From sequence record PX436236.1: a stretch of DNA of 64,000 nt; one strand, 5' to 3'. The translations under genes were made by a program, and so were the position numbers. This DNA comes from a phage. Positions 1 to 64,000 of the stretch are shown piece after piece (position 1 is the stretch's first letter; the number at the start of each line of letters is the position of its first letter). The notes beneath the pieces are model-generated. The model ran no database searches, was not told where the DNA came from, and saw only the letters and a list, made by a program, of their open reading frames with translations.

Positions 1-384
1 ATAGGCTTCTAAGAACGAACGAAGGTGACGTTGAGCTTCAGCAACACCAGCACGGTCGAATTCGTCGATAACAATTACCTTACGTTTACCTTCGATAGAT
101 TTGGAAGATGCAAAACGAGTAAGTTCATTACGAACGAAATCAATACGGCAGTCGGAACCGTTAACAAAAAGCATATCTGAATTTGTATCAGCACACAATG
201 CTTTAGCTACGGTAGTTTTACCTGTGCCTGGTGAAGCAGAGACTAGGATAATGTTAGGGATTAGACCCTTATTAACAATGGCTTGGAGGGTTTCTTTATC
301 ATGCGCCGGCAGAATACACTCAGATAAAGTACCTGGACGATATTTCTGTTCCCACATGAATTCGTTATTGTTTACTGTAAGCAT
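1..384 (-). CDS. 44: Clamp loader subunit gp44 (AAA+ ATPase), N-terminal part only; gene runs past the window start
   Basis: Minus-strand ORF from ATG at 384-382 (MLTVNNNEFMWEQKYRP...) with Walker A SPGTGKTT; no stop before position 1; matches T4 gp44 N-terminus from memory. Confidence 0.85.
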   Translation of the reverse strand, partial: MLTVNNNEFMWEQKYRPGTLSECILPAHDKETLQAIVNKGLIPNIILVSASPGTGKTTVAKALCADTNSDMLFVNGSDCRIDFVRNELTRFASSKSIEGKRKVIVIDEFDRAGVAEAQRHLRSFLEAY

Positions 385-421
385 ATTAATTTCCTCAGGT
401 TTGTTTTTACATTATACTCCA

Positions 422-440
422 AGGGAGGAATCTCCTCCCT
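422..440 (-). promoter_or_regulatory. Intercistronic stem-loop between gp45 stop and gp44 start
   Basis: Inverted repeat AGGGAGG-n5-CCTCCCT directly after the gp45 stop; no U-run, so more likely an RNA structure or translational element than a terminator. Confidence 0.3.
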
Positions 441-445
441 ATGCT

Positions 446-1144
446 TTAGAACGAGTGGCTTGAGCCTGCTTCCATAGCCAATACATAAGAAGCTTGTGAA
501 CCTTCAAACTTGGCTGCGAAACGAGCGTCCTGACCTTCACCACGAGCCCATAACAATACATGGTAATCGGCAGGCATCATTTTCATATTAGTTTTGTTGA
601 TAATGAATTTGAATTCAGGGCCATCATGGTCTGCAACCACTAAGGAATACAATGGACGGGCCAGGTCCTTATCATCAACTTGTTTGTAGCCATTGATTAC
701 AATTTTACCATTGTCTACAGTAATAGCAAATGTATCAATACTCAGTCCAGAGGACACACGCATCAACTGTTGGTAATCTTCGGCTTTAAGGTCAAAAATA
801 ACTTCAGCCACCGGGAACGGAATAGCTTTGCTTGGGAATGCAATTGTACTTGGGTCGGCAATAGGCCACTTAATAGTTGAACGTTGGTCTTTAATAATTA
901 GAGTGGTTTGGTCTTCACTTACCGAAACTTCAGCACTTTCAGATACCAATGACAGAATACTTAAGAAGCCGTTCAGGTCGTAGATTGCGGCTTCGATATC
1001 AAAGGTATCACTTACAGTAGCTTCACCATAACTTGCACCCGTTACTGAACGAGTTAGAATAGTGTTACCAGGCTTAAGCATGATACCTGGGTTAATACTG
1101 GAGAAGTTTTTCAGAATGTTCAGAGTTTCTTTAGAGAATTTCAT
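446..1144 (-). CDS. 45: Sliding clamp gp45
   Basis: 232-aa ORF MKFSKETLNILKNF...; T4 gp45-like sequence and length; sits upstream of gp44 as in T4. Confidence 0.9.
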   Translation of the reverse strand: MKFSKETLNILKNFSSINPGIMLKPGNTILTRSVTGASYGEATVSDTFDIEAAIYDLNGFLSILSLVSESAEVSVSEDQTTLIIKDQRSTIKWPIADPSTIAFPSKAIPFPVAEVIFDLKAEDYQQLMRVSSGLSIDTFAITVDNGKIVINGYKQVDDKDLARPLYSLVVADHDGPEFKFIINKTNMKMMPADYHVLLWARGEGQDARFAAKFEGSQASYVLAMEAGSSHSF

Positions 1145-1168
1145 AATGTTTCCTTATCAAGTCAAAAA

Positions 1169-1582
1169 TTAAGCAATAACGATCATTTGTTTACGAATGG
1201 ATTCAGGCAGAGATTCAATATACTCTGGAATCTGGGAAGCAACAATAGCACCGGCTTCAAGCAGTTGTTCGTCAAAATCTACGCAATAATCATCTTCAAG
1301 ACGTTCAGAACCATCACGGTCGATAACCAGTTTAGCACCTGCGGCCAATGAATCATTATAATGGCGACGCATAATTTCTACCCACTTATCAGATACGTCG
1401 TTATCAATGATACCGTAGAGCATGAACTTAGTTTCTTGTGGAAGAGACTGGAGACGACGTGCAGAGTCGGTATCAATATTCAGTACCCATGATTTACGGA
1501 TACGGTTTTGATTGTGTGGGTTGGAGTCAGTACGAATGGTTTTAACTTGGATATCTTTAACAGTAATAGCGTTAGCAAACAT
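1169..1582 (-). CDS. rpbA: RpbA-like small protein (assigned by position upstream of gene 45)
   Basis: ORF 1169-1624; likely start at 1582 (MFANAITVKD) preceded by GAGAGAAA; position matches T4 rpbA. Confidence 0.4.
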   Translation of the reverse strand: MFANAITVKDIQVKTIRTDSNPHNQNRIRKSWVLNIDTDSARRLQSLPQETKFMLYGIIDNDVSDKWVEIMRRHYNDSLAAGAKLVIDRDGSERLEDDYCVDFDEQLLEAGAIVASQIPEYIESLPESIRKQMIVIA

Positions 1583-1644
1583 AATATTTTCTCTCATTTG
1601 GTTGGTAGATGTATTATAAATCAATATTTTAAAGCACTTAACGT

Positions 1645-1836
1645 TTAATCAAAGTATTCATAAACGAACCAGGCAGGGTTCCTGTTCGACATGATTCTAT
1701 CATACTCTGACTTAAAAGCATTTCGGAGATAATCTTCAGTAACAAGATGTTCGTCTCCAGAGAAGTTATTAACTAAAACATACCGCTTTAGTTCAGGAAC
1801 GGCCAACAAATGCTGGCCTGTTATAAAATCACTCAT
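1645..1836 (-). CDS. Hypothetical small protein (45.2 position)
   Basis: 63-aa ORF abutting the gp46 stop. Confidence 0.4.
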   Translation of the reverse strand: MSDFITGQHLLAVPELKRYVLVNNFSGDEHLVTEDYLRNAFKSEYDRIMSNRNPAWFVYEYFD

Positions 1837-3515
1837 TCCATCACCGTGAATCGTCCAACTTTCTTCATTTGAAGATGTTGGCCATATGCTTGTGGGTCAT
1901 GGTCTCGGTGAGAGATAATGAACACGTTCGTATCTTCAAGGCTATTCAAGATGGTTGCAATGCTCTTAACACCCTCGGCGTCAGTAGCACTGTCAAAAAC
2001 TTCATCAAGAATTAATGTGCTGATATTAACACCGGATACCTTTGAAGCAATATCACGCCAGGTAAAAAGTAGTGCGATATCAATACGTGCTTTCTCACCC
2101 TGTGAAAATGAAGCATAACTAAAGTCTTCACGTCCACGTGATTTAATCGTCTCATTGAATTCTTCGTCTAGGGTAAAGACGTAGTCGGCTTCCATAATCT
2201 TCAAATAAGAATTTATCTGCTTATTAAAGATAGGAATGTATTTCTTAATAATGGAACCTTTAATACCGGTATCCTTCAACATTTCTGTCAGAATTCCACG
2301 ATGATATTTTTCCATTACTAAGGACGATTTGGTAGAGACGATTTTATCAAGCTCTGCTTGAAGCGCGGCAATCTCTTCGGCATTACTTACGAACTCAGCA
2401 GCTGCTTGGTCGATTAATACTTTAACTTTTTTAGCTTTCTCTACGGCAGTAATGGCTTGTTGCTTATGAGTAGCTATCTGAGATTTAATAGCCAGCGCTT
2501 TATTACGTTGTTCGGTTACTTGGTCCTTAATGAGCTTGAGTTCTTGGTACTGCTCATTAATCTTATCCAAAGATTTTTGAAGCTCAAAGTTCTTATCCTT
2601 AATTTTAGTAAGGATGTTTCCATGCTCTTCCAATCCTTGCATACACGTAGGACAGCTGCCGCCTGTTTCGTATAATTTCACGACCTTAGTAAAGGTTGCC
2701 ATATCATTCTTGATTGCAAATCCTTTATTGCTCAGGTCACTCATAGAGTTGCTAGGGTCATCATCGACGATGACATTGAGTAATTCATCAGTTAGTTTTT
2801 CTATATTGCCCTTCGCAGTCCTGGCTTCTTTAACTAGCTCGTCATACATTACTTGTAGACGTGCTGCGTTCTCGCCGGATAATTTACGCTGACGTTCTTC
2901 GTTGTCATTATAAATTTTAATCTGTTGGGTAATAGAATCCTGCTTAACGTCGATTACTTGGATTTGGCTATTAGTCTCGCGAATCAAAGATTTGTTCAAC
3001 TTATCCATATCCGCTAATACAGAAACCTCTAAGAGGTCTTCCACAAGCTTTCGGCGCGCAGGGGTCGACAAACCCATGAAAGGGGTATACCCTGCCGTGC
3101 CAAGAACGACAATCTGTTTGAAGCTTGCATAGGACATTCCGATAAGCTGTTCAAATTCTGCTTGGAAGTCTTTACTGCTGGCAGATTCATCAAGACGTTC
3201 ACCGCCACAAGAGATTTCAAAAATATTGGGTTTTTGCCCGCGCTTGATATAGTATTCTTTGCCATCATATTCCATCCACAGTTCGACCAAAAGGTCTTTC
3301 TTATTACTTGAGTTAATCAACTGCCCTTTCTTAACATCACGAAAAGGCTTACCGAACAGAGCAAATGTAACGGCTTCAAGGAACGTAGATTTCCCAGCAC
3401 CATTTTTACCGGTGACTAAGGTCTTTTGGACCTTGTCAAGTTGGATTGTAATAGGTTGCTGGCCTACCGACATAATATTTTTATACGTTACTTTCTTTAA
3501 CTTAAACGTTTTCAT
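1833..3515 (-). CDS. 46: Recombination nuclease subunit gp46 (Rad50/SbcC-like ATPase)
   Basis: 560-aa ORF, N-terminal Walker A GKNGAGKST, long coiled-coil middle, CxxC hook (CPTC), C-terminal signature region; same length as T4 gp46. Confidence 0.9.
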   Translation of the reverse strand: MKTFKLKKVTYKNIMSVGQQPITIQLDKVQKTLVTGKNGAGKSTFLEAVTFALFGKPFRDVKKGQLINSSNKKDLLVELWMEYDGKEYYIKRGQKPNIFEISCGGERLDESASSKDFQAEFEQLIGMSYASFKQIVVLGTAGYTPFMGLSTPARRKLVEDLLEVSVLADMDKLNKSLIRETNSQIQVIDVKQDSITQQIKIYNDNEERQRKLSGENAARLQVMYDELVKEARTAKGNIEKLTDELLNVIVDDDPSNSMSDLSNKGFAIKNDMATFTKVVKLYETGGSCPTCMQGLEEHGNILTKIKDKNFELQKSLDKINEQYQELKLIKDQVTEQRNKALAIKSQIATHKQQAITAVEKAKKVKVLIDQAAAEFVSNAEEIAALQAELDKIVSTKSSLVMEKYHRGILTEMLKDTGIKGSIIKKYIPIFNKQINSYLKIMEADYVFTLDEEFNETIKSRGREDFSYASFSQGEKARIDIALLFTWRDIASKVSGVNISTLILDEVFDSATDAEGVKSIATILNSLEDTNVFIISHRDHDPQAYGQHLQMKKVGRFTVME

Positions 3516-3736
3516 GTATTGTTCTCACGAATTGTTTGTTCAGCATATTCTAGCATTTCTTCGGAAGAAGCAAACACGTCGTCAAGTTCCATGGCCCATG
3601 AAACACCTTCAGAATATCCAGAAGTGACATACATAGTTCCGGTATACCAAGAACCATCCACGTCCCATTCTACATTACCGAACCAGCCATCGCCAATATG
3701 AAAATCATGTTTATACATTTTCGTCATTATAAGCAT
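3512..3736 (-). CDS. Hypothetical small protein (46.1 position)
   Basis: 74-aa ORF tightly packed between gp47 and gp46. Confidence 0.4.
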   Translation of the reverse strand: MLIMTKMYKHDFHIGDGWFGNVEWDVDGSWYTGTMYVTSGYSEGVSWAMELDDVFASSEEMLEYAEQTIRENNT

Positions 3737-3974
3737 CCTTGATGCATGATTCAGCCATATGAATTAATGTTTCTGGAGTATCATCTACCATTACATTAAA
3801 GCTAAATTCCACAGCCCAATCAGTAGCAACATAAACTTTAATAAGCTCGTTGGTATCGCGAGTGCTCACGGCTTCAAACCAGAACTTAATGATATTCGTT
3901 TGGTTATCGTCATCAATAACTGTGCAGTCATGCTCCAGTTCAAGTCCTGATTTTTTGAATTCATCTAAAGTCAT
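3711..3974 (-). CDS. Hypothetical small protein (46.2 position)
   Basis: 87-aa ORF overlapping neighbours by a few nt. Confidence 0.4.
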   Translation of the reverse strand: MTLDEFKKSGLELEHDCTVIDDDNQTNIIKFWFEAVSTRDTNELIKVYVATDWAVEFSFNVMVDDTPETLIHMAESCIKDAYNDENV

Positions 3975-4993
3975 CGTGTAACCTCATTATAAAGTTGTGC
4001 GGCCATAGTCTTAAGGGCTTTAACATCGTCTTCAGTGTGGCCATCAGGGAGGGCATCGATATAATCATACATCATATCCAAGAGGGACTTAACTTCATCT
4101 TCCTCTTCAGAATCATCGATATCAACACTGTTATCTACCTTAGACACAATACGCAAAGAGTGGACAACCTTTTCAAGCTCTGATTCGAACTTGGTAAGGC
4201 CGTCATCGATTTTATCGACTATAACACGAACTGCGATATTTGTAAAATCTTTGTAATCGATAGTCGCGTTTGGATAATGAATCTTACGGTGCCAACAGGT
4301 TTCATTGATGATGAAATCCATTTTATGGGTTTCTGTATCGAAAATCCAGAAGCCACGAGGGTCGTTCTCATCACCTGCAGTCAGGGTCCATGGCGTACCA
4401 ATATACTTGACGTTTGCTGCATCAGAAATGGTGTGGAAGTGACCAGACCATACTTGCTTATACTTCTTAAGGAAATCAGGTTCTAAACCATGTGATTTCA
4501 TTCCTTTATAGAAATAGAAACCATTTAATTCCCAGTGGCCAATACAGAAATCGGCAGTAGTATTTTTGATATGGTCCATGATATCGGTCGTGTTTTCTTC
4601 ACACATCCATGGAATCAAATCAATTTCTGTACCATCAAAATTAACCGTAGTAGGTTTCTCAATAACCTTGATATGGTCGTATTTACCCAGAACTTCAGAA
4701 GCAGCGTTCGGAGTCAATGTGTTTTTGTAGTGCATATCATGGTTACCAACGACCGTATACATGGTAATGCCGTTGGCTTTAAGCAAATCGGAGATTTCGC
4801 GAGCGAATTCCATACACTTATGGGTAATTGCTTTACGAACGTCAAAGATATCACCGTATTGAATCCATACAGTAATGCCATTTGCTTTAGAATAATTAAT
4901 AGCGTCTTGGATACCTTGACGTTGGATATTTTGTACCCACACATCATCGGCCTTCACTCCAAGGTGCCAGTCACCTGTGTTTAATATTTTCAT
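3971..4993 (-). CDS. 47: Recombination nuclease subunit gp47 (Mre11/SbcD-like phosphoesterase)
   Basis: Start MKILNTGDWHLG (metallophosphatase motif I), GDIFD and GNHD motifs; 340 aa from the internal Met at 4993, versus 349 aa for the longest ORF. Confidence 0.9.
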   Translation of the reverse strand: MKILNTGDWHLGVKADDVWVQNIQRQGIQDAINYSKANGITVWIQYGDIFDVRKAITHKCMEFAREISDLLKANGITMYTVVGNHDMHYKNTLTPNAASEVLGKYDHIKVIEKPTTVNFDGTEIDLIPWMCEENTTDIMDHIKNTTADFCIGHWELNGFYFYKGMKSHGLEPDFLKKYKQVWSGHFHTISDAANVKYIGTPWTLTAGDENDPRGFWIFDTETHKMDFIINETCWHRKIHYPNATIDYKDFTNIAVRVIVDKIDDGLTKFESELEKVVHSLRIVSKVDNSVDIDDSEEEDEVKSLLDMMYDYIDALPDGHTEDDVKALKTMAAQLYNEVTR

Positions 4994-5133
4994 AAGCCAA
5001 GCGCCGTTATTGCAATGCAAAATAAAATTATTGAAATGAACCCGTCAGGAGTGGAAAAGAATCCTATCCAACAAGCTCGTGTGAATGTGTAGAATGCCAT
5101 GAATAACACGACATATCCTAAAAGTAGTTCCAT
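4990..5133 (-). CDS. Small hydrophobic protein (47 aa), translationally coupled to gp47
   Basis: MELLLGYVVLFMAFYTFTRACWIGFFSTPDGFISIILFCIAITALGL; GAGGAG RBS; its TGA overlaps the gp47 ATG (ATGA); below the ORF-track size cutoff. Confidence 0.3.
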   Translation of the reverse strand: MELLLGYVVLFMAFYTFTRACWIGFFSTPDGFISIILFCIAITALGL

Positions 5134-5176
5134 ATGTTCTCCTCAGTTGGTTCATTTTATCATCCAAATATAAAGC

Positions 5177-5196
5177 AAAAAAGGAGCCTAAGCTCC
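5177..5196 (-). terminator. Hairpin terminator (GGAGC-ctaa-GCTCC plus U-run on the minus-strand transcript)
   Basis: Inverted repeat followed by a T-run on the minus strand. Confidence 0.45.
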
Positions 5197-5361
5197 TTTA
5201 CCAACTAATACACCGTACAGAGGTTCGTGATTAGACCTGAACTTGATAGGCTTATAGGTAATAGTACCTTCATTTTCTGCTTTAATACGAGCGGCTTCAA
5301 ATTTAAGTATCATCTCATTTTTGTCAGATTTAATCTTATCAAAATCCATCGAATTCGTCAT
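5188..5361 (-). CDS. Small hypothetical protein (57 aa)
   Basis: MTNSMDFDKIKSDKNEMILKF...; AAGAGG RBS 8 nt upstream; stop lies inside the terminator hairpin; below the ORF-track cutoff. Confidence 0.2.
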   Translation of the reverse strand: MTNSMDFDKIKSDKNEMILKFEAARIKAENEGTITYKPIKFRSNHEPLYGVLVGKGA

Positions 5362-5419
5362 TCATACAACCTCTTAAACTTTTTCGTATTCGTCTTTCAT
5401 TAGCCGCCTGTCCACGTTA

Positions 5420-5620
5420 TCATCGTTGCCACCATTTCTTAAGTTGATGAGAATCTACCCAAACCTTGGCTACGGGCTCAATCCGAAAAATTCCATCGGA
5501 ATACTGGCCGACCATTTTATATTCGGTTTCGGACTGCTTAATACAGATATTACCGTATGAGCGAAGTCTAAAGGCGGCTCCAATAAGAAGCCGTTTAAAG
5601 GGTTTATTTACTAGGGCCAT
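5420..5620 (-). CDS. Hypothetical basic small protein
   Basis: 66-aa ORF in the gap between annotated neighbours. Confidence 0.25.
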   Translation of the reverse strand: MALVNKPFKRLLIGAAFRLRSYGNICIKQSETEYKMVGQYSDGIFRIEPVAKVWVDSHQLKKWWQR

Positions 5621-5915
5621 TGACGATTTCCCAAATTTGTTTGCGGGTAGATTCCCACATCAATTGAACAAGTTCATCAGTAACAGGTTGACGGTAAATA
5701 CCACGTAATTTAATTAAAGCGTACTTATATGCTTCAAAGTTGTTTTCAAGTACAGCGCCTTGGGCATGGAGATTTAAACGACGGATTTCACGAGCATTCT
5801 TCTTAAGAATCTTAGCCGCTTGAGAATTAGCTTCTTTAATATTGTGCTCTTCTAAACGTTGCTGGGCTTCTTCAATTTGCTCATCAGTCAATTGAGAAAT
5901 GTCATGGCTTTGCAT
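5604..5915 (-). CDS. Hypothetical protein
   Basis: 103-aa ORF downstream of gp55. Confidence 0.4.
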   Translation of the reverse strand: MQSHDISQLTDEQIEEAQQRLEEHNIKEANSQAAKILKKNAREIRRLNLHAQGAVLENNFEAYKYALIKLRGIYRQPVTDELVQLMWESTRKQIWEIVNGPSK

Positions 5916-5916
5916 A

Positions 5917-6147
5917 TTAATCCTTTGGAGTCAATTCAATAGTGAAGTAGAAATTAGCGTTCTCAACATGATAACGGTAATCTACGTTATTGTCAGGAGA
6001 AGTGAATTCAATATTCCTGACGTTAAGTGGGTCAATATCAATAGGAAGACCTTTAACATCCCGTAATATCAATTTAATAAAATAAGGGAGTGCTTCGAAG
6101 TCTTCCATTCCATCTAAAAGTGGAGTGATATTAATCTGATGTTCCAT
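5917..6147 (-). CDS. Hypothetical protein
   Basis: ORF 5917-6183; the internal Met at 6147 is the likelier start because 6183 would overlap gp55 by 53 nt. Confidence 0.3.
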
Positions 6148-6688
6148 ATAAAAAATCCAGTTCACCAACTTTAGGTTGGGCACTCTTATCAGACCCTGGT
6201 GCTTTAGTTAAAGAGGTTTCATACTGAGTCATTTTGTCGTAGATATCTTGGATAAAGGTTTCATCTGCAATACCTACCATGTCGTCATCATTACTGTCAT
6301 AGACATTATGGACGAAGTAGCTATATTTCTTTGCCATTTCTTTACGTTCTTTTTTGATACGCTGAACGAAGGCATTAAAACAAGCCATAGTGATATATGC
6401 ATGTGGGTTGTCGTATTTTGTTTCGTCGAAGTTGTGAAGACCTTTAATCGAAGCTTCGATTCCATCAGCAATCATTTCTTGCTTCCAAGATTGGGTATAT
6501 CCTGAGAAGTTGAAACGTTTACTTAGTCCTTCAGCAATGAGCATAATAGCCAAGCCGATAACGTCGTTCTGGCGAACTATTTTATTAGGATCGGTATTTT
6601 CTCTGAGTTCTGTTTTCCATTGGGTGATAGCTTTCAGAAGCTCCTTATTATTTACATAGTTATTTTTAGTCAGTTTAATTTCGGTCAT
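6131..6688 (-). CDS. 55: Late-transcription sigma factor gp55
   Basis: 185-aa ORF with ...NYVNNKELL...[52 protein letters not shown]...; T4 gp55-like. Confidence 0.9.
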
Positions 6689-6754
6689 TGTTACCTCAGA
6701 TAACTCAAATCATAGGTCTATTATATCATAGTATTTGAAGACCCTTTTAAAGCA

Positions 6755-7018
6755 TCAACGGAGTAAGCAATAAGCCTGAAATACGGTTTCAAGGATTTGT
6801 GTGAACTCGGAATAAGAAATTGTATCAGTACATCCATGTTCAGACATATATCCACAAAATTCTTTAAAAAGACCTGGATATTCGCGATGGTTGTATTTGG
6901 AAATATGAGACTTCCATACTAAAGAAGTCTCACCACAAACAAACTCAACATCCATACAGTTATCTATTAAGAAAAATCCGAGACCTTCGTAGGCGAGGGT
7001 GGTGGATATGGGTTTCAT
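6755..7018 (-). CDS. Hypothetical protein
   Basis: 87-aa ORF. Confidence 0.35.
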   Translation of the reverse strand: MKPISTTLAYEGLGFFLIDNCMDVEFVCGETSLVWKSHISKYNHREYPGLFKEFCGYMSEHGCTDTISYSEFTQILETVFQAYCLLR

Positions 7019-7281
7019 TGTAGGAATCGAGCTCCTTCCAATGCGTCATCTAGGTTATCGAACTCGTCGACGTAATCAACACCGCCAACCTCATCTTTTG
7101 CATACAGCCAATACTGTTTAAATTCGTATTCGATGATAAAGTGGTCACCCTCAATCTGGAGAGTCCCATCACCATTAAATTGAACTGCATAACCTGTAAA
7201 GCGGACATCATTCAAGAGTTCTTCTTTCATAGCAATCATTTCCAAGTTTTTATCGTAATTAGAGAGTTTTATTTTAATCAT
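7015..7281 (-). CDS. Hypothetical acidic protein
   Basis: 88-aa ORF, 4-nt overlap with neighbour. Confidence 0.35.
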   Translation of the reverse strand: MIKIKLSNYDKNLEMIAMKEELLNDVRFTGYAVQFNGDGTLQIEGDHFIIEYEFKQYWLYAKDEVGGVDYVDEFDNLDDALEGARFLQ

Positions 7282-7522
7282 TCAAATAATCCTCAAATTC
7301 ATTTAATGTCATGCCTTCATCCCAAGCTATTTTTGGGTCAGGCATTTTCATATAAGTGGTTTTAGAGCTTATAGGAAATATCCTGAAATCACGATGACTT
7401 CCACTTAGCATCTTAGCCGCTTTTATAATAGTTTCAATATTATTCATCATGGGTGTACGTTGGAACCCGGCTAAAGCTTTAAGGACTATTATAACCGATA
7501 CACCCTCAGGCAAATTATTCAT
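7274..7522 (-). CDS. Hypothetical protein
   Basis: 82-aa ORF. Confidence 0.35.
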   Translation of the reverse strand: MNNLPEGVSVIIVLKALAGFQRTPMMNNIETIIKAAKMLSGSHRDFRIFPISSKTTYMKMPDPKIAWDEGMTLNEFEDYLND

Positions 7523-7848
7523 TTAGCTGCCTTAACAATTTTCAGGTCGACGAATTTTTTCTTACGTTGGTTTTTCATACGACGGATAGTTTTATCCGTG
7601 ATTTCACCAGGGCACCAAGCTTTAGATTCTACACCAAAGGCAGCGACATCGAATTCATCGAGGATATATTGAACCAGGATTTCACGAATACCGTTCTTAC
7701 CAATTTTCTGGTCTTTAGAGTGCATGATAGGTAACAGTTCAGCAACCCATTGGTCAAGAACCTGAGGAGTTACAAAACCTGTTTTCATCAGTTCGTTTAC
7801 TTTATCGAAAGCGAAAGAGTTCAGTACGTTTTTAATAGCTTGTGACAT
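7519..7848 (-). CDS. Hypothetical protein (starts MSQAIKNV)
   Basis: Start at 7848 preceded by GAGGAAATTATT; the longer ORF to 8010 would run through an early promoter at about 7860-7900. Confidence 0.4.
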   Translation of the reverse strand: MSQAIKNVLNSFAFDKVNELMKTGFVTPQVLDQWVAELLPIMHSKDQKIGKNGIREILVQYILDEFDVAAFGVESKAWCPGEITDKTIRRMKNQRKKKFVDLKIVKAAK

Positions 7849-7916
7849 AATAATTTCCTCAGTTTTAAAGTTATAATCCGTAGGACCATTATACTCTGGT
7901 CCCAAGAGTTTGTAAA

Positions 7917-8165
7917 CTATTTTTGACTCATTGCACCTTTCCAGCCTTCGTACATAGATGCAGCTGAAATTAATAAAGCGCCTGAACAACTTGAATATTT
8001 GTGGTTCCAAAACCAGTTCAGAAAAACTTCGTCATCAATACCTTGGGCTATCATATTTTCAAAGAACTGACGACGAGCTTCAGCAATTCGCTGTGATAAT
8101 TTAGATTCAGGATTCATTTTAAATTTTCCAGTTTCCGTGTTTATCAATGAATTTAATCCAGTCAT
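7917..8165 (-). CDS. Hypothetical protein
   Basis: 82-aa ORF; true start may be the internal Met at 8117. Confidence 0.3.
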   Translation of the reverse strand: MTGLNSLINTETGKFKMNPESKLSQRIAEARRQFFENMIAQGIDDEVFLNWFWNHKYSSCSGALLISAASMYEGWKGAMSQK

Positions 8166-8257
8166 TTACTGACCACGTGGTTGTATCGCCCTTTGGACTA
8201 ACATTTAAAGTGTATAGTCCTTGCTTAAAAAGCATTCGTTTGATATTCATATTTTCC

Positions 8258-8551
8258 TCAGCTATAACGATAACATTCGTTTGATTTACGTTTTGCAACT
8301 CGATGAGAAGTATTGTAATCAGGTTCATCGTCATTGTAAACATCTTTTTTCAGCTTTCTCACTTCTTTACGAAGCTGGCGGTTCATTTCGTTCTTAACTT
8401 CAGAATCAACACCGCGCATACGTTTCCACTTGTCAGAACGGAAGATATTTTCTTCAACCAGTTCCTGACTTACGCCGTCCGGTGCTTTACGACGTCCGGA
8501 ATAATAAAAATCTTTTACAGACAATTCTTTACGACGAATAGTTTTACCCAT
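8258..8551 (-). CDS. Hypothetical basic protein
   Basis: 97-aa ORF rich in K/R. Confidence 0.35.
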   Translation of the reverse strand: MGKTIRRKELSVKDFYYSGRRKAPDGVSQELVEENIFRSDKWKRMRGVDSEVKNEMNRQLRKEVRKLKKDVYNDDEPDYNTSHRVAKRKSNECYRYS

Positions 8552-8553
8552 AG

Positions 8554-8808
8554 TTACCTCAGCAGTTTGTATCCAATAAGATTTTTAATGTATTGGACAT
8601 CTTTGACATCCAAATCTAACTTAATATCTTTCAGGCGTTCGGTCAGAGTAAGAAATGATACACGTTTCCAATTCTTAACAGGACAGCAATAAGTTTTCGG
8701 GCCGTTGGCGATTTCAATATTCTTATCAGTGACGGTGAGAAAAATCAGGCGCTCATCATCCAGATTAAGGGTGACGACATTTTTCATTGAATGTAATTTC
8801 AGGCTCAT
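8554..8808 (-). CDS. Hypothetical protein
   Basis: 84-aa ORF. Confidence 0.35.
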   Translation of the reverse strand: MSLKLHSMKNVVTLNLDDERLIFLTVTDKNIEIANGPKTYCCPVKNWKRVSFLTLTERLKDIKLDLDVKDVQYIKNLIGYKLLR

Positions 8809-8987
8809 GATTTAATTTCCTTAGCTACTGAACAAAATAAAGAACGGTCACACACCATCAATGGAGCATCAGGGTGAGTCAAAGGTTGATACCATACATC
8901 GAGATTTGTTACCTTTGTTACTTGAACAGGGTAGCCATTTACTGAATAATACTGGTCGGCTTTAATTTCTTTATCTTGGATAGTCAT
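8805..8987 (-). CDS. Hypothetical protein
   Basis: 60-aa ORF with GAGGAG RBS; degenerate PeSL-like promoter just upstream (about 9005-9045). Confidence 0.35.
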   Translation of the reverse strand: MTIQDKEIKADQYYSVNGYPVQVTKVTNLDVWYQPLTHPDAPLMVCDRSLFCSVAKEIKS

Positions 8988-9046
8988 AATGTTCTCCTCA
9001 TGTGTTGATAGGATAGACTATAACACGTGAGGAGAGGAAGTAAATA

Positions 9047-9364
9047 CTAATCTTCAATTAAATCTTGGTCATAACCAAGTTCAATCAAAAGCGATTTGAA
9101 GGCAGGAATATTTTCTATTTTCTTATTATCGACAAATATGACAGGATAGCGTATCGCTAAGCTCTTGAAGCCTGCACGTTTGGCCAATGATACTATAAGA
9201 GGCTTGTCGTATACTGCGCCTGACGGCGTCTGGTTAATCACAGGATAGAAAGTATGTGGGATAGAAAGGGAATTTAGGAGCGATAGAACAGCAATGCACC
9301 CTGGACAGCGCATGACTGTCTCAGGGATACCGTAAATCTCAATTTTAGTTAACTTTTGGTCCAC
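9047..9364 (-). CDS. Thioredoxin/glutaredoxin-fold redox protein (CxxC), NrdH-like by position
   Basis: 105-aa ORF with a CPGC motif near the N-terminus. Confidence 0.45.
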   Translation of the reverse strand: MDQKLTKIEIYGIPETVMRCPGCIAVLSLLNSLSIPHTFYPVINQTPSGAVYDKPLIVSLAKRAGFKSLAIRYPVIFVDNKKIENIPAFKSLLIELGYDQDLIED

Positions 9365-9641
9365 AGGAAATAACTCCTTGGTAGTCCCAGGTTTTTAGAA
9401 CTTCGTCATCAACAGTTTCATAAGGAACATAAATCTGTACAAGGAACCCGGTATCATCAAAAGAGAAATAGACAGTAGGTTTAATACCATGAATCTCTGA
9501 TAAAGCGTAGATGTCCTTGAGGTCTTCTTCCTTACCTTTAAAGAATTCCGGGTTCAGGTCACAGTCATGGAAGTACCAATCATCACCAAACTTGTCCCAA
9601 GCGGTCCAATTCAAAGCTACATATTCTTCAAAACGTTTCAT
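9345..9641 (-). CDS. Hypothetical protein
   Basis: 98-aa ORF. Confidence 0.35.
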   Translation of the reverse strand: MKRFEEYVALNWTAWDKFGDDWYFHDCDLNPEFFKGKEEDLKDIYALSEIHGIKPTVYFSFDDTGFLVQIYVPYETVDDEVLKTWDYQGVISCGPKVN

Positions 9642-9865
9642 TCTTTCACCTTCATCATTTTTGCAATAACACTATGAACAGCCTGGATTCGTTTTTCGAA
9701 CTCAGACCCTTCAAGACCTTTTTCAGTACTCAGGGCACCAATAATCATAAACAGCAATCCAAATGGGACGACCAGGATTAAAAGGCACACGATAAACAAG
9801 ACAAATGTAATATTGGCCAGGATATCAGAAACAGCATTACGAAATTTGTTCATACGATAGTCCAT
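9638..9865 (-). CDS. Small membrane protein
   Basis: 75-aa ORF with a central hydrophobic stretch (ITFVLFIVCLLILVVPFGLLFMIIGAL). Confidence 0.4.
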   Translation of the reverse strand: MDYRMNKFRNAVSDILANITFVLFIVCLLILVVPFGLLFMIIGALSTEKGLEGSEFEKRIQAVHSVIAKMMKVKE

Positions 9866-9994
9866 GTATTAGTTACAACAAATAACCATTGAGCAGGATA
9901 CTCAACACCCATGCGCCGGATAATATCATTCATAGATTCGGTTAAGGCATAAAATGCGTAGCCATAAAAATTAATCATTTAAGCGATTTCCTCA

Positions 9995-11068
9995 TTAAGA
10001 TTTCAAATAAGTTATATAACTTTCCAACCATTCAATCATTTCTGATTTTTCGGCAGTAGTCATAGGATTAACTATATCTTTAAAACTGTTAAGCATTACT
10101 TGAGACGTAACTTTTGTCTTTTCGGTTTTTACCAATTCGATAGAGCCAAGTTTTTTAATATGGTCTTCTTTGCTTTCGACTACTAATTTAACAGCTCTTC
10201 CATCTTTAATAGCTTTGTTAGCCTGACCGCGAGTCATACCGTAAAATTCTTCTAACTCGGAATTGGATAAAAATTTTGTTCCTGAAGAAACGTCCTGAAA
10301 TTTATAACGCTGACGAGCAATATCTGGTGGAAGGCCCCATCGGTCTTTAATTAGGTCGAGGGTTCCTTGAAGAAGCCTTGTTAAATGGTTGCTACTTAAA
10401 TCATTATTACGAGCGAATTCGTTTTGATTTATTACTTCCACCGGCTTGTTTTCTTCATAGTCCCATATAGTAAATTTAGAGCAATTATAGGTAACAGAAT
10501 GTTTTTCCATTTTAGAACGACCAAATTGCCATCCAGATTTAATATACTCACTAACTTCATCAGGTTTAACGTACTTGGTTTTCTGGCCAATTTTATACAT
10601 CATAGGCCAAGAAACATGCTCATTCCCTTTATCAAATTCCATCCATCTTGCAATATCATCCTCTGTTAAATCGTCAAAGCAGTTAGGGTTGAAATGCCCG
10701 CCAATTTGTTTATTGAGCCACATAGGGTCTCGTAAAACATCATTGGCTAATTGCATTTCCATTTCTGCCATAAGAGTTTTACCCCAAGTAGGGTACCATC
10801 CTACAATAAGATATTCTTTTGGACTTATACCCTTTTCTATCATTGCGTTCAATTCATTGGATGATGAGGTATAGGTTTTCCAATCAGATTCCTCAAACCC
10901 TTTTTTAGGACCACGTTTAAATGTGCAAGGTGCAGCTTTGATTCGTTTCCAAATCTTTTTAGCACCGACATATTTTTTGCCATCTTCAAAAGTGATTACA
11001 TACACAAATCCAATATAATTTTTAATATCAACTTCTTCAAATACCGCCCAATGCCCGAAATCTTGCAT
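9995..11068 (-). CDS. GIY-YIG homing endonuclease (Seg-like, free-standing)
   Basis: N-terminal GFVYVITFEDGKKYVGAKK resembles the GIY-(x10)-YIG motif of I-TevI/Seg enzymes; 357 aa. Confidence 0.6.
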   Translation of the reverse strand: MQDFGHWAVFEEVDIKNYIGFVYVITFEDGKKYVGAKKIWKRIKAAPCTFKRGPKKGFEESDWKTYTSSSNELNAMIEKGISPKEYLIVGWYPTWGKTLMAEMEMQLANDVLRDPMWLNKQIGGHFNPNCFDDLTEDDIARWMEFDKGNEHVSWPMMYKIGQKTKYVKPDEVSEYIKSGWQFGRSKMEKHSVTYNCSKFTIWDYEENKPVEVINQNEFARNNDLSSNHLTRLLQGTLDLIKDRWGLPPDIARQRYKFQDVSSGTKFLSNSELEEFYGMTRGQANKAIKDGRAVKLVVESKEDHIKKLGSIELVKTEKTKVTSQVMLNSFKDIVNPMTTAEKSEMIEWLESYITYLKS

Positions 11069-11105
11069 GACCTATACCCTTACCATTATTAGATAAGGGT
11101 ATTTA

Positions 11106-11315
11106 TTATTTTTCAAATGTACTATAAAACGAGCGATGCAACCGTTTAAATTGACGAATCATCTTTTTAGTAGGACGGGTGTATAACCCTACACAAGTGG
11201 CCATAAACTGATCAGTAGGACTTCCTTTAATAAGAAGTTTCCAGACTTTACCGCCATTTAACTTTTCAGTATAAATCAGTTCAGTTTTCATAGTAAAACC
11301 CATATTCCATATCAA
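11106..11315 (-). CDS. Hypothetical protein
   Basis: 69-aa ORF. Confidence 0.3.
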   Translation of the reverse strand: MIWNMGFTMKTELIYTEKLNGGKVWKLLIKGSPTDQFMATCVGLYTRPTKKMIRQFKRLHRSFYSTFEK

Positions 11316-11422
11316 TTAAATCATTGTTTGAAGGTTCATTATACTCTATTTCGGAATCGTTGTAAACGGGTTCCTCTGGCTCGGTAGGTTCTATCGTATC
11401 CCACCGAGCGACATACCATGGC

Positions 11423-11800
11423 TTAACGGTCACACCACCAACTACTTACTTCAAAATCAGGTTCACCGTGTTCCCAGTACCAAGGACCGACTGGATGCCA
11501 ATCACCGTGTTCATCTTCTTCAAATTCTTCAGATTCAAGGCCAACGTATTGCCATTGGACTTCATAAGCAGTGCCACCGATTACAACGGTGTTCTCGCCA
11601 TATGGATGAGCTACAGCAAAGTCTACACCTTCTGCTTTAGCCAGCCAAACCATATATTCGTATAGTTTATATTCCAGGTCATCTTCGGTACCATCACCTA
11701 GAAAAATGGTTTGTTCGTTTAATTCAATCATTTGAAGTTCCAGAATGAAGCACCAACCAGAAATAAAGGCCAACAAATCATAGACGTCAGCCATGAACAA
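11423..11800 (-). CDS. Hypothetical acidic protein (C-terminus ...EVSSWWCDR)
   Basis: 125-aa ORF; start probably an internal Met. Confidence 0.3.
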   Translation of the reverse strand: MFMADVYDLLAFISGWCFILELQMIELNEQTIFLGDGTEDDLEYKLYEYMVWLAKAEGVDFAVAHPYGENTVVIGGTAYEVQWQYVGLESEEFEEDEHGDWHPVGPWYWEHGEPDFEVSSWWCDR

Positions 11801-11885
11801 AAGTCACCTGAATCATCTAATTTAGCTAGGGTCTTAGCATAACCAATACCGATGATAAGATACAAAACAACCAACATTAATTCAA

Positions 11886-12149
11886 TCATTTGAAATACGC
11901 TCGCAGTTGGTCAAAGCCACCAATATGACTTCCATCAGGAGCAAATACCTGAGGCATAGTCAAACCTACCTGAGATTCACGTCCAAGAGCAGTCAAGAGT
12001 TCAGCAATCTTCTCATCATCAAATACGCCTTTTTCCGGCATCACGTTAATGAATTCGTAAGGTTGTTTCTTAACATCAAGCAGACGTTTGGCATTATCAC
12101 AGAAAACACAACGGTGAATATTTGAATCATAACCATAAACTTTAAACAT
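11886..12149 (-). CDS. nrdC: Glutaredoxin/thioredoxin NrdC
   Basis: 87-aa MFKVYGYDSNIHRCVFCDNAKRLL... with CxxC; T4 NrdC-like. Confidence 0.85.
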   Translation of the reverse strand: MFKVYGYDSNIHRCVFCDNAKRLLDVKKQPYEFINVMPEKGVFDDEKIAELLTALGRESQVGLTMPQVFAPDGSHIGGFDQLRAYFK

Positions 12150-12150
12150 T

Positions 12151-12387
12151 TTAAATTCCTAATATTTGTTTGAATGCTTCAGAACGGTCAAGTTCTGTTC
12201 CATATTTTTCCATGTGCTCATATTTTAAATTATACACATCAGATAGTATATTATTATACGAGCGAGTTAAAGCAGATTTCAATACTGAATAACTGTCCGG
12301 AAATTTACCATGCTCTTTATAATAAGCTAAAGTAAGTTCGCGGACTGCCTTATCGGCAGCCTCTACATATTCTTTACGCTTTGCCAT
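12151..12387 (-). CDS. Hypothetical protein
   Basis: ORF 12151-12501; likely start [12 protein letters not shown] at 12387. Confidence 0.3.
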
Positions 12388-12685
12388 TTTCTTCTCGCTC
12401 AAATTTATGTTTACAATGGCGGCATTTGTAACGAAGATTACTAGTCTGCCAATGGACCAATTGAACCTGTTCTGTGCCGCACTTAGGACAGTTAGGAACA
12501 TTCTTAGAAGCTTGTTCTCGTCGTGCGACCATAGCCATTACAGCATCCCAATTAACGGCATCATCATAATCATCACAACCATGAATTTTACCAACCAATT
12601 CAACTTCAACATCCGCGGCTTTAATAAATTTCAATAAACCAGTATTAGATGCTGAAGCAATATCTTCAGCTAAACGTTGTTTCAT
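12374..12685 (-). CDS. Zinc-ribbon protein
   Basis: 103-aa ORF with CPKCG...CRHCKH (C4). Confidence 0.4.
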
Positions 12686-13692
12686 TTCAGCAGCTCCAGA
12701 GCCTGTTCAAGACGGTCTAAACGATTGGTAGACTCTTCCCAAAGTTTCTTGGCGGCGGTATATTGGCCAGTCAGTTTTTTGTTGATAGCAAGGGCGTCTT
12801 TATACGCTTTTTCCAAGGCAACGACTTCCGGTAACTTGGATTTAGTAATTGGTGTAGGGGCCATGATAGGGCTGTTCAAGTCGTTAATCAAGTCTTCTAA
12901 TGTAGCAGGCTCTTTATCAGTGTTCACAATTTCCTCACATTTTTCTTTGTAAATTTCAGCATCAGTTTTTGGAACGGTACATTTGATTTCACGGACTGTT
13001 ACTAAGACTTCATATCCTTTCCAGCCTATGTGGTGTTTAACTTCTTGGGTCTCATATTTCTCTACGGTATCCATCAGAGCTAAAGCCTGTTCGATAGTAT
13101 TCAAGGTATCGTAAGCAATATCTTGATACTTTACAACTTCCACATCATCTTTAGGTTTCCTATTAGGTGACCAAATAACAGAAATAATAGCTTTTCCTTT
13201 ATAACTATTTGTTTTAATCATGCAATTAGCCATCGGGTGAATAGTACGACAATCACCGGAAACTATAGTTTTAGAGGCCGCTTTGAGAATTAATGCAGAG
13301 TTAGCCTTGAATTCGCTAACCCAACGTTGCGGAAATAAACTATTAGGGTCCATACCTTTAATTTTGATATAACCTTTTATGGTATCACCAAACCATTTGT
13401 AGCTAACAACACGGCTAGAACCTGGATGTTTCTCTTTGCCAAACTCTGAAAGGATGTCCTTATTGACCAGTCGAGAAAGCAGTCGAGAACCTTTAAATGT
13501 ATCTACGATATCAGAAATAAACAAACGGCCTGCAATCTTTTCGATTTCGGCTTTGAAACAGCGCGATAATGCATCATCAATTTGGTCGACCCATTTATTG
13601 ATATTAGAAACTATTACCTCGTATGGGGTTAACGGAGGGGTGTTGGTAGTGATATACGTAGTAAAGGCATTGATGTATTCAGTACGAGTCAT
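12682..13692 (-). CDS. Hypothetical protein (336 aa) with C-terminal coiled coil
   Basis: Start MTRTEYINAF at 13692 with GAGGAG RBS; early promoter TTTACA-N17-TATAAT at about 13714-13749. Confidence 0.45.
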   Translation of the reverse strand: MTRTEYINAFTTYITTNTPPLTPYEVIVSNINKWVDQIDDALSRCFKAEIEKIAGRLFISDIVDTFKGSRLLSRLVNKDILSEFGKEKHPGSSRVVSYKWFGDTIKGYIKIKGMDPNSLFPQRWVSEFKANSALILKAASKTIVSGDCRTIHPMANCMIKTNSYKGKAIISVIWSPNRKPKDDVEVVKYQDIAYDTLNTIEQALALMDTVEKYETQEVKHHIGWKGYEVLVTVREIKCTVPKTDAEIYKEKCEEIVNTDKEPATLEDLINDLNSPIMAPTPITKSKLPEVVALEKAYKDALAINKKLTGQYTAAKKLWEESTNRLDRLEQALELLK

Positions 13693-13750
13693 GATATTCT
13701 CCTCAGTAGATTTAAAAAGATTATACTCCATCCGTCCTTGGATGTAAACA

Positions 13751-14644
13751 TTATTTTAGAGCTAATACTGCCGCGCTAAGCTTGTCACGCTGGATTTCCA
13801 TGTTCTTGATGCGAATCAATACGTCTTGAATACTCTTTTTCTCATCTTCGATCTGACCATTTAAACGGTGGATTGATTCCTGGAGGCGGTCCTCATGATA
13901 CTTCTCGATAGGTTTCATCGTAGGGTTAGTAACAACCAAAGAATTATCAGGTTTAATTTTCCAATGATAAGGTTCGGAATTGAATGGACTCGGTACAGCC
14001 GTGGTTTTGAATCTGTCATAGGCTGCATACTGGCCTACGCTGTCACATGATACTGCAGAGATACGACGTTCCATTTGTGGGTCCTTTTGTTGGGATTGAT
14101 AAGGGGCATAAGACAAAAGATATTCACGAGTTAGTTTAACATTAAAATACACTGCATCAGGCCGTCCGGAACAATCAGCATATTCATCGGTTGTAACTTT
14201 ATATGATTCTACTGCCTTAATACGAGTCATTGCTTCCCTGAATAAGGTTTCGAATGCTTCACGAAGGGCCTTATTACCTTTTGAGGTAGGACGGAAACGA
14301 ACTTGAATACCGTCAGGCAGAATATTAATGACTAGGTTACGAGCCGTAAAATTAATATTCTTGATATTGACAGGAACCGTAGAAATACGTCCTGCAGTAG
14401 CCAAGAGGTCTTTGATATTAGCTCGCAGTGTTGCACCAAATAAATGAGCAGGGCAACGGCAATAATCGTTCAAAGAACTAATATAAGTCCCTTTACGACC
14501 TACACCATAAGTATAATTACCATTACAAATATGACCGAAGTCGGCCAGCCGATCGATAGCGATACGACGAGTCGTGTCATGGTCATAGATGGAATATTCT
14601 TTACGTGTTTTAATGTTCATATCAGAGTCCAAATAATTTTTCAT
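13751..14644 (-). CDS. Hypothetical protein (297 aa)
   Basis: Long ORF, no motif recognised. Confidence 0.45.
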   Translation of the reverse strand: MKNYLDSDMNIKTRKEYSIYDHDTTRRIAIDRLADFGHICNGNYTYGVGRKGTYISSLNDYCRCPAHLFGATLRANIKDLLATAGRISTVPVNIKNINFTARNLVINILPDGIQVRFRPTSKGNKALREAFETLFREAMTRIKAVESYKVTTDEYADCSGRPDAVYFNVKLTREYLLSYAPYQSQQKDPQMERRISAVSCDSVGQYAAYDRFKTTAVPSPFNSEPYHWKIKPDNSLVVTNPTMKPIEKYHEDRLQESIHRLNGQIEDEKKSIQDVLIRIKNMEIQRDKLSAAVLALK

Positions 14645-14837
14645 AGAGTTTAGCGATAGGCCACAGAATTAGCATACATAACCAGGCAAAGCAAAATACT
14701 GGCCATACAAATGTAATGAATACCGCATCATAGCTTGATTCAATTTTAACCGGGTTCCACGCGCCTGTTTTATGCGCAATCAAAGCAGTAATAAATCCTA
14801 TCACAAGATAAGCAAGAATAAAACCAATAATTTCCAT
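14622..14837 (-). CDS. Small two-helix membrane protein
   Basis: 71-aa ORF with two hydrophobic segments. Confidence 0.4.
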   Translation of the reverse strand: MEIIGFILAYLVIGFITALIAHKTGAWNPVKIESSYDAVFITFVWPVFCFAWLCMLILWPIAKLYEKLFGL

Positions 14838-14839
14838 AA

Positions 14840-15682
14840 TTAATCCTTAAGAAGATTTAGGATATCGATATATTTTTGACGTTCAGCCTTGGCTTTAGCA
14901 TTCAGACCAGAGAGTCGGAAAATCTCATCATCTTGTTGTTGAATTGTAACATTAAGACAAGTAAGCAAATTGCTAAAATACTCGATTTGAGCTTGGTGCT
15001 TCTCATTGCTGCGCACTGGCACAGGTTCCGGTTTAGGAGCTTGTTCTGAATGCTCTTCAGCCAGGTCTTTAATTTTATAAAGTTTAATACGCTGACCCAC
15101 CCCAGTTTCGGCATCACCAAAACTAAGAACACCGTGCTGTTCTAATTCGGACAAGGCTAATCGGAGATGGAACTTCCAGTTGTCATATTGACAACCACTA
15201 AAAGTTGAAATGGTATACTCATTTTCATTTCTGGGGTGGTTAACAATACTAAAGATAATCCAATCACCTGAACCATTAGTCTTAAAGGTCATTTGTTTAT
15301 CTTGACCTTTTGCAAGGCGAGCACCTAGTGCTAGTAGACGTCGTTGGTTGGCATGAAGGTCTTGAACCACTTCGTCAAATGACATCGCCGGGATTAAACG
15401 ACCATAGAGGTCGTAGCCTTTGTTATAATTTTTAAGAATAATTTTGGCATTAGCACGAGACAACATACCTGTTTTACGAAGAGTTTTCATGACCCGGTCT
15501 TCTAAGGTAAACGACCTGGTCTTGTCAAAGATTTTAGTGAAGTCATCTTTAACAGTACAAACGTTGAACTTGTCCCACATCATATATAGAACCTTTTCAA
15601 CCACTTCTTTAGAACTCGGAATACGACCAAATTTAATAACTTTTTTAACTTCAGAACGAATTTGATTAATTGCCTGTGACAT
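14840..15682 (-). CDS. Hypothetical protein (280 aa; starts MSQAINQI)
   Basis: GAGGAAATTATT-ATG initiation region identical to that of the gene starting at 7848; MotA-box-like CGCTTTA-N12-TATAAT upstream (about 15716-15745). Confidence 0.45.
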   Translation of the reverse strand: MSQAINQIRSEVKKVIKFGRIPSSKEVVEKVLYMMWDKFNVCTVKDDFTKIFDKTRSFTLEDRVMKTLRKTGMLSRANAKIILKNYNKGYDLYGRLIPAMSFDEVVQDLHANQRRLLALGARLAKGQDKQMTFKTNGSGDWIIFSIVNHPRNENEYTISTFSGCQYDNWKFHLRLALSELEQHGVLSFGDAETGVGQRIKLYKIKDLAEEHSEQAPKPEPVPVRSNEKHQAQIEYFSNLLTCLNVTIQQQDDEIFRLSGLNAKAKAERQKYIDILNLLKD

Positions 15683-15745
15683 AATAATTTCCTCAGTAAG
15701 TAATTAAGAACCTAGAACCATTATACCATCCTTGGTATAAAGCGT

Positions 15746-16270
15746 TTATGCGAGAACCGTCTTTAAACGCTCTTCAAATTTATGAAGCAGAGCTTGGCGT
15801 TCAGCTCGTTGTGATTTGTACTGCTCGATACGACCTGAAGTGAGGGCGTACTGTTCGTTTACTGATTCCCGCATAAATTCAGGAATCTCTTTACAAGCTT
15901 TTATTTCGTCAAACTTATCAATAACCGCTTGTTGTTCAGCAATCAGATTATCGAAATAAGCGATATCAGATTTAACGTTTGCCAGGTCTGATTCGGTAGG
16001 CATTAAACGTTTGTTACGTTCAGCTTGATAAGCTTGGTTAGTTTCACGACTCCAGTGAAGAGTACGTTTTTTGTTAGTGTTTTTATAGAGCTCTACAATA
16101 CCGACTGAATCGATGATAACAATCCAGTTCCAACGGCTTTTGTAAATCTCTCCTCCAGCAACGGTAATCTCATTACCACAAGCAACATCGTTAAAGAACT
16201 TGCTTTGTTTTTCAGATTTGAAATTACCATTATTAAAATTAATCAGTGAAAAAATATCTTTAGCGTTCAT
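15746..16270 (-). CDS. Hypothetical protein (174 aa)
   Basis: ORF directly downstream of a PeSL-type promoter; GGAGG RBS. Confidence 0.45.
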   Translation of the reverse strand: MNAKDIFSLINFNNGNFKSEKQSKFFNDVACGNEITVAGGEIYKSRWNWIVIIDSVGIVELYKNTNKKRTLHWSRETNQAYQAERNKRLMPTESDLANVKSDIAYFDNLIAEQQAVIDKFDEIKACKEIPEFMRESVNEQYALTSGRIEQYKSQRAERQALLHKFEERLKTVLA

Positions 16271-16285
16271 GATAACCTCCAGTAG

Positions 16286-16325
16286 TTGATAGGTCTATAG
16301 TATCATTTCTACCGGAGATGTAAAC
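16286..16325 (-). promoter_or_regulatory. PeSL-type early promoter/stem-loop repeat
   Basis: Minus-strand GTTTACA-N16-TACTAT with conserved core TGATACTATAGACCTATCAA; inverted repeat TCTCCGGTAG/CTACTGGAGG pairs the promoter spacer with the SD. Confidence 0.5.
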
Positions 16326-16327
16326 AA

Positions 16328-16669
16328 CTAATAGAAACTTTTTTCACCGGCTTGACCACTAAACCATGCGGATTGAGTGTTCTCTTTCCGTTGGTGTTCA
16401 ATACGAATGCGATATTCATTCCTGATGGCGCAGAGTTCATCTCGGAAGTCGCCTGCCAACTTTACCTGCTTGCGGTCTAGATTTATTAAGGCCTGGGTGT
16501 TAACGGCCAAGCGCAGTCTCCTGAAGTCTCCTCCACTACACGGATTTTTATAGAATTTCTCAGAAAACTTAGTACTACATTCATTAATATAGTCTTCAAC
16601 AGACTGTTTCATAGCTTTGGAAAAAGTCTGACCTGCTTTATAAAGATTGTAAATAAATTGTTCAAACAT
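16328..16669 (-). CDS. Hypothetical protein
   Basis: 113-aa ORF. Confidence 0.4.
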   Translation of the reverse strand: MFEQFIYNLYKAGQTFSKAMKQSVEDYINECSTKFSEKFYKNPCSGGDFRRLRLAVNTQALINLDRKQVKLAGDFRDELCAIRNEYRIRIEHQRKENTQSAWFSGQAGEKSFY

Positions 16670-16678
16670 AATTCACCC

Positions 16679-17659
16679 TTATTTCAGAAGTGTAACTTCA
16701 GCGATTTCGCTCCAGTCATTTTTATCGGTGGCAATGAAGTCCGCCAGATAAAGAGCTGTACGTAATGATACGTTACGAAGACGAGATACATTAGCCTTCA
16801 TCCAGGACAGTGCTTGATAAGTCTCGGCATCAGTCAGACCACGGTTTTGCATCATATCAGTGGACAGGATAACGTCTTCAACACGGACCATAATCTCTTC
16901 GTTAGAGTGAACTCCGAGGTCTAAGTAAACTGAACGAGATACTAAAGCCTGGAGGTGTGGAGCAAGTTTAGTTCCACGCTCTAATTCACGGTCAATATCA
17001 ACGTTGGTGATGAACACGATGGTGCCTTCATACTCAAATTCTTTATCGATATTTTTATCATCAAGATAAGAACTTGAAGTGCTCCAGCACACCTTACGTT
17101 TTTCACCAGTATCCAATGCTGCTTTTAACAGGTTCAGGATATCCATATCAGAGAATACATCAACATCATCAATAAGAAGAACACTATTAGGGCCGCGGTT
17201 ATTCCAAAGCTGCTCGTAAAGACCGATTCCACTAATCTTTCCGTTGATTGATTTATATTCGATAGTTTCATTTTCGTGGGCATTCTGTAATGCTTTATCT
17301 AAAGAATACGTTTTACCAATACCTGCGGCACCAGAGATGATAAGGGAACGAATTTTACCATCGATGATTCCGTTAGTCATCATGTTCATTACTTTAAAAC
17401 GTTTGTTGATGCGGTGTTTCATTTCTTCAGAAGATTCGGTAACCACTACAGGAGCTTCAGCACCTTCGGTTTCGATATCAGATTTGAATACCCATACACC
17501 ACGTTCAACACCATCAATCTGTACGAATACCTTACCATCACCGAGGTGAGCTTCAGATTCATGAATTTTATTAGGGAACCAGGTTTTACCTGAACTCATG
17601 AACGTACCAGAGATTTCATTACCGCGATAGACACCTTTGTTGATTTTGATAGTTAACAT
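16679..17659 (-). CDS. P-loop ATPase (AAA-like)
   Basis: Walker A GAAGIGKTY and Walker B VLLIDDVD; start MLTIKINKG at 17659 (GGAG 7 nt upstream) or MENIML at 17671. Confidence 0.55.
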   Translation of the reverse strand: MLTIKINKGVYRGNEISGTFMSSGKTWFPNKIHESEAHLGDGKVFVQIDGVERGVWVFKSDIETEGAEAPVVVTESSEEMKHRINKRFKVMNMMTNGIIDGKIRSLIISGAAGIGKTYSLDKALQNAHENETIEYKSINGKISGIGLYEQLWNNRGPNSVLLIDDVDVFSDMDILNLLKAALDTGEKRKVCWSTSSSYLDDKNIDKEFEYEGTIVFITNVDIDRELERGTKLAPHLQALVSRSVYLDLGVHSNEEIMVRVEDVILSTDMMQNRGLTDAETYQALSWMKANVSRLRNVSLRTALYLADFIATDKNDWSEIAEVTLLK

Positions 17660-17685
17660 TATATTCTCCATTTCACTCAGTAGAT

Positions 17686-17725
17686 TTGATAGGTCCATAA
17701 TAACATGCTCTACGAGAGTGTAAAC
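17686..17725 (-). promoter_or_regulatory. PeSL-type early promoter (variant core)
   Basis: Minus-strand GTTTACA-N16-TATTAT followed by GGACCTATCAA. Confidence 0.45.
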
Positions 17726-17744
17726 TCTTTTTTGCACTAAACCC

Positions 17745-17766
17745 AAAAAAGGCCCGAAGGCCTTTT
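17745..17766 (-). terminator. Hairpin terminator GGCC-ttcg-GGCC plus U-run
   Basis: Directly after the stop codon at 17768-17770; T-run on the minus strand. Confidence 0.5.
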
Positions 17767-17767
17767 A

Positions 17768-18778
17768 TCATTTATAATACGAGTTATGGTTTTCTAGGTA
17801 CACCTCTTCAACGAACTTGTCCCAGAATTTCATGTCTACCTTATCAGGCATACCATTCTTAGCGGCCCAGATAGCATTAGTTTCGACTTCATCTACAATA
17901 GCTTCAAGTTCAGCCTGCACATCTTTAAAAGCATGTAGCCCTTGTTTGATTTCAAGGATAAACGGTGCTGTACGTAAAGGATATTTGAGATCGCCGGTCA
18001 TATAGATTTCCTTCAACTGATAACCGGCACGATAAGCATGGCTCAGAGCTTTCCAATCGATACCTTCATTAGCTTCAGCCTTACGAGCACGTTCGCCATA
18101 TTCAGCATCAAGCTTATTCAGAGATTGCTTGAGCTCGATTAAAGACAAAGTAGTTTGGTACTTACGTCCTAGAACAGTATAGAACGTTTGAGGGCCTGTT
18201 TTCTCATGGTTATGGAATACCCATTCACAGAACTCATTTTCAGGGAGTCTGTGTTTGATATCTTCTACCTTAGTACGACGAAGTCTATCAGGGATTCCTT
18301 CTTGATAGTCAACCCACTGTTCAGGAATCTGGTTAACAATAGCCAGTACACCACGCAGTGCAGCTAGTCGAGAACCCTTAACACCATATTTAGAAGCTTG
18401 CTTACGGACGTACCCTAAATAGGCTTTCATGTTGGTTGTATAGAACCGTGAACGATTGTCTTGGATAAATTTCCATACACCAGGTAAATCAGATTTAACC
18501 ACCATTTCAGGTGGAGTGTGGAGCATATCCAGAGCAACGGTTTCGCCTTCAGCCGCTAGTTTAAAGAAATATTTCAGGCTGTAAAGCTCGTGGTCAACAT
18601 CATCTTTAGTGTTTTTGGAAGCAGTGTTATTCGTGTTCAGGTTGGTATGGTTCATAGCCGTACCTAACAGAATATCACGCGGATGTGGAACAAAGATTTC
18701 TTTAAAATCGACATCAGATTCTGGAGTACTTGTTCCATAAAGGTGGGAGCCAAAATATCCCTTCATAACTGTTCTCAT
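17768..18778 (-). CDS. Nucleotidyltransferase-fold protein (Pol-beta superfamily motif)
   Basis: N-terminal GSHLYGTSTPESDVD fits the GS-x(9-13)-DxD NTase signature; 336 aa. Confidence 0.5.
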   Translation of the reverse strand: MRTVMKGYFGSHLYGTSTPESDVDFKEIFVPHPRDILLGTAMNHTNLNTNNTASKNTKDDVDHELYSLKYFFKLAAEGETVALDMLHTPPEMVVKSDLPGVWKFIQDNRSRFYTTNMKAYLGYVRKQASKYGVKGSRLAALRGVLAIVNQIPEQWVDYQEGIPDRLRRTKVEDIKHRLPENEFCEWVFHNHEKTGPQTFYTVLGRKYQTTLSLIELKQSLNKLDAEYGERARKAEANEGIDWKALSHAYRAGYQLKEIYMTGDLKYPLRTAPFILEIKQGLHAFKDVQAELEAIVDEVETNAIWAAKNGMPDKVDMKFWDKFVEEVYLENHNSYYK

Positions 18779-19542
18779 TATTCACCTCTTTCATAGTCTT
18801 CAATAAATTGCATAATTAAACGTTGGTAGTTAGATTTGGGATATCCTAATTTACTAATATAAGTACCAAAAGCCCCACGCTTAGGCCTATTTAATTTAAC
18901 CCATAAAGAATAAAGCAAATCATAATCTTGCCAATGTTTTCCTATTCTTTGCTTTGCTTTAGAAGCATCAGATTGCCTCTTTTTAGTTTCCGGATTATTT
19001 AGAGATTTCTTAACAGCATTAGAATGCCTTTCTCTAACATCAGGGCGTTTAAATGCTTCTTTAATAGCTTTAGAAATTTTCTCTTTAACTTCAGGACGGT
19101 TTTGAGCTTCTATTTGAGCGGCAGACATTTTATCTTTTATTTCCGGTAGACTCATAGTTATAGAACGTTTATTTCTATACTCTTCAGTCTTCCATATTTC
19201 TTTCATCGCATTTGAATGAATTTCTGAAAATTTTTCTCTAACTAATTGGTATCCTCTAGAAGTTAGTTTAAGATTTCTTCCTAGAGAATCCTCACCGAAG
19301 CTATAAAACGACCACCAAGCATAAATTAGTCCAGAAGAATCAGAATGAATTCTAGCTAGAAGCCAGTGTGCTATAAAATGTTCTCTGGCTGTCAACAGAA
19401 CTAAATTATTAGGTTCATCACTCCCACCAATACATGATGGGAGTATATGATGGGACTCTGTATAAAAATTTAATTTGGATTTGTCTAATCCTCTAAGTTT
19501 ACCTCTTTGGATTAGACTATCATAAAGCTTGGTATAATTCAT
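18778..19542 (-). CDS. HNH homing endonuclease (Mob-like)
   Basis: ESHHILPSCIGGSDEPNNLVLLTAREHFIAHW HNH core followed by repeated basic DNA-binding modules. Confidence 0.65.
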   Translation of the reverse strand: MNYTKLYDSLIQRGKLRGLDKSKLNFYTESHHILPSCIGGSDEPNNLVLLTAREHFIAHWLLARIHSDSSGLIYAWWSFYSFGEDSLGRNLKLTSRGYQLVREKFSEIHSNAMKEIWKTEEYRNKRSITMSLPEIKDKMSAAQIEAQNRPEVKEKISKAIKEAFKRPDVRERHSNAVKKSLNNPETKKRQSDASKAKQRIGKHWQDYDLLYSLWVKLNRPKRGAFGTYISKLGYPKSNYQRLIMQFIEDYERGE

Positions 19543-20006
19543 TATGGGTTTGTTTTGTTCTCGAAGTGGATTACCGGACAGACCTTAGATTTACGAGCTT
19601 TAATGTATTGAATAACGATGTTTTCTTTAGTTTCTCGGCCTTCACGCTCAGCTTGAATACGTTGCCATTCCTTTTCTTCTCTACGGGCATCATACCATGC
19701 GTGTAAATTCATCACACCGAATGCCAAACCAATGGATAGCGCAATAATAAGAGCTATTGAAACCAATCCTAAAACAAACCCTAGACTCAACAGAACAGGG
19801 GTACTTAATACAAAGAAATGCTCTAATACACCAACACCTGCAACAGTTAATCCAAAAAGCGTACTACCTGCAACAACAGCACAAGCAAAACAAGCCCAAA
19901 CCATTTTCCAGAAGTAAGCACATAAAGAGTGCGGTCGAGAATGACTGTCATAAAAACGGTCATGAAGTTTAGCGTGCCAAGAGTTTGCATTGATAATCAT
20001 AATCAT
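19542..20006 (-). CDS. Multi-pass membrane protein
   Basis: 154-aa ORF with several hydrophobic helices. Confidence 0.4.
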   Translation of the reverse strand: MIMIINANSWHAKLHDRFYDSHSRPHSLCAYFWKMVWACFACAVVAGSTLFGLTVAGVGVLEHFFVLSTPVLLSLGFVLGLVSIALIIALSIGLAFGVMNLHAWYDARREEKEWQRIQAEREGRETKENIVIQYIKARKSKVCPVIHFENKTNP

Positions 20007-20016
20007 AATATTTTCC

Positions 20017-20577
20017 TTAAGAGTTCATAGTTGGGATAACAGAGTTCAGATAAGAGACTAAAACTTTTAGTTCGTCTTTAGTAAATACCACTTCACTTTC
20101 ACCATCGTGTCTTTGGGTCAAGGATAACAAATCACGGCCCTGATGTTGATACACGGTTAATTCAGTATCATAATTCAGTTCTTCTTCATCACCTTCAAAG
20201 GTTTCACTAGAACGAATCACGGCATCTTGGCCAGGGACTTTCCATTCAACTTCCGGCTTGCATTCTTCCTGGAACAGTTTGAAAATACAATCAAAGAATT
20301 TATCAGAATCGCTGATGCTCAGACATTCAATACCATTTTCCAGATTAAACCCGGTTTCATTTTTATAGATATAGGCAAACATATCATCATTGATATCGAT
20401 AGGAGCACTAGCCCGACCGTTAAGATAATCGTGTCTATCTAAAACCATTAAATCATAAAGCGGTTTAATATCAGCGATAGTCAGTACGATTTTATCGTCT
20501 TCTTGTGAAAGCTCAATTGCGTTATTAACTACTTCAGCGGACAGTTCGCCAAACAATTCAGTTGTTTCAATAATCAT
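20017..20577 (-). CDS. Hypothetical acidic protein
   Basis: 186-aa ORF rich in D/E. Confidence 0.4.
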   Translation of the reverse strand: MIIETTELFGELSAEVVNNAIELSQEDDKIVLTIADIKPLYDLMVLDRHDYLNGRASAPIDINDDMFAYIYKNETGFNLENGIECLSISDSDKFFDCIFKLFQEECKPEVEWKVPGQDAVIRSSETFEGDEEELNYDTELTVYQHQGRDLLSLTQRHDGESEVVFTKDELKVLVSYLNSVIPTMNS

Positions 20578-20587
20578 TTTCTATTCC

Positions 20588-20785
20588 TCAACGGTTATGT
20601 TTTAAAATACTATAAAGCTCTTCGACTTGGTCTGCATTCAGACAAATCATATCATTTTCTTGTTGGAGCGTGATTCCACCTTTTTCTTCCCAATCTTTAA
20701 CAAAGACGTCATCGTCAGATTCTTCAACATCTGCTAAAAGGGCAATCACACCATCTTCAGAACAACCATTTGGATCGTATAACAT
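20588..20785 (-). CDS. Hypothetical acidic small protein
   Basis: 65-aa ORF. Confidence 0.3.
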   Translation of the reverse strand: MLYDPNGCSEDGVIALLADVEESDDDVFVKDWEEKGGITLQQENDMICLNADQVEELYSILKHNR

Positions 20786-20906
20786 TTACAATTTCCTCAC
20801 TAACCATGAAAAGAATAAACCGATTAAAATAGGGCCTATAATCATTGTTGACCAAGCCCAAGGTTCAAGATAGTAAATCATCTTCAGGCTCCTGTGCCAT
20901 CAGCCA

Positions 20907-21089
20907 TTATGCTTTCAACTCATTAAGATACTCAACCAAGGCCGCTTTAGAATTAGCCAAATCTCGTTTACACTGCTCTATTCCGGAATATGAATAGCCT
21001 TCGCAATGTTCTACTGCACTATCATAAGAATCACGTTCAATAGCAGTAGCTAGTTTAAGGATTTGTTCAATCTGTTCAGTAGTTAACAT
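20907..21089 (-). CDS. Hypothetical small protein
   Basis: 60-aa ORF. Confidence 0.3.
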   Translation of the reverse strand: MLTTEQIEQILKLATAIERDSYDSAVEHCEGYSYSGIEQCKRDLANSKAALVEYLNELKA

Positions 21090-21093
21090 AATA

Positions 21094-21330
21094 TCACCAG
21101 TATTTGTTGATAGTAGAAATTAATTCTTGGGCTTGGGTAGTCTTCAGTTTACATCCACAACCCTTTAATGTGTCTTTAAGGAGCCACGGTTCCTTGAGCT
21201 CGTCCTTTTCTAGACGAATTCTGTATCCTCGATAATCAGCGAAGATACTTCGGTCGTCGAATATCTTAATCTCAAGGATACGACCGTTGATTTCATATTC
21301 TAATGAAACCGTAGTACTTGTAAGTTTCAT
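21094..21330 (-). CDS. Hypothetical small protein
   Basis: 78-aa ORF downstream of a PeSL promoter. Confidence 0.35.
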   Translation of the reverse strand: MKLTSTTVSLEYEINGRILEIKIFDDRSIFADYRGYRIRLEKDELKEPWLLKDTLKGCGCKLKTTQAQELISTINKYW

Positions 21331-21347
21331 ACTGTTCTCCTCATTAG

Positions 21348-21387
21348 TTGATAGGTCTATAGTATCATGTTCCTAGAGGATGTAAAC
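21348..21387 (-). promoter_or_regulatory. PeSL-type early promoter/stem-loop repeat
   Basis: GTTTACA-N16-TACTAT plus conserved core and GAGGAG SD. Confidence 0.5.
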
Positions 21388-21396
21388 ACCTAAACG

Positions 21397-21422
21397 AAAA
21401 AAGGTCCCACCGAAGTGAGACC
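21397..21422 (-). terminator. Hairpin terminator
   Basis: GGTCCCAC-cgaa-GTGAGACC followed by a T-run on the minus strand, just after the stop at 21428. Confidence 0.5.
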
Positions 21423-21427
21423 TTTGA

Positions 21428-21811
21428 TTATTCTAACGTCAGCAAATACTTAGTCTGGTAAAAGACGCCAGTGATATCGTCCAAAGTCGACTGGATGGCC
21501 TTAGGAAGTGTATCATAGATTTTATCAGATGCTTTAAGAAGCTCGTCAAGGAAATCTACAGGGTCCTTAGGCAAGTCTGAAGCAGACGGTAATGATGCTT
21601 TATATTCTTTGCCACTGAATCCAAGATATTGCTCACTAAATTGGTCCAGCGGTCCTTGAACTTCTACATAATAGAAGTCATACGCTTTGTGTCTTGCATA
21701 GCTTTTGGTTTCTAAATGGGCTGACTTAAAATAGGCTAAAGAAACCAGTAGCCAACCAATATAAGAATCCACTTCAGACCCTCGACTGGGTACGAAATCA
21801 TTGAACTTCAT
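21428..21811 (-). CDS. Hypothetical protein
   Basis: 127-aa ORF. Confidence 0.4.
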   Translation of the reverse strand: MKFNDFVPSRGSEVDSYIGWLLVSLAYFKSAHLETKSYARHKAYDFYYVEVQGPLDQFSEQYLGFSGKEYKASLPSASDLPKDPVDFLDELLKASDKIYDTLPKAIQSTLDDITGVFYQTKYLLTLE

Positions 21812-22091
21812 CTTCCACCTTCATTAGTTTTACATAACGCTCTCCGATGGCCCGACCTTCAATTGAGCACGCTTCTATAGTCCGACAACTTGAAATCTTC
21901 CAGGAAGCCGTAACATAGGCCCAATAGTCTTCGGAGGCCTTTACGCTGGGTCTACTCATTTGCGCATAAACAGGCATCGCACTACTAGCAAATGCATCCA
22001 TCAATTTATCATTGGCACCATTTGCTAGTGAAACTGTAGGGCTTAAACATCCCGCCATAAGGATACAAGCCGCTGTACGGAAAATATCCAT
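21798..22091 (-). CDS. rI: RI-like periplasmic lysis-inhibition protein (signal anchor or lipoprotein)
   Basis: N-terminal AACILMAGCLSPTVSLA and C-terminal CRTIEACSIEGRAIGERYVKLM resemble T4 RI; lies just downstream of tk as in T4. Confidence 0.4.
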   Translation of the reverse strand: MDIFRTAACILMAGCLSPTVSLANGANDKLMDAFASSAMPVYAQMSRPSVKASEDYWAYVTASWKISSCRTIEACSIEGRAIGERYVKLMKVEDEVQ

Positions 22092-22183
22092 ACAAAAGTC
22101 CTTTGTTGTTTTATACTATTTGCCTTTCGGCCTTAACCGATAGCGATTACCAAAAGCTAAAGCTCTACGGTTAGTATTATTAT

Positions 22184-22462
22184 TTATAGCTTTTTAAGCT
22201 TACGACAATAAGAATAGAACACGTCGTTAAAATTATATTCAACCCAATTCCTCTGTATAGGCGAGGTAATGGAAAGCATATAATGCGCTTTAATTAAATC
22301 CATCCCGTTTTTATTAGGACACTCTTTATTATTAGCATTATACGTCGCTGCTACAACCTCTATCTCTCTTTTGTAAGCCACATCATCCATGATAGGCGAA
22401 AGAACAATATAAGAAATAGCCACAGCGAACGCTAGAATTAAAATCTTTGAATTTAGGTCCAT
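22184..22462 (-). CDS. Small signal-anchored protein
   Basis: 92-aa ORF with N-terminal hydrophobic segment. Confidence 0.35.
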   Translation of the reverse strand: MDLNSKILILAFAVAISYIVLSPIMDDVAYKREIEVVAATYNANNKECPNKNGMDLIKAHYMLSITSPIQRNWVEYNFNDVFYSYCRKLKKL

Positions 22463-22469
22463 AATACCC

Positions 22470-23042
22470 TCAACTCGTTATTTCTATCCAGTGCTTCCTG
22501 CACAATGACACGTAAGAATCGTTGCCACCTATAGAAACTTGGGCGCCGTCCTTAATTGCGATACCATCCTGGACCCTAGCAGTCATAGTAGCTTTACGGC
22601 CACAATGGCACACACCTTTGTACTCAACGAGTTTATCTGCCGTAGCGAGTAATTCAGCAGAGCCAGGAAACAGTTTACCCTGAAAATCAGTTCTTAGCCC
22701 ATAGCACATAACCGGAACATTATAATTGTCTACTATCTTTGCCAGTTGTTTTATCTGTGCAGGTTCTAAGAACTGTGCTTCATCCACAAATACGCAGTGG
22801 ATATCTTTTTGAGATTCAGCCCAACGATAGAACTCGTATAGGTCCATATCCGGAGTCACGGCATTAGCCTCTTGACTAATCCCTATACGAGACGAAATGC
22901 TATGGCTTGATTCTCTATTGTCTATCGCAGGCTTTAAAAGGAGTACGCCCATACCACGTTCTTTGTAGTTATGAGCTGCCGTTAGCAATGAAGCGGTTTT
23001 CCCGGAATTCATCGCCGCATAATGAAAATAAAGTTGAGCCAT
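22470..23042 (-). CDS. tk: Thymidine kinase
   Basis: P-loop AAMNSGKTASLL and C-terminal zinc ligands CHCGRKAT...C; 190 aa. Confidence 0.9.
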   Translation of the reverse strand: MAQLYFHYAAMNSGKTASLLTAAHNYKERGMGVLLLKPAIDNRESSHSISSRIGISQEANAVTPDMDLYEFYRWAESQKDIHCVFVDEAQFLEPAQIKQLAKIVDNYNVPVMCYGLRTDFQGKLFPGSAELLATADKLVEYKGVCHCGRKATMTARVQDGIAIKDGAQVSIGGNDSYVSLCRKHWIEITS

Positions 23043-23051
23043 ATTACCTTC

Positions 23052-23246
23052 TTAAAGACTATTTACATAAGCAATTAATTCATTTTCCTTTTTAGAAAAC
23101 TCATCCTCTTCACCACCTCTCCAATCCCAATCCAGAGAGTTATCAAATTCACATTCTATGTTGAGTTCCATAAGCTCATGGATAAGCTCAAACAATTTAT
23201 CTTTCTGTTCTTTACTCAGACTCATAACCATTGCACCTTTAAGCAA
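23052..23246 (-). CDS. Hypothetical acidic small protein
   Basis: 64-aa ORF. Confidence 0.3.
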   Translation of the reverse strand: MLKGAMVMSLSKEQKDKLFELIHELMELNIECEFDNSLDWDWRGGEEDEFSKKENELIAYVNSL

Positions 23247-23434
23247 TATTCTTCTACATGCTGTTTACGTTTATTTTTATCTATAAAAATATATTCAACG
23301 TATTCACCGATATACCATTTATCAGTGTTGTGTTGACTTTTTATAGGGCATTTAGTTACTCGTGTTTCGGTCCAGCGTCGAATAATTTCCGCTTTGTTTT
23401 TAGGGTCAAACGGATGCGGGTAATGGGCTTTCAT
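23222..23434 (-). CDS. Hypothetical small protein
   Basis: 70-aa ORF. Confidence 0.3.
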   Translation of the reverse strand: MKAHYPHPFDPKNKAEIIRRWTETRVTKCPIKSQHNTDKWYIGEYVEYIFIDKNKRKQHVEEYCLKVQWL

Positions 23435-23873
23435 AATCTACCACCACTAAATTAATATCAGGAGTAAACAAATTAATCAATTGATAAACCTTGTCCCAAT
23501 CACCACCAGCAATACCACAACCAATGCGAGGGATATAAATTCTTGGTTTAAACAAAAGACCTTTTGCTTGTTGATTTAATTCTATCATACAGTTTACTAA
23601 AGCACCATAATCAAGATTAGGGCCTGGTTCGTATTGGGTATATAAATTATAGCAAATTTGGCCATTATTACCTGTAGCTTGAGTAAACGTGCCAAGTTTT
23701 GCCAAATTGCCTAAATAAGTAGTTTTATCGATAGCGAGAATAGGCGGATAAGCCTTAGCTAATTGTCCAGCTACACCTGAACCCATTGTGTGGAAACAGT
23801 TGCACCCGTGTGCAACATTATTACCTTGAAGAAATAGGGCGACAATATCGCCCTTAATATAATCAATAATCAT
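23406..23873 (-). CDS. Macro-domain-like protein (putative ADP-ribose binding or processing)
   Basis: IDYIKGDIVALF...VAHGCNCFHTMGSGVAGQLAKAYP and later IPRIGCGIAGGDW resemble macrodomain motifs. Confidence 0.5.
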   Translation of the reverse strand: MIIDYIKGDIVALFLQGNNVAHGCNCFHTMGSGVAGQLAKAYPPILAIDKTTYLGNLAKLGTFTQATGNNGQICYNLYTQYEPGPNLDYGALVNCMIELNQQAKGLLFKPRIYIPRIGCGIAGGDWDKVYQLINLFTPDINLVVVDYESPLPASV

Positions 23874-24226
23874 TTAGAGTTTAATCCTCGGTTGTAAGAG
23901 TCAACGAGTCTGTCTACCATAGACGCGCACATTTCTTTGTACTTTTTATCAGATGGAATACATTCAGTAACGTTTAGACGTTGCTCGTATCTTTTAGAAA
24001 GAGTTTTCTCTTTCATTCGACGATGCTCTACGTCGTTCTGCCCATCTTTAAAAGCAGCTGTGATTTTTGAACTGAATTCGATAATGCATTCAGTATTACT
24101 CGGATGACAATAATCTTTTGCTGTACGGGTAGCATACTCGACAATTGAATTATTACTATCACCAACTTGTGACGCTAATACTCCCGGAGCAATCAACATA
24201 AGCGCTATAGTCATCTGCTTAATCAT
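23870..24226 (-). CDS. Secreted Cys-containing small protein
   Basis: Signal peptide MIKQMTIALMLIAPGVLASQ; 118 aa. Confidence 0.4.
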   Translation of the reverse strand: MIKQMTIALMLIAPGVLASQVGDSNNSIVEYATRTAKDYCHPSNTECIIEFSSKITAAFKDGQNDVEHRRMKEKTLSKRYEQRLNVTECIPSDKKYKEMCASMVDRLVDSYNRGLNSK

Positions 24227-24766
24227 TTAATACACCGCCTCAAACATCTTTTTAGATTTTAGGTAATTGGCCTTTTCTAGAACTTCAGAAGCATATTTAC
24301 TGCCTGCTTTGGCGTTCCAGCCCGCATTATAAGAAGCAATCGCTTTTCTCAGGTCACCTTTGTGAACATCAATCCAATAAGACAGTTCAATGTAGGCCCA
24401 AGAGGCACTGTTCTGTCGTTTTTGGACCATACGAATTATTTCTTTGTCAGACATCTTCCAACCTACCTGTTGAACACGACTTCTTAACGTAGGCAAGTAA
24501 TTTTGGAACATGCCATAAGCATGGTGCTTATCTTTATTTAAACCCTGATTAATTCCGGCAGATGATTCCTGCCATAGTAATCCGGCCATAATATATCCTA
24601 ATCCTTTTTGATTAGGGTTTTCTTTGAACTTTCCCGACTTTTGGTATTGTTCACCGAAAGCATACGCATAATGTAAATTATCGAGTTGTTCATTACTGAA
24701 AGTAGGCTCTACGCTATGGGCAGACATACTAACTGTCAATAGTAAAGTGGCTAATACTTTTTTCAT
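24227..24766 (-). CDS. Secreted lytic transglycosylase-like protein (SLT domain; Vs.1 position)
   Basis: Signal peptide; LLWQESSAGIN (catalytic Glu context), AYGMFQ and ASYNAG motifs. Confidence 0.6.
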   Translation of the reverse strand: MKKVLATLLLTVSMSAHSVEPTFSNEQLDNLHYAYAFGEQYQKSGKFKENPNQKGLGYIMAGLLWQESSAGINQGLNKDKHHAYGMFQNYLPTLRSRVQQVGWKMSDKEIIRMVQKRQNSASWAYIELSYWIDVHKGDLRKAIASYNAGWNAKAGSKYASEVLEKANYLKSKKMFEAVY

Positions 24767-24778
24767 GAGACCTCATTA

Positions 24779-25237
24779 TTAAAGATAGATTACTTTCGTG
24801 CTGGTTTTACCTTCTAAACGTTTAGAGTTAACAAATGCCATACGACATTTAAGGGAATATCCTTTATCAGGATGTTTACGGTCTACAGTCATACCTAGCC
24901 ATAAGGTTTTATCGGTAATTTCGAGACGCAATGGGCGATACACTTTACCAGGGACAATTTCGGATTCTACATCAGGTAGAGGTTCCTGGATTAAAAATTC
25001 ATGAATTTCTTTAACATGGTTATGGAGTTGCTTGAATAAAGCAAAAACGTATTTTTCGTCGATTTCACGTTGGATAGCACGGTCCAACAAGTGATTAGAG
25101 TACTTAATAAAGAAGGCTGGGACTCCGCTCTTGATGGCGGCTTTTTTGATGGACGTATTCAGTTCACGGAATTCGGTTTCGAACTGACGACGTAATTTAT
25201 TGCGGCGGATGAATACTTCTGAATTAATTTCTGACAT
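24779..25237 (-). CDS. regB: RegB endoribonuclease
   Basis: 152-aa ORF ...EVFIRRNKLRRQFETEFRELN...HLLDRAIQREIDEKYVF...LEITDKTLWLG; T4 RegB-like. Confidence 0.85.
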   Translation of the reverse strand: MSEINSEVFIRRNKLRRQFETEFRELNTSIKKAAIKSGVPAFFIKYSNHLLDRAIQREIDEKYVFALFKQLHNHVKEIHEFLIQEPLPDVESEIVPGKVYRPLRLEITDKTLWLGMTVDRKHPDKGYSLKCRMAFVNSKRLEGKTSTKVIYL

Positions 25238-25254
25238 TTTGTAATCTCCTGTAG

Positions 25255-25294
25255 TTGATAGGTCTATAGTACCACGTCTACAGGAGATGTAAAC
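25255..25294 (-). promoter_or_regulatory. PeSL-type early promoter/stem-loop upstream of regB
   Basis: GTTTACA-N16-TACTAT; inverted repeat TCTCCTGTAG/CTACAGGAGA pairs the spacer with the regB SD. Confidence 0.5.
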
Positions 25295-25298
25295 TGCT

Positions 25299-25508
25299 TT
25301 ATTCTTGGAATGGGGTAAGTTTTCCAGCAGCTGAACAAATTTCTACCAGTACAGGGTAAAACTCTTTCACTTGTTCAAGGCGTTGGGCTGCATACTGTAC
25401 TTCACCTTCTTCGAGACAAGCCATTTGGTCGTCAAGCAAGTATTTGTGGTAGCCAGTACAGGCTTCACCGATGATACGCTGGAAATCTTGTAAACTTTCA
25501 ATTTTCAT
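25299..25508 (-). CDS. Hypothetical small protein
   Basis: Start MKIESLQDFQ at 25508 with GAGGAAAAA RBS. Confidence 0.35.
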   Translation of the reverse strand: MKIESLQDFQRIIGEACTGYHKYLLDDQMACLEEGEVQYAAQRLEQVKEFYPVLVEICSAAGKLTPFQE

Positions 25509-25786
25509 CAGTATTTTTCCTCGGGTTGGAAAACGGAACGACACGCCCACATACTAGCTTCTTTAAGACGGTCAATTGCATTACGAATCTGGGTAATGCG
25601 TTCATGAGCCTGGTCTAGTTCTTGTTCAGAAACCTCTTCGGTATCTAAGTTCATATAATAGGTAACATGTTCTTCTTCTAGAGCTTTAAACATCAGCCCT
25701 AACCGAATTTCGGCATCTTTGATAGCGTTTACTTTACCGATTTTATCGTCGGTATGCGGCTTATAACCCTTGATATCTTCAATCAT
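25508..25786 (-). CDS. Small helical protein at the vs.4 position (possible Acb2-like anti-CBASS sponge)
   Basis: 92-aa ORF MIEDIKGYKPHTDDKIGKVNAIKD...; assignment rests on position between regB and denV and on size only. Confidence 0.35.
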   Translation of the reverse strand: MIEDIKGYKPHTDDKIGKVNAIKDAEIRLGLMFKALEEEHVTYYMNLDTEEVSEQELDQAHERITQIRNAIDRLKEASMWACRSVFQPEEKY

Positions 25787-26001
25787 TTCACTTCCTCGCC
25801 AGTTGCGATATCATATTCTACCAAACGAAGGCCTTCAGTCCAACCTTGCACGGAGATATAGGTAGTCGGGTAAATCATTTCTTTACCATTCCACCGACCG
25901 CCATCCCAGACTTCCAGAAAGTCTTGTTCACCTGGTCCATTAAGCCATTCAACAAATCTTTTCAGAGCTTCTTCAGAACCTTCAATTGTCAATTTAGACA
26001 T
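25783..26001 (-). CDS. Hypothetical small protein
   Basis: 72-aa ORF. Confidence 0.35.
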   Translation of the reverse strand: MSKLTIEGSEEALKRFVEWLNGPGEQDFLEVWDGGRWNGKEMIYPTTYISVQGWTEGLRLVEYDIATGEEVK

Positions 26002-26338
26002 ATTTTTTCCAATCAGAAATCATATGAATCTCTTGGTCATAAGTCAAGAGACTACGAGCAATAATACCCTTACAAGGCCCTGAGATGAACTCGAGAGTGA
26101 AGTAAGGAACCTGTTTCATTAATCGGATACTAGGAGCATGACATCTAAAACGAGAGCCCTTAAAGGGCCCTGTCATGAATACATATTCCAATGGGTAGAA
26201 ATAAGCATATTCGAAATTTGCAGTAAGGTCCTCTCTTCGAACCTTACGTGAGAAATAACAGAACTCAAAAAGTTCTTCATCAGTCATCATTGCATTCCTA
26301 TCACAAAGAACAGAGGCAAAGGCTTGTCGCCTTGGCAC
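25994..26338 (-). CDS. Hypothetical protein
   Basis: 114-aa ORF. Confidence 0.35.
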   Translation of the reverse strand: MPRRQAFASVLCDRNAMMTDEELFEFCYFSRKVRREDLTANFEYAYFYPLEYVFMTGPFKGSRFRCHAPSIRLMKQVPYFTLEFISGPCKGIIARSLLTYDQEIHMISDWKKYV

Positions 26339-26814
26339 ATAAATTTATTAATCATTACCTGGTAAGCTTCATAGAACTTATCCATCGCTGGAAGGCGCAT
26401 TGGCTCTTCGATAATAATCAATAATCGAGTAACGGATAGTCCACGATACTTATGGAAATTGTCTTCATCAAGGAAACTGCGCACAGTATCATAGACAACA
26501 AAACCAGGACCTTCGACTTGGAGATGTGGGTGTGCCTTAGAAACCTGTTTTATTACATTACAAATTTCTCGCGAGCGATGCGAAGAACTCGACATAACAA
26601 TCACATCATTACCCTTGGAAACCCAATCAGCGGCGAACTGAGCAAGGGCACTTGTTTTACCTGTTTGGCGTCCGCCATCAAGTCGAAGAGTACCAAACTC
26701 TTGCATTCTTGAAGCGGGTTCATACCATGTGTATTGGTCTGAGTCTAAACGTTCAATGGCGCGTTCAGCGAAGGCGTGCATTAAGGTTAGATAAATGGGA
26801 GTTAAAAATTTCAT
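26287..26814 (-). CDS. Small P-loop NTPase-like protein
   Basis: GGRQTGKTS Walker-A-like and LLIIIEEP Walker-B-like segments; 175 aa. Confidence 0.4.
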   Translation of the reverse strand: MKFLTPIYLTLMHAFAERAIERLDSDQYTWYEPASRMQEFGTLRLDGGRQTGKTSALAQFAADWVSKGNDVIVMSSSSHRSREICNVIKQVSKAHPHLQVEGPGFVVYDTVRSFLDEDNFHKYRGLSVTRLLIIIEEPMRLPAMDKFYEAYQVMINKFMCQGDKPLPLFFVIGMQ

Positions 26815-26974
26815 AGTAGTCTCTTAGTGGTGGGGCCATTCCTTGGCACATAATTCGTCCATGTATCCGTATGTAAACCCTTTACCGCACTTGGGCTCGA
26901 CCTTATTACAGGTAGGGAAAGGTCCATCACTCAGAGGACGCGACGTTCATGAGGAGAGGGCCGGCTTGCCTTTA

Positions 26975-27274
26975 TTAGAAAGAACCAGAACCTCTAATTG
27001 TGTTCTGGCGACCTTTATTTTCTAATTCGGAGTGGTCGATTTCATATGCTTGTGCTACGCCAAAGGCCTTTTTAACTTTAGCTAAAGAACCTTTAGATGT
27101 AACAATATTAAAAGTATTACCTTTGGTAAAATCAACAAAATCGACTTGTACGCCCTGTTTACCGAGGCTTGCTACAATAGCATCAACATATTCTTGGTCT
27201 AAATTGCCTTGAACTCCAATTTGAAATGCTTTAGGAGCTTTGGCTTCTGTGATAAATTCTTGATAAGTTTTCAT
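26975..27274 (-). CDS. Internal-protein-type virion cargo protein (CTS MKTYQEFITEA)
   Basis: N-terminal capsid-targeting sequence shared with T4 IPI/II/III; 99 aa. Confidence 0.55.
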   Translation of the reverse strand: MKTYQEFITEAKAPKAFQIGVQGNLDQEYVDAIVASLGKQGVQVDFVDFTKGNTFNIVTSKGSLAKVKKAFGVAQAYEIDHSELENKGRQNTIRGSGSF

Positions 27275-27317
27275 TGTTATTCCTTAAGTTGATAGAAGTA
27301 TTCTATCACGGATTTAA

Positions 27318-27734
27318 TTAAGCGTAAATAGCCTTGCCATAATGTTTGTACCAGGTAGGACGCTGTGCAATTTTTTCATCCAAACGGGTCTGAGATATAG
27401 CAATAGAAGCTTCGTGTGGAGTATAGTCACCACGGAATTCCTGAGGAATGTCACTAATGTCCTGGACAGTAGTATCCTTGATATTAAAACCACGTTTTAA
27501 ACATTCGGCTATAAGCTCAATTTGTCGCTTACGTAAAAATTCAAGCTTATCGTAAAAGAATGTAACATGGCCTGTGCCAAGGATAAAAGTAGGACTGATT
27601 TTGAAATCACGGACATGTTTACCATTAGCAACATGCTTACGAACTGCACCGAAAACACGTGGTAATTCACGATATTCAGCCATTAAGTGTTGGTCAGCCA
27701 ATTCAGATACTAAGGTAAGGTTGATACGAGTCAT
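27318..27734 (-). CDS. denV: Endonuclease V (pyrimidine-dimer DNA glycosylase) DenV
   Basis: Start [35 protein letters not shown] at 27734 (GGAG RBS); 138 aa; T4 DenV-like. Confidence 0.9.
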
Positions 27735-27794
27735 TTTAGTGTTCTCCATGTTTGTATGAGAACACTATATCACAACTATCGTAAAAATAAACCG

Positions 27795-28097
27795 TTATTT
27801 ACCTTTAATTGCTTTAGCTGCTTCGGTAGCCGCTTGCTGAAGGTCATCCATAGACATACCGAACTTAGAAGCAAAGTTATCAATTTTCTTTTCGACAGAA
27901 TTCAAAGGCTTGGCCTGTTTACCTTCATTAGCGCCTGGGAGAGCGAGAATACGCTCTTTGTCAATATAAAGGCTTACAAGTTTCTTACGGTCTTTATCGG
28001 GCAAATCATGAAATGAATGGGCCTTTTTATTTACGGCGGCTTCTAATTTACCCGCACTTACTCGCGCTTCGGTGATAAATTCTTGATAGGTTTTCAT
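27795..28097 (-). CDS. ipII: Internal protein II-like (CTS-bearing)
   Basis: MKTYQEFITEARVSAGKLEAAV...; 100 aa; lies beside denV as T4 ipII does. Confidence 0.6.
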   Translation of the reverse strand: MKTYQEFITEARVSAGKLEAAVNKKAHSFHDLPDKDRKKLVSLYIDKERILALPGANEGKQAKPLNSVEKKIDNFASKFGMSMDDLQQAATEAAKAIKGK

Positions 28098-28138
28098 ATG
28101 TTTCCTTTAAATGTAAATAGGTCCGAGTATTCGCTTTA

Positions 28139-28735
28139 TTAATTACCACGGGCTGCATTAGCAACGGCGTAAGCGTACTGAATATTAGCGTCTTTAAACG
28201 TACCTTTAGAGGTATCTAGTTCTGCCTTAAAGCCGCCTTTAACCATAACATCAGCAAATTCTTTACGGAAAGTCATTGCATCAAGACCTTTCCATGCGGA
28301 TTTATGCTTGGCAAATTCAAGACCGGCGAAGTTAACTGCTTTAGCCAATTTATTATCAATAGTCCATTTACCTGCTTTAGGTACAAACACCGGGCCTTTC
28401 TGTTTAGAGAACAGTTTTAAATTCCAGCGACGAAGGTCACCGTCAGCTTTAACAAAAGCTGCGTCCAAGTTACTAGCAACAACATCTTGGATATGGGCAA
28501 ATTTAAGTCCATCAGCTTCAATATTTAGGTCGTTACGCCAGCGAAGTCCTTCCCAGGCGAAAGCTTTAAAGTCGGAAGCTTTTGTAGCCAAGTACCGTTC
28601 AATAGGAGCTGTTTTAGCGTCAAAACCGTTTCCTGGGTTGTCAACGCCGTTTCCTTTGTAAGTCCACTCATCTTTATTAATGCCTTGGACCTTTCCTACA
28701 GAAGCTTCGGCGATAAATTCTTTATACGTTTTCAT
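28139..28735 (-). CDS. ipIII: Internal protein III-like (CTS-bearing)
   Basis: MKTYKEFIAEASVGK...; 198 aa; between the ipII-like gene and e. Confidence 0.6.
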   Translation of the reverse strand: MKTYKEFIAEASVGKVQGINKDEWTYKGNGVDNPGNGFDAKTAPIERYLATKASDFKAFAWEGLRWRNDLNIEADGLKFAHIQDVVASNLDAAFVKADGDLRRWNLKLFSKQKGPVFVPKAGKWTIDNKLAKAVNFAGLEFAKHKSAWKGLDAMTFRKEFADVMVKGGFKAELDTSKGTFKDANIQYAYAVANAARGN

Positions 28736-28782
28736 ACGGGTTCCTTAAAGGAAAATATTTTAATTGGTCTGTTCAAGTAACT

Positions 28783-28816
28783 GTAGATATACTATCACAA
28801 TTCTAGGAGATGTAAA
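28783..28816 (-). promoter_or_regulatory. Early promoter GTTTACA-N16-TAGTAT (PeSL variant)
   Basis: Minus-strand promoter upstream of the ipIII-like gene. Confidence 0.4.
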
Positions 28817-28817
28817 C

Positions 28818-29216
28818 TTATTTATAGGTCTTCATCCAATTCTTGAACAAAGCCGCGACGTCTTTCTCTTTAACGTTCAGTTTAATGTCCAACATTTTAC
28901 CACCCGCTGCTCTGGTTTGGCGAATCTTAGCAGTACCGGTTTCGCCATTCCACTCAACATAATACTGTCCAGTGTTCATTGCAATACCATCACCGTAGTC
29001 TTCATTTTTAGAAGTGGTGAATGCTAGCTTCATAGTCTTAGATACATGAGCCTGCATGCCTGTCTGAAGGGCATTACGAACGCGAATAACCTGAGGAGTG
29101 GCCTGGGTCAAGTTCTCATTCAGTTCTTCAGTGAACTCTTCAGATTCAAACATCGCCAAAAGTTCTTTAGATGCAGGAATTACATTCTCTGCGATAAATT
29201 CATTATAAGTTTTCAT
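28818..29216 (-). CDS. Internal-protein-type virion cargo protein ([14 protein letters not shown]), no T4 counterpart recognised
   Basis: N-terminal CTS; 132 aa; start overlaps the 3' end of e. Confidence 0.55.
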
Positions 29217-29697
29217 ATGCTTTCCAAGTACCTGTTTTAAATGTTGAAATCACGCGCTTAGCACGATTAGGAGTTTGTTTATACCAACGGGATTGAGCCA
29301 GGTTAACTGCCGCATCGTTCCAACGTTTCTGTTGGAGCATACGTAAAGAGTTAGTGAACCCTGCTACGCCTGCTTCACCCATTTGGAAGACCATGTTAAT
29401 TAAAGCACAACGACGAACTTCGTCCAGTACATCATAAACAGGTTTCAATTTAGGATTACGCAGAATAGCTCTACGAGCATTTTCAACCGATCGGTTAAAG
29501 AGTTGTTCAGCTTCAGCCATAGTAATACGACCATTACAAACTCGACCTATAAGCTTATCAAGTTCAGCACGAGCAACATCTTTAGAAGGGTTCTTAGTAA
29601 TCAATTGGCCGATACCAATAGTCCAATAACCTTCAGTGTCTTTATAAAGATTTAAATCAAGACCTTCGTCTTGACGTAACATATCAAAAATATCCAT
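29203..29697 (-). CDS. e: Endolysin (T4 lysozyme e)
   Basis: 164-aa [30 protein letters not shown]...; catalytic Glu11/Asp20 context conserved. Confidence 0.92.
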
Positions 29698-29700
29698 AAT

Positions 29701-29727
29701 ACCTCCTGAGTATAGGAGGTATTTATA
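29701..29727 (-). promoter_or_regulatory. SD-sequestering hairpin plus late promoter TATAAATA upstream of e
   Basis: Minus-strand TATAAATA (29720-29727) followed by ACCTCCT-atactc-AGGAGGT enclosing the SD of e. Confidence 0.5.
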
Positions 29728-30177
29728 TCAAAAGAGCGAATCTAAAACCTTAAACATCGACGGGCCCATGACATATTCCCATTGCGGACGTTTAATCAAG
29801 GCAAAAGCATCAAATTCAGGAATAGTACGACCGTCAGGGAACGTATGGTAAGCCGTACATTTGCAATCCTTGAACTGCTCGTGTTCCACAGGCACCGTAT
29901 ATAAGAACAGATGTAGATTCTTATTGCTTGAATATTTGAACTCACCCAGGTCTTTCAGGAACGCAGGATCGTATGCTGTGAATCCAATCTCTTCTTCGGT
30001 TTCGCGCATTGCCGCTTGAATGGGCTCTTCGCCTGGTTCGACATGACCCTTAGGAATGTCCCATTTATGACGCATATTCTCTGGATTACGAGAGCCTGTT
30101 ACACGGCCCATGACCAGTTCTTTATCAACGGTCATGAATAAAATACCGGCAGATAGTTCTTTCACTTTCTTACTCAT
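29728..30177 (-). CDS. nudE: Nudix hydrolase NudE
   Basis: Nudix box GHVEPGEEPIQAAMRETEEEIGF; start MSKKVKEL at 30177. Confidence 0.8.
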   Translation of the reverse strand: MSKKVKELSAGILFMTVDKELVMGRVTGSRNPENMRHKWDIPKGHVEPGEEPIQAAMRETEEEIGFTAYDPAFLKDLGEFKYSSNKNLHLFLYTVPVEHEQFKDCKCTAYHTFPDGRTIPEFDAFALIKRPQWEYVMGPSMFKVLDSLF

Positions 30178-30406
30178 CGTCTCGTTCCCATGATTGTTTA
30201 AAAATATCTTGCATAATAATTTGAAGTCTATTTTCTGATGATGGACTTTCACTATCAGACACTTGAAGCATATAGTCACCAATAGGACAGAACATATCCA
30301 TATCGCTTTCTAAGTCTTCTTTAATTTTCTCTTCTGATGTTCCGGTATCATAGGAATACAGGTAAGAATCACATGACTCAGATTTAATATAAATTGCAAT
30401 ACTCAT
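30170..30406 (-). CDS. Hypothetical acidic small protein
   Basis: 78-aa ORF rich in D/E/S. Confidence 0.35.
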   Translation of the reverse strand: MSIAIYIKSESCDSYLYSYDTGTSEEKIKEDLESDMDMFCPIGDYMLQVSDSESPSSENRLQIIMQDIFKQSWERDDE

Positions 30407-30996
30407 TTACGGCATTCCTCAATAAACTCATTTAAATTCTGTTTGATTTTACCTTCGTCGTAAAGACGTTGTTGACGACGTAAACGCCATGGCATTTCAA
30501 TAGCCAAGCACCAAATACTTAAAGCAGCGCCAGCGGCGGCAAGGTTCATTAATCCAGCGCCAATAATAGTTCGTTCTAGCGCATCATTCCAGTTGGCATC
30601 GATTAAAAATGAACTCAGCACTAACATTGGAAGTAAAGTAATAAAATACGCTACAACATATCGTCCGAACGTAAGCCATTCAGTATCAATGAGCCTGGCC
30701 TTTCCATCTTGGAGACAAATATACTTATCGTCAGTGCGAGTGATTTTCTTTACTGGTTGCCAGCCGTTTACAATATAGCCCATTTTATATTCCTCAATTA
30801 AAAGCTGTTTCATTTCGGCAGTACAACCTGACCAATCTATTGTACTGGCTGAAATTCCTTCATCACCGTCATCGATATTTCGCCAGGACTTTTTAATAAT
30901 CATATGTTCACCACTTGGGATAATAATTCCGGCATTTTCCGACCTACGGATGAAGTTTGTATCAATACCCATACATCCAGGTTCATAAAGGGCCAT
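30403..30996 (-). CDS. Membrane protein with C-terminal NLNEFIEECRK tail
   Basis: 197-aa ORF; two or three hydrophobic helices; C-terminal motif shared with two other ORFs. Confidence 0.45.
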   Translation of the reverse strand: MALYEPGCMGIDTNFIRRSENAGIIIPSGEHMIIKKSWRNIDDGDEGISASTIDWSGCTAEMKQLLIEEYKMGYIVNGWQPVKKITRTDDKYICLQDGKARLIDTEWLTFGRYVVAYFITLLPMLVLSSFLIDANWNDALERTIIGAGLMNLAAAGAALSIWCLAIEMPWRLRRQQRLYDEGKIKQNLNEFIEECRK

Positions 30997-31685
30997 TACC
31001 AGCCCTCCATAGGAAATTCCAGATATACTTGAGCATTAACACGGATTTCATTAGTAATCTTTTTAACACGGTCTGTATTACGAGACACACGACCAAACCA
31101 GCGCCACCCATTACTTACTGCACGAGAACCTGTATGCCACGTCTGCCAATCAAACTGGAGCAACGTGCGGTCAGGAGCATCCCACTTAGTTAATTCATTA
31201 GACTCAATTTTTTCCAGAACTTCTTTATGCCACTGGCGATAGATAAGTTCGCCTTCAGGAATCTGACTGAACTGTGCAGTTCCGGTTGCAAAATGAGTAG
31301 GACACACATCAGCGTTAACAAGACCAAGAATATGTTCAGAATGGTATCGAGGATTGTCATAATCAGGTTGCCCTGCGGTAATAAAGTGTTGACCCACCGG
31401 AATATCCGGGCGTGGTACATCATCATGGTGATAACCTGGGATAGCAGGATACCAACCAGGCATCAGCATGTGAACACGAGAATCAAATACAATATCAGGG
31501 CCACATTGCCAATCTTCAGGCAGGTTTTCAATAAAGCTACGAGTAATAGGACCGCCGTGTTTATGAGCAAAATAAGCATCGCAATTAAAGAACATAGGCT
31601 CATTTTTAATCATATCATTACTGATATCTTGAGCAAAACCACCGACTGCACGAGCTTGAGAATTAAAAGTTTTCGGACCGTTCAT
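30996..31685 (-). CDS. Hypothetical protein (229 aa; His/Asp-rich, possible metalloenzyme)
   Basis: Long ORF; PGWYPAIPGYHHDD segment; no confident family call. Confidence 0.45.
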   Translation of the reverse strand: MNGPKTFNSQARAVGGFAQDISNDMIKNEPMFFNCDAYFAHKHGGPITRSFIENLPEDWQCGPDIVFDSRVHMLMPGWYPAIPGYHHDDVPRPDIPVGQHFITAGQPDYDNPRYHSEHILGLVNADVCPTHFATGTAQFSQIPEGELIYRQWHKEVLEKIESNELTKWDAPDRTLLQFDWQTWHTGSRAVSNGWRWFGRVSRNTDRVKKITNEIRVNAQVYLEFPMEGW

Positions 31686-31699
31686 AATATTTTCCTCAC

Positions 31700-31912
31700 T
31701 TACTTTTTGTTGAAAAAGTACATTTTACCTTTAGGGGATAAGGATACACGAAGTGCGTTACCAATACCAACTGAACATTTAACCAGGTCAGCAGATTTCA
31801 ATTCACCAAATGCTTGACGAAGGTCACCATCACGAGTGTTAACCATCAGGCATTTAGCACCAGCTGCACGAACTTCGTTTAACATGTTGATTGCTTGGTT
31901 AGAAAGTTTCAT
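31700..31912 (-). CDS. Hypothetical small protein
   Basis: Start MKLSNQAINML at 31912 with GGAGAA SD; PeSL promoter upstream. Confidence 0.4.
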   Translation of the reverse strand: MKLSNQAINMLNEVRAAGAKCLMVNTRDGDLRQAFGELKSADLVKCSVGIGNALRVSLSPKGKMYFFNKK

Positions 31913-31938
31913 TTTATTCTCCATTTCACTCTGTTGTT

Positions 31939-31978
31939 TTGATAGGTCTATAGTATCACACCTATAGACCTTGTACAC
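31939..31978 (-). promoter_or_regulatory. PeSL-type early promoter/stem-loop repeat
   Basis: GTGTACA-N16-TACTAT with conserved core; GGTCTATAG...CTATAGACC inverted repeat. Confidence 0.5.
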
Positions 31979-31990
31979 TGTTTTGTGCAA

Positions 31991-32950
31991 TTATTTTTCG
32001 AAAGGACGAATTAAATGATGGTTATCTTGGAAACGCTTGATGTAGTCGTTTTCACCTAAAGTCTTATACATATTCACTACAGCTTGGTAGTTTTCCCAGG
32101 CGTACTCGCGGAACCAACCTGAAGTGATTGAGGTACACACTTTCTCAAGAGCCATATAAAAACTTAATGATGGTGAAATATTGAAGTCATTAGGAACCTG
32201 TGAACGTTCTAGTGCCAGGACACAAGTTTCTTCATATACACCAGCCAGTTTAATAGCTTCAGGCAAAGCCTCGAACTTCTCACGAGAGGTCATGACTTCA
32301 GAACCTTCCTTCATATAAAAGGTATATGCAGGGCGTCCAGCCAATGCTACTGCTTCATGAATAGAGTCATGGTCCAGCGTATAAATGGTATCATTAAAGA
32401 ACGATGATTTGTTTACGTCCAATTTAGGGTGAGAATAGCTCAACGTTTCTTTTTGACGTTGCAGCATAATTTCCTGGAGTTCTTCGTTAAGGGTGATACC
32501 TTTATTACGAAGGTATTTGATGTGTGACATAGTTTTCAAGAAGAACGGATTATTCTTAAGGAAACGATGAGAGGTTTTGATAGCCAGACAGATATCAGGG
32601 GTGGCCCAATAGAAACCAGTAAGACGGTCCTTTTTAATATGATTTTCAGCATATTTCAGGAGACGATAGCTTGAAGTGAAATCTTCGTCTTGAAGCTCAC
32701 CGGTAATTTCTCGTACGTTAGTCAGAGCACGAACGATATAAGCTTCAAAATAGGTTTCTTTACCATTATGCATACATTTGAAAGCCTGGACATCAGGATT
32801 GTCAACGTGTACATGGGCGCCGAACATACGTGCTTTAAAGTGATTCCATGAGCCTTGGTCGGCAATGAAATCCCAATCAGAATTTTCGATATGCTTACTT
32901 TCAATCAGACCAGCGTGGTGCAGTGCACGAGAACCAATAACTAACATCAT
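31991..32950 (-). CDS. Hypothetical protein (319 aa), possible nucleotidyltransferase fold
   Basis: Start MMLVIGSRALHH at 32950 (GAGGAAAAT RBS); GS...SDWD arrangement loosely fits an NTase motif. Confidence 0.4.
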   Translation of the reverse strand: MMLVIGSRALHHAGLIESKHIENSDWDFIADQGSWNHFKARMFGAHVHVDNPDVQAFKCMHNGKETYFEAYIVRALTNVREITGELQDEDFTSSYRLLKYAENHIKKDRLTGFYWATPDICLAIKTSHRFLKNNPFFLKTMSHIKYLRNKGITLNEELQEIMLQRQKETLSYSHPKLDVNKSSFFNDTIYTLDHDSIHEAVALAGRPAYTFYMKEGSEVMTSREKFEALPEAIKLAGVYEETCVLALERSQVPNDFNISPSLSFYMALEKVCTSITSGWFREYAWENYQAVVNMYKTLGENDYIKRFQDNHHLIRPFEK

Positions 32951-32969
32951 AATATTTTCCTCAGTAAAC

Positions 32970-33209
32970 TTAAATTTCAGCGACGTAATCGTTATGCAAT
33001 TCCCACATATCATCAGAATTATTCTTAATGATAGGAATTATCTCATTAGAGATTTCTTCAGCATAAGGGTCATTGATACAGTGGGCATCTTCAAAACGAA
33101 CACCGTAATCAGACTTCTTATAAGAGAAGCCATAAATCTTTTTAAACTTGGCGCGAGTAATGCGTACCGGTTCATTAGACTTATCGGACATCGGAGCGTA
33201 ATACCACAT
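32970..33209 (-). CDS. Hypothetical small protein
   Basis: 79-aa ORF with GAGGAG RBS; promoter ATGTACA-N17-TACTAT upstream. Confidence 0.4.
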   Translation of the reverse strand: MWYYAPMSDKSNEPVRITRAKFKKIYGFSYKKSDYGVRFEDAHCINDPYAEEISNEIIPIIKNNSDDMWELHNDYVAEI

Positions 33210-33252
33210 ATGTTCTCCTCATGTTTGTGTAGGGTAATAGTAACATGATTTT

Positions 33253-33603
33253 CTAGAGTTGTACATCACTTCTGCAATATTCTAAAAATAATTTATCATT
33301 GTCTACTGTATCCCAACGACGCCAAGACGGGTTCCAGACCAAAGCGTTGTCACCACAATCATTGAGCTTAAAATGGTCGTAGTACATAGCTATGTGTCTA
33401 GTCTCGTCACCAGAGAACCCCAGTATAGGCTCACCGCGGGTGTGATACATATGATGGTGCATTGAGAGGTCGCATTTGTAAAACATCTCACGTTTACCAC
33501 GAACGAACAAGAAGGCCTGTCCATTCATATAGAATTCTTTATTTGTTTTCAAAAGATATTTGAATACTGAATCTTTATGCATAAGTCCTCCTACCACATC
33601 CAT
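33253..33603 (-). CDS. Hypothetical protein
   Basis: 116-aa ORF. Confidence 0.35.
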   Translation of the reverse strand: MDVVGGLMHKDSVFKYLLKTNKEFYMNGQAFLFVRGKREMFYKCDLSMHHHMYHTRGEPILGFSGDETRHIAMYYDHFKLNDCGDNALVWNPSWRRWDTVDNDKLFLEYCRSDVQL

Positions 33604-33612
33604 GTGGTTAAA

Positions 33613-33840
33613 TTATTTTCCTAACGAAATACGAGTAGGTTTTTTACCGAAATAGTCTTCATAAGAACCATCTAAACGACCTGCTTTAGACCGACAATAT
33701 GAATCGTACTTTTTGTAATAAGTCATCTCAGTATTATAACGCGGGTGTCTATCAGCCATAATAATACTTAACGGCCAACCTTTGGCATAATCGCGAAGAC
33801 CATTTATTTTACGAATGTATCTTTTCTTTAATTTTAGCAT
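33613..33840 (-). CDS. Hypothetical basic small protein
   Basis: 75-aa ORF; its ATG overlaps the stop of paralog 1 (ATGCTAA). Confidence 0.4.
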   Translation of the reverse strand: MLKLKKRYIRKINGLRDYAKGWPLSIIMADRHPRYNTEMTYYKKYDSYCRSKAGRLDGSYEDYFGKKPTRISLGK

Positions 33841-34058
33841 GAGCTCGGATACCAGATTTTACCATCGGCCTGAGCAACGAAGGTGCGACCAGCTTCTTCG
33901 CCATAACACGAGCTATTCAGCCAATCTTCGAGACGAACTTCACCGTCATAATCGTCGAGCTCAACACCAAAACTTTGAGCAGAAGCCATATCTTTTACTT
34001 TCTTATACAGTGCAGCCAGTTCAAGTGCAGCTTTTTCTAATTCATTAATATCAGACAT
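33834..34058 (-). CDS. Paralog 1 of the W-x-SS-x-C-terminal small acidic protein family
   Basis: 74 aa, ends ...GKIWYPSSC; GTTTACA at 34088-34094 upstream. Confidence 0.5.
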   Translation of the reverse strand: MSDINELEKAALELAALYKKVKDMASAQSFGVELDDYDGEVRLEDWLNSSCYGEEAGRTFVAQADGKIWYPSSC

Positions 34059-34069
34059 TTTTTATCACC

Positions 34070-34282
34070 TTAGCAAGACATAGAGGATGTAAACCAGAAA
34101 CCTTCACCTTCCGGAATACCGTAGTCATCACGGACCCATTCGTAATCATCATATTCCGGGTTCTTTGGAGAAATGTATTCTCCACGACCAGAAACACGGA
34201 ACTCTTCACCCGTTTCGTCAGCCACAGACTGGCCTTTACGTACTAATTCACGGATTTGGTTTTCAATTTCATCAATAGTCAT
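34070..34282 (-). CDS. Paralog 2 of the W-x-SS-x-C-terminal small acidic protein family
   Basis: 70 aa, ends ...GFWFTSSMSC. Confidence 0.5.
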   Translation of the reverse strand: MTIDEIENQIRELVRKGQSVADETGEEFRVSGRGEYISPKNPEYDDYEWVRDDYGIPEGEGFWFTSSMSC

Positions 34283-34291
34283 TTTATTTCC

Positions 34292-34573
34292 TTAACATTC
34301 AGAAGAAGAGGACACCCAACCACCATTTTCTAGGCTGGTAGTGTAATCATGTTGGTTTACAATAGCGTACTGAGCTTCACCGTATTCTTCCCAGTGGGCA
34401 AGGTCGGCTTTCAAGGCGCCAGGAGAATAATAGTCACCGCCCATACCGCGAGCAGGGTATATATTAAAATGAGTCTCATATTTGTTTGCAATTTCCTCGG
34501 CACGACGAATAGCTTTATGGATATCATTTACTGCTTCAGCCAATTCTTTATTTTTATGGTAATCATTCATCAT
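34292..34573 (-). CDS. Paralog 3 of the W-x-SS-x-C-terminal small acidic protein family
   Basis: 93 aa, ends ...GGWVSSSSEC. Confidence 0.5.
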   Translation of the reverse strand: MMNDYHKNKELAEAVNDIHKAIRRAEEIANKYETHFNIYPARGMGGDYYSPGALKADLAHWEEYGEAQYAIVNQHDYTTSLENGGWVSSSSEC

Positions 34574-34582
34574 AAAATTTCC

Positions 34583-34873
34583 TTAGCACATTGCCGAAGA
34601 GGAGATCCAAGCACCAACTGTAACGACGCCATTTTCAACTTCACCACCGTTGTTTTCAATTTCATCTTTAAACCACTGGGAGCATTCATAACCGACAGGA
34701 TAATATGTACGGCCTGAACCATAATCACCAGTACCGAATTGGATACCATACTTATCGGCAATAGCTTCACATTCATGTTCGATGGTATTCACTTTATTCA
34801 GAAGAGCATAGATAGCCTTTTCTGCAGATTTCTCATCATTGTGTTCCGGGATTTCAATTTCAATTTTATTCAT
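34583..34873 (-). CDS. Paralog 4 of the W-x-SS-x-C-terminal small acidic protein family
   Basis: 96 aa, ends ...GAWISSSAMC. Confidence 0.5.
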   Translation of the reverse strand: MNKIEIEIPEHNDEKSAEKAIYALLNKVNTIEHECEAIADKYGIQFGTGDYGSGRTYYPVGYECSQWFKDEIENNGGEVENGVVTVGAWISSSAMC

Positions 34874-35223
34874 GATTTACATTCCTTAATAAAGGTTTCA
34901 AGGTCATTACGTTTAGTTTGTTTTACATACTCATTATAATTAGCCATAGCTAAAGCATATCTCTTTTTACGTGGCTTGTTTATTTTATTAGTTTGGGCAA
35001 TATCAAAGACCCATGGGATAAAAAATCCTATTAAAGCCGGAACCCAAATCCATGCAAGGCTCATATCTTCAAACGGATGGCGAGGCATACCATTAATAAT
35101 CCCACCGACAAGAAATCCAATTATCCCTGCAGTCATACTAGTAGCAATGCCGAGGAATAAGGAAATAGCTATATCATAATCTGCTAATGCGTAACCAGGG
35201 TCGGTTTTACTAGGCTTATGCAT
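34870..35223 (-). CDS. Membrane protein with C-terminal DLETFIKECKS tail
   Basis: Start MHKPSKTD at 35223 (AGAGG RBS); hydrophobic helices; shared C-terminal motif. Confidence 0.4.
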   Translation of the reverse strand: MHKPSKTDPGYALADYDIAISLFLGIATSMTAGIIGFLVGGIINGMPRHPFEDMSLAWIWVPALIGFFIPWVFDIAQTNKINKPRKKRYALAMANYNEYVKQTKRNDLETFIKECKS

Positions 35224-35752
35224 TTTGAACCTCTTTAGCGTATTCGCGACATTCAGCAATAAAACGATTAAGCTTACGTTGTTGTTTACGACTTTCTAAT
35301 GTGTACTCATTAGCCAAAATAATAAGCTCATCTTTATCGTAATTTTTAATATCAGAGTAAGATGGGCGACGGTCAACCATTCCAAATACATCACCATTTT
35401 CTAAAGCTACATAACATACTAAATGGTAATCATCGTCTGCCATATTAAGAAGCACACAATCAGCGCTCTCGTTTAAAGAATATACCGAATAACGTAGTCC
35501 AGCGAATTCCACTCGTTGAATAGCCAGATTTACGTCAATAATTTCCAAAGCATCTTCAAAAGAAAGGTCTTCAGCTAAAGCAAAAATAAAAGGTAATTTG
35601 GTAGTATCGCCACGGCTAGATGTTCTGCTTAAGAAATCGTTTGAATAGCCTAGGTCTTGGCGAATTCTATAAAGAACTGAATTAGTTTCATGTGAAAGAC
35701 CACTATGCTTAAACCAATCAATATTTGATATCAGGTCGTCATATAAACTCAT
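35216..35752 (-). CDS. Hypothetical protein with C-terminal KLNRFIAECRE motif
   Basis: 178-aa ORF; stop overlaps the next gene's start. Confidence 0.4.
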   Translation of the reverse strand: MSLYDDLISNIDWFKHSGLSHETNSVLYRIRQDLGYSNDFLSRTSSRGDTTKLPFIFALAEDLSFEDALEIIDVNLAIQRVEFAGLRYSVYSLNESADCVLLNMADDDYHLVCYVALENGDVFGMVDRRPSYSDIKNYDKDELIILANEYTLESRKQQRKLNRFIAECREYAKEVQNA

Positions 35753-35800
35753 AATATTCTCCTCTCCTCCAAATAGGGAGACCGAAGTCTCCCAGTAACA

Positions 35801-36394
35801 TTACTTAAGTGAATTAATGTAGTCTTCGATATCAGCAGAAGTCGTATCCATTCCAACTTGTGGGCCTTTAAACGTTTCTACACGAAGCAGGGTGTCTTCA
35901 ATATCAATCTTAGTCAATGCAGCGATTTCAACAACATCATCGGCAGTAGCAATACCCAGGGCAGCCATATTACGAGTTTCACGAATGTACTCAAGCTTAA
36001 CCGCTAGTTCCTGGCGAGAGTCATCAAGTTCCTTAACCTTCAGTTTAATTTCATTACGCATTTCGATATAATCATCGGCTTTCTTACGAAGCTGGGTAGC
36101 TGTACGACGATAAAGGAGGCCAAGTTTAGCATGTACCTGGACATCAGCGCCTCCGGCAATCAGTTTACGAATTTCACGTTCTTTAGAAGCAGCGAGCTGG
36201 TCTTTTTCATTAGCCAATGCACGAATACGTTTTTCTTCATTCACAGACTTAACATGAGCAGTCTGGAGTTCAGTGATTTTATCAATCAGAGTAGAAGCAG
36301 CTTTTGTGTATTGGTCTTCGATTGACAGGTTCTGAGCCATTGCGGTGCCCAGTTTAGAACGAATGAATTCAACGATTTTCTTTAAAGTGTTCAT
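35801..36394 (-). CDS. Coiled-coil protein (197 aa)
   Basis: Long heptad-like helical sequence; promoter TTTACA-N17-TATAAT at 36438-36467 with a hairpin enclosing the -10. Confidence 0.4.
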
Positions 36395-36470
36395 AGTATT
36401 TCCTTCAGTTGGTTAACGTTTTGTAATCCATGAGGACATTATACCCTGTCCTCTGAGGTTTGTAAACATT

Positions 36471-36869
36471 TTATTTCATTTTTGCGAGGCAAATTTCATT
36501 GGCTTCCCATTGAGCTTGCTTAATAATAGCTTTGGATACAGGAGCCCTTTGGCCATAAGTTTTTGACGTTGAGAGAACAATATGTTTGTTTGCTTCATTA
36601 TGCCAGCCCCATGATTTTTCGCCATGAGTACCTTTAACTACAGCTGACACCTCAACAGAGCAACCACCATCAGAAATCTTGGTTTCGACAACCCATTCAT
36701 TTCTCTCAGCAGCTTCAATTTCTAATCTAGTTTTTTCTTCATACATCGCGGCCCAATCAGTTTTTGCCAAGTTGAAAGTAAGAGCTTTCTCTAGTTCTTT
36801 GGCATATTTTTGTTGTTCAGGTGTTAATGAATTATACAACTCTTGCATTTCTTTATCTTCGATATTCAT
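36471..36869 (-). CDS. Hypothetical protein
   Basis: 132-aa ORF; promoter TTTACA-N17-TATTAT with a GGGCTCAT/ATGAGCCC hairpin upstream. Confidence 0.4.
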   Translation of the reverse strand: MNIEDKEMQELYNSLTPEQQKYAKELEKALTFNLAKTDWAAMYEEKTRLEIEAAERNEWVVETKISDGGCSVEVSAVVKGTHGEKSWGWHNEANKHIVLSTSKTYGQRAPVSKAIIKQAQWEANEICLAKMK

Positions 36870-36927
36870 TATGTTCTCCTCAAATTATGGGCTCATAATA
36901 TCTTAATCATGAGCCCATGTAAACGTT

Positions 36928-37191
36928 TTATTTCATATTATTGAAATAATTTTCTGCATCAAAATCATTACCATGGTAAACTTTGGTAGACGATTTGGCG
37001 TAACCTTCAGCTGAGAACATATTAATCACAACTTTAATTGTATACCACTGTCCATCTTCATTACCCATTACTGCATAGGTTTCATACACCGGGTGTTCAG
37101 GACCGATAACCTTAATATCGTTAACTGTGGCACCAAATTCTTCCGGAACACATTTCATAAAGAAATTAAACACTTCACCATAATTATCCAT
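36928..37191 (-). CDS. Hypothetical small protein
   Basis: Start MDNYGEV at 37191 with AAGGAGAG SD. Confidence 0.4.
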   Translation of the reverse strand: MDNYGEVFNFFMKCVPEEFGATVNDIKVIGPEHPVYETYAVMGNEDGQWYTIKVVINMFSAEGYAKSSTKVYHGNDFDAENYFNNMK

Positions 37192-37215
37192 TTTACTCTC
37201 CTTCACTCTGTTGTT

Positions 37216-37255
37216 TTGATAGGTCTATAGTATCATGTTCTACGAAAGAGTAAAC
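37216..37255 (-). promoter_or_regulatory. PeSL-type early promoter/stem-loop repeat
   Basis: GTTTAC-N17-TACTAT with the conserved core. Confidence 0.5.
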
Positions 37256-37279
37256 ATCTTTTTTAAACCTTTTAGAAAC

Positions 37280-37307
37280 AAAAAAGGCCCAACCTTTCGG
37301 AAGGGCC
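37280..37307 (-). terminator. Hairpin terminator (GGCCC...GGGCC plus U-run)
   Basis: Same hairpin sequence as at 38418-38438; just after the stop at 37313. Confidence 0.5.
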
Positions 37308-37312
37308 TAGAA

Positions 37313-37867
37313 TCAGTTCTTGTAGAACCGGAATGGGTTTATGTGGAAGGCTAACATAGCCTTAGGGATTTTACGAGACAAAAGACTCTTAAGTTTCCAA
37401 CCACAGTATACACGAAGGTAAAAGGTAATCCCACCTACTTTAAGATACGGAACTGAAGCAAAGACTCCCCATGCTTCGTCATTCCACATCCATAACCATC
37501 CATGATGAGCTTTATCAGGAGAACCGGATTCAACGTCAGGATTACCACGATAATGGAATTCTGAGCTACAATCGCGTCCAAGTTTATGGTAAGCAAAGTT
37601 ATAAGCTTTATTTCGCCATAGCCAAGCTACCCTCTGGAGATAAACACCGCCCGGCATTTTCCTGATTTTAGCCCAACGTTTAATATGACCTTTGTCACCG
37701 TCAATTGGATTATCGTATGTCATCATCCAATCAAAGCCGTACGGTAATTTACCTGTCTTTTTATTGTGGAAAGGAACCACAAATGGGGCAAGGATAACAG
37801 CCAGAACCATAGAGATAAAATCTAGTGGGACCAACAGAACCCAACTCAAATATTTTAAAAGTTTCAT
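37313..37867 (-). CDS. Signal-anchored or membrane protein (184 aa)
   Basis: Start MKLLKYLSWVLLV at 37867; the longer ORF to 37972 would run through a terminator hairpin. Confidence 0.4.
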   Translation of the reverse strand: MKLLKYLSWVLLVPLDFISMVLAVILAPFVVPFHNKKTGKLPYGFDWMMTYDNPIDGDKGHIKRWAKIRKMPGGVYLQRVAWLWRNKAYNFAYHKLGRDCSSEFHYRGNPDVESGSPDKAHHGWLWMWNDEAWGVFASVPYLKVGGITFYLRVYCGWKLKSLLSRKIPKAMLAFHINPFRFYKN

Positions 37868-37885
37868 ATATTTCTCTAAGTTAAC

Positions 37886-37906
37886 CAAAAAGCCCCAGAT
37901 GGGGCT
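37886..37906 (-). terminator. Hairpin terminator AGCCCCA-tct-GGGGCT plus U-run
   Basis: Immediately after the internal-protein gene stop at 37911. Confidence 0.5.
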
Positions 37907-37910
37907 TTCG

Positions 37911-38375
37911 TTATTTGATTTGTTTAGCAGACCAGATACGGTCTTTGATGATTTTCTGAATATCTTCAACATACTCTAAGTCGTGAGCATGTGGATTATC
38001 TTTGAAGCTATGTGCTCGTGCCAGTTTCTGGCCTTCTGTTTTGATTACTAAAAGCTCTTTAAGAATTGCTTCATACTTAGAAATAATTCCTTTGGCGATA
38101 TTTTTTTCTTGAGCGGCTTTAGGGTCCGCTTTTGACGCAGGTGCTTTACCTGTAGCTTTCTGGAACAATTCACCTGATGCAGCTAGGCTTTTAAAAACTC
38201 GGCTAACAGTATTAGCATTAGTAAAACCTTCGGCTTTAAAATCTTTAATAAAACGGAAACGTTCTTCATCAGAGGCGTCTTTGTAAGAATATTTACCTGC
38301 TTGAATTGCTGCAATCGCAGCGGCTTTTACATCTGAACTAGATTGTTCAGTCAAAAATTCATTGTAAGTTTTCAT
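37911..38375 (-). CDS. Internal-protein-type virion cargo protein (CTS MKTYNEFLTEQ), no T4 counterpart recognised
   Basis: N-terminal CTS; 154 aa; own late promoter and flanking terminators. Confidence 0.55.
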   Translation of the reverse strand: MKTYNEFLTEQSSSDVKAAAIAAIQAGKYSYKDASDEERFRFIKDFKAEGFTNANTVSRVFKSLAASGELFQKATGKAPASKADPKAAQEKNIAKGIISKYEAILKELLVIKTEGQKLARAHSFKDNPHAHDLEYVEDIQKIIKDRIWSAKQIK

Positions 38376-38402
38376 ATTATTTCCTAAGTTAGTTTACTAC
38401 AT

Positions 38403-38410
38403 ATTTATAC
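38403..38410 (-). promoter_or_regulatory. T4-type late promoter TATAAATA
   Basis: Minus-strand TATAAATA about 25 nt upstream of the internal-protein gene start. Confidence 0.5.
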
Positions 38411-38438
38411 AAAAAAAGCCCAACCTTTCGGAAGGGCC
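38411..38438 (-). terminator. Hairpin terminator downstream of the tRNA cluster
   Basis: GCCC..GGGC hairpin with GNRA-type loop and a 7-nt U-run on the minus-strand transcript. Confidence 0.5.
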
Positions 38439-38489
38439 TTTAACCTAGGGTAACCTTGTCGGGGTTCCACCTGCTAGGCAAGTGTTTGT

Positions 38490-38562
38490 ACGAAACGCCG
38501 GGATTCGAACCCGGTTATTAAGTAGTTGACGCCACTCAATATTTTTAAAAGGCCATATCTCG
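38490..38562 (-). ncRNA. tRNA-like element (possible degenerate tRNA or stable RNA)
   Basis: Perfect T-arm CCGGG-TTCGAAT-CCCGG, 6/7 acceptor pairing and canonical 73-nt spacing, but D and anticodon stems pair poorly. Confidence 0.25.
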
Positions 38563-38820
38563 ACCATATCCGAACGTTCCGTCAAAAACGCTACTCGGCT
38601 TACGGCAAAGATATTTCCTCGAATCGATAATTCGGTGCGCCGTTTCTGCTGTGATGTAAGGGGACGTTAACAGATCGTAAAGATTTGTTAATGCCAGTCC
38701 TTACTCAGGGAACATCAGTCCGACGACTTACCGGTAGCGACCCGGTTTCTTGTTTGTTGCGCCGGTGAATGCTGGTAATCAGTCTTCATACGACGGCTTG
38801 ACTATATAATAGTCTTCATT

Positions 38821-38895
38821 TGGTATCCCGCCCTGGGATCGAACCAGGACCGCAAACTTAGAAGGATCGTATGCTATCCATTACACCAGCGGGAC
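38821..38895 (-). tRNA. tRNA, probable Arg (anticodon UCU)
   Basis: Cloverleaf on minus strand: acceptor GTCCCGC/GCGGGAT, T-arm CCTGG-TTCGATC-CCAGG, anticodon loop CTTCTAA, encoded CCA. Confidence 0.7.
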
Positions 38896-38900
38896 GTAGT

Positions 38901-38977
38901 TGGTGACCCAGACCAGATTTGAACTGGTAACCTTTCCCTTATGAGGGGACTGCTGCTAACCATTGAGCTACAGGGCC
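38901..38977 (-). tRNA. tRNA with anticodon CAU (Met or Ile2)
   Basis: Acceptor GGCCCTG, D-arm TAGCTCAATGGTTAGC, anticodon loop CTCATAA, T-loop TTCAAAT, encoded CCA. Confidence 0.7.
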
Positions 38978-38982
38978 TTAAA

Positions 38983-39255
38983 TCAAACTACAAATCCAGC
39001 AGGAGCATTATCATCTTTAGCCATGTGCTGAATTGTATGATAAGTCATTTCTTCAGGAGCAACCAGATAAGCCGCAGCGTTAACTAGTGGAATTATTTTT
39101 GGTTTAGCGAATGTGCTATCGGCAATTGCCATAAAGGGCTCGCCGTCGGTCTCAACTTCACCAAATTGACATTCATACGAAATAGAACAACGTTTGGTAG
39201 TTGTTGTCTTGGTTTCTGGGTCGTAAAAAGCTAATTTTAATACTAACATAAACAC
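38983..39255 (-). CDS. Hypothetical protein
   Basis: 90-aa ORF ending 6 nt upstream of the tRNA cluster. Confidence 0.35.
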   Translation of the reverse strand: MFMLVLKLAFYDPETKTTTTKRCSISYECQFGEVETDGEPFMAIADSTFAKPKIIPLVNAAAYLVAPEEMTYHTIQHMAKDDNAPAGFVV

Positions 39256-39428
39256 CTCAAATAAAATTAAGTAAAGTAAGTTTGATTAATAGACCTTGTC
39301 TATTATGAAAGGCTCTTTGAGGGAAGAACCTTTGGTAATAGAGGGTTACTTAATAATGTTAGAGTAATAATAACACATTACTCTTAAAGCATATTACTAT
39401 TTTTAGGAATAGTCTGGTCAAATTTGAT

Positions 39429-39719
39429 TCATTGTGGCCACATATTAATGTAATCAAGTTTAATAGAAGCAATCTTCAAAGGATTTTTAAAGATGTCGTA
39501 TTCGATCAATCCGTTTTCAGTTGCGGTGTAGAAAGTAAAGTTAACAGAATTATAACGGCGACCATTAACTTTTAGTTTAACGTCGCTTGAACTACGACCA
39601 ATATTAACCTGTTGGACATCAAGCACAGCACCTTTGCCAAAGTTGCGAATCAGTAGCTCTGCTGCAACCTGGTCTGAATTATAGCCATTCTCTGGATTAG
39701 TAACCTTAACGTATAGCAT
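39429..39719 (-). CDS. Hypothetical protein
   Basis: 96-aa ORF. Confidence 0.35.
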   Translation of the reverse strand: MLYVKVTNPENGYNSDQVAAELLIRNFGKGAVLDVQQVNIGRSSSDVKLKVNGRRYNSVNFTFYTATENGLIEYDIFKNPLKIASIKLDYINMWPQ

Positions 39720-40100
39720 TTAACCCTCGTCTACAATAGTATGGGTATTAGCATTAACAATCTGCCACCAGTCAAAACGATTGGAACCGTAAAGAGGGTT
39801 ATTCTCATTTTCTTTAATGATATCGCGCAGTTCATCTTCAGTAGCGGCCTTTGCGATTAAGTCGGCATAACCGCCACGAGGGTAATAGTTATCACCCGCA
39901 AAGAGCAAAAAGTTTGTTTTGATATTCTTGAATTCTTCAAGTGTAATAACGGACCCATTGGGTTGAACAATATCCACATAACTATACCCTAATTCCTGGG
40001 CTTTATCTACCGCCTCAAGCAGGGTGTCGTGTGCCCACCCAATTTGACAATCTGGTTTTTCAGATGGATTTGCCTGATAATCTGCATACACTTTATACAT
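39720..40100 (-). CDS. Hypothetical protein (126 aa)
   Basis: Start MYKVYADYQ at 40100 with AAGGTGAG SD. Confidence 0.4.
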   Translation of the reverse strand: MYKVYADYQANPSEKPDCQIGWAHDTLLEAVDKAQELGYSYVDIVQPNGSVITLEEFKNIKTNFLLFAGDNYYPRGGYADLIAKAATEDELRDIIKENENNPLYGSNRFDWWQIVNANTHTIVDEG

Positions 40101-40101
40101 T

Positions 40102-40287
40102 TTACTCACCTTTAGAGATTTTATCCATAACAAAAGAAATTGAACCAATTAAAAATGCCACTACTAAAGAGATTATATTCTCGGAAGTTGAAAGCATATC
40201 GAGCATGAATCCTGCAAACATACTAAAGCCAAAAGCGGTAACAGCGGCCAGTGCAGTAACATTTCTAATTAATTCACAACGTTTCAT
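40102..40287 (-). CDS. Small membrane protein (61 aa)
   Basis: MKRCELIRNVTALAAVTAFGFSMFAGFML...; GGAGAA SD; PeSL promoter upstream. Confidence 0.4.
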   Translation of the reverse strand: MKRCELIRNVTALAAVTAFGFSMFAGFMLDMLSTSENIISLVVAFLIGSISFVMDKISKGE

Positions 40288-40312
40288 TTTATTCTCCAAT
40301 CACTCATTTGTT

Positions 40313-40352
40313 TTGATAGGTCTATAGTATCACACCTATAGACCTTGTAAAC
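40313..40352 (-). promoter_or_regulatory. PeSL-type early promoter/stem-loop repeat
   Basis: GTTTACA-aggtctataggtgtga-TACTAT; spacer identical to the copy at 31939-31978. Confidence 0.5.
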
Positions 40353-40354
40353 AA

Positions 40355-40627
40355 TTATTTTAGATAAATTGCATACTTTTTATAACCAGCTGTTTCGTGA
40401 CGCAACCCTTTTTCATTAGCAAAACGTTCAATATTGTTAATTTGATTCTGGTCGAGTTCTGAAGTATCAAAAACAAAAAAGTTTCGCTTATTGCCTAAAG
40501 TTACGTGATTAGTCAAATCGATGTTATAGAGATGATTTATATCATCAATCATAGTCTTAACAGATTTGTTAATTTTTACTTCCTCATTAAGAATAGATTC
40601 AGCGATAAATTCTTGATAAGTTTTCAT
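40355..40627 (-). CDS. ipI: Internal protein I-like (CTS MKTYQEFIAES)
   Basis: N-terminal CTS; 90 aa; lies beside 57B as T4 ipI does. Confidence 0.55.
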   Translation of the reverse strand: MKTYQEFIAESILNEEVKINKSVKTMIDDINHLYNIDLTNHVTLGNKRNFFVFDTSELDQNQINNIERFANEKGLRHETAGYKKYAIYLK

Positions 40628-40650
40628 TTTGATTTCCGTGCGGTTAGTTT

Positions 40651-40692
40651 GTTTACAAGGTCTATAGTATCATGCCTATAGACCTTGTAAAC
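40651..40692 (-). promoter_or_regulatory. Palindromic PeSL promoter
   Basis: GTTTACAAGGTCTATAG-gcatgatac-CTATAGACCTTGTAAAC near-perfect palindrome carrying GTTTAC on both strands. Confidence 0.45.
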
Positions 40693-40703
40693 ACCTTTTT
40701 AAA

Positions 40704-41396
<693 letters not shown>

Positions 41397-41404
<8 letters not shown>

Positions 41405-42158
41405 TTTTATTTCCTAATAATTTATCAATAGTGGTGTATAGTTCAGAAAGAGTGCCGTTATTTTCAATAACAACGTCACCGGGTAAAATTGGTAGACCCG
41501 CTTCAGTGATGTGCGAGTCTTGTACTTGACCGGTTTCAGCGCGAACTACATGAATAATCGTAGCACCCATCGCTCTGAGCGAATCAATTTCGTGTGTTTG
41601 ACGAACATCAGGTACGACATAGTATTTCGCATCAGAGTATATTTTATCAAAATAGTCTAAAGCGAACAACTTAACCCAATACATCTTATCAAATTGGTTA
41701 ACAATAATATCAGTCCCAAGGGTCTGCATGAGACGACGTACTGACCAATTGTTATTTTTATTTATTACTTCAAACAGTTGGTCTTTTGTTTCTTCAGACA
41801 GATACTGGACTGGGGTAAGACCATAATGATATGCGGTACGAACGTCCATTCCTGGAATAGGAAGGATATTATTCAGTTTGACAATAGCATTTTCAAAGAT
41901 ATCAATCACATCATATGGTTTTAAAGGAATGATTTCTTCACGGTCGTAACCGATACCTTCAAAACAGTTAAAATCTAGTTTAGGCATGTAACTACGGTCG
42001 AATACAGGGTCATCAGAGATGTATTCATAGGCTTCAGCCAGATACTTTTTAATAGGACCTGCGAGCTGAAATTTTACCGAATCCATATTTTCGATTACAT
42101 AGTTAGCAACGGTATCCTTACCGCTACGTTTGATTCCTACAATTGATATTAGTTTCAT
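41397..42158 (-). CDS. 1: Deoxynucleoside monophosphate kinase gp1
   Basis: P-loop GIKRSGKDT; ...WSVRRLMQTLGTDIIVN...YWVKLFALDY...; T4 gp1-like. Confidence 0.85.
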
Positions 42159-42748
42159 TATTTTCTCATAGATGGATGCATAGACATACGAGCCACTCGT
42201 TGTTCGGCATACGAATCAATTTGTGGACGACCTGTAACTATTGTACCATCTATTTCTACAGCAAACGATTTGAAGTTGAATGTTGCTGTGGCGATAATCG
42301 CCGGGTCAGAATCCTCTTTATAAGAGTACTGGATTTCCGAGAGGTCGGATGGCCAACCACCGTAGTAATGAATGCTCATTACGATTTTCTGTTTGTTGTT
42401 ATCAAGGATGTGGAGGGTGATAGCTTCCGGTTGACCTTTAGGATGCCAGGCTTCTGAATCATGGGTTACATAGTTGTTTAATGACAACATCCACTTATAA
42501 ACGTCAAGCCACGATTTCAATTCACGGTCCACAAGAAAGTTCACAATCAATGGGTCGAATTCTACAGTAGAACCTGGCAGCTTAGCACGATGTATGCCCT
42601 GGGTCGATCCTGGGACGTCTGAGACCGGAATATGGATACCCGGTAGTGTTACATCTTGTACGTTCAATTTGAATGCCTGCGTCATTCCTGCGTCACTAAC
42701 CTCTAAGATAAAGTTAGTAGTGTTAGTTTGGTTAAATAAACCGTTCAT
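42158..42748 (-). CDS. 3: Tail completion / sheath stabiliser gp3
   Basis: Start MNGLFNQTNTTNFILEV at 42748; ...VIMSIHYYGGWPS...; the longer ORF to 42883 would overlap gp2. Confidence 0.75.
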   Translation of the reverse strand: MNGLFNQTNTTNFILEVSDAGMTQAFKLNVQDVTLPGIHIPVSDVPGSTQGIHRAKLPGSTVEFDPLIVNFLVDRELKSWLDVYKWMLSLNNYVTHDSEAWHPKGQPEAITLHILDNNKQKIVMSIHYYGGWPSDLSEIQYSYKEDSDPAIIATATFNFKSFAVEIDGTIVTGRPQIDSYAEQRVARMSMHPSMRK

Positions 42749-42830
42749 AGGGTTCCTATATTGCTTAAGTCCCAGACAGTGTATAATGGTCCTAGGTCTG
42801 TTCCATTCAATAACTGGCTGGGATAATAGA

Positions 42831-43667
42831 TTATGAATTCTTCCATACTTTCTGAGCTGAATAACGCTTACCTTTCGATACAAATTGCTGGAGTGGTAAT
42901 CCTATTACATTAGCCCAATCAGACGGTTTTATCTCTACTAAAGGTCCCTTAATATTTCCAGGGATATAAGCCTTAATCATCACGTCGGCGCCAGCGAATC
43001 CTTTTACCTTACTCCAATCGATTTTTAATTTAGTCGAGTTCGTAATGGTAGGCGTACTCGCGTATTGCTTCAGCAATTCTTCCAGAAATTGCTGACGTGC
43101 TTTAGGTGGAATATAGTGTAAGTTCAGTCCGTACATTAAATTATGCTTACCTAACCCAAGATAAATTATTAAAGGATATTTGTCCCAGTATGGTAGGGTA
43201 TCCTTATGTTTGGCATCATAGATATAAGCATAAAGCTTACCAGGAGACGGTTTAGATACCTGGTGCCCACGAATTCCTTTCTTTAATGTTTCTGTAAACC
43301 ATTTAGCCGATTTATTGTTTACAGCGGCGCCCTCGTTAGCAATCTTATCACGAATACTCTTTCTAAAACTATTCACCAAAATTAATTGACGTTCGGCTTT
43401 GGTTAATTTATTGCCAGGTTTCTTCTGAAGTTTTTCAACCTGTACAGCAGTTTTAATTCGACTCGAGTATCGAGACATCGCAGATGTAAAGCTAGAATAC
43501 TTGATGCCTTTATCTTCAGCGAATTTCTTAGCCGAAACACCTTTAGCCTTAGCGTTGGCATATTCAACGCCTAAAGCTATCCATTGTTGTTCTGAACGAG
43601 TAGGCTTGGAACCTTTTGTAGTTTCAGTAGCCTCGTTGATGTAAGAAAATATACTCATCCTTTCCAT
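42831..43667 (-). CDS. 2: DNA end-protector protein gp2
   Basis: ...[23 protein letters not shown]...[28 protein letters not shown]...; T4 gp2-like. Confidence 0.8.
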
Positions 43668-44104
43668 CCTAATTTTTTCAGTGAGTTTTCGGTAATCAAT
43701 CTGAAATTAATTCCCATTTTATCTGCTGTAGCTTTAGCAGCTTTCCATTTATCTTTATTTACACTCCATGTATAATGTTCGTTGATATATCTCTTTTTAG
43801 CAGCTGTAGTCATTTTAGCAGGCGCCGCTGGAGGATGGGTCTCTTTAAAAGGTTTGACTTCGAAAAAGAATTGTTGACCATTGTCGAACTTCACCCAGAA
43901 GTCCATAAAATACCGACGTTTCTTTCCATCAGCGTTACTAAAATATGGAATCACAACCTCTTCCGAGTTCCACTGGACGACATTAGGATGGTTGTCAAGC
44001 CAACGCATAAGCCATGCTTCCCAAGAGGAACGATATTGGATTTTCTTCCAATCACCTTTATATTTTTGTAAGTTTGTAGGTTTAAATTTCCCTGAGTAGG
44101 CCAT
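43655..44104 (-). CDS. 4: Head completion protein gp4
   Basis: [37 protein letters not shown]...; T4 gp4-like; RBS GGAGG. Confidence 0.85.
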
Positions 44105-44114
44105 AGTGCCTCCT

Positions 44115-44137
44115 TATAAATATTAATATTATTTATA
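44115..44137. promoter_or_regulatory. Divergent late promoters: TATAAATA on plus (44115-44122, for gp53) and on minus (44130-44137, for gp4)
   Basis: Two TATAAATA boxes in opposite orientation inside a 45-bp spacer flanked by mirror-image GGAGGCACT-ATG initiation regions. Confidence 0.55.
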
Positions 44138-44149
44138 CTCGGAGGCACT

Positions 44150-44752
44150 ATGCTCTTCTCATTTTTCGATCCTATAAATTACGAATCAAAAACAGTCAAG
44201 CCAGATTCCGGCTCATTAACTGATGCCGATGTACTGAGCGTACCGATGACTGATATATTTAGAAACTATAAAGAATATTTTGATAAAGTGGCTAAAAATT
44301 ATACACTTAAAACATATTATATCAGTGGGGCCCCTCGTCCAGAAGAATTAGCCCATCAACTTTATGGTAACGTGCAATTATATTGGGTTTTATTGATGTG
44401 TAATAACGTATACGACCCTTATTACGGCTGGATTACAGGCCAAGAATCTGCGTATCAAGCAGCTATTCAACGTTATGCTACTGCAGGCGGAAACCAAGTC
44501 CTTTATCATGTCAATGAAAAGGGTGAGAAATTCTGGAATCTAGTAAATACTCCGGAAAATCCTTATACTTGGTACGATAAAGGTGATACAGAAAAACGTT
44601 ATCCTCAATATGAAGGTCCTTTGGCTGCAGTAGATATTTACGAGGACGCCATTCGTAAAAATGAATATAAGCGCGAAATAAAGATTATAGACCCTAATGA
44701 CATCGAGTCCTTTGTTTCCGCTTTAATTAGAGAAATGGAAAAAGCGCTATGA
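44150..44752 (+). CDS. 53: Baseplate wedge protein gp53
   Basis: MLFSFFDPINY...MTDIFRNYKEYF...LYWVLLMCNNVYDPYYGWIT; T4 gp53-like. Confidence 0.85.
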   Translation: MLFSFFDPINYESKTVKPDSGSLTDADVLSVPMTDIFRNYKEYFDKVAKNYTLKTYYISGAPRPEELAHQLYGNVQLYWVLLMCNNVYDPYYGWITGQESAYQAAIQRYATAGGNQVLYHVNEKGEKFWNLVNTPENPYTWYDKGDTEKRYPQYEGPLAAVDIYEDAIRKNEYKREIKIIDPNDIESFVSALIREMEKAL

Positions 44753-46536
44753 TTAACATGTCTGATAATGTAAGTTGGTTCGTCGGTGTAGTTGAAGACC
44801 GAATGGACCCACTCCAACAAGGCCGAGTACGCGTGCGCGTATGGGGTATGCATCCCTATGAAAAGGTGCAAGGTCCTGTAAAAGGCCTTCGTACAGAAGA
44901 TTTACCATGGATGTCGGTATTAATGCCTACATCTTCAGCCTCCGTTTCTGGTATCCAAACAGCCATGACTGGTATGGTTCCAGGTACACAGGTTTACGGG
45001 CACTTTCTTGATAAGTGGAAATTAAACGGACTTGTCCTTGGTACATACGGTTCCGCTTCAAGACAAAAGGCTAATCCTAATGAAGGTTTTAGTGACCCGA
45101 CAGGTCAATATCCACTTTATTTAGGTAACGATGCCGCTGCACTAAACCGAGGTGGTGAAGTTGGATATGATGCCACTTCCAACGTAATACAAGATGCAAA
45201 CACCGATGTAGGTATTAATCCTGACGGGTTGGATTTAAGTCAAGTCAAACCAGACGATAATCCTAATTTCACAATAGAAAACATGCTTCATCGTGATGAA
45301 GGGCTTAGACTGAAGGTATATTGGGATACCGAAGGTTATCCTACTATAGGTATAGGCCACCTTATCACACCACAACCTATTAGAGATATGAATCGAATAA
45401 ACAAAATATTATCTAATCAGGTAGGACGAGAAGTTAAAGGTAACCCTGGTGCAATATCAATGGATGAGGCTTCTAAATTATTCCAAGAAGACCTTAAAAA
45501 AGTCCAAAACGATATAGGTCGGCATAGTGTTGTAGGTCCTGTTTACAATAAAGAAAACCGTTCAAGACAAATGGCTCTTGAAAACATGGCTTTCCAAATG
45601 GGATTAGGTGGATTGGCTAAATTCCGTGGAATGCTTAGTGCAATGCTAATAGGCGATTATAAAAAGGCATTTGAGGAAGCTCGTAATTCAGTATGGTTTA
45701 ACCAAACTAAAGGTCGCGCATCAAGGGTGTCAATGATTATCCTCACAGGTAACATGGAATCATATGGTATTATGGCCCCTAAAGAAAGGTCATTTAATGG
45801 CCGTTCGTATAGAATGATTCAAACCTTTGTGGCCCCTACAAATTCAGACCCTGCCGACCCGTGGACTCCAGAAGACACAAGGATTCTTTTTAAAGAACCT
45901 GATTCTAGTTATAAAGGCGAATATCCATATGTCCAAACCATGCAAACTGAAGGCGGGCATATCCAAGAATTCGATAATACCCCAGGGCAAGAACGATACC
46001 GTTTAATCCATCCTACCGGTAGTTATGAAGAAGTTGCTCCTGATGGACGTAAAACTTCTAAGACGGTAGCCGATGGTTATTATATGACCCAAGGCGATTC
46101 AAATACTTATGTTGGCGGTAATAATAAAGTCAACGTTGGCGGCGATGAAACCTATTATAATATGGCAAACGTGCGCCGTCAAACTGATGGGTCTGAAAGC
46201 ATTCATATTCGAGGGAATGAAACCAAAACTGTAGAAGGTAATGGAACTCTGCTTGTTAAAGGAAATGTTAAAATAGTTATTATGGGTACTGCTGATATAA
46301 CTGTTGAACAAGAAGCATATATTACGGTTGAAAAAGATACAACAGTTAATGTCAACCAGAATGCAGATATAAGCGTTAAACAAAAGGCCACAATCAATGC
46401 TCAAAATATGGATGTAAATGTCGAACAAGATTTAAATTTTGCAGCGACGAACATTAATTTAAACGCATCAAATACTGTGCATATGGATGGCGGTTCATTA
46501 GCTAAAGTATCTGGTGGCAACGTACAGGTCGGTTAA
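44749..46536 (+). CDS. 5: Baseplate hub/spike protein gp5 with lysozyme domain and C-terminal beta-helix
   Basis: Internal lysozyme domain (EGLRLKVYWDTEGYPTIGIGHL...) and C-terminal repetitive V-x-G-x beta-helix. Confidence 0.9.
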   Translation: MINMSDNVSWFVGVVEDRMDPLQQGRVRVRVWGMHPYEKVQGPVKGLRTEDLPWMSVLMPTSSASVSGIQTAMTGMVPGTQVYGHFLDKWKLNGLVLGTYGSASRQKANPNEGFSDPTGQYPLYLGNDAAALNRGGEVGYDATSNVIQDANTDVGINPDGLDLSQVKPDDNPNFTIENMLHRDEGLRLKVYWDTEGYPTIGIGHLITPQPIRDMNRINKILSNQVGREVKGNPGAISMDEASKLFQEDLKKVQNDIGRHSVVGPVYNKENRSRQMALENMAFQMGLGGLAKFRGMLSAMLIGDYKKAFEEARNSVWFNQTKGRASRVSMIILTGNMESYGIMAPKERSFNGRSYRMIQTFVAPTNSDPADPWTPEDTRILFKEPDSSYKGEYPYVQTMQTEGGHIQEFDNTPGQERYRLIHPTGSYEEVAPDGRKTSKTVADGYYMTQGDSNTYVGGNNKVNVGGDETYYNMANVRRQTDGSESIHIRGNETKTVEGNGTLLVKGNVKIVIMGTADITVEQEAYITVEKDTTVNVNQNADISVKQKATINAQNMDVNVEQDLNFAATNINLNASNTVHMDGGSLAKVSGGNVQVG

Positions 46537-46537
46537 T

Positions 46538-48601
46538 ATGAATTACTACGATAAAGTTGATGAAGTGGTAGGGACTGTAACAAGTCCCTGTGATGACGCA
46601 GTAGGACCCGGTGAATATCGCCGGGTTAAATGGGAATTATATAACCCAACAGGTGCTTTTATTCAACCTGGGAATGGCGTTGAATGGGATACCGAGATTA
46701 TTCCACTAGCTACACATTTATACACACAAAATCCATTTGGTAATAAGTCCGAAACTTTTCCCGCACCTCCCCCACCGGAAGATGGAACAAGTCAAGGTAT
46801 CTGGTGTGCTAAACTCGGAATATTCTTTATTACGCAATTGGATTTAGAAAATTATGTAGAATCGATTGGTGCAACTCTTTTGCCCGGTAATGATTGGTAC
46901 GGCGCTGATTTATCAAAATCTGTATTGTATAAAACATCTATTGAATATGATATGTATCGCATCGAAAACTGTGGCGGTGTATGGACATCACAAGGCCCCA
47001 GAATGGACCCCAGGACGATGATTGCAGTTACGGCTGATTATCATATGTATGTCAACTTTAACGGCCTTGGTGACTCCCGCAGGGCTTATTTGAAGTACTA
47101 TGAGACAAAACCTTGTACTTATGTTGGACTGGTATTAAATCTAGATGTTGATATGAGTATCCCAGGAACTCCGATTCCGGGACCGGTATCCATCGGGTCT
47201 TTACCGCCAGAAATAACCGGGCGAGCCAGGGCAATAAGCTGTGTTCCTTTTACAGCGGAATTCCCTTACAACGGATTGACCAATGCGATTATGGCTTCAT
47301 GGAATACATCTAGGAATTCATTCAAATTATATTGGGATATGCTCCCTGGATGGCCATCATCTGGTGGAACCGATTGGGAAAAATTCTTCGATTCTGGTTA
47401 TAGTAAGCTATCGGTCGCAATGGAAGAGCTAGGCAACTCGGCTGTTGCTATGTGTCAATATGTTCAGCAAATGGCTTTTCTTGCATTTAAAGATGCCATA
47501 TCACAGGTCTTGAATATTGTTGGCGGTGGGTGGGACTTACTTAAAAGCTTTTTACCCTCGATTACTATTATGGGCATGACTATTGACCTAGAAGACCTCT
47601 GCACTTCAGGTGATGGTGTACAGAAATTAAAAGAAGCATGGAAAAACTTTAATTTAGAAGAAACCATCCAATCGATTTATTCTGCCATTGGGTCTGCATA
47701 CGATTATTCGGTTGAACGCGTCAAGATGTATTCGCGTGACCTTATTGATGCAATTACAGACTTGTATGACTGGGCCTGGTCTCAATTGCTTATGGCTGGT
47801 GTTGCATTATCAAAACTGTGTGTAGACCTCGCTCAAATATGGAGTATGCCTCCTATAGTTCCGAACCCAGTTTGGAGCGTTATTACTGCGGTCAAGGAAA
47901 TGATGAAGCAAGTTAAACCACTGGACATGATAATGAGCGGTAACTTTCCAGGATTCACAGCATCAGATGTTTATCAAATGGTTATGGAAAAGGTAGACCA
48001 GAAAATAGACGAAGCTTATGCAATGATTGAGGCTCTTAAAACCCAGGCACTCAATCTGTGGAATGAGATTAAGCTCAAAAAGCAAGAAGTACAAAAACAA
48101 GCTATTGAATTTAAACAATATCTTTCAGGAATGTACGAAAAAGTTACAGACGAGCTAACTGCTCAGAAGGAAGCCGCATTAGCACAAGCTGAAGCTGCAC
48201 TCGAACTTTTAAAGAATAAATATAATCAGATTAAGAACTCTATTACCGAAAGTCAAACCTCCGTTTCTGATGTATTAGATATGGCTTTAGAAGAATTCAA
48301 AAAACTTCCTATTGTGGCTCAAATGGAAGAACTTCTCGGTATGCTCGGAGCTACTGTAGATGATATCATGGTTATATACGAGAACTCAGTAACTAAAGCA
48401 AAATCTTTATATCACGAATTTACTGATGGTTCCAGGTCAATGAAAGACTTGTGCAAATCAATGTATAACCAAATATCAACATTATCCTTAAGTAAGGTGG
48501 TACAATGGATTAATAAGATGCTGGGAATATTCGGTTTAACGATTGCATTTCCATCCCTTTCCATTTGCATACCTTGTTTAGAATCTCCTACTAGGAATTA
48601 A
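46538..48601 (+). CDS. Large hypothetical protein (687 aa) between gp5 and gp6; beta-rich N-half, helical/coiled-coil C-half, hydrophobic C-terminus
   Basis: Start MNYYDKVDEV 2 nt after the gp5 stop; occupies the slot where T4 has small 5.x genes. Confidence 0.6.
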   Translation: MNYYDKVDEVVGTVTSPCDDAVGPGEYRRVKWELYNPTGAFIQPGNGVEWDTEIIPLATHLYTQNPFGNKSETFPAPPPPEDGTSQGIWCAKLGIFFITQLDLENYVESIGATLLPGNDWYGADLSKSVLYKTSIEYDMYRIENCGGVWTSQGPRMDPRTMIAVTADYHMYVNFNGLGDSRRAYLKYYETKPCTYVGLVLNLDVDMSIPGTPIPGPVSIGSLPPEITGRARAISCVPFTAEFPYNGLTNAIMASWNTSRNSFKLYWDMLPGWPSSGGTDWEKFFDSGYSKLSVAMEELGNSAVAMCQYVQQMAFLAFKDAISQVLNIVGGGWDLLKSFLPSITIMGMTIDLEDLCTSGDGVQKLKEAWKNFNLEETIQSIYSAIGSAYDYSVERVKMYSRDLIDAITDLYDWAWSQLLMAGVALSKLCVDLAQIWSMPPIVPNPVWSVITAVKEMMKQVKPLDMIMSGNFPGFTASDVYQMVMEKVDQKIDEAYAMIEALKTQALNLWNEIKLKKQEVQKQAIEFKQYLSGMYEKVTDELTAQKEAALAQAEAALELLKNKYNQIKNSITESQTSVSDVLDMALEEFKKLPIVAQMEELLGMLGATVDDIMVIYENSVTKAKSLYHEFTDGSRSMKDLCKSMYNQISTLSLSKVVQWINKMLGIFGLTIAFPSLSICIPCLESPTRN

Positions 48602-48602
48602 A

Positions 48603-50561
48603 ATGGCTACTCCTACGAATTACCAATTAACAAGAACCGTTAACGCTATCCCAAAAGTATTTGTGGGAGCTACGTTTGAAGAGATTAAAAAGAATATTAT
48701 CGATTGGCTTTCTAGCCAGGACGAATTTAAGGATTACGATTTCGTTGGTTCGCGAATGAATATCCTGATTGACATGTTAGCTTACAACACCCTGTATATG
48801 CAGCAGTTTGCTAATACCGCGGTATATGAATCTTTCATCGGTACTGCTAACTTGCGTTCCTCCGTCGTCCAGGCTGCACAGGATAACGGCTATTTGCCAA
48901 GTTCTAAATCAGCAGCCAAAACAAGTATCATGTTGACCTGTACCCAAGCCCTGAATGAAAAGAATATTCGTATCCCACGTGGTACTAAATTCTTGGCCTA
49001 TGCCCGTGATACTTCAGCAGACCCGTATGCTTTTGTTACCACGGAAAACGTTATTGCCGTACGTGATGTTAATAACCAATATCTTCCTATCGTATCTTTA
49101 GCACAAGGTCGTATTATCCGTACTGAACTTAAGTATGACCCTAAAACTCCTATTCTTATTCGTGACCCGGATATTGATAGACAGGAAGTTAAACTTTATG
49201 TCGATGGCGCAGAATGGACTAACTGGACTAATAAATCCATGGTTCATGCTGGTAGTACATCAACAATTTACTATATGCGTGAAACCGTAGATGGTAATAC
49301 TGAATTCTTCTTTGGTGAAGGTGTTGCTGAAAAATCAGTTGCAGGTGGGGTATTAGAAGCTAATTATATTGGTGGTTTAAAACCTGTTAAAGATGCTACC
49401 ATTGTTATAGAATACCTTCGTACAGATGGTGAAGTTGCTAACGGGGCAGTGGACTTTAGTTATGCGGATTCTTTGGCATATATTACGGTTGAAAAAATTA
49501 CAGAAAACTACGATGAAAACCCGGATTATGTAGGTGCTGACGGTGGTGGTGACCCTGAAGATATTGAACGTATTCGTGAACTTGCTGTAGTTAAACGTGA
49601 AGCCCAGATGCGTGCTGTAACCGGTACAGATTATGATACATTCGTTTCGGAGCGATTTGGTTCTATTGTACAAGCAGTACAAACCTTTACAGACCCAAAT
49701 AAACCAGGTTATGCCTTTGTTACCATTAAACCTAAATCAGGATTGTATTTGACGGCAGTACAACGCGAAGATATCCAAAATTATCTTTCAGAATTTAACT
49801 TGGCACCTATTACCCCTTCGGTTATTTCTCCTGACTACTTGTTCTTGAAGCATAAAATTAAGGTTTCATATGCACTGAACAAATTACAGGAATCCGAACA
49901 ATGGTTAACGGCTCAAATCCTTTCCCAAATAGACCGTTATTATATTAACGAAGTTGAAATATTCAACCACGGATTTGCCAAGTCTAAAATGCTGACTTAT
50001 ATTGATAATGCAGACCACAGTATCCTTGGCTCTTCGGCTACGGTAACAATGGTTCGCGAGGTATTAAACTTCTTCAAAACACCTGAAGCAGGTATTAAAT
50101 ACTATAATCAATACACCAACCGTTCTGTAACTTCTAGTGAATTTGAGTTCGTCCCAACAAACGTATCTGATGTTGTTAAATCTTACAACGTACGTATTGT
50201 TGCCACAGATAAAGACGAACGAGGCGATGGTAAAATGGTTATAGGTCCTTTCCGACCTGGCGATGTAATTGAAAACCAATACATCCAACCTTACACCGGA
50301 GATGACTTCGATAAAATGGCAGCGCCTGCAGACCAATCGGTCTACTATGTTATTGGCGAAATTGATTATTACTCGGACTTTATTTTCTGGGATATCGCCG
50401 CAATAGGCCTTACTTCCGACCGTTTTGAAGTCCAGTCTATTGAACTTTATGCAGGGCCAGACCAAGACAACATCTTTACCAAAGACGGTTCTTTAATCGT
50501 ATTTGAAGATGACCTTCGTCCTCAGTACACAACTATAGAGTTGGAACCAATTACAATATAA
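48603..50561 (+). CDS. 6: Baseplate wedge protein gp6
   Basis: 652 aa; position and length as T4 gp6. Confidence 0.8.
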   Translation: MATPTNYQLTRTVNAIPKVFVGATFEEIKKNIIDWLSSQDEFKDYDFVGSRMNILIDMLAYNTLYMQQFANTAVYESFIGTANLRSSVVQAAQDNGYLPSSKSAAKTSIMLTCTQALNEKNIRIPRGTKFLAYARDTSADPYAFVTTENVIAVRDVNNQYLPIVSLAQGRIIRTELKYDPKTPILIRDPDIDRQEVKLYVDGAEWTNWTNKSMVHAGSTSTIYYMRETVDGNTEFFFGEGVAEKSVAGGVLEANYIGGLKPVKDATIVIEYLRTDGEVANGAVDFSYADSLAYITVEKITENYDENPDYVGADGGGDPEDIERIRELAVVKREAQMRAVTGTDYDTFVSERFGSIVQAVQTFTDPNKPGYAFVTIKPKSGLYLTAVQREDIQNYLSEFNLAPITPSVISPDYLFLKHKIKVSYALNKLQESEQWLTAQILSQIDRYYINEVEIFNHGFAKSKMLTYIDNADHSILGSSATVTMVREVLNFFKTPEAGIKYYNQYTNRSVTSSEFEFVPTNVSDVVKSYNVRIVATDKDERGDGKMVIGPFRPGDVIENQYIQPYTGDDFDKMAAPADQSVYYVIGEIDYYSDFIFWDIAAIGLTSDRFEVQSIELYAGPDQDNIFTKDGSLIVFEDDLRPQYTTIELEPITI

Positions 50562-50575
50562 ACCTCTTCGGAGGT
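50562..50575 (+). promoter_or_regulatory. Stem-loop ACCTC-ttcg-GAGGT immediately upstream of the gp7 RBS
   Basis: Perfect 5-bp stem with UUCG loop in the gp6-gp7 spacer. Confidence 0.3.
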
Positions 50576-50588
50576 TTAAGGAGATTTA

Positions 50589-53500
50589 ATGTCTGTACAA
50601 GCGCCTTATGTTACTAGTCTGAGAATTGATAAACTCTCGGCTAACCATGTGAGCATTCTTTGGGATGACGTAGGCGCCAACTTCTATTATTTCGTAGAAC
50701 TGGCCCAAACGAAGGATGCGGGTGTAGAAATTCCCGACGATAGATTATTTTGGAGAAATTTAGGTTACACCCCTAATAACGAATGGTTTGAAGAGGCATT
50801 CATTTCTCCTAATTCATTTTATAAAATGCGAGTTGCGGTGGCCGCCCAGGGGTTTGAGCAGTCCGAATGGGTTTACACTGAAGAATTTGAAACTTTCTCT
50901 ACCAACGCATATACATTTGAGCATATGCGCGAATTCACTTTGTCTAATAAATTTATTGAAGAAAAATTCACAAAAAATAATCAGAATTATGTGAACTTTA
51001 ATACCGATGCCATTATGGCTTCCTTAATGACGGAAGATTTTAACTTTACGCCAGCGTATTCGCATTTGTCATCTATATCAAATTATGTTTTAAAAGCCGA
51101 CCGTTTCCATGAAATCCAAGGAAGCATCCAAGCGGTTTGTAAAGACCCTAAACGTTCTATTTTAATGGAACTTGGTGGTGTACTTTACCTTTTAGAAAGA
51201 TTCCAAAGTACTGCTAAGGTTTCTAATGATAAAGGGCAGAACTGGCATTATATCCGTTTGTTTAATGACCGAGTAGGTAACCCTGTTTCGCGTACAGCAC
51301 ATTACCAAACTGAAACTACTACGTATGTTCTAGGTTATGACCAAATATTTTACGGACGTAAATCAAGTGATATTCGTTGGTCTGCTGATGATGTCCGTTT
51401 TAGCTCCCAAGATATAACATTTGCTAAAATAGGTAGTGATATCGACCTTCCATTTGAAATCGAGATATTTGGGTCATATGCAAAACTTCCTTTGCCTATT
51501 TCCACTATTGCTGAAGCTATATGCGCTTCTGATGATTTCATTTATGTTGCAGGTAGAGACAGAGTTTATAAAGCAAAAACATCTGAGGCACCTATAGACA
51601 CCGACCCTAGTTCTCCGACTTATGGAGAGAAGATATTTGAAAGCGGATATTCGACTATCACAGGGAACCCTAAAGCAGTTTGTTATAAATTAGATTCTAT
51701 CCAAGGCCATACATTTGCTTTAATTACAGGTGAAGTTAAAGAAGAAAAAATGGACCCTACGGTCGAATCCAATGTGGTTGATTCTGAATCCAAAGGTGTT
51801 TATTGGTTAGACACTTCAACTGATACATGGACCCGTGTATTTGGAAACACTGAAGAAGAACGTCGTCGTATAGAGCATGGATATACCAGCATGTCTACTG
51901 ATGGAGAGGAATTATTTTTCAGTTCAAGCAACTTTAGATATGAAGTAGAGGTTGATTCTGAGCTTCCTTTGGAATACCCTGAAATTGTCACCTCCGCCGT
52001 TAAATATGTTAAAGATGAACAATGGATTCACGATAAACATTATTTGATGATGAGTTTTAGGTCTAACTCTAAATCCGATTTCAAAGAATTTAAACCTGGG
52101 CGTATGGCTTATTATGCCGAACCATTCTTTAGTTGGTCTCGACGCGATGGAACCCGTTCATGGATTACCACCGGTGACCATGCGATGGTTGTTTATAACG
52201 ATGCTTTATACCAGAAAATTATCGACCTGAACAGTGGTTCTTCACCTGAACGTATTGTTCATGAGATTTGGAGTAAAGGTTTTTGTAAAGTCACATCTCC
52301 TAATATAGAGTTCAACGGCTTTAAGAAATATTCTTCTGGAATGATGATTCACAAATCTACAGGTGAATTGGTTGGATATTTTGAATTTGACTATCGCGTG
52401 CGTGATGAAGTCCGTGTTATTTGGAAGCCTAAAGAAATTATGTTTACGGCAGAATTGCAAAACCAAGAACATGAAATCCCGTGGAAACCTAAAGAGGAAG
52501 TTGGTGAGCAGGACCCAGACCTCCAGCCTTTACTGGTTAAAATGATTCCAGATAGTTATTTGCTTCAAGATAGCAACTTTGAAAAATTCTGTGAATACTA
52601 TCTCCAATTTATTAGTGATGGCTCAGGTACACACTATAATAATTTGTTGAATCTTATTCGTAACCAATACCCACGTGAAGAAGATTCATGGGAATATTTG
52701 TGGTCGGAAATCTATAAGCGTAATATCTATTTGTCGAAAGAAAAACGCGACGAAGTAGTTCGTTTTTTCCAGGCGCGCCAAACCGATTTTTGGTCTACAA
52801 AAGGTACCGAAGCTTCATATAAATTCCTGTTTAAATTGCTTTACAATGAAGATGTAGAAATTGATATCGAGTCCAAGAACTCTATCGAATATGATATCAT
52901 CGTAGAATCTGATAATATCAGTGAAGATATCGTAGGCCAAACGATTTATACTCCTACAGGTCGTAGTAATGTTACTTATATAGAACGAAATTACAAAGAT
53001 GGTAAACTGCAATGGCGTTTAACCATTCATAATCTTTTAGGTCGTTTTATAGTCGGACAGGAAATTAAATCTGAACGTACTTCGTTCAAGGGTATGATTG
53101 TTCAGGGCGTACGTGGTAAAGAGCTTTTGAGTAACAATATCGACTATATCAACCGTAACCGTTCTTATTATGTGATGACCATTAAGTCTAATCTCCCTAC
53201 TTCTCGTTATCGCAACGATGTTTTGAGATTTGTTCATCCAGTAGGTTTCGGCTTTGTAGGTATAACTTTGCTTTCTATGTTCGTTAACGTAGGTTTAACG
53301 CTAAAACATACAGAAACTATTATTAATATCCTTAAGAACTACAAATGGGACTCAGGTTTGCCATCTGAATGGTATGATAGAGTTGCTGTAATAGGTTTTG
53401 ATGGTAATATAGAACGAGACCCTAGAACAGGACTTCCGGTTTATAACGTTGGACCTAAAGCAGGAGAACCGTTTGATATCCCTGCAGATTATGATGCGGA

Positions 53501-53684
53501 AAATGATTTCTCTGTATTCCAAGGTCAATTACCACACGAACGTATTAAAAAGCATAGTCCATTGTTTGACCAAAGTGCTGTGACCTTTGCCAATTGGCGT
53601 GCACTGGTTGATAAGCGTCTTAAAGACGATATTGGAAATCCTAGAGACCCTAAAGTTCCAACTCAGGTAAAAATTAATGATTAA
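50589..53684 (+). CDS. 7: Baseplate wedge protein gp7
   Basis: 1031 aa; order and size as T4 gp7. Confidence 0.8.
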   Translation: MSVQAPYVTSLRIDKLSANHVSILWDDVGANFYYFVELAQTKDAGVEIPDDRLFWRNLGYTPNNEWFEEAFISPNSFYKMRVAVAAQGFEQSEWVYTEEFETFSTNAYTFEHMREFTLSNKFIEEKFTKNNQNYVNFNTDAIMASLMTEDFNFTPAYSHLSSISNYVLKADRFHEIQGSIQAVCKDPKRSILMELGGVLYLLERFQSTAKVSNDKGQNWHYIRLFNDRVGNPVSRTAHYQTETTTYVLGYDQIFYGRKSSDIRWSADDVRFSSQDITFAKIGSDIDLPFEIEIFGSYAKLPLPISTIAEAICASDDFIYVAGRDRVYKAKTSEAPIDTDPSSPTYGEKIFESGYSTITGNPKAVCYKLDSIQGHTFALITGEVKEEKMDPTVESNVVDSESKGVYWLDTSTDTWTRVFGNTEEERRRIEHGYTSMSTDGEELFFSSSNFRYEVEVDSELPLEYPEIVTSAVKYVKDEQWIHDKHYLMMSFRSNSKSDFKEFKPGRMAYYAEPFFSWSRRDGTRSWITTGDHAMVVYNDALYQKIIDLNSGSSPERIVHEIWSKGFCKVTSPNIEFNGFKKYSSGMMIHKSTGELVGYFEFDYRVRDEVRVIWKPKEIMFTAELQNQEHEIPWKPKEEVGEQDPDLQPLLVKMIPDSYLLQDSNFEKFCEYYLQFISDGSGTHYNNLLNLIRNQYPREEDSWEYLWSEIYKRNIYLSKEKRDEVVRFFQARQTDFWSTKGTEASYKFLFKLLYNEDVEIDIESKNSIEYDIIVESDNISEDIVGQTIYTPTGRSNVTYIERNYKDGKLQWRLTIHNLLGRFIVGQEIKSERTSFKGMIVQGVRGKELLSNNIDYINRNRSYYVMTIKSNLPTSRYRNDVLRFVHPVGFGFVGITLLSMFVNVGLTLKHTETIINILKNYKWDSGLPSEWYDRVAVIGFDGNIERDPRTGLPVYNVGPKAGEPFDIPADYDAENDFSVFQGQLPHERIKKHSPLFDQSAVTFANWRALVDKRLKDDIGNPRDPKVPTQVKIND

Positions 53685-54681
53685 TTCTACAGTAGTTTAT
53701 CGTTCTATTGTTACTTCAAAATTTAGAACGGAAAAAATGTACAACTTTTACAGAACAATAGGTGATGGCGAAGACCAGAACACTATGTATGTATCTTTCG
53801 GAAGGGCCCGACCATGGGCCGATAACGAAAATGACCCAGGTTTTGCCCCGCCATATCCTGTAGATGATTCTGAAGGCGTAGAAGACGTCTGGACAAACAT
53901 GATGGGATGCGTTAAGGTTTATAAGAGCATGTTGGATTGTGTTGTCCCGCGCAAAGACTGGGGCGATACCTCTTATCCTAACCCATTTACTTTCCAGATT
54001 GGTGAAATTGTAGTGGCGAACAGCCAGCCGCAAAACCGTACTGATGTCGGTGCCGGGTGGATGGTTTATCGTTGTGTAGATATTCCAGAATCAGGTACAT
54101 GTTCTATTTTGTCCCTTGATAATAAAACCGAGTGTATTAAACTTGGTGGTAAATGGACTTCAAATGTACAGTCGGTTAAAGCCCCTGCAGGACAAGGCGA
54201 TACGGAAGGTATGGTTGATACGGGTGATGGGTATCTCTGGGAATATTTGTATGAGATTCCACCTGATGTAAGTATTAACCGTTGCACTAATGAATATATC
54301 GTGGTTCCATGGCCAGAAGAAATTGCCGAAGACCCGGAACGTTGGGGATACGAGAATAATCTTACTTGGCAGCAAGACGATTATGGATTGATTTATCGTA
54401 TTAAAGGCAATACCATTCGTTTTAAAGCATTCTTAGATTCAGTTTACTTCCCTGAATTTAGTCTTCCTGGTAACAAAGGATTTAGACAGCTTTCGATAAT
54501 CTCTAATCCATTAGAAGCTAAAGCTCACCCATCCGATCCGATCATTAAAGCCGAAAAAGAGTACTATGATGTTATAGACCTCTCCCGCCATTCAGGTGAA
54601 ATGATTTATATGGAAAACCGTCCTCCGGTTATTCGTTCCATGGACCAAACAGAAGAAATTAACATTATCTTCGAATTCTAA
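53677..54681 (+). CDS. 8: Baseplate wedge protein gp8
   Basis: 334 aa; ...VYRSIVTSKFRTEKMYNFY...RCTNEYIVVPWPEE...GEMIYMENRPP; T4 gp8-like throughout. Confidence 0.9.
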   Translation: MINSTVVYRSIVTSKFRTEKMYNFYRTIGDGEDQNTMYVSFGRARPWADNENDPGFAPPYPVDDSEGVEDVWTNMMGCVKVYKSMLDCVVPRKDWGDTSYPNPFTFQIGEIVVANSQPQNRTDVGAGWMVYRCVDIPESGTCSILSLDNKTECIKLGGKWTSNVQSVKAPAGQGDTEGMVDTGDGYLWEYLYEIPPDVSINRCTNEYIVVPWPEEIAEDPERWGYENNLTWQQDDYGLIYRIKGNTIRFKAFLDSVYFPEFSLPGNKGFRQLSIISNPLEAKAHPSDPIIKAEKEYYDVIDLSRHSGEMIYMENRPPVIRSMDQTEEINIIFEF

Positions 54682-54684
54682 TAA

Positions 54685-54705
54685 GGGCCGCAAGGCCCTT
54701 TCGGG
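54685..54705 (+). terminator. Hairpin GGGCC-gcaa-GGCCC followed by T-rich tract
   Basis: Directly after the gp8 stop. Confidence 0.4.
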
Positions 54706-54742
54706 TTTAATAAATACAGTATATCAATAATGAGGCATACCT

Positions 54743-55603
54743 ATGATTAAGCAAACTGGTAAAGAACTAATTGACGTCGGTGAAATTGGTAATGCCAGCA
54801 CCGGCGACATTCTTTATGATGGCGGTGTTAAACTGAACACTGACTTAAACAACATATATAATACTTTCGGCGACCAACGCAAAACTGCTTTAACTGGTGA
54901 ATTAACCGGTCAGAAATTACACGCTACAGGTTATTATCAAAAATTTGGTGATATGGACCAAGCAAGCTCAGTAGATTTAGGCTCTTTGGTGGATATCGAT
55001 GCTTCTACCGGTTCTATCGTATTAACCACTGTAAAAGGTGCAGTCGGTGAAGGAATCGAGATTATCAACTCTAACGGGAGTATTTCTTCCACTAATTATC
55101 TTGAAATCCGTATATTGGATACTTTTGCAAGCCATTCAACTTCGACTTTGCGTATCGTAACACCCTATACACGGGTTCTTTTATGGTGTGTATCGGATAC
55201 AAACGGCGTTGCAGTATGGGATTATTCAATTGAAAGTATGTTTGGTGATAAACGAGTTCCATTAAATAAGACATATAATATATCTTCTGTCGCTCGTGAT
55301 ATTCCGGTGGTTTATTCCGGCCAGTATTCATTGGTCAAACTTTTAGTTACGGCAGTGAATGCCAACGAAACCATTTACAAAGCTTCAGAATATCTTGTGT
55401 TTATCGACAACCAAGCTAAAAAGATTTATTCCACCGAATACGCTGTTATTAAACGTGGGCAAACTTCAGATGATGACGAAATTTATTCCCTAGATTTTAA
55501 ATTCGATACATCAAACTATATTATCGCGACCGCTTCTTCTGTCAATCCTATGAGGCTTGCAATTAAGGTCGTAGAAACCCAAACTATTGGAGTTCCAGTA
55601 TAA
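54743..55603 (+). CDS. 9: Baseplate wedge / long-tail-fibre attachment protein gp9
   Basis: ...GEIGNASTGDILYDGG...HATGYYQK...; T4 gp9-like. Confidence 0.85.
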   Translation: MIKQTGKELIDVGEIGNASTGDILYDGGVKLNTDLNNIYNTFGDQRKTALTGELTGQKLHATGYYQKFGDMDQASSVDLGSLVDIDASTGSIVLTTVKGAVGEGIEIINSNGSISSTNYLEIRILDTFASHSTSTLRIVTPYTRVLLWCVSDTNGVAVWDYSIESMFGDKRVPLNKTYNISSVARDIPVVYSGQYSLVKLLVTAVNANETIYKASEYLVFIDNQAKKIYSTEYAVIKRGQTSDDDEIYSLDFKFDTSNYIIATASSVNPMRLAIKVVETQTIGVPV

Positions 55604-57414
55604 TGAAACAAGACTTAAAAGTAGGTTCCGCTGTTGATGACGGGTCCGGTGATTACCTGCGTGCAGGTGGTCTTAAAATTAATAACAACTTCAATGAGCT
55701 TTATTACCAATTAGGTGATGGCAACAACCCTCATGCAGCAGGCGCTTGGAAACAGCATTCTACTGCAGATGGTGCTTTGTTGAACGCTGTAATGGGTCAT
55801 AGCTATACCCTTAATACTCAAGGCGGGCGTATTAACGTTCAGCTTCCTAAAGGCTCTCCTGAAGAATATAACTTTGTTATCCGTGTACGTGATGTGTATT
55901 CCTCATGGCAAGCTAACCCTGTAACCCTAATCCCTGCCACGGGTGATACCATTAAGGGTTCAGCTACTCAAGTAGAAATTGCTCGCAACTTCTCGGACCT
56001 TGAATTAGTTTATTGTGCCCCAGGACGATGGGAATACGTTGAAAATAAGCAAGTAAACCGTATTCCAAATAACGACCTCGCTACTGTAGCAACTAAGCAG
56101 TTTATTGCCACTGAAGGCCAAACAGATTTTCTAGACATTTTCCCAGGGCTTTCTTATAACGTAGCAAGTTTAAGCGTTTCGCAACGTGGTAACAATTTGT
56201 TCTACGGTGTTGATGATATTTTTGATGCGGCTACTGCAGAGTTCGGTTCTCCGGGTGCTCAACCAGGTGAATTGGTTGCCTTGAATGGTAAAGACATCCG
56301 TTTAAAATATCCTTGTGAAGCAGGTGATACTGTTATTATCAAATCATATAATGACGGGCTTGCTCAATGGCGCAGTTCTTATAACCGCCGTGATATAACA
56401 ATCCAAAGTTCAGAATTGACTAAAAACGTTTCTGTTCCTGGTTCTTCTTTCGTGGCTGATTTGAATACTTCGCATGTTATATCGGCCGCAGATTTGAATA
56501 TTTCTGTTAATAGTCCTATCAACCCAAATGCTTGCCAAGTTATGCTGAATAGCACATTACTTCATCAAGCTGGTACGGCAGGACTTCCTTCGTTTTATTG
56601 TGAAGGTGCTGATGGTCGTACTGCTACCGAGTGTTTTAATGCTGGTGGTCAATGGACCCAATCTAAATCAGACTATATTTTTAATTTGACTCCTGAAGAC
56701 AAGATTGAATCCATCGAATTTGGACGTAACTTTGAACATGGCGATATTCTTACAGTAATTTGGTACAATAATGATATCGGTACTACCATGGAAATTGATG
56801 AGATTTTGGATTATACCAACAACATCTATATTTCTAAAGGTCCATCGATTGATATAACAGGGCAGGTTCGTATTACTGATGTAGATAATCCTTTTGCACC
56901 TAACGTTGAACCGGTCGCCGCGTCCAATATTACAATAGATACAGCAGCAACGTTTTTTGATTTGGTCTATCCAATAGGAACCATCTATGAGAATACGGTG
57001 AACCCTAATAACCCTAAAACTTATATGGGCTTTGGTTCATGGAAGCGTTTATCTGATGTGTTCTTGGTAGGTTGGTCTCCAGACGCAGCTTCTTTGTTTA
57101 ATGCAAATAATAACGATCTGGATTCTGCTGGTATTCCACAGTCAACTGCCGGTGGTACTGGTGGTGCTCATGTGGCTAATTTGAAATATGAGAATATCCC
57201 TGAACTTAATACCGATGATAAAGTCCTTATTGCTGATAACGATGGCCCTATTTTTGTAGGTGGATGTTTAGTTGACCCTGATTCACAAGGACCGGCTTAT
57301 ACAAAATATCGTGAAGATAAAGCCAGTATTAATAAGGCTCAAGGAACCACTCCTATCCCGGTTAATACTCTACCACCATACTTAACTGTTCATCGCTGGA
57401 TGAGGATTGCATAA
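55603..57414 (+). CDS. 10: Baseplate wedge protein gp10
   Basis: 603 aa; position and size as T4 gp10. Confidence 0.8.
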   Translation: MKQDLKVGSAVDDGSGDYLRAGGLKINNNFNELYYQLGDGNNPHAAGAWKQHSTADGALLNAVMGHSYTLNTQGGRINVQLPKGSPEEYNFVIRVRDVYSSWQANPVTLIPATGDTIKGSATQVEIARNFSDLELVYCAPGRWEYVENKQVNRIPNNDLATVATKQFIATEGQTDFLDIFPGLSYNVASLSVSQRGNNLFYGVDDIFDAATAEFGSPGAQPGELVALNGKDIRLKYPCEAGDTVIIKSYNDGLAQWRSSYNRRDITIQSSELTKNVSVPGSSFVADLNTSHVISAADLNISVNSPINPNACQVMLNSTLLHQAGTAGLPSFYCEGADGRTATECFNAGGQWTQSKSDYIFNLTPEDKIESIEFGRNFEHGDILTVIWYNNDIGTTMEIDEILDYTNNIYISKGPSIDITGQVRITDVDNPFAPNVEPVAASNITIDTAATFFDLVYPIGTIYENTVNPNNPKTYMGFGSWKRLSDVFLVGWSPDAASLFNANNNDLDSAGIPQSTAGGTGGAHVANLKYENIPELNTDDKVLIADNDGPIFVGGCLVDPDSQGPAYTKYREDKASINKAQGTTPIPVNTLPPYLTVHRWMRIA

Positions 57415-58079
57415 TGACTTTAACTGAAATGAAAAGCGGGTTAAAATCCCGCTTAGCCGATTATTTGGAATTATCTTACACTAGTGACAAGCCTACTGCT
57501 GTCGCTGACCAACGTCCTATCGGTGGGCCTTCTGCAAACCAAACCCAGAAGGGTGTTTATTTTCCTACAGTCCAAAGTGCAATAGATGATATTGCATTTA
57601 GAACAGAGCTTCCTGTGAACTCTGTTATTATTACCACAGAAAACAGAGCACCTGGATTTATCCAGCAATCTGATAAAATTACATTTACCGGTTCTATTTC
57701 TTCAGGCGGTGAACTTGGCGACCCGGTTATTATTAAAGTGTTCGGACTTCCTGTAGAGGTCTTAGTTGGCGATTCATCTGTATTGGTTGCATCTAAAGTA
57801 AATGATGTGTTTTTAGACGCTATTGCTAATAGCTATATTTTAGCCGAAACTGCTATTGATGCCTTAGACCAATCTACCTTGAATATTAAATACAATGACT
57901 ATCAGAATCATATTTTTTCACCATATAAACAATCGGGTTGTACAATTTCCCATACTATAGTCCAACAGCCAAGGGCTGGATACGGTAAGTGGGAATACTT
58001 AGGTAACTCTACCCAATCGTTAGCAGGTGGTACAGTTAACGGCACGATTCCTTTATATTACTATAAGAGATTATATTAA
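57414..58079 (+). CDS. 11: Baseplate wedge / short-tail-fibre attachment protein gp11
   Basis: 221 aa; position and size as T4 gp11. Confidence 0.8.
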   Translation: MTLTEMKSGLKSRLADYLELSYTSDKPTAVADQRPIGGPSANQTQKGVYFPTVQSAIDDIAFRTELPVNSVIITTENRAPGFIQQSDKITFTGSISSGGELGDPVIIKVFGLPVEVLVGDSSVLVASKVNDVFLDAIANSYILAETAIDALDQSTLNIKYNDYQNHIFSPYKQSGCTISHTIVQQPRAGYGKWEYLGNSTQSLAGGTVNGTIPLYYYKRLY

Positions 58080-59605
58080 TGTCAACAAACACACTAAAAC
58101 ACATTAGTGATAAATCGGAATTCAAATCATTCGACCCTACTGGGTCGAATTTCCCGCCTGATATTACTAATGTTCAAGAAGCATTGGCAACTATTTCATT
58201 AATCGGCGTCACAGGTAATGTTCCTTCAGCTACAGAAACATCCCAAGGTATTATTCGTCTTGCAACCACACAAGAAGTAATGGATGGATTGGATGCTTAT
58301 AGTGCGGTGACTCCAGCAACTTTAAAAGCCCGTTTAGATATTCCTACTCAGGCAACAGAAACTTATGTAGGTATCACCCGTTATGCTACTAACGCTGAAG
58401 CTATAGCAGGCACAGAGCCCCAGGCTGCAATCGTAGCAACCTCTTTGAAAGCGGTAATGGATTATACATTTGAGAACCGTTTATCAACAGAGAACGCTAC
58501 AGGCGTTATCAAGATTTCAACTACACCTGCCGCATTAGCTGGTACCGATGATACCACAGCAATGACCCCACTTAAAGTATCTCAGGCAATTGGTGCAGCG
58601 ACGGCCGCGTTACCGGTTTATTCTACAGCAACGACTACAAATGAAGGTTTAGTTCGTTTAGCGACCAATGCAGAGGTTGGTAATGGAAGTCTTTCGGTAG
58701 GTATCGCTATTTCTCCGGCAGGATTAGCCACATTAACTTCCACCGAAGAACGAAGCGGTATTATTAAACTCGCAGGTTGGGATATGGTATCTAATGGTAC
58801 CGACCATACCGCCGCAGTTACACCGGCTTCTTTGTTAGCTCGCACGGGTAATACTGGACGTATTGGGTTGGTTCGTTTATCTACTACTGTAGGCCAAGGC
58901 GATGGTAATACGGCGCTGGCTTATAATGCTAACGTTATTTCTACTTCAGGCGGCGAAATATGGGGTACTTTAAACGTTAATGGAGCATTACGTCGTAATG
59001 GTGTTGATGTTGTTACCCATGACCAATTATCAGATAGCGTTCCGGTGGGTACTATTTGCATGTGGGGTGGCAATGAAGGTAATATACCTGGTAAATGGCG
59101 TGCTTGTGTAGGTGGGACTTACACTGGTGGTGCATATTTAAATGCTGTTGGTGGGCGTTGGGGATGGTGGGGTGCTATTCCAGATTTCCGTGGATTATAT
59201 CCTCGTGGCGCTAACATGGTCGGTGGATATTCTGAAGGCGAAGTTAACCCGCATATTGCCGGTAACCGAGGAGAAGACGGTAAAGGTAAAGCCCGTTTAG
59301 GTAATGGTGTTGGTTCTTTCCCGCAATCTTCCGTTCAAGCCCAAGCATTACGTTATCATAAACATGCTGGTGGTTTTGGTGAACATGATAACTATGGCGC
59401 TTTTGGTAACACCGCTAACTCCGGATATGTTGGTACTCGTAAAGGCCTTGACTGGGATAACCGTAGTTATTATACCAACGAAGGTTTTGAGACCACCGAT
59501 CCTTGGAACCGTGATGGACATACCACATTGAATAGTGAAGGTCTTATTGCCAACGAAACACGTCCATGGACAATGTCCGTTCTTTTTATTATTAAAGTAG
59601 AATAA
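58079..59605 (+). CDS. 12: Short tail fibre gp12
   Basis: ...FDPTGSNFPPDITNVQEA...TPLKVSQA...SYHKHAGGFGEHDNYGAFGNT...LIANETRPW...; T4 gp12-like. Confidence 0.85.
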   Translation: MSTNTLKHISDKSEFKSFDPTGSNFPPDITNVQEALATISLIGVTGNVPSATETSQGIIRLATTQEVMDGLDAYSAVTPATLKARLDIPTQATETYVGITRYATNAEAIAGTEPQAAIVATSLKAVMDYTFENRLSTENATGVIKISTTPAALAGTDDTTAMTPLKVSQAIGAATAALPVYSTATTTNEGLVRLATNAEVGNGSLSVGIAISPAGLATLTSTEERSGIIKLAGWDMVSNGTDHTAAVTPASLLARTGNTGRIGLVRLSTTVGQGDGNTALAYNANVISTSGGEIWGTLNVNGALRRNGVDVVTHDQLSDSVPVGTICMWGGNEGNIPGKWRACVGGTYTGGAYLNAVGGRWGWWGAIPDFRGLYPRGANMVGGYSEGEVNPHIAGNRGEDGKGKARLGNGVGSFPQSSVQAQALRYHKHAGGFGEHDNYGAFGNTANSGYVGTRKGLDWDNRSYYTNEGFETTDPWNRDGHTTLNSEGLIANETRPWTMSVLFIIKVE

Positions 59606-59614
59606 GGGTAAAAA

Positions 59615-61204
59615 ATGATTAACAAATTGGAACTTAGTGAGTTACCATTTGTTGACGGCGTACCTGATGCTCCTCAAAAGCGTATCCAATGGATACGCGA
59701 GGGTGATTGTATGTCTGCAGCAAAAACAAAATATGGCAATGAAGGTAATTTGAACGCTGCTGCTTTAGGAGTTCAGAAAAACGTTGAAGCTCTTGATGCG
59801 AATGATTTGAAAACCGCAGATAAAGTTAACGAACTGGTAGAAAACGTTAATAATATCAATGATGCCTTAGAAATGGCTACGGATATTTCCGTCATCCAAC
59901 AAATTGAGAAAAACCGTGTTGATATCGTAGAGCTTAAGAGAGTAGAAGGCGAAACCACTACTGGGCTAAACAATTTAACCATAAATTTAGACCACCTAAA
60001 AGAAGACGTTGGTTACCATGACCCTTTACAAGATGGCCCATATTTAACTGTACGTGAAAATATTGTTCTTCTTAAAACCGAAATAGGTCATTATGAAAAC
60101 CAGGATATAAATGGTAATCCGTTGCCTCCTGGTGAAACCAGCGAAGCCACCGGTATGAAACGTCGCATCATTGATAATACCACCCAATTGGTCGACCATC
60201 GTCTTCGCATTGATACCCTTGAAAGGAATTATGAAGATTCTGACGTCGGGCAACTAGGTATTAAATTAAATGAAATTCGTGCTGAACTTGGGCCCCATTC
60301 CGATACGGTAGGTAAACAACAGGCTTATACCCGAATTTCTGTATTAGAAACGGCTGCAATTAATTTCAATACATCTATCGACGAAATTAAGACTAATATT
60401 GATTTCTCCGGTATGCCTATAAAGGACCGAGTAACTACTTTAGAAAGCAAAACTCTTACCCTAGAAAATTCAGTCAACGTTGATTTAAAACCTCGTGTAA
60501 CATCAATTGAAACCCAAATAGGTTCTGAATCAACTCCTACTTCTATTAATGGACGTTTAAGCGGCCTTCGTACTGATGTAAATGACCTTAAAACCATAGT
60601 GGGTGTTAGTTCAAGTGATGGCTTACGTTTCCAAGTTACTGATATCAACCGCCGTTTAGGTAGTGAAGTATCTCCGGCAGCTGGGACCATTAATAAGCGT
60701 TTAAATGACGTTATTATCCAAGCAAACCAATCTACTTCATCTATCCAGGATATTCAAGTAGAAATTGGAAATAACCAATCCGGTATTAAGGGTACTTTAC
60801 TTAAACTCACCAATAAGGTTGACGGGACAAACCCTAACGGTACTACTGTAGAAGAACGTGGTCTTATTAACGCGGTTACTTCTTTAGAAACCCAGATGTT
60901 AGGTAAGTTGAATGATGCCCCTTCCGATGGTAAGCTTTATGCTCGTCGTAATGCTACGTGGACCGAAGTTCCTAACGTTTCTACTGAAATAGGGACCGTT
61001 AAAGCTGATTTAGTTGTTACCGATGGTAATGTGGCAGCTTTAACTTCTAGAGTTACTACAGCAGAAGATAAAATCACTGCATTAGAAACTGAACTTGCTA
61101 AACGTCCACCAGTGGCTCCAGTTGCTGATGGACTTCCATATGTTCTTGTTGATAATGCGTGGGTGCTATTGTCAGATTTTGTGACTTTAAACCCAGCACC
61201 ATAA
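59615..61204 (+). CDS. wac: Fibritin (whisker protein wac)
   Basis: Long coiled-coil with repeated segments and foldon-like C-terminus ...DGLPYVLVDNAWVLLSDFV. Confidence 0.8.
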   Translation: MINKLELSELPFVDGVPDAPQKRIQWIREGDCMSAAKTKYGNEGNLNAAALGVQKNVEALDANDLKTADKVNELVENVNNINDALEMATDISVIQQIEKNRVDIVELKRVEGETTTGLNNLTINLDHLKEDVGYHDPLQDGPYLTVRENIVLLKTEIGHYENQDINGNPLPPGETSEATGMKRRIIDNTTQLVDHRLRIDTLERNYEDSDVGQLGIKLNEIRAELGPHSDTVGKQQAYTRISVLETAAINFNTSIDEIKTNIDFSGMPIKDRVTTLESKTLTLENSVNVDLKPRVTSIETQIGSESTPTSINGRLSGLRTDVNDLKTIVGVSSSDGLRFQVTDINRRLGSEVSPAAGTINKRLNDVIIQANQSTSSIQDIQVEIGNNQSGIKGTLLKLTNKVDGTNPNGTTVEERGLINAVTSLETQMLGKLNDAPSDGKLYARRNATWTEVPNVSTEIGTVKADLVVTDGNVAALTSRVTTAEDKITALETELAKRPPVAPVADGLPYVLVDNAWVLLSDFVTLNPAP

Positions 61205-61209
61205 TAAAA

Positions 61210-61227
61210 GGGCTTCGGCCCTTTTTT
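61210..61227 (+). terminator. Hairpin terminator GGGC-ttcg-GCCC plus TTTTTT
   Basis: Directly after the wac stop. Confidence 0.55.
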
Positions 61228-61229
61228 GC

Positions 61230-61237
61230 TATAAATA
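61230..61237 (+). promoter_or_regulatory. T4-type late promoter TATAAATA upstream of gp13
   Basis: Exact TATAAATA 22 nt before the gp13 ATG. Confidence 0.55.
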
Positions 61238-61258
61238 CGGTTATTAGAGGAATAAACC

Positions 61259-62194
61259 ATGGCAAGTGAATCATATAACCCTAAGCAACTCAAGGACGCA
61301 ATCCTGCGCCGCCTGGGTGCACCGATTACGAATATTGAAGTAACTACAGACCAAGTATACGATTGCATCCAGCGCGCCCTGGAGCTCTACGGTGAGTATC
61401 ATTATAACGGCTATAACAAAGGTTATCAGGCTTTTTATATAGGCCATGATGACGAAGAAAAATTCCGTAACGGCGTATTTGACCTTAAAGGCCGTAATAT
61501 ATTTGCAGTAACACAAATTTTAAGAACTAATGTAGGTTCTTTAACATCTATGGATGGCCAAGCGACTTATCCATGGTTTACTGATTTTGTATTAGGCCTA
61601 GCTGGTATTAACGGCGGTCTTGGAACTTCTTGTAACAGCTTTGGGCCTAATGCCTTTGGTGCTGACCTCGGGTATTTTACACAATTAATGCAATATCGTT
61701 CTATGATGCAGGACCTTTTGGTTCCATTGCCTGATTATTGGTATAACGATGCCACTGAACAGTTGAAGGTAATGGGTAACTTTGTTAAAGGCGATTTTAT
61801 TGTAATTGAAGTTTATACTCGCTCTTTTAATGGGGTCGATTCTATGGTAGGAAATACCGCAGGATATGGATATGCCTCTGGTGGGTGCGACGAAAATGAA
61901 TGGAGCCCCGGAGCTATTTGGGATAACCCGGCTCGTCGTATTTCAGGTATGAGGGCAGGTGAAGACCTTGGTTTGCAAGATGGTTCATATAATAACCGTT
62001 GGGTCAAAGATTATGCGACGGCATTGGTTAAAGAAGTCAATGGTAATATTTTGGCCAAACACCAAGGCATGCAACTTGCGGGTGGAACCACTGTAGATGG
62101 TATTCGATTGATTGAAGAAGCTCGTTTAGAAAAAGAACGCCTTCGCGAAGAATTAGATTTACTCGACCCACCAACACCTATTTTAATTGGATAA
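61259..62194 (+). CDS. 13: Neck protein gp13
   Basis: ...[18 protein letters not shown]...[13 protein letters not shown]...; T4 gp13-like. Confidence 0.9.
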
Positions 62195-62196
62195 TT

Positions 62197-62970
62197 ATGG
62201 CTACTTTCGATTCGAGTTTATTTGCCAAGCTGGAAAATAATACTGGCTATGCTAACACGAACGAAACTGAAATAATGAATCCGTTCGTCAACTTCTACAA
62301 GCATGAGAATACCCAAACATTGGCTGATGCTTTAGTTGCTGAGTCTATTCAAATGCGTGGTATTGAGCTTTATTATATACCACGTGAATACGTTAATCCA
62401 GACCAGCTATTTGGCGAAGACCTTCAGAACAAATTTACTAAAGCCTGGAAATTTGCAGGTTATTTGGATTCCTTTGAAGGTTATTCCGGTGACAATACTT
62501 ATTTCAGTAAGTTCGGTATGATGGTTAATGACGAAGTAACAATCACAATTAACCCTAACCTTTTTAAACATCAATGCAATGGCACTGAACCTGTTTCAGG
62601 TGATTTGATTTATTTCCCAATGGACAACAGCCTATTCGAAATTAACTGGGTACAACCTTACGACCCATTCTATCAAGTAGGAGCTAACGTCCAGCGGCGC
62701 ATCACCGCTACCAAGTTCATTTACAATGGTGAAGAACTTCGCCCTGAATTACAGAGAAATGAAGGTATTAATATCCCTGAGTTTAGTGAGCTTGATTTAA
62801 TGCCTGTTAAGAATATCGACGGATTGGCTGATATCTCCGACATTCAATATGAAGAGGTCAATGAGATTAATGCTGAAGCGGCGGAATTCGTACATCCTTA
62901 TGTTGTAATTAATGGACGAGGAGAGGATGCTCCTCCTACAGCATTTGATGATGCTTTTTTAGATGATTAA
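62197..62970 (+). CDS. 14: Neck protein gp14
   Basis: 257 aa; position and size as T4 gp14. Confidence 0.8.
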
Positions 62971-62977
62971 ATAATAC

Positions 62978-62996
62978 ATGGCGCATGGTGCGCCAT
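62978..62996 (+). promoter_or_regulatory. Stem-loop ATGGCGCA-tgg-TGCGCCAT between gp14 and gp15
   Basis: Perfect 8-bp inverted repeat; followed by TTTTA and the gp15 RBS. Confidence 0.3.
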
Positions 62997-63006
62997 TTTA
63001 GGAGGT

Positions 63007-63876
63007 TTGATGTTTGGACATTGGTATAATAGTTCGCTACGTCGCTATATTGTTTTGATGGGTGATTTATTTTCCCATGTTCAAGTAGCACGTCAAAGAG
63101 AAGATACAGGACTTAAATTTATTAAGGTTCCTATTACGTATGCTTCTAAAGAAAGATTTATGGCAAATTTGGGTAAATGGACGGCAGTACAGAATATTCC
63201 AAATCCTAATATGACAGCTAAAGAACGGGCCGAACAAAAAGCTAAAGTGGAAACAGTTCTTCCGCGTATGAACCTCCAAATGGTTGATATGCTTTACAAC
63301 TCACAATATAAAACAGCCCTTCAAAACAGAACACAAATTCAATTTGAGAATGGCGACCCACGTAAGCGTGTCAGCCAATATTCTCCTACTCCGGTTAAAA
63401 TGATTTTCGAACTGGGTATTTACACTAGAACCCAAGATGATATGTTCCAAATTGTAGAACAGATTATGCCTTATTTCCAACCCCACTTCAATACAACTAT
63501 CACTGAACTCTATACAAACGAAATTAAATTTGACCGTGATATCCGTATTGTGTTCCAATCTATAGCAATGGATGAACAATTAGAAGGTGATACCACTTCT
63601 AGACGTCGCTTAGAGTGGTCTATGATGTTTGAGGTTAATGGTTGGTTATATCCTCCTGTGAAGGAAATGGAAGGCGAAATTAAAACCATTTATCTTGATT
63701 TCTTTGCCAACTCAAAGGAACTCGCTCCTGAAGGTAATTTCGAATCGGTTGATAGCGAAGTGGTTCCTAGAGGTGTAGAAGAAAAAGAATGGGACGGTAA
63801 GTCCATTCAAACATATTCACAAGATATTCCAGTGCCTGTCGAGCCAGCGCCTCCAGCACCAAGGAGAAACCCATGA
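63007..63876 (+). CDS. 15: Tail sheath stabiliser / tail completion protein gp15
   Basis: ...[17 protein letters not shown]...VPITYASKE...[19 protein letters not shown]...; T4 gp15-like. Confidence 0.85.
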
Positions 63877-64000
63877 GCGATTTAGATATCAGTAAATTAA
63901 TGGATATTACCGACCTCCCTGGCTTGACTGGGGACGAGGTAGTTCCTTATGAACCATTAGTATTAAAAGAAGTGGAAAGTAATCCTCAGAACCGTACTCC
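63874..64000 (+). CDS. 16: Small terminase subunit gp16, N-terminal part only
   Basis: [42 protein letters not shown] matches the T4 gp16 N-terminus; ORF continues past the window end. Confidence 0.8.

What the first reader, a model, noticed from the sequence alone, without database searches (positions are those of the whole stretch)
46538..48601. Unexpected 687-aa ORF between baseplate genes 5 and 6
In T4 the gp5-gp6 interval holds only small 5.x genes, including the roughly 100-aa gp5.4 spike-tip protein. Here a single 687-aa ORF starts 2 nt after the gp5 stop and ends 2 nt before the gp6 start, and no separate PAAR-sized ORF is present. The N-terminal half is Gly/Pro-rich and probably beta-structured; the C-terminal half is strongly helical with coiled-coil character and ends in a hydrophobic Cys-containing tail (...GLTIAFPSLSICIPCLESPTRN). 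Its placement in the baseplate/spike module suggests a structural or ejected protein, possibly a tip protein with an effector-like extension.
Basis: partly seen in the sequence, partly recalled or inferred. Interest (0 to 1): 0.6.

Follow-up and report, generated by a model that had tools for sequence, protein, structure and literature searches.

The report
Large non-PAAR spike-tip protein gene
This 687-residue gene in a T4-like coliphage (Bp7/WG01) is a relative of the recently described RB43 "orf205w" protein, which most likely caps the tail's membrane-piercing spike in place of the small gp5.4 tip. It is a real and interesting gene, but a member of an already reported kind.

Summary
The ORF is real: window 46538-48601 (+), 687 aa, packed between gene 5 and gene 6 of Escherichia phage Bp7/WG01 (Dhakavirus).

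It is a full-length homolog (43% identity) of RB43/RB16 orf205w. A 2025 preprint and a 2026 paper propose that protein as a large alternative spike tip replacing T4 gp5.1-gp5.4.

Evidence added here:
- The complete WG01 genome has no gp5.4/PAAR or gp5.1 homolog.
- Its congener JS98 carries 5.1 and 5.4 in the same slot.
- The swapped DNA module is the last ~76 codons of gene 5 (the beta-helix tip) plus this ORF. The same swap recurs independently in a Tequatrovirus (SG1).
- In all 18 loci with the large ORF, gp5 (where its end is on the contig) ends in a "..GG(T/N)V(Q/S/V)VG" strand. All intact gp5 at gp5.4 loci end "..DGSRIDIG".
- AlphaFold2 gives a confident model (pLDDT 87): a new alpha/beta N-domain plus a helical core with a long hairpin.

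Virion location and function remain inferred; I found no virion proteomics for the family.

Verdict: new member of a known, recently described kind. Moderate interest.

The parts
44115..44122 (+). T4-type late promoter motif TATAAATA upstream of gene 53. It is the only such motif on the + strand between 40000 and 54000, so the ORF is presumably co-transcribed with genes 53-5-6-7 (inference).
   Evidence: Exact motif scan. A matching motif on the - strand at 44130 faces gene 4.
44749..46308 (+). Gene 5 body (codons 1-520: OB domain, lysozyme, proximal beta-helix). It belongs to the Dhakavirus backbone.
   Evidence: Pfam Gp5_OB 3e-61, Phage_lysozyme, Gp5_trimer_C. Residues 1-519 are 95.6% identical to JS98 gp5 and 65.9% to SG1. 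DNA homology to JS98 (92.8%) runs up to 46308.
46309..46536 (+). Distal beta-helix tip of gp5 (codons 521-595, ending ...SLAKVSGGNVQVG). It is part of the exchanged module and is the presumed docking platform for the large tip protein.
   Evidence: Residues 520-595 are 21.1% identical to JS98 but 90.8% to SG1. The closing motif is shared by the 16 large-ORF loci compared and by 2 distant ones, and differs from the ...GQYTIDGSRIDIG of every intact gp5 at gp5.4 loci.
46538..48601 (+). The 687-aa ORF (76.7 kDa, pI 4.7): an orf205w-type large putative spike-tip protein (PHROG 5296).
   Evidence: 100% identical to Bp7/WG01, annotated hypothetical protein; 43% identity to RB43/RB16 over residues 1-682; phrog_5296, 1195 bits, full length. 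AF2 pLDDT 87, pTM 0.78.
46538..47407 (+). N-terminal alpha/beta region (aa 1-290), Gly/Pro-rich. The compact domain is aa 1-200. Cys18 and Cys193 are invariant; Cys235 and Pro237 are nearly invariant.
47408..48532 (+). Helical region (aa 291-665). Three long core helices (294-328, 398-435, 631-664) correspond to the 'triple coiled-coil core' modelled for the Klebsiella phage Helios homolog. Conserved Gly/Pro loops sit at 326-333, 437-446 and 467-475.
   Evidence: DSSP on the AF2 model. Conservation by block. Helios gp203 core Phe287-Ile327, Glu398-Trp440, Lys631-Ile670 (PMC13611949).
47960..48262 (+). Long antiparallel helical hairpin (aa 475-575: helices 475-529 and 538-575). The helices are variable but the turn region is conserved (QYLxGMWExVTDE, aa 527-541). 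It is the presumed distal end of the tip.
48518..48598 (+). Hydrophobic C-terminal tail (aa 661-687, MLGIFGLTIAFPSLSICIPCLESPTRN), predicted as a beta-strand at 673-682. Cys677 and Pro679 are nearly invariant.
   Evidence: Hydropathy maximum 1.87. DSSP. Family alignment of the tail.
48592..48605 (+). 3' junction of the exchanged module: TAGGAATTAAAATG. It holds the stop of the ORF plus the ribosome-binding site and start of gene 6. It is identical in JS98 and differs at one base in SG1.
   Evidence: Homology to JS98 resumes at 48592. Sequence comparison.

Best explanation
The ORF encodes the large, non-PAAR spike-tip protein of this phage, a member of the RB43 orf205w / Helios gp203 family.

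Shown:
- It is a conserved late-module gene that occupies exactly the slot of T4 genes 5.1-5.4.
- It occurs only in phages that lack gp5.4.
- It is inherited as one recombination module with the last ~76 residues of gp5, which include the terminal beta-strand that binds the tip protein in T4.

Inferred:
- One copy sits on the blunt trimeric end of the gp5 beta-helix, through the end of its three-helix core and the conserved Gly/Pro loops and C-terminal hydrophobic strand.
- The ~100-residue helical hairpin points away from the baseplate and forms a long conical tip.
- On sheath contraction it is the first part of the virion to meet the outer membrane, and it is carried with gp5 into the periplasm.
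- There it does the job gp5.4 does in T4: sharpening and stabilising the spike, and making penetration and DNA delivery efficient on particular envelope types.
- The novel N-terminal domain and the conserved hairpin loop may add contacts to envelope components.
For: Homology and synteny:
- Full-length homology to RB43/RB16 orf205w (43% identity over aa 1-682) and a PHROG 5296 match of 1195 bits.
- For RB43, cryo-EM shows a larger density at the gp5 tip, and the authors assign it tentatively to orf205w (PMC12407873).
- An AF3 model of the Helios homolog docks it on the last beta-strand of gp5 (PMC13611949).
- Gene order is 53-5-ORF-6-7 in 15 of the 16 loci compared; in the sixteenth no gene 6 was found within the fetched stretch. 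Two distant members also sit directly after a gp5 gene.

Mutual exclusivity with gp5.4:
- No gp5.4/PAAR or gp5.1 homolog in the whole WG01 genome: tblastn best E 0.21 and 0.98.
- A 32-sequence PAAR profile gives best E 3.5, against 5e-52 for the JS98 control.
- 0 of 18 large-ORF loci have a PAAR ORF, 37 of 37 gp5.4 loci do, and 0 of 37 carry the large ORF.

The exchanged module:
- JS98, of the same genus, has 5.1 + 5.4 in the slot.
- Bp7-JS98 DNA homology (92.8%) breaks at 46308 inside gene 5 and resumes at 48592.
- gp5 residues 1-519 are 95.6% identical to JS98, but residues 520-595 are 21.1% to JS98 and 90.8% to SG1.
- The same breakpoints recur in SG1 against a T4-like contig with 96.6%-identical flanks.
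- The gp5 terminal strand motif tracks the tip type without exception among intact gp5 genes.
- Buth et al. 2015 state that the last beta-strand of gp5 is responsible for binding gp5.4 (PMC4576200).

Other points:
- Confident single-chain model with three long core helices and a long hairpin.
- A late promoter lies only upstream of gene 53.
- gp29, gp27, gp28, gp26, gp25, gp48 and gp54 are all encoded separately in WG01, so the ORF does not substitute for another hub protein.
Against: - There is no direct evidence that this protein, or any homolog, is in the virion. I found no virion mass-spectrometry report covering the family.
- The RB43 map is 17.7 A and its authors write 'possibly encoded by orf205w'. 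They could not produce a complex with the gp5 beta-helix fragment.
- I could not model the gp5-ORF complex or inspect coordinates. Which surface docks on gp5, and the stoichiometry, are inferred.
- No internal three-fold sequence repeat is detectable (hhalign probability below 2%).
- Co-inheritance with the gp5 tip shows functional or physical linkage, but it would also fit a gp5-specific assembly factor.
Confidence: 0.75

Rival explanations
1. The protein is a non-virion assembly factor or chaperone specific for the variant gp5 beta-helix tip. It would fold or cap the tip during hub assembly and then leave. The extra density at the RB43 spike tip would belong to something else.
For: - It is co-inherited with the gp5 tip, which a dedicated chaperone would also show.
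- There is no virion proteomics for the family.
- T4 morphogenesis uses several non-structural catalysts encoded in structural modules, such as gp51 and gp57A (annotated in WG01).
Against: - These phages have no PAAR or other candidate to account for the larger RB43 tip density.
- 77 kDa with a rigid, elongated, highly conserved architecture and a conserved distal loop is unlike known phage chaperones.
- The RB43 authors report that orf205w fits the density.
Confidence: 0.1
2. The protein is an ejected or membrane-active protein carried elsewhere in the tail, for example in the tube lumen or hub like a tape measure. It would form or prime the channel through the inner membrane using its long amphipathic helices and hydrophobic C-terminus.
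For: - Weak profile similarity to tape-measure PHROGs (phrog_305 E 4e-4, phrog_8462 E 5.5e-3). Some GenBank records call homologs 'tail length tape measure' or 'baseplate hub structural protein'.
- The C-terminal 19-residue hydropathy of 1.87 is in the transmembrane range.
Against: - The tape-measure hits have no stretch that passes on its own, and they cover only the coiled-coil part.
- WG01 encodes a normal gp29 tape measure/hub protein separately (ORF195).
- This reading does not explain the strict linkage to the last strand of gp5, or the mutual exclusion with gp5.4.
Confidence: 0.08
3. The ORF is an annotation or fusion artefact, or a non-functional remnant.
For: One homolog (phage phT4A) appears truncated to 485 aa in GenBank and BFVD.
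Against: - The phT4A truncation is a run of 100 N in the assembly.
- The ORF is intact, at 664-764 aa, in every full-length cluster found, and 214 of 216 phage records match at least 80% of it.
- Invariant residues are spread along its whole length.
- It folds confidently.
Confidence: 0.01

Closest known systems
RB43 orf205w / RB16p191 / Klebsiella phage Helios gp203 (PHROG 5296): the putative large spike-tip protein of Pseudotevenvirus, Slopekvirus and related T4-like phages
   Same: - Full-length homolog: 43% identity over aa 1-682, with the same ~690-aa length.
- Same alpha/beta N-terminus followed by a helical remainder.
- Same position after gene 5, in genomes that lack 5.1 and 5.4.
- Same gp5 terminal motif ..GG(T/N)VQVG.
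   Different: - Here the gene sits in a Tevenvirinae (Dhakavirus) backbone whose sister species JS98 carries 5.1/5.4. It arrived by exchange of a module that includes the gp5 tip.
- There is no experimental work on the Bp7/WG01 protein, which is annotated only as a hypothetical protein.
T4 gp5.4 (PAAR-repeat spike tip; PDB 4KU0)
   Same: [quoted passage not shown]
- Mutually exclusive distribution, which implies the same role as spike cap (PMC12407873).
   Different: - 97 aa against 687 aa.
- No sequence or profile similarity (hhalign probability 0.0%; no Pfam PAAR hit).
- Mostly helical rather than a beta-pyramid.
- It binds a different gp5 terminal sequence.
T4 gp5.1 (function unknown; proposed by PMC13611949 to sit beside gp5.4)
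   Same: It is displaced together with gp5.4 by the large ORF.
   Different: No detectable homology: tblastn best E 0.98 and hhalign probability 0.2%.
Phage P1 UpfB alpha-helical tripod attached to the PAAR protein UpfC (as described in PMC13611949, citing a P1 baseplate reconstruction)
   Same: An alpha-helical extension beyond the spike, with a loop at its distal end.
   Different: - P1 keeps a PAAR protein and adds three copies of a separate helical protein. Here a single chain replaces the PAAR altogether.
T6SS PAAR proteins with C-terminal effector or Rhs extensions
   Same: The concept of a spike cap that carries extra mass into the target envelope.
   Different: - Those proteins keep a canonical PAAR domain as the adaptor, which this protein lacks.
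- No toxin or enzymatic domain is detectable here.

Membership tests
orf205w-type large spike-tip protein (PHROG 5296) | Full-length sequence homology to RB43 orf205w / RB16p191 | tested here: met
   tblastn gives 43% identity over aa 1-682, E about 1e-172 to 1e-177, to RB43 and RB16. phrog_5296 scores 1195 bits over profile positions 1-684 of 685.
orf205w-type large spike-tip protein (PHROG 5296) | The gene lies immediately downstream of gene 5 and upstream of gene 6, in place of genes 5.1-5.4 | tested here: met
   Window coordinates. Order 53-5-ORF-6-7 in 15 of 16 loci, with gene 6 not found within the fetched stretch in the sixteenth. Two distant members lie directly after gp5. JS98 has 5.1/5.4 in the slot.
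orf205w-type large spike-tip protein (PHROG 5296) | The genome lacks a gp5.4/PAAR gene | tested here: met
   Whole WG01 genome plus the window: tblastn best E 0.21. PAAR profile best E 3.5, against 5e-52 for the positive control.
orf205w-type large spike-tip protein (PHROG 5296) | Partner gp5 whose beta-helix runs to the C-terminus and carries the variant terminal strand | tested here: met
   gp5 ends ...KVSGGNVQVG, as in RB16, SG1, Pm5461 and the IMG/VR loci. The tip segment is 90.8% identical to SG1.
orf205w-type large spike-tip protein (PHROG 5296) | Architecture: an alpha/beta N-terminal region followed by an all-helical remainder with a three-helix core | tested here: met
   AF2 pLDDT 87. 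Helices 294-328, 398-435 and 631-664, plus a hairpin at 475-575. This matches the published descriptions.
orf205w-type large spike-tip protein (PHROG 5296) | Physically located at the distal end of the gp5 trimer in the virion | not testable with these tools
   Only low-resolution cryo-EM of RB43 with a tentative assignment exists. I found no proteomics for the family.
PAAR-repeat / gp5.4 spike tip (Pfam PF05488) | PAAR-domain sequence signature | tested here: not met
   No Pfam PAAR hit at E up to 0.1. hhalign against a 32-sequence gp5.4/PAAR alignment gives probability 0.0%. The ORF is not hit by the PAAR HMM.
PAAR-repeat / gp5.4 spike tip (Pfam PF05488) | Small conical beta-structure fold | tested here: not met
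PAAR-repeat / gp5.4 spike tip (Pfam PF05488) | Binds the blunt end of a gp5/VgrG beta-helix as a single copy | not testable with these tools
   Inferred from co-inheritance with the gp5 tip and from published AF3 and cryo-EM work on homologs.
Tail tape measure protein (as some homologs are annotated) | Significant similarity to tape-measure families, and being the genome's tail-length determinant | tested here: not met
   phrog_305 at E 4e-4 has no stretch that passes on its own, and phrog_8462 is only E 5.5e-3; both cover only the coiled-coil part. [quoted passage not shown]
T4 gp5.1 | Sequence or profile homology | tested here: not met
   tblastn best E 0.98. hhalign probability 0.2% against a 34-sequence gp5.1 alignment.

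The most novel reading that the evidence does not exclude
The large tip may be more than a passive point. It could be a delivered, envelope-interacting device. Its conserved hairpin loop, novel N-terminal domain (with four conserved cysteines) and hydrophobic C-terminus would engage specific outer-membrane/LPS, periplasmic or inner-membrane components. The gp5-tip + tip-protein cassette would then be a second host-range or penetration-specificity determinant, independent of the tail fibres, which T4-like phages trade by recombination. At least two independent transfers into PAAR-type backbones are seen here.
Probability: 0.2. Interest if true: 0.7.

Novelty: new member of a known kind. Interest (0 to 1): 0.4.

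Why it matters
How contractile tails cross the envelope after the outer membrane is punctured remains poorly understood, and so does what the spike tip contributes. [quoted passage not shown]

This family is the only known non-PAAR cap on a gp5-type spike, and it is seven times larger than gp5.4.

The practical point that I did not find in the papers read is that nature has already built near-isogenic pairs differing almost only in the cassette 'last 76 residues of gp5 + tip protein':
- Bp7/WG01 against JS98, with ~93% identical flanks.
- SG1 against a T4-like relative, with ~96% identical flanks.

These pairs define the module boundaries needed to engineer swaps, and they point to the last beta-strand of gp5 as the specificity determinant. 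They make the functional question directly testable: penetration efficiency, LPS or PpiD dependence, and host range.

Tried and rejected
- **Fusion or divergent descendant of gp5.1 + gp5.4.** Rejected at the sequence-profile level.
- **Tape measure or hub protein.** Rejected: only coiled-coil noise, and gp29 and the other hub genes are present separately.
- **Defence, anti-defence or enzymatic domain.** Nothing significant in Pfam, NCBIfam or PADLOC.
- **Solved-structure relatives by sequence.** None.
- **Fold relatives.** In the PDB only generic alpha-hairpins. In BFVD only the family itself.
- **Wider family or domain shuffling.** A profile search of 1.84 billion representative proteins found only 8 full-length clusters plus fragments.
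- **Internal three-fold repeat** of 'core helix + strand' units, which would explain docking of a monomer on a trimer. Not detectable by hhalign (probability below 2%). I could not examine coordinates, so this remains only a lead.
- **A natural N-terminal truncation in phage phT4A** as evidence that the N-domain is dispensable. Rejected: it is a 100-N assembly gap.
- **Published virion proteomics for a family member.** The papers found concern gp5.4-type phages (Jiaodavirus, Karamvirus) or contain no mass spectrometry.
Full report
**Identity of the window and the ORF.** The window is 100% identical over the ORF to Escherichia phages Bp7 and WG01 (Dhakavirus, Tevenvirinae), and 99.2-99.9% identical to seven more isolates including Shigella phage SP18. 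The ORF listing gives an open frame 46514-48601 (+). The ATG at 46538 yields 687 aa, and every homolog starts MNY/MDY at that point. The gp5 stop ends at 46536 and gene 6 starts at 48603. Pfam confirms the neighbours as gp53, gp5 (OB, lysozyme, C-terminal beta-helix) and gp6. In WG01 the gene is ORF156, 'hypothetical protein'.

**The protein.**
- It is 76.7 kDa and acidic (pI 4.7). Residues 1-290 are rich in Gly (9.7%) and Pro (8.6%).
- The last 27 residues contain the most hydrophobic stretch of the protein.
- Pfam, NCBIfam, PADLOC and PDB sequence searches give nothing above coiled-coil noise.
- PHROGs places it full-length in phrog_5296, 'unknown function'.
- With a 61-sequence alignment, AlphaFold2 gives a confident model: mean pLDDT 87, pTM 0.78.
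- The model has a mixed alpha/beta N-terminal region, long helices at 294-328, 398-435 and 631-664, a ~100-residue antiparallel hairpin (475-529 and 538-575), and a C-terminal strand at 673-682.
- Conservation is highest in Gly/Pro-rich loops that follow the core helices (326-333, 437-446, 467-475), in the turn of the hairpin (QYLxGMWExVTDE) and in the C-terminal FPxxSxC(V/I)P motif. The hairpin helices themselves vary.

**Fold comparisons.**
- In BFVD only four members of the same family are significant.
- A profile search of 1.84 billion representative proteins finds only eight full-length clusters plus fragments.
- The fold and the family are thus specific to a subset of T4-like phages.

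**What is already known.**
- tblastn finds full-length homologs in 216 phage records. These include Pseudotevenvirus RB16/RB43/Lw1, Slopekvirus KP27/Miro/Matisse, Bragavirus Pm5461, Cronobacter S13, Pantoea Phynn and Salmonella SG1/KM16.
- Mattenberger et al. (bioRxiv 2025, PMC12407873) report that RB43, RB16 and Lw1 lack gene 5.4, and that the 5.1-5.4 locus is occupied by orf205w (~690 aa; residues 1-220 alpha/beta, the rest helical).
- Their 17.7 A reconstruction of the RB43 baseplate shows a larger object at the spike tip, 'possibly' orf205w. A complex with the gp5 beta-helix fragment could not be produced, and their AlphaFold model was of low confidence.
- A 2026 Viruses paper (PMC13611949) models the Klebsiella phage Helios homolog gp203 on the gp5 trimer with AF3. 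It describes a three-helix core (287-327, 398-440, 631-670) and a loop at the distal tip, and speculates that gp203 is an analogue of gp5.1 + gp5.4.
- The helices in my model coincide with that core. The window's ORF is therefore a new member of a recently described but still experimentally unproven kind.

**New evidence 1: no ordinary tip protein in this phage.**
- JS98 gp5.4 and gp5.1 find nothing in the complete WG01 genome or the window (best E 0.21 and 0.98). The same gp5.4 query finds homologs in 1,437 phage records, down to 29% identity.
- I built a profile from 32 gp5.4/PAAR sequences, including Acinetobacter, Vibrio, Campylobacter, Aeromonas, Dickeya and Salicola phages. It scores the JS98 control at 5e-52, but nothing better than E 3.5 among all six-frame ORFs of at least 40 aa in WG01.
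- Across fetched loci, 0 of 18 large-ORF loci contain a PAAR ORF, 37 of 37 gp5.4 loci do, and 0 of 37 contain the large ORF.
- The large protein is not a diverged 5.1 or 5.4 (hhalign probabilities 0.2% and 0.0%).

**New evidence 2: the ORF travels with the tip of gp5.**
- JS98, of the same genus, has 5.1 (179 aa) and 5.4 (97 aa) in the slot.
- Bp7 and JS98 DNA are 92.8% identical up to window position 46308, inside gene 5 at codon 520. Homology resumes at 48592, 11 nt before gene 6.
- gp5 residues 1-519 are 95.6% identical to JS98 and 65.9% to SG1. Residues 520-595 are 21.1% identical to JS98 and 90.8% to SG1.
- The 3' junction is the shared gene 6 translation-initiation sequence TAGGAATTAAAATG.
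- A second chimera has the same architecture. Salmonella phage SG1, classified in Tequatrovirus, is 95-97% identical to a T4-like contig on both sides. The two diverge from gp5 codon ~515 to 10 nt before gene 6.
- In the 16 large-ORF loci compared, gp5 ends ..K(I/V)(S/T)G(G/A)(N/T)VQVG. Two distant family members (31% identity and lower) follow gp5 genes ending ..TGGTVSVG and ..TGGTVVVG. Every intact gp5 at a gp5.4 locus ends ..GQYT(I/V)DGSR(I/V)D(I/V/L/F)G; one locus has a disrupted gene 5.
- Buth et al. 2015 state that the last beta-strand of gp5 is what binds gp5.4 (PMC4576200). The simplest reading is that the variant last strand is the cognate docking site of the large protein.

**Context.**
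- The only T4-type late promoter motif on the + strand between 40000 and 54000 lies upstream of gene 53 (44115). The ORF is separated by one nucleotide from each neighbour, so co-expression with the baseplate genes is expected (inference).
- WG01 encodes gp25, 26, 27, 28, 29, 48, 51 and 54 separately, so the ORF does not replace another hub component.

**Mechanism (shown versus inferred).**
- Shown: position, conservation, mutual exclusion with gp5.4, modular co-inheritance with the gp5 tip, the predicted architecture, and non-homology to PAAR.
- Taken from the literature on homologs: extra density at the RB43 spike tip, and an AF3 docking model.
- Inferred: a single copy caps the gp5 trimer via the end of its three-helix core. 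The hairpin forms the distal point. The protein enters the periplasm with gp5 on contraction and fulfils the gp5.4 role, possibly with added envelope contacts.
- I put this at about 0.75.
- Rivals: a gp5-tip-specific assembly factor that is not in the virion (0.10); an ejected or channel-forming protein located elsewhere in the tail (0.08); an artefact (0.01).

**Verdict.** The specific PAAR-plus-extension idea is not supported. The finding is a new member of a known, recently described kind. Its residual value lies in the natural module swaps, which define the exchange unit and give near-isogenic phage pairs for experiments.

Noticed in passing
L066 3400-3500 (Escherichia phage phT4A, NC_055712.1 about 101337-101437): The phT4A homolog is annotated as a 485-aa protein and appears as such in UniProt/BFVD (A0A193GZA2). 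The missing N-terminus is a run of 100 N in the assembly, and the first 14 codons are still present upstream. The truncated entry is an artefact.
   Followed up: yes
L008 (Salmonella phage SG1, NC_054936.1 21946-23982) against L030: SG1 is classified in Tequatrovirus (T4's own genus) yet carries the large tip ORF. Its flanks are 95-97% identical to a gp5.4-type T4-like contig, with breakpoints at gp5 codon ~515 and 10 nt before gene 6. This is a second module swap with the same boundaries as in Bp7.
   Followed up: yes
L059 219-1388 (JGI metagenome contig Ga0620835_007198): A distant family member (743 aa) follows a 389-aa gp5-like protein. That protein has the OB domain and a beta-helix but apparently no lysozyme domain, and it still ends ...TGGTVVVG.
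   Followed up: partly
L058 2542-2967 (ENA metagenome scaffold): In another distant lineage a gp25-like gene (GPW_gp25) lies between the large tip ORF and gene 6. In Bp7/T4, gene 25 is located elsewhere.
   Followed up: no
L003 8836-9513 (RB16, HM134276.1 108319-108996): A Mob-like HNH homing endonuclease gene is inserted between the large tip ORF and gene 6 in RB16. A GIY-YIG Seg-like endonuclease lies between genes 2 and 4. Homing endonucleases near the module could promote its exchange.
   Followed up: no
Phage records listed: Annotation is inconsistent. Homologs of the large ORF are called 'tail length tape measure' (Roth23, Roth26) or 'baseplate hub structural protein' (EBPL). Many gp5.4 orthologs are annotated 'phospholipase'.
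   Followed up: partly
window 44115-44137: Back-to-back T4 late-promoter motifs lie in the 45-nt gap between gene 4 (- strand) and gene 53 (+ strand): TATAAATA at 44115 on the + strand and its complement at 44130. This looks like a divergent late promoter pair.
   Followed up: no
window 38821-38977 (-): Two adjacent tRNA genes, tRNA-Arg(TCT) and tRNA-Met(CAT), sit in the region that corresponds to the T4 tRNA cluster.
   Followed up: no
window 46538-48601, residues Cys18, Cys193, Cys235, Cys677: Four cysteines are invariant or nearly so across the family. Two of them lie in similar S-x-C-(V/I)-P motifs (233-237 and 674-679) in predicted strands. This could be a metal site or disulfides, as in other spike tips, but I could not check distances without coordinates.
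   Followed up: no
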